From NCBI GenBank assembly GCA_017477805.1, contig JAFUUM010000001.1:1-30087 (forward strand): 30,087 bases of DNA, in the 5' to 3' direction. Made by a program: the position numbers and the translations under genes. This document shows positions 1 to 30,087 of the stretch, piece by piece; positions within the stretch are counted from its first letter, which is position 1, and the number at the start of each line of letters is the position of its first letter. The DNA is from Lachnospiraceae bacterium (lineage in GTDB: Bacteria; Bacillota; Clostridia; Lachnospirales; Lachnospiraceae). The notes beneath the pieces were generated by a model. That model did no database searches. It was not told the origin of the DNA and worked only from the letters and a program-made list of their open reading frames with translations.

Positions 1-1027
1 ACATTCTGCAAACGTACCAGTCATCGAAATGGGTATCCACCGTCAGCATGGTATAGCAGAAGGGCTCCTGCATGGTAAGGAGTTCGTACTTTGCCAGGTT
101 GAAGAGGATTTCATCTTCGTAGCCCCACCAGACGTAATAATCCTCCGGGATCAGCCCGTTTTCCAGGGCGTACACGTAGTCATGGATCTCATAATTGCCG
201 TGTCCTCTGTAATACCCTTCCCGACCTCCGAACTTGATATCGCTTCCTAGGAGAAGTCTTCGGTTATAGCCTTCCTTTTGCAGGATGTCTCCCAGCGTGG
301 TAAGACCCGGGAACAGAGAAGATCCGTTTTCGAAATCCGTACGAATGGGCAGCTTAAGAGGCATACCGGAGCTTTGTGCAAACATAGCTCCGGTGGTCCA
401 GTCTGTTCCAGAAAGGACATATCCTCCGTTCAGCTTCGGATCCGCGCCGGAAAAGTCCTCGTTCTCTTCCGCCAGTTTTGTCAGGTTGGGAAGACAGTTC
501 TGTGCAAAGGCTCCACCGTTTTCCGTATCCGCGTAGGTAATCTCCGCAGATTCCAGAAAGATGTAGATGAGGTTTCGTTTCTTCTCAGGGAACTTTAGAT
601 CCTGTTGGCCGGCATCCACATATTCCTGTTCAAAGAAGTCATCGCTGTTTTTCCCAAGCCCCAGGATTTCATAGGCTACCGTTTCCGGAAGGCCGGTCTG
701 TACCTGCAGGTCGTAGACAATAAATCCAAGCATAAGGAAAAAGGCTGCTACAGAACCGATCATTAATCCCTTTTTGAGCCGGTTGCTGTGAGACAGGATA
801 TATACGGCCGTAAGTACCGCAAGGATCAGGAAGCCGGGCAGAAGGAACTGCAGGATCAGTTTCCAAATGATCTCGGTATTAGTACCCGTAAGGGGTGCTT
901 TGATATGGTATATGATCTCATCGGCTCCAAGGCTCCCCCAGGATGTAATCAGCCATCGCTCCGTTAAAAACAAAAGAAGGGCTCCCGCAAGGAGAATGAG
1001 CCATACGCATTTCAAAAATCGTTTCAT
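1..1027 (-). CDS. Phosphoglycerol transferase (MdoB/OpgB-like, LTA synthase/sulfatase superfamily), 5' part only; continues beyond left edge; paralogue of 11780-13558
   Basis: Not in the ORF track because it has no stop in the window. Hand translation from ATG at 1027 is open to the edge: MKRFLKCVWLILLAGALLLFLTERWLITSWGSLGADEIIYHIKAPLTG...NLIYIFLESAE...GTDWTTGAMFAQSSG...DTHFDDWYVCRM. Colinear without gaps with the 11780-13558 protein. Confidence 0.92.
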   Translation of the reverse strand, partial: MKRFLKCVWLILLAGALLLFLTERWLITSWGSLGADEIIYHIKAPLTGTNTEIIWKLILQFLLPGFLILAVLTAVYILSHSNRLKKGLMIGSVAAFFLMLGFIVYDLQVQTGLPETVAYEILGLGKNSDDFFEQEYVDAGQQDLKFPEKKRNLIYIFLESAEITYADTENGGAFAQNCLPNLTKLAEENEDFSGADPKLNGGYVLSGTDWTTGAMFAQSSGMPLKLPIRTDFENGSSLFPGLTTLGDILQKEGYNRRLLLGSDIKFGGREGYYRGHGNYEIHDYVYALENGLIPEDYYVWWGYEDEILFNLAKYELLTMQEPFCYTMLTVDTHFDDWYVCRM

Positions 1028-1334
1028 TTAATTTCGTTCTTACTTTCTTTCTGAACGTTTTTATTGCTCGTATTATGTTACTTTAAGAAATCTGCGATAC
1101 ATTCGCGGCCATAGCTCCCACGTAGCGGTTGCTGTCGTTGTAATCAGCGAAATCACAAATTTGTGGCACATTCAACAAGTAAAATCCCACAAAAATTGAC
1201 TTTTCTTTCAGGAGTAATCCATGGCTTGTATTTTTTACCTTCAGGGATATCCGCGCTTCGTTCACAGGCATGATCTTTTCCATCTGGGTGAACACCTTAC
1301 AATCAGCGGAAAGAGAATGCATTTACCCACTTTT

Positions 1335-1363
1335 ATAATAAACCATTTCGCTGAATTATTCCA
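1335..1363 (-). promoter_or_regulatory. Putative sigma70 promoter (TGGAAT-17-TATTAT) pointing to the phosphoglycerol transferase paralogue
   Basis: -35 at 1358-1363 and -10 at 1335-1340, 17-bp spacer. The same geometry recurs at 7575-7603. The -35 match is weak. Confidence 0.4.
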
Positions 1364-1520
1364 TTTGGGACCTAGCGCGAAATCGTGCAAGGCCCCATAT
1401 CTGCTTTGTAACTAAAAATCTGCCCTCGGATAGCAATCATCCCTGCACAGCACAGCATTATGCGGCTTTGGGGTAGATTGATATCCGGGAGCAGATATAA
1501 TTGTCGGAGCAGGTATGGAT
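1353..1520. repeat. Structured intergenic element, copy A (nested palindrome plus conserved GAATTATTCCATTT)
   Basis: Stems 1395-1405/1508-1518, 1418-1432/1482-1496 and 1434-1443/1470-1480, plus small hairpin 1375-1388. Homologous to 7593-7764. Confidence 0.85.
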
Positions 1521-1558
1521 TCATTGCCCTATTCGCATATTGAAACCTATATTATATT

Positions 1559-2095
1559 TTACTTTAACAGTTCTGCCAGACAATGTTCATCTTTCGAATG
1601 AGCTTTTCCATGAACTCTCTGATATTCCTTAATAGAATTTACCAACATATCAATATCAGCGCCAAAATAATCTTGATAGAATTGCGTACTGTTATCGTAC
1701 ATCTTCTTTCCAAGCCTTACCCTGGCTTTTGCGAACTGTTTAGGCTTCACACTCCCTTTTACCTTTTCGTATTCCTTTTCTAGTCCTTCTGCAATAATAA
1801 GAAGCATTTCCAACTCGGGTTTTGTACAGTATATTCGCTGTTCAACTATCTTGTCTTTATATTCAATTGGGATTGTCAGTTTATCGCTCTGCTTATCTCC
1901 TATCCGAATGACGGTTACTTCACCAGGATATGTATTAAGAGCAATCCTCACCTGTGGATTGCTAACAATCTGACGCGCATGAAATGAATTAAGATCTAAT
2001 AAGTCATCTTCCGTGAACTGCAAACAATCATTTTCCAGAAGGAGATCAATAATCTTCTTTTCATTTGCTCCTTCGCACATGATCAATAGTTTCAT
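1559..2095 (-). CDS. RloB/TOPRIM-like protein, putative effector of a two-gene defence system
   Basis: 178 aa. N-terminal LLIMCEGANE resembles the TOPRIM/RloB hhhhEG..E motif, and TKPELEMLLII resembles the RloB P.FE.WLLLH motif. ATGA overlap with the upstream ATPase stop. AT-rich (23/60 GC on line 1561). Confidence 0.6.
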   Translation of the reverse strand: MKLLIMCEGANEKKIIDLLLENDCLQFTEDDLLDLNSFHARQIVSNPQVRIALNTYPGEVTVIRIGDKQSDKLTIPIEYKDKIVEQRIYCTKPELEMLLIIAEGLEKEYEKVKGSVKPKQFAKARVRLGKKMYDNSTQFYQDYFGADIDMLVNSIKEYQRVHGKAHSKDEHCLAELLK

Positions 2096-3207
2096 TTTTT
2101 CAGTTCCTTCTTTAATTCCATCAGAGCATCATAATTCACTGCAGTCTTGAAGACATTATTGTAAAACAGCTTACTTTTAAGTAATTCTGTCCGAACATCA
2201 AAGTCCGTATACATGTTTTTGATCCTGACTTTCTCATCGGCCACTGTAATGAAGATATTATCCTGACGATTAAACAAGTCCAGCAGTTCACAGTAATGTG
2301 TTGCAAATATGAGGGTGGCGTTCTTTTTGTTGATAGTCTTATCCTTATACATGCTGATGATGTTTTCTACCAACGTTTTATGGAAATGATTCTCGATCTC
2401 GTCTATGATCAGATCGAATCCATTCTGCAGTGAAAGAACAACCACCATATAGAGGGCAATGCCTTTTGTCGTTCCGCTTGAAAGGCGGAAGTACAATTCT
2501 ACGCCAGAAAGTATTTCTTCCTTCCCACCGGCCACTAACCGATAGTTCGTCTCGTCGATCATTTCCAGTTTGGTAATACTCTCATCGAATATTTTAACTA
2601 TTTTTGTGATCACATCTTCAGGAAGCCCAAACGTCCGGTGTGCCTGGAACGCAGTCCTATATGCATCTGCGCCAATATCCATGCTGCTATAAAACCATGC
2701 AGGAAACTGCAGTTTCTTCAATACAAAAAACAGGTTAGAAGTATCCTCCGGTAGTTCTCCTTCGAACCGAACAAGCTCCGAACCATCAAAATCAAAAATT
2801 GCATTGATACCGGTTTTATAATATTTCTTTCCCAACAGTTCCTGATCATCAAAGTTAATGTGACCAGTCAAACCTTCTTCAATCAATCCGGTACTGTAAC
2901 GATAGATATAGCCTTCATGGTAAAAAAACATTGTTATATGAACACCATTCAGCCTAAAGCTTTTCGGGCTAACTCGGAAGTCATTCAAAATATCATAGCA
3001 AAGTTCCAGCACTTCCAATGCAGATGTTTTTCCGGAAGCATTTTTACCCACCACGGCCATTGTTGAAAAAACATAAAGGCCTTCAGCAATTTCCTGAAGT
3101 TCATACTCCTTATCTTCTGCGGTTTTGCGAGCAACGGGGACAAAGTTGATCTCAAAGTTATTGGCACAGTTCTTGAAATTGGTTGCGATTACTTTCAATA
3201 TTTTCAT
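2092..3207 (-). CDS. ABC-type ATPase (AAA_21/RloA/AbiLi-like), soluble
   Basis: 371 aa. Walker A GKNASGKT, signature LSSGT, Walker B LIIDEIE, H-switch FATH. No TM segments or permease neighbour. SD AAAGGGAG. Confidence 0.85.
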   Translation of the reverse strand: MKILKVIATNFKNCANNFEINFVPVARKTAEDKEYELQEIAEGLYVFSTMAVVGKNASGKTSALEVLELCYDILNDFRVSPKSFRLNGVHITMFFYHEGYIYRYSTGLIEEGLTGHINFDDQELLGKKYYKTGINAIFDFDGSELVRFEGELPEDTSNLFFVLKKLQFPAWFYSSMDIGADAYRTAFQAHRTFGLPEDVITKIVKIFDESITKLEMIDETNYRLVAGGKEEILSGVELYFRLSSGTTKGIALYMVVVLSLQNGFDLIIDEIENHFHKTLVENIISMYKDKTINKKNATLIFATHYCELLDLFNRQDNIFITVADEKVRIKNMYTDFDVRTELLKSKLFYNNVFKTAVNYDALMELKKELKK

Positions 3208-3230
3208 GATAAATACTCCCTTTCGCCATA

Positions 3231-3280
3231 ATTATACATCATGGATGAAATTCAAACAATATTTTTGTTCGAATTTCATC
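3231..3280 (-). promoter_or_regulatory. Promoter of the ATPase operon (TTGTTT-17-TATAAT) overlapped by a 16-bp inverted repeat
   Basis: -10 at 3231-3236 and -35 at 3254-3259. IR GATGAAATTCAAACAA (3244-3259) / TTGTTCGAATTTCATC (3265-3280), one mismatch. Confidence 0.55.
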
Positions 3281-3411
3281 ATCGACCATTTGACGATAAT
3301 TCAATGATTTACCATAGTCGACTGTCTAATTCCTTTTATGGTCTCATATATACAGATTCTGTTCCAATACAAACTCACATTATTTGTAAAAAAACAGTGT
3401 ATAAGAAGCAA

Positions 3412-3444
3412 AAACTCACTAATTTTTCAAAAATTAGTGAGTTT
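3412..3444 (-). terminator. Intrinsic terminator after wecB
   Basis: Perfect 15-bp IR AAACTCACTAATTTT/AAAATTAGTGAGTTT ending in a T-run on the minus strand, just downstream of the wecB stop. Confidence 0.8.
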
Positions 3445-3477
3445 CATTGTCTGAAAATATAATTTCCAGGGCTCTTC

Positions 3478-4593
3478 TTACGGTTTCCACGGCACGTACT
3501 CTTTTCCTTCCAGGATATCCGCAATACGTTCACAGGCATGGCCGTCTCCATAGGGATTGCAGGCCTTGCTCATCTTGTCGTATTCTTCGTTGCTTTCCAG
3601 AAGGAGTTTGAAGGCGCTGTAGATGGTTTCTTCATCGGTACCAACAAGTTTCAGGGTACCTGCCTCTACGCCCTCAGGGCGTTCCGTGGTATCCCGCATA
3701 ACGAGAACGGGTACACCGTAGGAAGGGCATTCTTCCTGGATGCCGCCGGAATCGGTAAGGCAGAGGAAAGATCTTGCTTCAAAGTTATGGCAGTCGAAGA
3801 CTTCGATGGGTTCGATGATGTGGATGTGGTCACAATCCCCCAGTTCCTGATCAGCTACTTCCCTTACAGCAGGATTCATGTGGATGGGATAGATAGCCTT
3901 GCAGTTCGGATGTTCATCGAGGACTCGTCTGATGGCCCGGAACATGTGATGCATGGGTTCTCCCAGATTTTCCCGTCTGTGGGCGGTAATGAAGATGAGT
4001 TTGTCCTCTCCAACCCACTCAAGTTCCGGATGAGTATAGTCTTCTTTCACCGTATGCTGCATGGCATCGATGACGGTATTTCCGGTAACAAAGATTGTCT
4101 CGGGGTTTTTGCCCTCCTTTAAGAGGTTATCCCTGGAAAGAGTCGTAGGTGCAAAGTTATACCGGCTGATGATGCTGACAGCTTCGCGGTTAAACTCCTC
4201 CGGATAGGGGGAGTAGATATTGTAGGTCCGAAGACCCGCTTCCACGTGTCCCACCGGGATCTGGAGGTAAAAGCAGGCAAGTGCGGTAACAAATGTCGTG
4301 GAGGTGTCTCCATGGACGAGGACCACATCCGGCTTTGCTTCTTCCAGCACGGCTTTGATGCCGTTTAGGATGTTTGTTGTGATGTCGAAAAGGGTCTGGC
4401 GATCCTTCATGATGTTGAGGTCATAGTCCGGTATGACCCCAAAGGTCTCCAGAACCTGATCCAGCATCTGTCTGTGCTGCGCCGTTACGCAGACGATGAC
4501 TTCCAGGCCTTTTCTTTTTTTCATCTCGAGAACAAGGGGGCAGATCTTGATGGCCTCCGGTCTTGTTCCGAATACACACATAACTCGTTTCAT
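3478..4593 (-). CDS. wecB: UDP-N-acetylglucosamine 2-epimerase (non-hydrolysing)
   Basis: FGTRPEAIK, VLVHGDT, HVEAGLR, PEEFNR, TAHRREN, TDSGGIQEE, NPYGDG motifs. Confidence 0.97.
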   Translation of the reverse strand: MKRVMCVFGTRPEAIKICPLVLEMKKRKGLEVIVCVTAQHRQMLDQVLETFGVIPDYDLNIMKDRQTLFDITTNILNGIKAVLEEAKPDVVLVHGDTSTTFVTALACFYLQIPVGHVEAGLRTYNIYSPYPEEFNREAVSIISRYNFAPTTLSRDNLLKEGKNPETIFVTGNTVIDAMQHTVKEDYTHPELEWVGEDKLIFITAHRRENLGEPMHHMFRAIRRVLDEHPNCKAIYPIHMNPAVREVADQELGDCDHIHIIEPIEVFDCHNFEARSFLCLTDSGGIQEECPSYGVPVLVMRDTTERPEGVEAGTLKLVGTDEETIYSAFKLLLESNEEYDKMSKACNPYGDGHACERIADILEGKEYVPWKP

Positions 4594-4614
4594 AGGATTT
4601 CTCTTCTTATCTTC

Positions 4615-5391
4615 TTATTTCCCCCTGATCACCGCATGCCAGATGAACTTGGTGTTGGTGACAAGGTACCTCGTAAAGAGGCGTTTCGGGTCCTGGAGAA
4701 GGCGGTAGAGCCATTCCAGGTTTGCCTTTTGCATCCACTTGGGGGCGCGTTTGATGTTGCCGGCGTAGTAATCAAAGGCGGCGCCGACCCCCACCATAAG
4801 GGCGTTTACTTTGCCCTGATGGGCTGCCATCCATTTCTCCTGTTTCGGAGCCCCAAGGGCCACCCAGACGTAGTCAGGGGTTGTTTCGTTGATCTTGTCT
4901 GTGATTTCCCGGTCTTCTTCCTCACCGAGCTGCCGAAAGGGCGGGCTCATCATACCGGCGATCCTGATGCCGGGATGATCTTTTTGAAGGCGGTCTTTGA
5001 GTTTATCCAGGGTCTCTTTCGTGGAGCCGTAGAAGAAGTGGCTGTAGCCTTTCTCTTCCGAGATCTTAAGGATCTCCTCCATGTAAGAGGGGCCGGTGGT
5101 GCGGCTCATGTTCTCCGCTCCCCGCTTTCGTCCCACACTGCTTAAAGGGCCGCCGTCAGGGATGGCGAGGATGCCGCCGTTCTGGACGTCGCGGTATTCC
5201 GGATTCTCAAAGGCGGTCACCGTGGTATGGACGTTGGAGACGCAGATGTAGTCGCCCTTTAAGTCCTTGATATGCTTTTCCGTAAACTTAAGGAGCCAGT
5301 CCATATCGATGGCAGCGATCTCCACCCCGAGGATGTTTACCGTCGGGATGGAGGATTTATCGATTGCATGTTTGAATTCAGAGTTTTTCAA
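4615..5391 (-). CDS. WecG/TagA/CpsF family glycosyltransferase (ManNAc transferase-like)
   Basis: IPDGGP, RTTGPSYM, WVALGAPKQEKW, GVGAAFD, RAPKWMQ, LEWLYRL motifs. Adjacent to wecB. Confidence 0.93.
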   Translation of the reverse strand: MKNSEFKHAIDKSSIPTVNILGVEIAAIDMDWLLKFTEKHIKDLKGDYICVSNVHTTVTAFENPEYRDVQNGGILAIPDGGPLSSVGRKRGAENMSRTTGPSYMEEILKISEEKGYSHFFYGSTKETLDKLKDRLQKDHPGIRIAGMMSPPFRQLGEEEDREITDKINETTPDYVWVALGAPKQEKWMAAHQGKVNALMVGVGAAFDYYAGNIKRAPKWMQKANLEWLYRLLQDPKRLFTRYLVTNTKFIWHAVIRGK

Positions 5392-5403
5392 AGGTGTTAT
5401 TCC

Positions 5404-6042
5404 TTACCTTACGATCTTTTCAAAGTCATCTTTCCCATGCTTACAGATGGGGCAGATGAAGTCGTCGGGGAGGTCTTCGCCGACGTATTCGTAGCCGCAG
5501 ATCATGCAGCGCCATACAGTCTCGCCCTTAGGGGTAGTGCCTACTGCCTGAGGCTTGGGTTTGATCTCGCTCTGGTAAAACTCGTAGGTGCAGGAGGATG
5601 CATCGGAAAGTACGGTCATGCAGGTGGGTTCGCAGATAAATAAGGTGTGGGAACCCAGGTCTACTTCCTGCGCTACTTTTAAAGAGAAGTACGCATTGGT
5701 GCCTTCGGTGATATAGGGGATACCATTCTCCGCAGTCTTATAACTTGCTGCCGGGAAGTCTGCGAACTTATCCACGTCTCTTCCGGACTGGAAACCGAAG
5801 CGTTTAAAGAGGTCAAAAGTGGCTTCTTTGCTGATCACGGAGATGTTCATCTCTTTTGTTTCTTTGATCATGTCGTGGGTGAAGTTTGCCTTATTCACCG
5901 CCACGGAGATCCGATTGGGCTCCGATGCCACCTGGATGGCGGTGTTGATGATGCAGCCGTTTTTCTTATCGCCTTTTACCGCCGTGCAAACAAAGAGTCC
6001 GTAAGATAATTTGTACATTGCCTTTGTGTTCATTTCCGCCAT
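5404..6042 (-). CDS. Flavin reductase-rubredoxin fusion (Hrb-like)
   Basis: Flavin-reductase fold (LSYGLF, NGCIINT, FGFQSGRDVDKF, GSHTLF) plus C-terminal CMICG...CPIC. Start moved from 6063 to ATG 6042 because SD AAAGGAG lies at 6054-6060. Confidence 0.9.
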   Translation of the reverse strand: MAEMNTKAMYKLSYGLFVCTAVKGDKKNGCIINTAIQVASEPNRISVAVNKANFTHDMIKETKEMNISVISKEATFDLFKRFGFQSGRDVDKFADFPAASYKTAENGIPYITEGTNAYFSLKVAQEVDLGSHTLFICEPTCMTVLSDASSCTYEFYQSEIKPKPQAVGTTPKGETVWRCMICGYEYVGEDLPDDFICPICKHGKDDFEKIVR

Positions 6043-6079
6043 AGTGACCAGGTCTCCTTTCATCTTCTGCTTTGAGTTG

Positions 6080-7498
6080 TTATTTTGCTCCCTCTCCCGT
6101 GAACATCACTGCGATGGTCTTAAAGAGAAGTTTGATATCGAGTCCGATGCTCCACTGATCGATGTATTCAAGGTCCAGTTTCACGATCTCATCGAAGTTA
6201 TAGATATCGGACCTTCCGCTGACCTGCCAAAGCCCGGTGATGCCGGGGGTAACGGAGAGGCGCCGCTTTTGTTCCGTCTTGTACTGCTCTACTTCTTCCA
6301 CCGTGGGAGGTCTCGTTCCCACAAGGCTCATATCCCCTTTCAGGACGTTCAAAAATTGAGGGAGTTCGTCGATGCTGTGCTTCCGAATGAACTTCCCGAC
6401 TTTGGTGATACGGGGGTCGTTCTCCATCTTGAACATGGCACCCTGCATCTCATTCTGCGCCATGAGTTCCGCTTTCCTTGCATCTGCATCCGCGTACATG
6501 CTTCGGAACTTGTACATCTTAAAGTGTCTGCCGTTTTTTCCTACCCGGGTAGAAGTATAGATGGCAGGGCCCTTGGACTCTAGCTTGATGGCGGGGACGA
6601 CGAAGATCCCAACGATGATGGTAATAAGAAGACCGATGAGTCCGCCCACCAGGTCCATGAGACGTTTGATGACGAGCTGACCCGGTTCGTAAAGGTTACT
6701 GGAATAGGACACCACTTTGAAAAAGCCTAGGTTCTCCAGTCTCTTATTGGTCATGTCCAGTTCCAGGGCATCCACGTTGACGTGGACGATAACGCCCATG
6801 TTCTGGAAGTCGTGGAGCATCCTCCGGACGTCGAAGTTATGCTCATTGCCGTAGCCAATGTTCAGGAAAACATCGTCCAGGGCGATGTTCTTGGTCTCCT
6901 CCAGCATGTCCTCTACGTTGGCAATAACGGGGATCCCCTGTATGGTCTCTCCCTTTGCGTTCCGATCGATGAGGACGATGTAGGCGATCTTGAAGTACCA
7001 GTTGTTGGTGGTCTCGATCTTTTCGAGGATGGAGTCCACCTTATCCGAAGTCGTCACCAGTAAGATCTGCTTGTAGGATCTGCTGCTCTTGTAGTACACG
7101 GCGATAAGGCGTTTCATCAAAAGCCGGCCGAAGTACGAGAGGATGAAGTAGATCGTAAAGAAGTAGATCATCTGCAGTCGGGCGTAATTTGCCGCTTCTT
7201 TTGAAAAGAAGAGGTAGAAGAGCACCACCATGGCGATGCAGAGTTCGCCCTTGACTACAGCAACGAATTCCGCAAAGAGGCCCCGGTCAAAGACCTTGTG
7301 ATCCAGCCGGAAGATCCGGTTCCCCACGAAGTAGGCAATGAGCGCCAGCCCCAGAACCTGGAGGAACAGGCCGTCGTTCTGCTTAAGGTCCATGGTCCCG
7401 AATCGGATGAGACTGGCCAGCAGGAAGGAAACAAGGACTGCTGCCATGTCATAGAGCAGGAACATATAGTGTTTGATCAGGTTTTCTTTTTGAAACAT
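6080..7498 (-). CDS. Priming polyprenyl glycosylphosphotransferase (WcaJ/CpsE-type, long form)
   Basis: N-terminal TM helices; C-terminal KRLMD, YKFRSM, DPRITKVG, SIDELPQ, SLVGTRP, PGITGLWQVSGRS. Confidence 0.95.
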   Translation of the reverse strand: MFQKENLIKHYMFLLYDMAAVLVSFLLASLIRFGTMDLKQNDGLFLQVLGLALIAYFVGNRIFRLDHKVFDRGLFAEFVAVVKGELCIAMVVLFYLFFSKEAANYARLQMIYFFTIYFILSYFGRLLMKRLIAVYYKSSRSYKQILLVTTSDKVDSILEKIETTNNWYFKIAYIVLIDRNAKGETIQGIPVIANVEDMLEETKNIALDDVFLNIGYGNEHNFDVRRMLHDFQNMGVIVHVNVDALELDMTNKRLENLGFFKVVSYSSNLYEPGQLVIKRLMDLVGGLIGLLITIIVGIFVVPAIKLESKGPAIYTSTRVGKNGRHFKMYKFRSMYADADARKAELMAQNEMQGAMFKMENDPRITKVGKFIRKHSIDELPQFLNVLKGDMSLVGTRPPTVEEVEQYKTEQKRRLSVTPGITGLWQVSGRSDIYNFDEIVKLDLEYIDQWSIGLDIKLLFKTIAVMFTGEGAK

Positions 7499-7574
7499 GG
7501 TTTATAATTCCTATCAGATTTTTAGGAAAATCAGGCGCTCCGCCCGCGTAAAACGCGCATGGCCGTCCACTGCT

Positions 7575-7603
7575 ATCATATACTATTTTGGCGAATTATT
7601 CCA
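7575..7603 (-). promoter_or_regulatory. Putative sigma70 promoter (TGGAAT-17-TATGAT) for the priming-transferase sub-operon
   Basis: -35 at 7598-7603 and -10 at 7575-7580, ~75 bp upstream of ATG 7498. Position conserved with copy A. Confidence 0.45.
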
Positions 7604-7764
7604 TTTATAGAGGGCGCAGAAGCGCACAAAGATCCATACCTGCTTGATCACAAAAAATCTGCCCCGGGAGGGCTGTCAACCCTGCGCAGCACCGCCGTCG
7701 TCGGCGGCCCTGGGGTTGACTCCCCTTCTGGGGCAGATATGATTTCTTAGAGCAGGTATGGATC
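7593..7764. repeat. Structured intergenic element, copy B
   Basis: Perfect 14-bp IR GATCCATACCTGCT (7631-7644)/7751-7764 encloses ATCTGCCCC (7657-7665)/7730-7738, GTCAACC (7675-7681)/7714-7720 and apical CCGCCG-TCGT-CGGCGG. Homologous to 1353-1520. Confidence 0.88.
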
Positions 7765-7842
7765 ATTTGCTTTCCATCTGCACTTCTAAATTCAATGGCT
7801 TGCGGAGCAAGGCTTCCTTTCACCGGCATTATTTGCAGCCAA

Positions 7843-7946
7843 CAAGTTACCGGCAAGTTAAAAAATCATACATATTGTGTATTTTGGCTTATTGCACAAC
7901 TATATGTGCTAATATAATGCTTGTTCTGCAAGTTACCAGCAAGTTA
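7843..7946. repeat. Two 18-bp direct repeats CAAGTTACC(G/A)GCAAGTTA
   Basis: 7843-7860 and 7929-7946, one mismatch. Each is a tandem CAAGTTA heptamer at 11-bp pitch. Confidence 0.8.
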
Positions 7947-7948
7947 AA

Positions 7949-9397
7949 TCAAGCCCAAATCGGTATATACTTCATATACCGTGGTGCAGTTGTCGGATCC
8001 AATGGTTTAATAAGCTTTCTTTCAACTGCATCTTTTATCAATCTTGAAATATTAGCAGCAGCGGAATCCTTAAGCCCAAATCGATCTCTTAGTGATGAAT
8101 TTGTCAATTGTTCACCTTGAATGTATTTTATGCAAGCGTGAAGATAACAAGCCCATATTTTATCTTCAACCGATAAATTGGAATAGGCTATGTGAGAAAA
8201 CAAAGTCACGCGAGTGCTATCTTCGTATAAATTGATTTTAGGTGCCGGAAGCAATTTCGCCTCACATGAGATGATCATTTTATCCCAACCAGTTCCTAAT
8301 TCCTCACATATTCCCAGGCGGCGCATCAATTGTGCCATTTTTTCATTTCTTGATTTGGGCGGATTATCAACGATACGGTTAATATCTACTAATGGAGTCC
8401 CCGAATTTGTAATCTCAATCCTATTTTCAAATATTTCTACCGTAGGTCCTGTTCCCGAAACAGAAAAATCCTGATGAATCAACGCGTTAGCAATCGCTTC
8501 CCTCACAGCCAGCGTCGGGTATAATGCTACTGTTGAACGCAACCCGTTTTCAATTACTTCTTCAGATGGAAGCATGGCTCCAATGAACCTGATCAGTTCA
8601 TCAAATCTGACAGCATATCCCCGACCGCTGATTTCCTCCTTCAGCATGTGAAGTTTATTATTGCCTTCATATAAAACCACTCTAATAGCTTTTCTTGCAA
8701 GTCTGTCAAAGTCAGTTAATTTCTTAGCGAATAGAATTGCACCAAGATTAGTTATCGCATACAACCCATTATCCTGTTTAACAACGCAGTTTTCTTCTAT
8801 CAAATAATGCAGAACACCTTCTGGATCAATAGGTTGTCTAATCCCCATCAATTCAAAATAACTGCCAATTTCTAAATAGTCTAGTGCCTCTTCACGTTGT
8901 AAATCATATTTAGCATATCTTTCTTCAAATCTTTCATTTCGAAGTCTATCCCACAATTGGCTTTGAAGCGCAGGGAACTCATTTAGCTTTTTGGTATAAC
9001 TTCCGACTCTTATATAATCAGCTTTTTTGAATGAAACAGGCATATTCAATGCTTTTTGAATTATAAGAACCCCAACCCGTCCTTCCGGCATATTAATCGG
9101 CTCATATGAAAAATCAGCATTATTGGACAATAAGGAGCGAAGCCAGTTTTCTAATTCCTGATCACCTTTTTTGAGGGACTGGAGGTCATAATCAGTTCCA
9201 ACTATTTCATGGGTAGCATCATCAATTCCCCAAATCATGTATGCACAGTTCTTTTCGCACAACGTTGCACTATTCGCCAACGCGCTAATATCTTCCCCTA
9301 TCATCTGTGGATCATAATTATCATGTTTAAACTCCACCCAAGCAGCTTCATTCTTCAATTTGCGCAGTTCATTGATTAGCAATCCAAGATTTTCCAT
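7949..9397 (-). CDS. Schlafen/AlbA_2-domain protein with HATPase_c_4-like and C-terminal wHTH regions (often annotated RecG-like/transcriptional regulator)
   Basis: 482 aa. EAAWVEFK and ISALAN (AlbA_2), REAIANALIHQDF, SRNEKMA, CEELGTGWDKM (HATPase_c_4-like), LTNSSLRDRFG (wHTH). AT-rich (21/60 GC on line 8701). Confidence 0.85.
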   Translation of the reverse strand: MENLGLLINELRKLKNEAAWVEFKHDNYDPQMIGEDISALANSATLCEKNCAYMIWGIDDATHEIVGTDYDLQSLKKGDQELENWLRSLLSNNADFSYEPINMPEGRVGVLIIQKALNMPVSFKKADYIRVGSYTKKLNEFPALQSQLWDRLRNERFEERYAKYDLQREEALDYLEIGSYFELMGIRQPIDPEGVLHYLIEENCVVKQDNGLYAITNLGAILFAKKLTDFDRLARKAIRVVLYEGNNKLHMLKEEISGRGYAVRFDELIRFIGAMLPSEEVIENGLRSTVALYPTLAVREAIANALIHQDFSVSGTGPTVEIFENRIEITNSGTPLVDINRIVDNPPKSRNEKMAQLMRRLGICEELGTGWDKMIISCEAKLLPAPKINLYEDSTRVTLFSHIAYSNLSVEDKIWACYLHACIKYIQGEQLTNSSLRDRFGLKDSAAANISRLIKDAVERKLIKPLDPTTAPRYMKYIPIWA

Positions 9398-9432
9398 ATT
9401 TTACCTTTCAAATATGCTTTTGCGCTCCGCTT

Positions 9433-10233
9433 CTATCCCGCGATCCATTTCGCCAGTTCGATGGCAATGCATTCAAAGAAATAAAACTTGCTGTAGCCGT
9501 TATCGACGTATGCTTTGTAGCGGGCTTTGCCGCGGCTGATGGCCTTGCCGAGGCCTTTTTCATGGCTGACCCCGTTCATCCGGAAGTTAGCCAGGACTTC
9601 GTTTAAAACGCTGACTTTTCGGCCGTCTTTCCGCATCCGGAGGACCAGTTCCCAGTCATCGTGAAGACTTTCGCACTTGTACCGGTAGATCCCGTACATT
9701 TCCTTTGTCAGGAAGGTGGTGGGATGGTTCCAGTCTCTGGACACCACGGGAGTCCGGAGGCTGGAGTGCTTGATGAGCTTTTCCTTTAACTCGCCCTCGG
9801 GGCTTTCCGTCCAGATCCGCAGGTCTGCATAAAAGAGATCAAAGTGCTCTTTTTCATAGGTTTCCGCCACTTTTTCAAGGGCGATGGTCTCATACCAGTC
9901 ATCGGAATTGATGATACCGACCACGTCCCCTTTTGCCATCTGGGCACCTTTATTCATGGCATCGTAGATCCCGTTGTCCTTTTCCGACAGGATCCGAAGG
10001 TCGATTCCCTTGTTCTCGAACGCCTCCCGGTATTCCTCCAGGATCTGCAGGGTATCATCCGTGGATGCCCCATCGACAACGATGTACTCGCAAGGTGCCT
10101 TCGTCTGGTTTAAAACGGATTCGATGGTTTTCCGGAAAGTCTTCGCACTATTGAAGGTGGGGGTGATAACAGAGATGGTAACCGGCGCTTTGCTCACTTG
10201 TTTGGTTCCGTTTTCGGCTGTTTGCGCGCTCAT
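9433..10233 (-). CDS. GT2 family glycosyltransferase
   Basis: ISVITPTFN, VVDGASTD, SEKDNGIYDAMNKG, INSDD. Confidence 0.93.
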   Translation of the reverse strand: MSAQTAENGTKQVSKAPVTISVITPTFNSAKTFRKTIESVLNQTKAPCEYIVVDGASTDDTLQILEEYREAFENKGIDLRILSEKDNGIYDAMNKGAQMAKGDVVGIINSDDWYETIALEKVAETYEKEHFDLFYADLRIWTESPEGELKEKLIKHSSLRTPVVSRDWNHPTTFLTKEMYGIYRYKCESLHDDWELVLRMRKDGRKVSVLNEVLANFRMNGVSHEKGLGKAISRGKARYKAYVDNGYSKFYFFECIAIELAKWIAG

Positions 10234-11126
10234 TTACTTCCCACCGATCTGCGCACCGCATCCTCTGCGGAGAATACGCGGTAATCGATGCCGCAAAGGG
10301 ACATGTCTTCCTCGTAAGCCAATGATCCGAATAGTTTATTCACGGAACCGGACACCTTGGATCCCAACTTTAATAGTCCCTTCATACCGCCCGCAAAATG
10401 CACCTTTTTGCCATAGGCATCCGCGATAAGTTTGATCAGCTCACAGGTGGATAAAAGTTCCTTGTTCTGGGGATAGAACGTTCCCGACCGGTCCGTAAGG
10501 ATCAGCTGCCTGATGAGTTCCGTCAAGTTGTAGATATAGATCATGCTCCGCTTATTTTCCACCTTGGGGAAAAACGGGGTCTTTCTCACCAGGTCTGCCA
10601 GTCTCGGGAAGTTTCCTTTGGAGCCTTCGCCAAAGACCATGGGGGTCCGGATGATGGAGATGTGGAAATCATCGGTTTCAAGCGGCTTGATCCCCAGTTC
10701 TGCCTGAAGCTTACTGTCCCCATAAAAGCTGCCGGGCTCGGGCTTGGTGTCCCGCGTGATGATCTTCTCCTGTCCCACAGCGGAACTGTCACCGTAGACG
10801 ATGATGGAACTCATATAAATAAACTGGGATACCCCATCCCGGCGTGCTTTATCTGCCGCGGCGATGGTGAGATCCCGGTTGATTTTCATGTATTTTTGTC
10901 TGGTTGCTTCGTCTGTTTCCCGAACATCCACATGGGCAAGCCCCGCCACGTGAAGGATGGCGTCATATCCGCTCCAGTCTTCTTTCTGCCAGGCGGCATT
11001 CCGAAGAGAGAGCTTGGTGACTTCGATCTTCTCTTCTTCAGGGGCATTTTCATTTTGGATCTTGATCCATTCTTCAAAAGAATTGCCGATGTAGCTGGTC
11101 AGTCCGGTAACGATAACCTTTTTCAT
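10230..11126 (-). CDS. NAD-dependent epimerase/reductase (CapN-like)
   Basis: VIVTGLTSYIG, LHVAGLAH, YMSSIIVYG, YGDSK (YxxxK), IRTPMVFG. Sits with CapM- and CapD-like genes. Confidence 0.85.
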   Translation of the reverse strand: MKKVIVTGLTSYIGNSFEEWIKIQNENAPEEEKIEVTKLSLRNAAWQKEDWSGYDAILHVAGLAHVDVRETDEATRQKYMKINRDLTIAAADKARRDGVSQFIYMSSIIVYGDSSAVGQEKIITRDTKPEPGSFYGDSKLQAELGIKPLETDDFHISIIRTPMVFGEGSKGNFPRLADLVRKTPFFPKVENKRSMIYIYNLTELIRQLILTDRSGTFYPQNKELLSTCELIKLIADAYGKKVHFAGGMKGLLKLGSKVSGSVNKLFGSLAYEEDMSLCGIDYRVFSAEDAVRRSVGSK

Positions 11127-11141
11127 TTCTCTTCTCTTTTC

Positions 11142-11798
11142 CTATTTCTTATCCTGTTCCTCATTTTTGCGTTTCATCTCGCCGGTGCCGCCCTCGACAA
11201 CACCTTTGCTGGAAAACACGCTTCCGATGGTGCCCACAAAGCAGATGAGGTCAAAGCCGAAACTGCACTTTTTTACGTACTCTCCATCCAGCTTTGCTTT
11301 CACCGGGATCTCCAATTCGTCCCTACCGTTGATCTGGGCCCAGCCGGTAAGCCCCGGCATAACGTCGTTGGCACCGTATTTGTCCCGCTCGGCAATGAGG
11401 TCGTACTGGTTCCAAAGAGCAGGTCTGGGGCCGATGATGCTCATCTTTCCACGGAAGATATCCCAGATCTGGGGCAGTTCATCCAGAGAACTTTTTCGAA
11501 GGAATGCTCCTACTCTTGTGATGTACTGCTCCGGGTTCTTCAGCATATGCGTCGGCATATCGTGGGGGGTGGACATCTTCATGCTGCGGAATTTATGGAG
11601 CATAAAGTGTTCTTTTCCCTTTCCCACCCGCTTTTGGGCAAAAAAGATGGGCCCCGGATCGTCTGCGAAGACGGCGATGCACAGGATGAGGAACACCGGG
11701 GAGAGAATTATCAACCCCAGTGCGGATAAGACCACATCCAATATACGTTTGATGACAGTTTGATAAAGACCTGCCTTCGTCACGGTGTTATTCTGCAT
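11142..11798 (-). CDS. Priming sugar transferase, short form (CapM/PglC-like)
   Basis: KRILD, single TM, KFRSM, SLDELPQ, GPRPALWNQ, PGLTGWAQINGRD. Confidence 0.93.
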   Translation of the reverse strand: MQNNTVTKAGLYQTVIKRILDVVLSALGLIILSPVFLILCIAVFADDPGPIFFAQKRVGKGKEHFMLHKFRSMKMSTPHDMPTHMLKNPEQYITRVGAFLRKSSLDELPQIWDIFRGKMSIIGPRPALWNQYDLIAERDKYGANDVMPGLTGWAQINGRDELEIPVKAKLDGEYVKKCSFGFDLICFVGTIGSVFSSKGVVEGGTGEMKRKNEEQDKK

Positions 11799-13558
11799 AC
11801 TTCTTTTAGTTCCTTATCATACAGTTTGATGTAGGCAACAACCGTCAGATAATCCGATTCTTCCGGTGAATACCCTGGTTTTGCCCACGCGAACCAGGGA
11901 TTGGGATTGTCAGGGATAATAAGCGAAACTGTCATTGTTTCTCCGGTCCTTGAATCCGTAACCTCCGCATAGAAGTTCTCGATATAACTCGGATCCAATC
12001 CGACAAATCCGGAAACAAAAATGGTCAGCGTCCCCTCTTCCTCATTTATCAGCCACGATCCGGTGATATCCATTCCATTGATGATATCCTCATTGTCTTC
12101 TCCGGATAAAGTGACCATAAAAGTGGAGGGTTTTTCGAAAATAGTTTTGGCTTCCTCTATCCCGTAACGTTCTAAGATCGTTTGCTCATCGGAATAGAGA
12201 TTAACGCCTACTCCCAATTTATTTCCGGGAATCTGAATACCCATAGCCGCAAGGGTCGTAGGGAAAAGATCGATGGTGGAGTAGATCCGTTTCTTACCCG
12301 GATCCGAAGGAGTTACCGCACTGTTAATGATGGTGCAGTATGTCCGTCGCAGATAATCGGACGAAACGTGATTGCAAAAGTCCGCATCCATGGTCGGATG
12401 ATCTCCGCACACAACAATAGTCGTATTATCGTAAAAGGGCTGTTCTTTCAGCCATTCCAGAAACTCTGTGACCTGCCTGTCCATGCAGGCGTATACGTTG
12501 GCGTATTGGTTTCCTTCAAATTCGTCCCGGCAGAGTCTGCAATAATAACCGTCGTCAAAATGGGTATCCGCTGTCAGGAGGGTATAGCAGAAAGGTTCCT
12601 GCATTGTAGCGAGGTCGGATTTTGCGAAGTCAAACAGCACCTCATCCTCATATCCCCACCAAACGTCATAGCCTTCCGGAAGACGGCCCGTTTCGATGGC
12701 CCAATCATAGTCATGGATTTCGTAGTTGCCGTGACCAAGATAATACCCTTCGCGACCGCCGAACTCCGCATTGCTCCCAAGGAGCAGGGTCCGCTGATAG
12801 CCCTCTTTTTCCAAAATGTCTCCCAATGTAGTCAGTTCGGGAAACATTGCCGCACCGGCTTCAAAATCCGCACGAAGAGGCAGCTTAAGAGGCATTCCGG
12901 AACTCTGGGCAAACATCGCTCCCATCGTCCAATCCGTTCCCGCCAGTGAAAAAGCCCCATTCAGGCTGTTCTCACTCCCGGAAAAATCTTCGTTTGCTTC
13001 AGCGATCCGGGTCAGGTTTGGAATGCAACTCTGCTCAAATGCGCCGCCATTTTCTTCGTCTGCAAAAGTGATCTCCGCAGACTCCAGAAAGATATAGATC
13101 AGGTTTCGTTTCTTATCCGGAAACCTCAGCTCCAATTGGCCGGCGTCCACATATTCTTCTTCAAAGAAGTCATCCCCGCTCTGTCCAATCCCGAGTATTT
13201 CATAGACTACCGTGTCCGGCAGTTTGGTCTTAACCTGCAGATCCCACACGATGAAGATCAGCATTCCCGCAAAGCAGGCTGCCGACAGCACCATGAGGCC
13301 CCTCTTGAGCCATAATTTGCGTGTGACTGCATATAAGATCACAAAGCAAGCAAAGATCAACACACCGGGCAAGAGAAACTGCAAGATCAGTTTCCATATA
13401 ATCTCTGTATTTGTGCCCGTAAGCGGAGCTTTAATATGATAGATGATTTCGTCGGCACCAAGACTCCCCCAGGAGGTGATCAGCCAGCGTTCCGTGAGAA
13501 AAAGGAGCAGGGCACCACTTAGAAGGATGAACCATATCCATTTCAAAAATCGTTTCAT
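11780..13558 (-). CDS. Phosphoglycerol transferase (MdoB/OpgB-like, LTA synthase/sulfatase superfamily)
   Basis: N-terminal TM region, NLIYIFLES, GTDWTMGAMFAQSSGMPL (cf. MdoB GTDYTIAG), DTH, GDH. Start reassigned to ATG 13558 by identity with the paralogue start (MKRFLK); this removes the overlap with the upstream gene. Confidence 0.88.
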   Translation of the reverse strand: MKRFLKWIWFILLSGALLLFLTERWLITSWGSLGADEIIYHIKAPLTGTNTEIIWKLILQFLLPGVLIFACFVILYAVTRKLWLKRGLMVLSAACFAGMLIFIVWDLQVKTKLPDTVVYEILGIGQSGDDFFEEEYVDAGQLELRFPDKKRNLIYIFLESAEITFADEENGGAFEQSCIPNLTRIAEANEDFSGSENSLNGAFSLAGTDWTMGAMFAQSSGMPLKLPLRADFEAGAAMFPELTTLGDILEKEGYQRTLLLGSNAEFGGREGYYLGHGNYEIHDYDWAIETGRLPEGYDVWWGYEDEVLFDFAKSDLATMQEPFCYTLLTADTHFDDGYYCRLCRDEFEGNQYANVYACMDRQVTEFLEWLKEQPFYDNTTIVVCGDHPTMDADFCNHVSSDYLRRTYCTIINSAVTPSDPGKKRIYSTIDLFPTTLAAMGIQIPGNKLGVGVNLYSDEQTILERYGIEEAKTIFEKPSTFMVTLSGEDNEDIINGMDITGSWLINEEEGTLTIFVSGFVGLDPSYIENFYAEVTDSRTGETMTVSLIIPDNPNPWFAWAKPGYSPEESDYLTVVAYIKLYDKELKEVCRITP

Positions 13559-13562
13559 TTCA

Positions 13563-15434
13563 TCAATCTTTCTTAACGTTCTCCTCCGGATGATACGTAG
13601 GAACGATCTCCTGTACCAGCCGTCTGACCTCATCGGACTCGGCATTTACAGACTTTGCAAGGTCCGCCAGTTTTTCGAAGAACTCATCCTCATCCATCTC
13701 GATGGGCTTACCGATGTGGATCATGTGGTTATCCGTATCCTGCAGTCCCTCTTCCTCCATGAGCATCTCTTCATAGAGTTTCTCGCCGGGCCGAAGACCG
13801 GTGAAGGTGATCATGATGTCCTCATTTGGCGTATAACCGGAGAGCTTGATGAGGTTGCAGGCAAGATCGTAGATCTTGACCGGCTCTCCCATATCGAGGA
13901 CGAAGATCTCGCCGCCCTTAGCGTAGGCACCCGCCTGCAGCACTAACGATACTGCCTCGGGGATGGTCATAAAGTAGCGGATGATGTCGGGATGGGTCAC
14001 GGTAACGGGGCCTCCCTGCTCGATCTGCTTTTTGAAAAGGGGTATCACGGAGCCATTACTGCCCAGCACGTTTCCGAAACGGACAGCGACGAATTCCGTG
14101 TCATATTCTTTATTGCAGCTTTGGATGATCATCTCGCAGATCCGCTTGCTGGCCCCCATGATATTAGTGGGGTTTACGGCCTTATCCGTGGAAATCATGA
14201 CAAAGCGTTTGCATCCGTTTTCTCCCGCTGCCCTTGCGGTCTTTAAGGTACCAAAGACGTTATTCTTGATAGCCTCGTTGGGGCTGACTTCCATGAGGGG
14301 CACGTGTTTATGGGCCGCTGCATGGTAAACGATGTCCGGATGATAGGTCTTGAAAATATCGTTGATACGGTTGGTGTTTCGCACGGAGGCGATGAGCACC
14401 ACTAGGTTCAAATGTGGATATTCGTGGATCAGTTCCTGCTGGATCTCATAGGCATTATTCTCGTAGATGTCAACGATGATCAGCTGTTTGGGCTTATGGG
14501 CTGCGATCTGTCTGCAAAGCTCGCTTCCGATGGAGCCGCCACCGCCGGTAACAAGGACCACCTGACCCTGAACGTAGGCTGCGATGGAATCGGTATTGAC
14601 CCGCACGGGTTCTCTTCCGAGGAGGTCTTCCACGTCGACATCACGCAGGCTGTTGATGGACACATCTTCATTCACCAGCTGGTACATACCCGGCAGGGTC
14701 TGCAGACGGCATTTTGTCTCCTGACAGATGTTGATGATGTCCCGGATCACGGTCTTTGGTGCGGACGGAATGGAGATGATGATCACATCGATGTCATACT
14801 TCTGGGCAAGTTCGGGGATGTTCTCCCGCTTGCCTTCCACCTTGACGCCCTGTACAAAGCGCCCCTGTTTGTTGGGGTCATCGTCCACCACGCACTTAAC
14901 GTTCATGCGGACGTAGTTGCTGTTTTTGATCTCACGGACCAGGTTGTTGCCGGCCTCACCGGCGCCTACGATCATGACATTCTGGCCGATCTTGGCGTTC
15001 ATATGCTTTTTCTTTAGATTCCGAAAGAACCGGTATGCAAAGCGGCTGGCTCCGGTGAAGGCGGTAAAGAACATAAAGAAAAAGACATAGCAGCTTCTCG
15101 GGATCACCAGTCCAAGGAGTTTTGCCCCGATAAACTGTGCCAACGTTACCAAAAAACAGGCAACGACGGAATTCTGCAGTTCCGTTACGGAAGCGTACTC
15201 CCAAAGACTGCTGTATAGCCTCAGGCAGAAGAAAACAATGATCATCACCGGCACGAGAAAGAACATGGTTTCCCACATGGGATCCATGTATGATCTTGTC
15301 ACCGGAGACATGGTGAAATCAAACCTTGCCAGGATGGCCAAAATCCCGGACAGTACCACGGCGACAATATCGTAGGTGATCAGGAATAATCTTCTGTATA
15401 GTAAAATGTGTTTTGTTGCTTTCCGAACGGACAT
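13563..15434 (-). CDS. UDP-GlcNAc 4,6-dehydratase (CapD/PglF/WbpM-like)
   Basis: TM N-terminus, GAGEAG, TGGGGSIGSEL, HAAAHKHVP, ISTDKAVNP, VRFGNVLGSNGSV, GLRPGEKLYEE. Confidence 0.95.
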   Translation of the reverse strand: MSVRKATKHILLYRRLFLITYDIVAVVLSGILAILARFDFTMSPVTRSYMDPMWETMFFLVPVMIIVFFCLRLYSSLWEYASVTELQNSVVACFLVTLAQFIGAKLLGLVIPRSCYVFFFMFFTAFTGASRFAYRFFRNLKKKHMNAKIGQNVMIVGAGEAGNNLVREIKNSNYVRMNVKCVVDDDPNKQGRFVQGVKVEGKRENIPELAQKYDIDVIIISIPSAPKTVIRDIINICQETKCRLQTLPGMYQLVNEDVSINSLRDVDVEDLLGREPVRVNTDSIAAYVQGQVVLVTGGGGSIGSELCRQIAAHKPKQLIIVDIYENNAYEIQQELIHEYPHLNLVVLIASVRNTNRINDIFKTYHPDIVYHAAAHKHVPLMEVSPNEAIKNNVFGTLKTARAAGENGCKRFVMISTDKAVNPTNIMGASKRICEMIIQSCNKEYDTEFVAVRFGNVLGSNGSVIPLFKKQIEQGGPVTVTHPDIIRYFMTIPEAVSLVLQAGAYAKGGEIFVLDMGEPVKIYDLACNLIKLSGYTPNEDIMITFTGLRPGEKLYEEMLMEEEGLQDTDNHMIHIGKPIEMDEDEFFEKLADLAKSVNAESDEVRRLVQEIVPTYHPEENVKKD

Positions 15435-15467
15435 GAAAACTCTCCACTCTTCGTGTTATTGTTCTGC

Positions 15468-16706
15468 TTAATCTCTGCGGAAGAGGTCTCGTGTGTAGAC
15501 CTTCTCTTCCACGTCATCCAGGCAGGAATCATACCGGTTGGCGATGATGGCCTGGGACTGGCGTTTAAATTCTTCTAAGTCATTGACGACCTTGGAGCCA
15601 AAGAAGGTACTGCCGTCTTCCAGCGTGGGCTCGTAGACGATGACCGTAGCGCCCTTTGCTTTGATGCGCTTCATCACGCCCTGAATGCTGCTCTGTCGGA
15701 AATTGTCGCTATTGCTCTTCATGGTCAGGCGGTAAACGCCAACGACACAGTTCTTTTCTTCCGCAGCGCTGTAATCTCCGCGGCTGTAGTAATCGTAATA
15801 ACCGGCCATCTTAAGCACTCTGTCGGCGATGAAATCCTTACGGGTGCGGTTGCTCTCAACGATGGCGGTCATCATGTTCTGGGGCACGTGGTCATAATTG
15901 GCCAGGAGCTGTTTGGTATCCTTAGGCAGGCAATATCCGCCATAGCCGAAGGAGGGGTTATTGTAAAAGTCTCCCACTCTGGGGTCAAGGCTGACGCCTT
16001 TGATGATCTTTGCGGTATCCAGGCCTTTCATCTCCGCGTAGGTGTCCAGTTCGTTGAAGTAAGACACCCGGAGAGCAAGGTAGGTGTTGGCAAAGAGTTT
16101 GACGGCCTCTGCTTCGGTGGTCCCCATGATCAGGGTCTCCACGTCCTTTTTCTCCGCCCCCTCCAAAAGCATAGATGCAAAAACTTCGGCTTTTGTTTTC
16201 TGGGGTTCAGAACAGCCCACGATGATACGGCTGGGGTAGAGGTTATCATACAGAGCCTTGGATTCGCGAAGGAACTCCGGGCTGAAGAGGATACGGTCGG
16301 TGCCGTACTTTGCCTGTACGCTCTCGGTATAGCCAACGGGAATGGTGGATTTGATCACCATGGTAGCTTTGTCGGAGCTTTTTAAAACCAGCTCGATGAC
16401 AGCTTCCACCGCAGAAGTATCGAAGTAGTTTTTCTGTGGATCATAGTTGGTCGGTGCCGCGATAACGACGAAATCCGCGTCCGCGTAGGCTGCTGCCCCG
16501 TCCAGAGTCGCCTTTAACTTCAGTCCCCGGGTTTCATGCTCCGCCAGGTATTTTTCGATATATTCATCCCGGATTGGGGATTTCCAGCTGTTCAAGAGAT
16601 CCACTTTTTCAGGGATCACGTCTACTGCCGTTACGTCATGATGCTGTGATAACAGGACTGCTAAAGACAGTCCCACATATCCGGTTCCTGCGATTGCGAT
16701 CTTCAT
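15468..16706 (-). CDS. ugd: UDP-glucose 6-dehydrogenase
   Basis: [28 protein letters not shown], catalytic [16 protein letters not shown]. Confidence 0.96.
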
Positions 16707-16780
16707 ATTTTCGTCCTACTTTTTCTTTTTTCGGCGTACCCCGCCATCCCTTTATTTTACTCTATTTATGCACATAAAGA

Positions 16781-16855
16781 AAGAACCTGCACGGATATGC
16801 CTGTTGCAGCAGACGATCTCTGCCGAATTGCAGAAGTAGGCAAGTGCAGGTTCTT
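16781..16855 (-). terminator. Long leader hairpin (possible attenuator) upstream of ugd
   Basis: Perfect 12-bp IR AAGAACCTGCAC (16781-16792)/GTGCAGGTTCTT (16844-16855) with inner stems, followed by TCTTT on the minus strand. Confidence 0.5.
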
Positions 16856-16943
16856 ATCAATATATGTGAGTGTGCGCTTCCTCTCGCACCGTACACGATA
16901 AAAATATGGCTTACTATTCTCCCGGTCAAAAACAGCGTGGAAA

Positions 16944-17030
16944 TCTCTGCCGAGTAGGCAGAACGGAGCGACTGCTCCTTTTTGAATGGAAGATGGGTAC
17001 ATCATAGCATGAACAAAATTGGTTGACAAG
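16944..17030 (-). promoter_or_regulatory. Promoter plus double-hairpin leader, copy C2 (direct repeat of 17977-18062)
   Basis: TTGTCA (17024-17029)-17-TATGAT (17001-17006) with extended -10 TG, followed by GGAGC-AGTC-GCTCC and TCTGCC-TACTC-GGCAGA hairpins. Confidence 0.85.
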
Positions 17031-17058
17031 TTATAATTTGAAATTCGTTTATATTTTT

Positions 17059-17253
17059 CTATTTTTCCTGAAGGATCTTTTCGAATTCACTTACCGGAAT
17101 GCCCAGTTTTTGGGCAGCCTTCTCCATGGAGAGGTCACCGGATTGAACCAAGTCAATTAAGGTAGTAAGACGGCCTTCCTCGCGGCCTTCCTCGCGGCCC
17201 TCCTCTTTGATCTTCTGAAAGTGTTTTGCTTCATCGTATTCGGTTAATAGCAT
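17059..17253 (-). CDS. Putative internal small protein (RpnS-like, 64 aa) in frame with rpn
   Basis: AGGAGGT (17261-17267) lies 7 nt before in-frame ATG 17253 (Met225): MLLTEYDEAKHFQKIKEEGREEGREEGRL... Confidence 0.6.
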   Translation of the reverse strand: MLLTEYDEAKHFQKIKEEGREEGREEGRLTTLIDLVQSGDLSMEKAAQKLGIPVSEFEKILQEK

Positions 17254-17925
17254 TCCTTTCACCTCCTCACGATTATTCATGAGAAACTTTCGTATTTCAA
17301 ATTCTTCCGGCATTTCTTCCAGGGACCTGTCTACAGCGGCTCCTATTCTCATGGTCTTCTTGTTTTTCCTAATGGCATCAATCAACCAGGAGTATTCTTT
17401 CAAGGGTTTACAATCCCTTAAGAGCTCTTTATTGTCCTCCGGTTTGATATTTATCAAATGTACTGTAACTTCAACATCGGATTTGCCCGCGTCTATTGCT
17501 TTATCAAACGAGGAACTGAGTTTCAATTCCTGATCTTCGATATCGTCTGCACCATTATAAAACGTAATCAATCGTGGAAGCGGGAGCCGGATCAGTTTCT
17601 GACCATATAAATCTTGATCAGTATCCATTATATGTTTTTCGTAAAGCCGACTCAGGTACATCAGCTGGCGAATAGGCATATTCGGATTATATGTGCTCTG
17701 CTGCTCATACAGATTGATCGTCGTGTTGAATAAAAACGACACATCATTCTTCATGCCCATGTACAACACATTTTCGATCGTATTGATTTCGATTTCGTCT
17801 GCATTTGTGTAATCTGTCCCGTTCAAAGCATTATAAAGGGACAATGTCCATGGCTTGTTTTCCTCTCGGCCAAAAATAAACGAGAACAGCCGATCCTTGT
17901 ATTTCCTATTTACTTGTTCATTCAT
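17059..17925 (-). CDS. Rpn/YhgA-family PD-(D/E)XK nuclease
   Basis: KYKDRLF, KNDVSF, LYEQQSTYNPNMPIR, ITFYNG, EEGR repeats and C-terminal helical tail. SD GAAAGGAG. Confidence 0.88.
   Translation of the reverse strand: MNEQVNRKYKDRLFSFIFGREENKPWTLSLYNALNGTDYTNADEIEINTIENVLYMGMKNDVSFLFNTTINLYEQQSTYNPNMPIRQLMYLSRLYEKHIMDTDQDLYGQKLIRLPLPRLITFYNGADDIEDQELKLSSSFDKAIDAGKSDVEVTVHLINIKPEDNKELLRDCKPLKEYSWLIDAIRKNKKTMRIGAAVDRSLEEMPEEFEIRKFLMNNREEVKGMLLTEYDEAKHFQKIKEEGREEGREEGRLTTLIDLVQSGDLSMEKAAQKLGIPVSEFEKILQEK
17171..17206 (-). repeat. 12-bp tandem repeat x3 encoding EEGR
   Basis: cggccttcctcg cggccttcctcg cggccctcctct on the plus strand. Confidence 0.85.
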
Positions 17926-17976
17926 TCGTTTCTCCTTTCATGATAGCTTCTTCAGTTTTCAGTTACAAGTGGATAT

Positions 17977-18062
17977 TCTCTGCCGAGTAGGCAGAATGGA
18001 GCGACTGCTCCTTTTGAATGGAAGATGGGTACATCATACCACAGCGCAAATTGGTTGACAAG
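17977..18062 (-). promoter_or_regulatory. Promoter plus double-hairpin leader, copy C1, upstream of rpn
   Basis: TTGTCA (18056-18061)-17-TATGAT (18033-18038) with TG extension. Same hairpins as C2. Confidence 0.85.
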
Positions 18063-18133
18063 CTGTCTCTGCGCGACAGCGCAGTTTTTTCAAGGGCGGA
18101 GGCGGAAGCCTCCGGCTTCCTTTCTTGAAAGGA

Positions 18134-18167
18134 AAGAACCCGAACGGGTTACCCCGTTCGGGTTCTT
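18134..18167 (-). terminator. Intrinsic terminator of the rubrerythrin-desulfoferrodoxin operon
   Basis: Perfect 15-bp IR AAGAACCCGAACGGG/CCCGTTCGGGTTCTT, 4-nt loop, T-rich tail on the minus strand. Confidence 0.85.
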
Positions 18168-18193
18168 CTGATCACTTTATGTTCTTCCAAAGC

Positions 18194-18568
18194 TTACAGT
18201 TCTTTAACCCACAGTCCGTGGAGGTTGCAGTACTCGTAAACAGCTACAGGCTTCTCGCCTGCTGCCAGTACGAACTCAGCCTTGGGAGCTTCTTCGGGCT
18301 TTAAGTACTTAATCTGGGCACCGGTCTCCGTTTCGAGAACGATGAACTCGATGTAGTGTGCTTCCACCATAGGATGCTGGGTTTCGCCGATCTGCACCTT
18401 TACAACGTTTCCTTCTACGGTAACTGCCGGTACATGTTTCTCATGGGCACCGTCGGTAGCACCGGGAACCAGTTCTTTCATAGGTTCGCCGCAGCAAACT
18501 ACCGGCACTTTGGAGTCGTGCAGTTTGGTAATGATATTTCCGCAATGTTCACACTTATAGAATTTCAT
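18194..18568 (-). CDS. dfx: Desulfoferrodoxin / superoxide reductase
   Basis: CEHCG...VVCCG (desulforedoxin domain), EKHVP, HPM..HYI, YCNLHGLW. Confidence 0.96.
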   Translation of the reverse strand: MKFYKCEHCGNIITKLHDSKVPVVCCGEPMKELVPGATDGAHEKHVPAVTVEGNVVKVQIGETQHPMVEAHYIEFIVLETETGAQIKYLKPEEAPKAEFVLAAGEKPVAVYEYCNLHGLWVKEL

Positions 18569-18656
18569 AACCCATAACCCCTTTCTGAGAGGCTTTGCCC
18601 CTCCTTACGCATTTTCGAAAACCCTATATCTGCCATCCGGACATTGCCGGTAGGTT

Positions 18657-19199
18657 TTAATAATTTGCTTCGTGAACTTCGAAATAAGCCTGAGGATGGT
18701 TGCAGACAGGGCATACTTCCGGAGCTTCGGTGCCCACAACGATATGACCGCAGTTTCTGCACTCCCAAACCTTTACTTCGCTCTTTTTAAAGACTTCCTG
18801 CGCTTCCACGTTATGAAGCAGTGCACGATATCTCTCCTCGTGAGCCTTCTCGATGGCTGCTACGCCGCGAAACTTTGCTGCCAGTTCAGGGAAGCCTTCC
18901 TTTTCAGCGGTCTCTGCAAAACCTGCGTACATATCGGTCCACTCGTAGTTCTCGCCCTCAGCTGCATCAGCCAGGTTCTCTGCGGTGCTGCCGATGCCGT
19001 AAAGCTCTTTGTACCACATCTTTGCATGCTCTTTCTCATTATCAGCTGTCTTTAAGAACAGACCTGCGATCTGCTCAAAACCCTCTTTCTTTGCCTTGGA
19101 TGCAAAGTAAGTGTACTTATTGCGTGCCTGAGACTCTCCCGCAAAGGCTGCCATCAGGTTCTTTTCCGTCTGTGTTCCTGCATATTTATTGTTACCCAT
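18657..19199 (-). CDS. rbr: Rubrerythrin
   Basis: [49 protein letters not shown]...CPVC. Start moved to ATG 19199 (SD GGGAGG). Confidence 0.96.
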
Positions 19200-19293
19200 A
19201 TTTTTGTCCTCCCGCAATATTGTTTTATCATTTATATGGCGACAAGTTTAGTATACTAAATATTTGGTCATATAGTAGTACTTTATCAAACTT

Positions 19294-19308
19294 TTATAAT
19301 TGTTTTCA
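19294..19308. promoter_or_regulatory. Possible PerR box upstream of rbr
   Basis: TTATAATTGTTTTCA matches 11/14 informative positions of TTATAATnATTATAA. AT-rich context raises the chance of a random match. Confidence 0.3.
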
Positions 19309-20421
19309 GATTTCAAAACCCTTGAGTTTTGCATGGACCCAGCGAACAAAATGAGGGTCTAATGTGGCAAAGATCTTCAGATAGGTCCTGTTCTTTTTTG
19401 AAAGCCCGGGAACCCTATCAATATCCTTTTTATGCCGCTTCACAAAGTCTTTTACTTCCTGATACTGAACATTGTCCTTTGTCATCTGTCTGACCGGGAT
19501 ATGGAGCAGGTACTCCAGACGCTGGAAAAGTCCAAAACGCAGAGCAACCGGTACAAGATCCGGGTATTTTTCCACCGCCAGTTTTTGGCACAGATCCGCA
19601 TTTTCCACGCAGTCATAGAAGACTCTGGAAAACCTGGTCTTTACGGTCCGGGAGTTGCTGCCGGATTTATAGAATACATGGTAGCCGCGGTACGGGAGGC
19701 AAATGAGGGCCGGAGTCGTATCCTCCGTTGTTTCCGCCTTCCCGACCGTCGGTGCCGTATCGAATTCACTTAGGATCTCCACCAACACTCTGAAGTCCTC
19801 ATTCAGCTTTCCCTCCGGGAAGCGATGATCTCCCAGCAGATCCCTGTGGATCAGTTTGGTGCACATGGAGGCATCCCCCTTATGAAGGAGCATTTCCTTC
19901 AGGAATTCTTCTGCGGTATAGGTTGTGGGCTTCTCCGGCGGAATACAGATATCCGGAAGGATGGTGCCGTCTTCCGCGATCTCGTCCCGTGCGATCTGAG
20001 CCAGGCGGATATTGCTTCCTGTTAGAGCCTTATGTAACTTCTCGTACATATCGGGAGCGATATGATCATCGCTATCCACAAAGCCCAGATAGGTTCCCTT
20101 TGCATTTTCGATAGCCAGGTTACGTGCTGCGGAAGATCCTCCGTTTTCCTTGTGAAAGACACGTACCCTCGGATCGCCTGCTGCCAGTTCATCGCATAGT
20201 TCTCCGGAACCGTCCGTTGACCCATCATCTACAAGGAGAACTTCAATGTTTTCGTAAGTCTGCCTTAAGATGGACTCCACGCATCGGCGGAGGTAATCCT
20301 TGATGTTGTAGACCGGCACAATGACACTGATCAGATCTGTATTCGATTGTGAGGCATGGCTGTTTTCCATAGGTTCCTCAATTATTTCTTTAATTTGTTC
20401 ATTCAGATTATCTTGATCCAC
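19306..20421 (-). CDS. GT2 family glycosyltransferase
   Basis: ISVIVPVYN, LVDDGSTD, HKENGGSSAARN, FVDSDD, LNED. The true start may be a later Met. Confidence 0.92.
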   Translation of the reverse strand: MDQDNLNEQIKEIIEEPMENSHASQSNTDLISVIVPVYNIKDYLRRCVESILRQTYENIEVLLVDDGSTDGSGELCDELAAGDPRVRVFHKENGGSSAARNLAIENAKGTYLGFVDSDDHIAPDMYEKLHKALTGSNIRLAQIARDEIAEDGTILPDICIPPEKPTTYTAEEFLKEMLLHKGDASMCTKLIHRDLLGDHRFPEGKLNEDFRVLVEILSEFDTAPTVGKAETTEDTTPALICLPYRGYHVFYKSGSNSRTVKTRFSRVFYDCVENADLCQKLAVEKYPDLVPVALRFGLFQRLEYLLHIPVRQMTKDNVQYQEVKDFVKRHKKDIDRVPGLSKKNRTYLKIFATLDPHFVRWVHAKLKGFEI

Positions 20422-20425
20422 AGGA

Positions 20426-21604
20426 TCAGCGGATCTTACACCAGTACCTTCTCGGCGAGTACACTTCCGCCCTGCTTCCGGGGCCTTCTTCGAATCGGGT
20501 CTGTACCCGGCCCTCTTTTAACTCTTCGCAGATCTTTATAAGGCGCTCTGCAGCCACCCCGGGATTCCACAGTTCATGGACCGTCTGATACGCCGCCCGG
20601 CCCAGTGATTCGGAATCACCCTTTTGCATCAACTCATAGAGCCGTCTGTTTAAGTCCTTCTGATCCCGGCTCTTAAAGACGATCCCATTCTCCCCATCTT
20701 TTACAAGATAGGGGGTTGCTCCGATCTCATGGCTTGCCAGCACGGCGCATCCGCTGTTCATGGCTTCGTTTAAGACCGCGCCCCAGCCTTCCTGCCTGTC
20801 GCTGGTAAAGAGATAAATATCTGCGCTTTCCATATAGGTCCGCACTTCTTCCGGGGATTGAAAGCCCGCAAAATCAATATGAGCCTTCAGCGGGTCGCAC
20901 ACCATGGCCTTTAACGCTTCTTCCAGTTCGCCTCCGCCCACCATGGTAAGGTGGAAGTCCGTTACGCCCTGACTAAGGAGGTACTTTGCTGCTTCAATGG
21001 CTATCTCCGGATGCTTCCAGTCGATCATCCGGCCTGCCCAGAGGATTTCCATAACGCCCTTTTGGCTCTTTTTCCCCTGCATCAGCGCATCCACATCCTG
21101 CTCCTTGATCTCAGGGAAATAGCCCCACTTGATCATCTTGCCGGGATATGCGTGGATCAGTGCAAAATCAGAGGCCACATAAGCTCCTGCACAGAGAAGA
21201 TAAACCGGATCTTTCCGATAACGTATGTGGTCATGGTACTTTTTCTTTAAGCCTCTGGGAGAGATGGCTTTCCACTGTCCGGTCTTATAGATCCTCTCAC
21301 TGTAACGCAGAACTGGCTTTTTCAAAAGAAGTCTGGGCTCGATAAAGCTTTCATCGTCCTGCCCGCCAAAGATCACAACGTCACTGTTTGCGATCAGTTC
21401 CTTACAGCCCTCCGGATCCTCGCTGTACTTTTTGACGTAGGGAACAGAGGCCGCCAGATCTTCCCAGCCCATGTTCAGCCGCTCTGCCGCAACATCTTCG
21501 GTCTGGATGAAAGTATAGTCTTTCCCCAGGCGCTCATAGAGCCGGTCCGACATGGGTTTCTGGTGATGATTTATGTAGTTAGATACAAAGGTTAATGTCA
21601 TCAT
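20426..21604 (-). CDS. GT4 (GT-B) glycosyltransferase
   Basis: ILWAGRMIDWK, VGGGEL, EGWGAVLNEAMNSG (EX7E), DGENG. Confidence 0.92.
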   Translation of the reverse strand: MMTLTFVSNYINHHQKPMSDRLYERLGKDYTFIQTEDVAAERLNMGWEDLAASVPYVKKYSEDPEGCKELIANSDVVIFGGQDDESFIEPRLLLKKPVLRYSERIYKTGQWKAISPRGLKKKYHDHIRYRKDPVYLLCAGAYVASDFALIHAYPGKMIKWGYFPEIKEQDVDALMQGKKSQKGVMEILWAGRMIDWKHPEIAIEAAKYLLSQGVTDFHLTMVGGGELEEALKAMVCDPLKAHIDFAGFQSPEEVRTYMESADIYLFTSDRQEGWGAVLNEAMNSGCAVLASHEIGATPYLVKDGENGIVFKSRDQKDLNRRLYELMQKGDSESLGRAAYQTVHELWNPGVAAERLIKICEELKEGRVQTRFEEGPGSRAEVYSPRRYWCKIR

Positions 21605-22922
21605 AGATCTTCAATAACGCCCTGTAATTTGCCTCCGGATCATGGGTGGATAACGCATGGGCTCTGGCATGGGCTGTCTGCATCTCCACTGCAACGCCCC
21701 CTGCAAACACATGGCAGATGGCCCCCGCAAGGCCTTCGATATCCTCCGGAACGAACATCACGCCGTCAGCATTTTCCGCAAAGAGGGTGGAAATACCGCC
21801 CACGCGGCTGCACACCGCCGGGGTTCCCAGGATCATTGCTTCTCCCACGGAATTGGGAGAGTTTTCATTGGTGGAAGCACAAACATACACATTTGCCTGC
21901 AGGTACTGCTTCTTCATCTCTTCTGCATCAATGCTTCCAAGGAACACCACGTGATCCTTCAACTTATGGCTCTTGATCAGATCCCGGATGTAAACGCCGT
22001 AGGACTCCAGTTTCAGTTTTCCCGTCACCCGGCTGGGTCCCTTTGCAAGGGAAGATTTGATAATGCTGTTTCCCGCAACGTAGAGCACAGTGTCCGGGTA
22101 TTTCTCCAGCACCTTCGGCAGCGCCTCCAGCACAAAATGAAGCCCCTTTAAAGGATAGTCCCCCTGGCTCATAAAGATCCTGTGGGGTACGCAGGTTTCT
22201 GCACTCCACCTGCTGCCATCGTAGAAAACAGGCCTCAAAGTTTCGTTTAAGACGTGGTACTTTACATTGGGGTTCTGGATCTGGACCCAGTTTTTGTCAA
22301 AGGCGGTCCGGCCGATAACATGAGCGGTCTTTCGGATGGCAATCCGCTCCGCATCTCCCCGGATCTCCATCTTTCTCTGCTGCTTCGGGAGACTGTCACA
22401 CTTCATAACATCCCGGAAAGTTTTCCGTTTCCAGACTTTATCCGGCAGATCCGCCCGATAGGCTTTGGCAATCTCCGTACAGATTCCCTGGAGATTTAAA
22501 GCCACTCTGCTTCCTTTCCCCATGTTTTTTGCGGCGGTCAGCATCGCCCGTACATGCGGGTACTCCGTGCCGAAAACATGGATCACATCCGGATCAAAAT
22601 CCTCCAGGATCTCCTCAAAGCGCTTCTCCATCTTGGGGTCGTACTTTTCAGCTTTCAGCAGTTTTTCCGTAAAGCCATAGGCTTTGAACTTGCCCCCCTG
22701 CTCCCGCTCCATCTCCCCGGTATATTTCCCAAAGGCTTCGGTCGCGGGAAAGCATACGCCAAGCTCGATCTTCGGCTCTTTCCCTGCCGTTTCCGCATCT
22801 TCCTGTGACCTCATCAGACGGTCAAAGAGACCGGTGAGCCAGCCCTCTTTTCTGCTGGCTTCCAAACTTAATTGATTTGCAATTTCCGGCAACATGATGT
22901 TGCACAGCCATAAAATCCGCAT
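21579..22922 (-). CDS. GT4 (GT-B) glycosyltransferase
   Basis: DVIHVFGTE, YPLKGL, ENSPNSVGEAMILG (EX7E), SRVGGI. Confidence 0.9.
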   Translation of the reverse strand: MRILWLCNIMLPEIANQLSLEASRKEGWLTGLFDRLMRSQEDAETAGKEPKIELGVCFPATEAFGKYTGEMEREQGGKFKAYGFTEKLLKAEKYDPKMEKRFEEILEDFDPDVIHVFGTEYPHVRAMLTAAKNMGKGSRVALNLQGICTEIAKAYRADLPDKVWKRKTFRDVMKCDSLPKQQRKMEIRGDAERIAIRKTAHVIGRTAFDKNWVQIQNPNVKYHVLNETLRPVFYDGSRWSAETCVPHRIFMSQGDYPLKGLHFVLEALPKVLEKYPDTVLYVAGNSIIKSSLAKGPSRVTGKLKLESYGVYIRDLIKSHKLKDHVVFLGSIDAEEMKKQYLQANVYVCASTNENSPNSVGEAMILGTPAVCSRVGGISTLFAENADGVMFVPEDIEGLAGAICHVFAGGVAVEMQTAHARAHALSTHDPEANYRALLKIYDDINLCI

Positions 22923-22967
22923 AATACCTTTCGACGTTTCGTCGTTTTCCCCTTTTTATTTTGTTTC

Positions 22968-23762
22968 TTAGTTCCGGGTTGATCTCCCCTCCCGGATCCC
23001 GGCTCTCATGAATCCGAAAGCCTTCCCTACAGGAATGTCTTTACAAAGTTTGGCTTTATGAGCCAGTAAAAAACGCAAAGACCAGGCTGTTGCCATTTTC
23101 CCGTAAAGGAAGTGATAAAGCACGCCCCGGTCATGGAAAAAGCGCTCATCATAGCCTCTAAACCAGGTGGATTCTCCGGCAGCCTCTCTTCCTATTGTCA
23201 CAGGGGACGCATAAACCTTGATCCCCGCATCCATAAGATCTTTTAAAAACAGGCTGTCTTCTCCTGCCAGGTACTTCGCTCCGCCTCCAAATAAAAGAGA
23301 GTATCTCACTCCCGTTGAAAGCAGCTTTTCCCGTCGGATGGCAAAGGTCACAGCACCGTAGCGCCCGCAGTTATACCATTTGACACGTTTCCACGCTTCG
23401 TTATGGAAGGTCCGGCGATCCTCCGCAACATCCACGTTAAAGAGGATCATATCCGCTTCCGGGTGAGCATCAAACTCTTTCTCAATGGTGCTCGCATACC
23501 CGGTCTCGTAGATCATATCCTGATCCGCAAAAAGGACGATCTCTGCCCGGGACTCTTCAAGACATCTGTTCCGGGACTTCCCCACACCACGTTCCGGCGA
23601 TGTAACGGACACCACCCGATGCCCCCGGAACTCCAGGATCTCTTTGTCCTCCCGATCCGCCTGATTGGTGATCACCGCATCGGAATTGACTTCCATCCGG
23701 TACAGGAGCTGTTCGATATTCGGTTGTTCCAGGACTGAGATTAAGAGTTCGACTCGCGACAT
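22968..23762 (-). CDS. GT2/GT-A glycosyltransferase
   Basis: ERGVGKSRN, IVLFADQD, GEDSLF. Start moved to ATG 23762 (SD GAAAGG). Confidence 0.85.
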   Translation of the reverse strand: MSRVELLISVLEQPNIEQLLYRMEVNSDAVITNQADREDKEILEFRGHRVVSVTSPERGVGKSRNRCLEESRAEIVLFADQDMIYETGYASTIEKEFDAHPEADMILFNVDVAEDRRTFHNEAWKRVKWYNCGRYGAVTFAIRREKLLSTGVRYSLLFGGGAKYLAGEDSLFLKDLMDAGIKVYASPVTIGREAAGESTWFRGYDERFFHDRGVLYHFLYGKMATAWSLRFLLAHKAKLCKDIPVGKAFGFMRAGIREGRSTRN

Positions 23763-23860
23763 GTTACCAATTTCCTTTCTAAAACCCAAACGAGTTGCGA
23801 GAGTTTCGCTCTTCGTGCAAGCACGATCGCATCACTCGACTTTGTCACAGTTTGGTTTCG

Positions 23861-25048
23861 TCATTGGAAGATCCAATTTCGATAGGGCAGGATCCGGATA
23901 TCAATGCTGTAGGCGCTTCGTAAGAACAGTGCAAAGTAAGCAAGGAATGCCAGCGTAATGGCGGCTGTCCAGAAGATCCGCTGTCTTTTGTCCCTGATCC
24001 TCGTAAGGAGGGCCGGCAAAAACAAAATGTGGGTAATGTTCAGATAGTACCCGATACGGCTGATCTCCGGGATAAAGGATGCAAACACGTAAAGGAGCAG
24101 AGCAAAGAAATTGCAGTTGAAGTAGAACCGGAGTCTTGCGGATGCCTTCTCCTCTGCTTCCATCCTCTGCCCACCGGCCGCTGCAACGGGATCGATCACA
24201 CTCCGATAGTAGATCAATCCCATGATCAATACTGCAACGCCCTTGGCGATGTTGGTCAGGGATGTTGCCCCGGTATCAAACATGGAGCCTTCGTAATAAG
24301 GATAAAAGGTAAAGATGATCCGCCGGTACACACCGGGAAGTGCCACAAGGCTGATGCAAAAGATCACGGGAAGGATCAGATGGATCCGTTTCCACTTCAC
24401 GTTTGCAAGAAGGTACAGGGGGATCACCACAAGTACCGACTTGTGGAACAACGCTGCCACGCAGATCAGCAGGATAAAATGAACATACCTTCCGTCCAGC
24501 ACATATTTCATGCTGTATAATGCAATGGCCAGGACCAGATAATACCGTACGGAATTCAGGCTGGAGAAGTAATACCCCGCCGTCATGAGGAGAAATACCG
24601 AGTACCCGAACCATTCGCTCTGATCTTCCAGCGCTCTGACAAAAAACAGCACCGTAAAGAAGGCAAAGAACGCAAAGATGGGCAGATACTGATCGTGGTT
24701 CAGGATCGCCTGGAGCACCTTGACAACAAAGATAAAGCCGGGTTCAAACGCCACATGACGGTTCTGCTCGATAAGCAGAAAATCCGCCCGGTAAACCCAG
24801 TAATCATTTCCCACTGCGATGCGGCAGGCAGAAACTCCGAACAGGAGAATGAAGACCATGATGATCAGTCCCTTATTCCAGGCCTGCTGCCTGGTGATCC
24901 CGGGGAGCATCAGCAATCGCTTCTCACTATGCAGTTGTAAGGCTTCCCCTCTGCCGTTTCCGATGACGGTCTCATTTCGGAGAACCAACATCCCCAAGGC
25001 CGTCACCAGTACCGTCAGCACGAGGTAAACGCTGATACTGATCTCCAT
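23861..25048 (-). CDS. EpsG-family polysaccharide polymerase (Wzy-like)
   Basis: Multi-TM; VGNDY, FEPGF, NSVRYYL, FHKS, EISRIGYY, PYRNWIF. Confidence 0.85.
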   Translation of the reverse strand: MEISISVYLVLTVLVTALGMLVLRNETVIGNGRGEALQLHSEKRLLMLPGITRQQAWNKGLIIMVFILLFGVSACRIAVGNDYWVYRADFLLIEQNRHVAFEPGFIFVVKVLQAILNHDQYLPIFAFFAFFTVLFFVRALEDQSEWFGYSVFLLMTAGYYFSSLNSVRYYLVLAIALYSMKYVLDGRYVHFILLICVAALFHKSVLVVIPLYLLANVKWKRIHLILPVIFCISLVALPGVYRRIIFTFYPYYEGSMFDTGATSLTNIAKGVAVLIMGLIYYRSVIDPVAAAGGQRMEAEEKASARLRFYFNCNFFALLLYVFASFIPEISRIGYYLNITHILFLPALLTRIRDKRQRIFWTAAITLAFLAYFALFLRSAYSIDIRILPYRNWIFQ

Positions 25049-25068
25049 ATCTTCGAATTCTGTCTCTC

Positions 25069-26178
25069 TTATTTCTTCTTACGTTTTTCCGATGCGATGA
25101 CCTTATTTAATCCAAGATAGGTATCCAGGAGTTTTTCATCCGCGGGGTGCAGCACCGCTGCCTTGATCTCCGCTCCGGACTTTTCACACAGGGAAAGGAT
25201 CTCCTCGATCTGCTTTCCGTTATGAGCCCCCGAGGGAACCGCAAGCAGGAGGTTCTTTGCTTCCCGAAGCCGGGTGCACAGTTCCTTATCCCGGTCTTTT
25301 CCAACGGTGATCATGTCCACCACCGTTGCATCCGATGCATTGATACGTTTCTGTAGCCCCTCCGCGTCCATGGGCGAACCACCCATAAAGAGCACCGTGA
25401 TCTCGTCTCCAAGGAGCTGTTTTGTCAGCGCATCAAAGCTGGGATTATGGCCGCCCCCCAGCATGGGGATCCCGTATCTTCTTTCAAAAGTAACGGGAAC
25501 GTACACGGAATCATCCGACACGATGAGAAGCCAGATGATAAGAGCAGCCGCCAGATCAAATAGGACCAGACCGAGGATGCAGGCCCGAAGGACCCGTACG
25601 TCCCGGAATGATTCCGTTGCTGCCGTAGATTGGCCGATGAGGCTTGCTGCCCGAAGTTCCGGCATTTCCGAAACCAGGTTCAAAAAGCCTTTCATCAGCT
25701 GTGCGGAAATCTCTTCCGTAAGCTCCTTGGAGGGAGTCTTGACCGTTACGGTTACGATGCGCTCATCGGAAAGAAGAGTGCCCGTCACCCAGGCATTGAT
25801 GTCTTCCTTTGTCAGATGCAAGCCCGTGGTGTAATCCTTCCAGATACTGCCGGTCTTGTCATCCTCCATGGCTTCACAGATGGGATCCGTAAAGACATTG
25901 TCCTGAATGAGCTGGCCCCAGGTCACCTGATTAAAGATAGTCACGTTACTGCCGTCTGCAGGCTTCACGTATTCGATCCGTACGTCCGTGGTGGTCTCAT
26001 AATTTGCAGGACCAGCGAAGACAACATAGCGAAGGTAATATCCTCCACCCACCAGTAAAATGCCGAAAACGGAAGTGAGCAGGAAAACCCACCACTTCCG
26101 CAGGATAAGCAGGAGCACCAGCTTGGTATCAAGGGGCTCCTGTCTGTATGGCAACAATTCGAAGCTGTTACTCTTCAT
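25069..26178 (-). CDS. Polysaccharide co-polymerase / chain-length determinant (Wzz/CpsC-like) with C-terminal extension
   Basis: Two TM segments flanking a loop (LILRKWW..., ILGLVL...), ERRYGIPMLG after TM2. Located between wzy and a priming transferase. Confidence 0.7.
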   Translation of the reverse strand: MKSNSFELLPYRQEPLDTKLVLLLILRKWWVFLLTSVFGILLVGGGYYLRYVVFAGPANYETTTDVRIEYVKPADGSNVTIFNQVTWGQLIQDNVFTDPICEAMEDDKTGSIWKDYTTGLHLTKEDINAWVTGTLLSDERIVTVTVKTPSKELTEEISAQLMKGFLNLVSEMPELRAASLIGQSTAATESFRDVRVLRACILGLVLFDLAAALIIWLLIVSDDSVYVPVTFERRYGIPMLGGGHNPSFDALTKQLLGDEITVLFMGGSPMDAEGLQKRINASDATVVDMITVGKDRDKELCTRLREAKNLLLAVPSGAHNGKQIEEILSLCEKSGAEIKAAVLHPADEKLLDTYLGLNKVIASEKRKKK

Positions 26179-27640
26179 TGTCTTTTTCCTTCCGATTCTT
26201 TTCCTGATCCAGGCGCCGTCTCTTTTCTTCCAGCTCCTGATCCGCCTTCTTCATAGCCGTGATCTGGGTGCTGTCGATTCCCTCCGTGCTGTCCGGTGTC
26301 AGCAGGATCTTTAAGGTCAAAAGCGCCAGCCGCATATCCATCCACAGGCTGTAGTTCTCGATGTAGTAAAGGTCCAGTTTCAACTTATCGTAAGGCGTGG
26401 TGTTGTACTTGCCGTACACCTGGGCGTAGCCTGCAAGGCCCGCCTTTACCTTGGTGCGGAATTCAAATTCCGGCATCAGTTCCATGTACTGCTTGATGAT
26501 CTCGGGACGCTCCGGTCTCGGACCGATAAAGGACATCTCTCCGGAGAGAATGTTAAAAAGCTGGGGCAGCTCATCCAGACGGACTTTCCGGATAAATTTC
26601 CCCACAGGGGTGATACGGTCATCCCCTTTGGAAGCAAGACGGGCAACACCGTCTTTCTCTGCATCCACTCTCATGCTGCGGAATTTCAGAATGGTAAATT
26701 CCTTCATGTTCCGGGTGCAGCGGATCTGCTTATACAGCACGGGGCCGCCATCGTAAAGCTTCACAGCAAGCGCGGTCAGCAGCATAAAAGGGCTTGATAA
26801 AACAATAAGGATCAGGGAGAAAAAGATGTCGAAGAACCGTTTGAAAAATCTCTCTTCCACCGTCATCCGGTATTCCCGGATCAGCATGATGGGAGTATCA
26901 AACAGATTCATCTGATCAGCGCCCTGTAAGAGCACATCCGTGATCTTGGGCATGATGTAGACCCGGATGGAGGATCCGTAACAGTATTTGAAGATCTTGT
27001 TCCGATCTTCCGTGGGAAGGTCCCAGATCACTACTGCATCGTAGCCTGCGGAGCACTCATCAAACACCTTCTCCAGACCTTCTCTGTAGCTGATGGTGTT
27101 CCGGATCCGGAACTTTTCTTTCCTGCTGTTGAACTTGGTGACAATATCCTCGTAGGGTCTGTCCCCATACACCAGAAGCATCTTTTTGGGCGGGAACAGA
27201 TAGGAATAGATGTGTCCCGCGATCAGGGTCCAGACAACGATGATCACAAAATCGTAACCGATCATGATGCCAAAATAGGTGATGTTTACGATATGGAGCA
27301 TCATCAGCGAGATCTGCAACAACGTGATGACGTTGACAAAGACCATGGCAAAGGCCTGGGAAAATATGATCTCCGTATTTCGGTAGTACCCGATCTTTAA
27401 ACCGCCGTACATGGCGGTAAACATCAGGAGCAGTGCTGCATAGATGGCCAGCATCAGAATGTTACCGTTTTTCCAGAAGCGCAGGCCCGTATAAGCCCAG
27501 ACCTCAAATCTCAAATATCCGTACCAAACCCGGTAATATACCGCAAGCTGCAGGATGACACTGACAAGAGAAAGCCCCAACTGTACCAGCCGCTTAAAGG
27601 ACTCTCTTCTTTGGTTTTTCCGTTGATGTTCCGTCATCAC
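26168..27640 (-). CDS. Priming polyprenyl glycosylphosphotransferase (long form)
   Basis: TM N-terminus; KRFFD, ILKFRSM, DDRITPVG, RLDELPQ, GPRPERP, VKAGLAGYAQVYG. Confidence 0.95.
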   Translation of the reverse strand: MMTEHQRKNQRRESFKRLVQLGLSLVSVILQLAVYYRVWYGYLRFEVWAYTGLRFWKNGNILMLAIYAALLLMFTAMYGGLKIGYYRNTEIIFSQAFAMVFVNVITLLQISLMMLHIVNITYFGIMIGYDFVIIVVWTLIAGHIYSYLFPPKKMLLVYGDRPYEDIVTKFNSRKEKFRIRNTISYREGLEKVFDECSAGYDAVVIWDLPTEDRNKIFKYCYGSSIRVYIMPKITDVLLQGADQMNLFDTPIMLIREYRMTVEERFFKRFFDIFFSLILIVLSSPFMLLTALAVKLYDGGPVLYKQIRCTRNMKEFTILKFRSMRVDAEKDGVARLASKGDDRITPVGKFIRKVRLDELPQLFNILSGEMSFIGPRPERPEIIKQYMELMPEFEFRTKVKAGLAGYAQVYGKYNTTPYDKLKLDLYYIENYSLWMDMRLALLTLKILLTPDSTEGIDSTQITAMKKADQELEEKRRRLDQEKNRKEKDNEE

Positions 27641-27673
27641 GATCCTCCGTTGACGTTTGTTTCCTTTTCTTTC

Positions 27674-28489
27674 CTAAAGCCTTCGTTTTGTGGCCCGAAC
27701 AGCCCAGCCCACGAAGTAGTAGGCGCTCTGAAAGACGTTCAATTTCCCGATCTTTCGATACAGGTTCCAGATCCGTCTCAGAGCCTCTATTTTGTTAGAC
27801 GAGAGGGTGTTTGCCGCCCGTCTGTAAGTCACAAGATTTTCATTCAACCCGTAGGCTTTTGCCCCCGTTTGCAGGATCCTCCACCAGGTGGCGGTATCCT
27901 CACTCTTGATCCGGGGCATATTCAAAAGATCTTTGGAGATCACTTCCGTATCCACCAGTACCGTGGAGGTAAAGATGGTGGTATTGGAAAGAGCTTCTTT
28001 GTAAGTCAGGATTTCCGGTACGCGGACGATCTTGCCTGTCCCAACGGCATTTTCATCGCCGAATTCATAACCGCAAAAGAAGAACCCGGGGATCTCCGGT
28101 CCCGTTTTCCCTGCGGTCTTTGCATCTTCCTGACACTTATGAAGATGCTCCATCTGGCGTTGCAGTTTTTCCGGTTTCCAGATATCATCCGCATCCACGA
28201 AAGCGATATATCTTCCGTTAGCTGCCCGGAGGCCTTCGTTTCGGGCATCCGCCGCACAAGTGGTATCTGAGAAGATCACCCGGATCCTGCCTGCATCCTT
28301 CATTCCGGCAGACTCAGCTTCGATCCCGGCCTGATTTTCCAGCTCCCGCAGCACCTCTTTGGTACCGTCCGCAGAGCCGTTCTCCACAAGGATCAGTTCC
28401 CAGTCCGTATAGGTCTGGGCCTTTACGGAAGCCACCGTTTCTCTGATATACTTTTCCGCATTATGCACAGGCACAATGATACTGATCAT
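27674..28489 (-). CDS. GT2 family glycosyltransferase (TuaG-like)
   Basis: ISIIVPVHN, ARNEG, FVDADD, WKPEKL, SEDTATW, LSSNK. Confidence 0.92.
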   Translation of the reverse strand: MISIIVPVHNAEKYIRETVASVKAQTYTDWELILVENGSADGTKEVLRELENQAGIEAESAGMKDAGRIRVIFSDTTCAADARNEGLRAANGRYIAFVDADDIWKPEKLQRQMEHLHKCQEDAKTAGKTGPEIPGFFFCGYEFGDENAVGTGKIVRVPEILTYKEALSNTTIFTSTVLVDTEVISKDLLNMPRIKSEDTATWWRILQTGAKAYGLNENLVTYRRAANTLSSNKIEALRRIWNLYRKIGKLNVFQSAYYFVGWAVRATKRRL

Positions 28490-29418
28490 TAAAACTCTTC
28501 CTTACTGATGTAGATGGGTCTGTCCTTTACTTCCAGATAGGTCTTGGACAGATACTGTCCGAAGATCCCCAGGCACAGAAGCTGCACGCCGCTGATCAGG
28601 GAGATGATGCACACCATGGAAGGCCAGCCGGAAGTGGGATCTCCCAGCACCAGGGTCTTGATGACGATGGCAACAATGAGGATAAAGGACACGATACAAA
28701 ACAGGATGCCCAGCACGGAAGCAAATCCAAGGGGCACCGTGGAAAAAGCAACGATACCATCCAGAGCGTAAAGGAACAGTTTCCAGAAGCTCCACTTGGT
28801 CTCGCCCTTCTGGCGCTCCACGTTCTCAAATTCCAGCCATTTGGTCTCAAAGCCGATCCAGCCGTAGATGCCCTTGGTAAAGCGGTTATATTCCTTCATG
28901 GAAAGGATGGCATCCACCATGGGTCTTGTCATCAGACGGTAATCCCTTGCACCGTCCACGATCTCGGTCTTGGACATACGGTTGATCAGATGATAAAACC
29001 GTCTTGCAAAGAAGGAGCGGATGGGAGGTTCTCCCTTTCTTGTCACCCTTCTCGTGGCCACGGAATCATAGCCCTGATCGATGTAGGAAAACATCTCGGG
29101 AAGAAGGGCCGGGGGATCCTGAAGATCCACATCCATGGTCACCACGTAATCTCCCTTGGCATGCTGAAAGCCCGCGTACATGGCGGCTTCCTTACCAAAG
29201 TTCCGGGAGAATGAGACCATATGGACCTTCTCATCTCTCTCATGGAGTTTCCGGATCTCATCCTTCGTCTTATACTTGGATCCGTCATCCACGTAGATCA
29301 CTTCGTAGTCCAGATCCCTGGAGTCAAAGAAAGCCTTATTCTTGATGAATTCTTCGTAAAAATCCGCCACCGTTTCTTCTTCGTTGAAACAGGGAACGAT
29401 CACGCTCAGAAGTTTCAT
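28489..29418 (-). CDS. GtrB/bactoprenol glycosyltransferase-like GT2
   Basis: VPCFNEE, SRNFGKEAAM, MDVDLQDPP, ARDYRLM, EYNRFTKG, GETKWSF, two C-terminal TMs, GQYLSKTYLEVKDRP. Confidence 0.92.
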   Translation of the reverse strand: MKLLSVIVPCFNEEETVADFYEEFIKNKAFFDSRDLDYEVIYVDDGSKYKTKDEIRKLHERDEKVHMVSFSRNFGKEAAMYAGFQHAKGDYVVTMDVDLQDPPALLPEMFSYIDQGYDSVATRRVTRKGEPPIRSFFARRFYHLINRMSKTEIVDGARDYRLMTRPMVDAILSMKEYNRFTKGIYGWIGFETKWLEFENVERQKGETKWSFWKLFLYALDGIVAFSTVPLGFASVLGILFCIVSFILIVAIVIKTLVLGDPTSGWPSMVCIISLISGVQLLCLGIFGQYLSKTYLEVKDRPIYISKEEF

Positions 29419-29473
29419 GTTCTATCCTCGTTCGTTTTATCTTATTCCCGATGTGTCCCCACCGGGCGTTACT

Positions 29474-30087
29474 TTACTTACGGTCGTAGAGTTTCACCTC
29501 AGAAGTGGATGCGATGAGATGATACCCCTTTTCTTCGCACCTCTCCGCCAGGTCTCCCGCTGCTCCCACAGCGATGTATCTGCTCTTTAGATCCTCAAAA
29601 TGCTCTTCCAGATAAACTTCATCGCAGAGGTTGATCCCAAATCCCGTGGGCAGTTCATACAGCGGACCGTAATCCACCAAAAAGAGCTGTCCATCTTTCG
29701 AATCCCGGAAGGTCCAGATCACGGTATTCTCATAATTTGGAACCGCCGCATCTTCGGTAAGCTGCATTCCCCGGGCACACTGCTCTCCAAAGTTTTCGAT
29801 CTCCGACACCCGGCTTTCTTCAGCATAGTGCATCCCGTATTCATACGGGAAATCGGCTTTGATCCAGAATTCATAGATCAGGAACACCGCCAGGAGTGAG
29901 ATCCCGACATAGGGGACCAGCAGGCGGCCACGCCTGTTTTCTTCTTTCCCGGCAAAAAACTCATGTCCGCAGGCCAGATAGCCAAAGCAGAGCACGGAAA
30001 CGAAAATAAAGGGAAGGGTGTGTCTGCTGCCCTCTGCAAGGCGGTACATCAGCATATCCGCCGTAAAGAAGCCTCCCATCACCAGGG
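29474..30087 (-). CDS. Membrane protein, 3' part only (possibly a GT-C/GtrII-type transferase)
   Basis: Frame is open to the right edge; hydrophobic helices then a soluble tail. Directly upstream of the GtrB-like gene. The product call rests on context only. Confidence 0.55.
   Translation of the reverse strand, partial: LVMGGFFTADMLMYRLAEGSRHTLPFIFVSVLCFGYLACGHEFFAGKEENRRGRLLVPYVGISLLAVFLIYEFWIKADFPYEYGMHYAEESRVSEIENFGEQCARGMQLTEDAAVPNYENTVIWTFRDSKDGQLFLVDYGPLYELPTGFGINLCDEVYLEEHFEDLKSRYIAVGAAGDLAERCEEKGYHLIASTSEVKLYDRK

Follow-up and report, generated by a model that had tools for sequence, protein, structure and literature searches.

Two hairpin elements beside defence-type genes of a Lachnospiraceae genome belong to a family of palindromic DNA modules found mostly within insertion sequences

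Palindromic intergenic repeats that fold as long hairpins include the Correia elements (CREE/NEMIS) of Neisseria and the ERIC/IRU elements of enterobacteria. They are 100–160 bp long, often lie downstream of genes with which they are co-transcribed, and occur in internally deleted variants; some serve as terminators or are cut by RNase III, and the ends of Correia elements carry outward promoter boxes. Single-stranded DNA (ssDNA) promoters, known as Frpo/ssi, are described from the leading regions of F-like plasmids (PMC11541004, citing Masai & Arai 1997). The locus that we compare with these systems lies in a stretch of 30 087 nucleotides (the window) from a Lachnospiraceae bacterium, the genome of which is a 77%-complete MAG. 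An initial annotation had picked out two look-alike non-coding hairpin elements in the window, copy A (1334–1520) and copy B (7574–7764).

Both elements are present at these positions, and recomputation of the two folds bears out the conserved nested structure that had been proposed. Each copy consists of a small GC hairpin and a nested long hairpin of about 135 nt, which is indeed larger than an ordinary terminator and the outer ends of which read (G)ATCC..CTGCTT / AAGCAG..GGAT(C) (Table 1). The alignment of A (1322–1532) with B (7562–7776) has 80% identical columns; it starts some 45 nt to the left of the small hairpin and extends about 10 nt beyond the right side of the long one. A 14-mer is common to A (1353–1366) and B (7593–7606). 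The RNA folding z-scores of A and B are −5.6 and −9.9 on the plus strand and −5.1 and −9.2 on the minus strand, while folding with DNA parameters gives −3.6 to −10.1, with very stable structures on both strands. The covariance model of the family (R1) scores copy A at 148.6 bits and copy B at 165 bits.

Table 1. Coordinates of the two copies and of neighbouring features in the window.
Feature	Position	Strand	Evidence
Copy A candidate restart promoter: TGGAAT (complement 1358–1363), 17 nt, TATTAT (complement 1335–1340)	1335..1363	-	Sequence; conserved in A and B
Copy A small GC hairpin GCGCG-AAAT-CGTGC, equivalent to 'hp2' of IS copies	1375..1388	.	Sequence, fold, alignments
Copy A long hairpin: outer stem CCATATCTGCT/AGCAGGTATGG, internal loop, middle stem, three-way tip	1395..1518	.	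Folds, R1 score
Copy A A-run, TAAAAAT on +; gene-strand U-run right after the middle stem, putative terminator-like site	1413..1419	-	Proposed from anatomy
Copy A right-arm promoter-like boxes: −35 TAGATT (degenerate), 16-nt spacer, −10 TATAAT	1474..1501	+	Sequence; position fits family profile
AAA_21 ATPase gene (2092–3207) and overlapping 178-aa gene (1559–2095)	1559..3207	-	Pfam domains, ORFs
1,933-bp block: Schlafen/AlbA_2–HATPase_c_4 gene (7949–9397), copy B, candidate restart promoter	7500..9432	-	Indel, gene domains
Copy B candidate restart promoter: TGGAAT (complement 7598–7603), 17 nt, TATGAT (complement 7575–7580)	7575..7603	-	Sequence; conserved with A
Copy B small GC hairpin GCGC-AGAA-GCGC	7614..7625	.	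Sequence, fold
Copy B long hairpin: outer stem GATCCATACCTGCT/AGCAGGTATGGATC, middle stem, tip GTCAAC (7675–7680)...GTTGAC (7715–7720)	7631..7764	.	Folds, R1 score
Copy B A6 run, gene-strand U6 right after the middle stem	7652..7657	-	Sequence, minus-strand fold
Copy B right-arm promoter-like site TTGACT-16-TATGAT	7716..7743	+	Scan, 10/12 matches; fits family profile
Terminator-like hairpin CTTGCGGAGCAAG plus GCTTCCTTTC	7799..7821	+	Scan, alignment

Both copies neighbour defence-type genes on the minus strand. The end of the AAA_21/178-aa pair lies 39 nt past position 1520 on the right-hand side. The whole 1,933-bp block is lacking in a related strain: in a contig of the bovine-gut metagenome X3, position 7499 is followed by 11 other letters and then by position 9433. 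No transposase adjoins either copy. Copy B aligns with two ISLre2 copies (L022 and L053) across the hairpin and a downstream terminator, the hairpin at 7799–7821 being homologous to the post-module terminator of these elements. Copy A retains the hairpins only, without a terminator of the insertion-sequence (IS) type.

After the middle stem, the gene strand reads AUUUUUAG in copy A and AUUUUUUG in copy B. The terminator scan flags nothing in A; judged from its anatomy, the middle stem with its U-run may be a terminator-like site for the 178-aa/AAA_21 pair. In B, the middle stem and U6 would form a terminator-like site after the Schlafen/AlbA_2 gene, of which the scan flags a smaller version restricted to a short sub-hairpin (7673–7661 on the minus strand plus AGATTTTTTG). 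The U-run lies inside an internal loop of the larger fold, and the efficiency of termination is therefore uncertain. A −10-like hexamer, 13 nt and the 14-mer had been listed as a conserved series in the initial annotation; this series, present in both copies, is better understood from the minus (gene) strand, where it gives a weak candidate restart promoter that overlaps the 14-mer. A better match to a promoter is found within the arm of the hairpin. The restart candidate matches at 8 of 12 positions in each copy, falling under the scan threshold in A and being left unflagged in B. On the right arm, the −10 box of B is placed where the middle stem meets the internal loop, and the boxes of A, with their weak −35, are not flagged by the promoter scan.

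The description of the element as 'two-copy' holds for a BLASTN search of the genome; the covariance model gives a third, more divergent copy (G000:C168:16928–17092), about 140 nt from the end of its contig. With a covariance model more than 100 copies are found across rumen Lachnospiraceae, and a pattern scan combined with R1 places the element at about 68 sites in the genomes of this group. Nine of 150 sampled genera of Lachnospiraceae (∼6%) give matches. There are 3–14 places per isolate in five isolates, and 1–14 per genome overall. The element is thus not private to junctions between a defence insert and restarting polysaccharide genes, as had been thought, and is a dispersed family that is commonest in the 3′ non-coding ends of ISs. 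In the spirit of the generic repeat considered in the initial annotation, it is mobile and independent of context, although it reaches tens of copies per genome at most and not hundreds. Variation within the family includes internally deleted copies (L017, L155 and L199) and, in genome G11, a 460-nt non-coding unit common to three copies that ends about 10 nt after the hairpin; one G11 copy is flanked by a 37-nt inverted, not direct, duplicate of a terminator. Tandem arrays with units of 60–73 nt adjoin some copies.

A and B match no Rfam family, in keeping with the initial annotation, in which the element was not recognised as a known riboswitch. The window as a whole gives no match at the gathering threshold, copy A and one IS copy give chance miRNA-like hairpin matches only (E > 0.03), and seven module-carrying loci give two tRNAs only. 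BLASTN finds no match to the module in plasmid and phage collections and a single match, to the tip motif only, among viral contigs. Our searches of the literature on ISLre2 and hairpins and on palindromic repeats of Butyrivibrio returned nothing on the module, which is undescribed as far as Rfam and this literature go.

The usual site of the module is inside an IS, between the stop codon of the transposase gene and the right end, that is, in the 3′ UTR of the transposase and upstream of a terminator. In more than half of all copies the 3′ end of a gene abuts the element. Elements of the ISLre2 family (p-MULT 3), the right end of which reads ...AAATTTACGC(T/C)ATC, are the commonest carriers: 15 copies lie 34–40 nt past the stop codon of transposases matching PF06782 / NF033529. 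IS3-family (rve) and IS1634-family transposase genes precede other copies. Where IS copies of different genomes are compared in pairs, their likeness extends to 105–150 nt beyond the hairpin, after which they diverge. The module is present in some ISLre2 lineages only; among 30 distant ISLre2 loci the covariance model finds it in five, which brings its occurrence as an ISLre2 component to these five loci and the 15 family copies, and it is kept in lineages with transposases that are just 34–36% identical to the query. In the distant loci the tip stem GTCAAGG/CCTTGAC is a compensatory swap relative to the usual GTCAACC/GGTTGAC, and two other distant loci have shorter GTCAAGG...CCTTGA hairpins. 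Inspection of A, B, L015, L016 and L070 revealed no direct target-site duplications, the outer-stem ends match neither ISLre2 nor IS3 ends, and no terminal inverted repeat that a known transposase recognises was found.

ISLre2 is reported to insert 15–17 bp upstream of σA promoters (PMC3942029). At the one junction that we examined in detail (L066), TTGGCA-17-TATAAT is situated 17 nt beyond the IS end, which fits this published habit. The words 'hairpin' and 'palindrom' are absent from the full text of PMC3942029, and the internal palindromic module is hence undescribed there.

The compensatory changes between A and B noticed in the initial annotation are real, and they are upheld in a 70-copy alignment. 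In this alignment 92.7% of the cells are paired, compared with 71.8% in shuffles and 31–47% with slid partners. Double-change cells number 538 versus 167, and none of 500 shuffles attains the observed value, although the copies share descent and these counts overstate their independence. Scored on 64–68 arms per side, both arms show, directed outward and at fixed offsets, the motif TTGACN, 16 nt, T (0.81–0.95) A (0.82–0.83) nnn T (0.74–0.77), with an A (0.82–0.95) 8 nt past the −10 box. The positions in between, including the 16-nt spacer, are variable, yet the spacer is paired with the other arm. The −35 box always lies within a stem and the −10 box always at a stem/loop border, where position 6 T of the −10 box and the +1 A are conserved among otherwise variable, unpaired positions in distant subfamilies and in three IS families.

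Both arms therefore have the sequence features of σA promoters (a TTGACA-like −35 box, a 16–18-nt spacer, TAnnnT and a purine start about 7 nt downstream), and the promoter scan flags sites in B, L022, L066 and L070. In 45 of 69 copies the distance between the two −35 boxes is 31 or 35 bp, and the dyad centre is thereby 15–18 bp upstream of both. Past the start site follow an outer stem of 13–18 bp and, 20–60 nt downstream, terminator hairpins; on the leftward side terminator-like hairpins are flagged in L066 (hp1 and hp2) and L070 (hp2). The mini-hairpins of the tip are GC-rich triloops, many of them exactly GCGAAGC, a hyperstable DNA mini-hairpin (Hirao and co-workers).

The palindrome is also symmetric in its behaviour. 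Its inner part is inverted between the close relatives L059 and L070, and an automatic call assigns 37 copies to the 'flip' and 17 to the 'flop' orientation. The flip/flop is most simply explained by recombination between the arms. The orientation of the tip relative to the transcription of flanking genes is about 15:13 and follows no rule. G–T wobbles favour the plus strand in A and B (4:0 and 5:2), while across the family they are divided 109 versus 126 in the orientation of the covariance model and 135 versus 90 in that of the tip; this bias is too weak, and the copies are too non-independent, to choose a strand. In flop-tip copies, which are mostly IS-borne, the wobbles prefer the opposite strand (51 versus 18), the orientation here being set by the model and coinciding for most such copies with the transposase sense. 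The flip/flop, the random gene orientation and the weak wobble bias argue against an RNA device acting from the sense strand, and together with the covariation and the paired outward boxes they fit a palindrome at the DNA level.

We hold, with about even confidence, that the window contains, in A and B, two solo and partly remodelled copies of an IS 3′-end palindromic DNA module with back-to-back outward promoters. The full module would comprise, in order, hp1 (terminator-like and abutting the transposase stop), hp2 (small and GC-rich), the palindrome of about 135 nt with its three-way tip, hp3 (another small hairpin) and a terminator, with the IS ending 105–150 nt further on. We infer from the boxes two promoters of the σA type, each with a TTGACN −35 in the tip-proximal stem, a 16-nt spacer, a TAnnnT −10 at the stem border and a start A. 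Each promoter would face a nearby terminator hairpin, giving a compact divergent pair of very short, hairpin-capable transcription units. The copies of the window presumably came in with laterally acquired defence-type genes and may have retained the rightward promoter (TTGACT-16-TATGAT in B and TAGATT-16-TATAAT in A). The leftward −10 box appears to have turned into an A-run, such that the defence-gene transcript would end at the middle stem and U-run of the gene strand, and a separate, adjacent and conserved weak promoter (TGGAAT-17-TATGAT or TATTAT) may restart the sugar genes. By stopping and restarting transcription, A and B probably insulate the defence inserts.

Several observations count against the promoter reading: the −35 box of copy A is degenerate, the candidate restart promoters match at only 8 of 12 positions and are unflagged, and the tip is conserved beyond what a mere spacer between promoters needs. 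In duplex DNA, moreover, promoters placed back to back can do without complementary spacers, so the strong covariation needs a second cause, which may be arm-to-arm conversion, a role of the hairpin in RNA or ssDNA, or both.

In an unlikely alternative, the module is an ssDNA promoter or priming site. The folded palindrome would rebuild a duplex −35 box and spacer with the −10 box half-melted at the internal loop, folding taking place upon conjugative entry, during rolling-circle or copy-out replication, or in lagging-strand gaps. RNA polymerase would then make a short RNA ending at the adjacent hairpin that primes the complementary strand or serves early transcription. This reading accounts at a stroke for a spacer that is unconstrained in sequence and yet invariably paired, and it agrees with the location of the −35 box in the stem and the −10 box at the stem/loop border in all copies, the 13–18-bp outer stem past the start and the terminator hairpins 20–60 nt on, the triloop tips such as GCGAAGC, the very stable DNA folds of both strands and the random gene orientation. 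However, nothing links these DDE ISs or the window to a single-stranded stage, the plasmid and phage collections are without a match and the viral contigs have one, and promoter boxes are found on both strands whereas known ssDNA promoters are strand-specific. The wobble bias by tip orientation (135 versus 90) is modest and comes from non-independent copies. In a more specific form, which we consider unlikely, the module is a hairpin-embedded ssDNA promoter on DDE ISs and the Firmicute counterpart of Frpo or sso. It would recruit σA RNA polymerase to the folded IS end and could prime the second strand during copy-out or following transfer, or tether the polymerase to the element in ISLre2/TnGBS, a family with a transposase that homes to a point 15–17 bp upstream of σA promoters.

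It is improbable that the copies are inert scars or a selfish repeat, i.e. functionless IS-end or MITE-like debris in which complementarity is maintained by arm-to-arm gene conversion only and the promoter-like boxes are remnants. Internally deleted copies, the degenerate −35 box of copy A, the 460-nt unit of the three G11 copies that ends at the hairpin and the arm recombination that clearly occurs, as seen from the flip/flop, are all compatible with such debris. On the other hand, the −10 position 6 T and the +1 A are kept in a variable, unpaired context in three IS families, the module is held in ISLre2 lineages with 34–36% identical transposases, and the changes that A and B have in common, in the A-run and the 14-mer region, create a layout of terminator followed by promoter.

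In line with the initial annotation, the covariation might instead be read as the mark of a structured RNA, which would act as a cis-regulatory leader or 3′-UTR element, an RNase III site, a stabilizer or a small RNA of the defence/polysaccharide junctions. We find this improbable. Strong fold z-scores and covariation, the place of the module within ISs, in the 3′ UTR of the transposase and ahead of a terminator, the gene 3′ ends abutting more than half of the copies and the plus-strand wobble preference of A and B all suit an RNA. In close relatives the inner part is nevertheless found reverse-complemented, which would alter every RNA loop, and neither the tip orientation (∼15:13 relative to transcription) nor the opposite-strand wobbles of the flop-tip copies (51 versus 18) agree with a sense-strand device. 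No Rfam family matches, and none of the RNA contigs of the metatranscriptome examined (a contig-only run) covers the element.

Other identities were rejected. A retron msr–msd does not fit, there being no reverse transcriptase nearby and the small hairpin being situated outside the outer stem. An integron attC site, already discounted in the initial annotation, is excluded by the missing RYYYAAC/GTTRRRY outer core sites and by the location of GTCAAC/GTTGAC at the tip rather than the base; no integrase domain is present among the Pfam-scanned genes of the window (the first ten ORFs, to 10233). Inversion of the tip changes nothing in an invertible promoter switch when the promoters lie in symmetric arms, and there is no consistent nearby recombinase, the three phage-integrase matches near copies being broken fragments. 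The 60–73-nt arrays are not CRISPR/TIGR-like, as whole units repeat without spacers. A 6S-like RNA has no Rfam match, a plasmid or phage origin has no BLASTN match apart from the one viral contig with the tip motif only, and a generic REP/REPIN would require tens to hundreds of copies against three in this genome and 3–14 places in five isolates.

If A and B are solo copies of the IS module, the hairpins are mobile-element baggage of two defence-type inserts rather than a novel regulator of the capsule genes akin to a riboswitch. One non-coding module is common to three unrelated IS families and to solo sites, with arms that co-vary and boxes that spell two outward promoters. Should these boxes be active, the module would be a portable terminate-and-start unit that rewires expression wherever an IS leaves it; activity in folded ssDNA would extend ssDNA promoters beyond plasmid leading regions to ISs. 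The tie to a promoter-targeting IS family provides a concrete handle on the targeting mechanism.

Compared with the Correia and ERIC repeats, the module is likewise palindromic and hairpin-capable with deleted variants, and Correia ends also carry outward promoter boxes, but there is no sequence relation and the hosts belong to another phylum. Unlike in these repeats, the promoters of the module lie deep in the arms and face outward from a three-way tip, there are 1–14 copies per genome, and the module travels as a passenger inside complete ISs of three unrelated families. Frpo/ssi, ssoA of rolling-circle plasmids and the f1 minus-strand origin resemble it in anatomy, the level at which they were compared: a long imperfect hairpin in which intrastrand pairing creates a −35/−10 duplex, unpaired around the −10 box, that yields a short RNA. 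These are strand-specific and located upstream of early genes on plasmids and phages with a known ssDNA stage, whereas the module has symmetric boxes on both arms and is chromosomal or IS-borne. Integron attC sites, too, are imperfect palindromes in which boxes are conserved and the paired middle varies, and they follow a cassette gene that has no promoter; the module has no integrase gene and no cassette array, and its copies are inside ISs. The inverted terminal repeat of AAV, although unrelated in sequence, host and mode of replication, shares the architecture of a long stem capped by two mini-hairpins, with both orientations of the cap.

The small GC hairpin and the long nested hairpin of copies A and B form a real and well conserved element that is undescribed in Rfam and the literature searched. 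The two copies align with 80% column identity from ~45 nt left of the small GC hairpin to ~10 nt right of the ~135-nt hairpin. On both strands their RNA folds far better than shuffled sequences (z -5.1 to -9.9), and DNA folding of both strands gives z values of -3.6 to -10.1. An Rfam search returned nothing at the gathering score and only chance miRNA-like hairpin matches below threshold. A and B are the only BLASTN matches in their own genome (a 2.43-Mb MAG, 77% complete), and the initial annotation described a two-copy element. It is in fact a large family. R1, a covariance model made possible by three weak matches in other genera, finds a third copy in this genome, which belongs to a different subfamily and is preceded by the IS-type motif TAG-AAAAGGAAGCC and a hairpin, with the contig end 140 nt away. 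In the species-representative genome collection the tip pattern GTCAACNCTGCG...GGGGTTGAC occurs in >119 places, ~65 of them in rumen Lachnospiraceae (Butyrivibrio, Oribacterium and Eubacterium MAGs and the Hungate isolates G11, AC3007 and P6B14). R1 confirms 68 places and has matches in 9 of the 150 genera sampled in Lachnospiraceae; five isolates hold 3-14 places each. Many copies lie at contig ends, and in four isolates the same element terminates two different contigs, the outcome to be expected if long palindromes interrupt short-read assemblies. The Rpn-like gene with ~87-bp direct repeats, which had been put forward as a third cassette, falls outside the family, with an R1 match at noise level (13 bits).

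Positions of the features discussed (window coordinates unless a locus is named)
Feature	Position	Strand
Copy A	1334-1520	
A-run at leftward -10, copy A	1414-1418	
AAA_21 ATPase gene and overlapping 178-aa gene	1559-3207	minus
Initiating sugar transferase gene	6080-7498	minus
Copy B	7574-7764	
A-run at leftward -10, copy B	7652-7657	
Rightward promoter-like site, copy B	7716-7743	
Terminator hairpin downstream of copy B	7799-7821	
20-nt direct repeat, two units	7843-7862; 7929-7948	
Schlafen/AlbA_2-HATPase_c_4 gene	7949-9397	minus
Rpn-like cassette	16944-18062	
Noise-level R1 match	18128-18182	
Third copy, same genome	G000:C168:16928-17092	
Internally deleted copies	L017:1471-1555; L155:123-237; L199:603-698	
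Tandem arrays	L016:826-1492; L015:1252-1470; L074:6150-6470 and 6650-6810; also L043, L078	
460-nt unit with inverted flanks (L174)	G301:C23:44900-46260	

Fifteen copies start 34-40 nt past the stop codon of an ISLre2-family transposase (PF06782, NF033529), and others lie downstream of IS3 (rve) orfB or IS1634-family genes. In Butyrivibrio INlla18, an IS3-family element (TGATATG...CTGTTCA) makes up a 2,042-nt contig, and its right end lies 133 nt beyond the hairpin; a 99.5%-identical copy in another genome parts from it exactly beyond CTGTTCA. ISLre2 elements of different genomes, compared in four pairs, remain similar up to 105-150 nt beyond the hairpin, and their right ends read ...AAATTTACGC(T/C)ATC. 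The module lies within these IS3 and ISLre2 elements. At locus L066 a promoter-like TTGGCA-17-TATAAT is found 17 nt after the IS right end, a distance that matches the published rule for ISLre2/TnGBS transposases, whose insertions lie 15-17 bp upstream of sigma-A promoters (PMC3942029). Across the ISLre2 family, 5 of 30 sampled loci contain the module. At these five, transposase identity to the query is only 34-36% and the tip stem is GTCAAGG/CCTTGAC versus the usual GTCAACC/GGTTGAC, a compensatory swap. Other copies adjoin rimP-nusA, arabinofuranosidase, HD-GYP and GGDEF/EAL protein genes, mostly abutting the 3' end of a gene. The alignment of copy B with the ISLre2 copies L022 and L053 covers the hairpin and extends into the terminator hairpin that follows it, so B is a fragment of an IS 3' end whose transposase gene is gone. 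It is secure that the copies belong to the family and derive from IS; the element is a mobile-element module, not a dedicated regulator.

Several family copies are accompanied by non-coding tandem arrays of 60-73-nt units, each with its own short hairpin, that reach the small hairpin of the copy. Five loci encode, 300-500 nt away, a protein of 258-279 aa (P0001) without a match in Pfam and NCBIfam searches, whose C-terminus (PDFIIL...WEHLG) looks like a PD-(D/E)xK nuclease. Genome G11 contains three copies of a 460-nt non-coding repeat unit in which ~270 nt of AT-rich sequence is joined to the small and long hairpins; at L174 this unit has a 37-nt terminator hairpin with its T-run on one side and the same sequence in exact reverse complement on the other, so that the flanks are an inverted and not a direct duplication.

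The long hairpin alone was aligned for 70 distinct copies turned to a common tip orientation. The consensus fold has 36 pairs, 28 of which show double changes. Paired cells amount to 92.7%; shuffles give 71.8% and slid partners 31-47%, and the observed value was not attained in any of 500 shuffles; double-change cells number 538 versus 167 in shuffles. The tip is a three-way junction with stem GTCAACCC/GGGTTGAC and bears two GC-rich mini-hairpins capped by triloops; many of these read exactly GCGAAGC. The 10-12-bp stretch that separates the invariant boxes differs in sequence in nearly every copy and always keeps its pairing. A subfamily in AC3007 (L195, L196 and L197) has a third tip mini-hairpin with an extra GCGCATAGCGC, which extends the distance between the -35 boxes to ~50 nt. 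Three internally deleted copies retain the outer stem and ATCTG box and lack the middle stem and tip, which looks like palindrome-driven slippage deletion; outside the deletion, L017 is 99.5% identical to a full IS3 copy in L070.

Read outward at fixed offsets from TTGAC, both arms present TTGACN, a 16-nt spacer (56 of 70 copies), TAnnnT and an A 8 nt further. Conservation of the -10 is 0.81-0.95 for T, 0.82-0.83 for A and 0.74-0.77 for the final T, and 0.82-0.95 for the downstream A; positions between the boxes are variable. These putative promoters follow sigma-A grammar, down to the two -10 positions that carry most information and the purine at the start; both the sixth base of the -10 (T) and the start A sit in unpaired sequence that is otherwise unconstrained. 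A promoter scan flags B (10/12), L022 and both arms of L066 and L070. On the leftward side of L066 both small hairpins are flagged as terminator-like, hp2 (GTGCGC..GCGCAC + TTTATT) and hp1 (CAGAGGC..GCCTCTG + GCTTCCTTTT), as is hp2 of L070; the A-rich motif abutting the transposase stop codon supplies the U-run of hp1. Rightward, a small hairpin is followed by an intrinsic terminator. With outward promoter boxes and flanking terminator-like hairpins, the module can be read as a pair of divergent, very short transcription units around a palindrome, a putative promoter/terminator mechanism deduced from sequence grammar. Of the 70 aligned copies, 15 have their -35 boxes 31 bp apart and 30 have them 35 bp apart, which places the dyad centre 15-18 bp upstream of both promoters. 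This coincides with the insertion distance of ISLre2/TnGBS transposases (PMC3942029).

All genes in the first 30 kb form a polysaccharide operon on the minus strand. In gene direction, copy A directly follows the AAA_21 ATPase gene pair, and copy B lies downstream of the Schlafen-like gene and upstream of the initiating sugar transferase gene. The rightward promoter-like site is retained in both (TTGACT-16-TATGAT in B, TAGATT-16-TATAAT in A), and the leftward -10 position is taken by an A-run. Read on the gene strand, the middle stem (24 bp) therefore runs directly into a U-run, so that each defence-type gene is followed by a layout like that of a terminator. Next comes a region common to A and B only, which contains the 14-mer and a weak candidate for a restart promoter (TGGAAT-17-TATGAT in B, TGGAAT-17-TATTAT in A; 8/12 matches, not flagged by the scan). 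The earlier proposal of a hairpin-plus-promoter junction is thus supported in its layout, while its origin is IS debris. An independent bovine-gut metagenome contig (X3) joins 7499 straight to 9433, indicating a related strain without the entire 1,933-bp block of Schlafen-like gene, copy B and restart region. The second unit of the 20-nt direct repeat CAAGTTACC(G/A)GCAAGTTAAA forms the final codons and stop of the Schlafen-like gene, and a promoter-like TTGCAC-15-TATAAT lies on the plus strand between the units. A contig from run X18 omits 7862-7953, with 5 other letters in place. In a 232-nt contig of that run (record 15), matches to 7583-7703 and, further along, to 7701-7739 are separated by 72 unmatched letters; these fall inside the tip of copy B and might reflect a variant tip, an insertion or an artefact of assembling a palindrome.

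Among close relatives (for example L059 versus L070) the middle stem and tip occur as their own reverse complement, while the outer stem, internal loops and flanking small hairpin keep their orientation. Automatic calls give 37 flip and 17 flop copies, and tip orientation follows no rule relative to flanking transcription (roughly 15 versus 13). Mismatch counts are only indicative, as the copies are related by descent: G-T versus A-C in the arms is 109:126 model-oriented and 135:90 tip-oriented; in the mostly IS-borne flop-tip copies wobbles favour the strand opposite the model orientation (51 versus 18), for most of them the transposase antisense strand; and in the window they favour the plus strand (A 4:0, B 5:2), bearing out the bias claimed earlier. 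Taken together, these tests speak for an element that is symmetric at the DNA level and against an RNA device of the sense strand.

Duplex promoters need no complementary spacers. Of three possible reasons why the arms stay complementary, the one accounting for the most anatomy is that the element works as folded single-stranded DNA, in which the paired arms would restore the -35 and spacer while the -10 stayed half-open; against it stand promoter boxes on both strands, the lack of matches in plasmid or phage collections and of a link to a single-stranded stage. The arms may instead be homogenized by the same arm-to-arm recombination that yields flip and flop. Possibly the hairpin also works in read-through RNA. 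Function of the module in folded single-stranded DNA would have parallels, as ssoA and the f1 minus-strand origin act in this form, like Frpo/ssi. In Frpo/ssi a promoter is rebuilt by pairing in folded single-stranded DNA (PMC11541004), as proposed here for the module.
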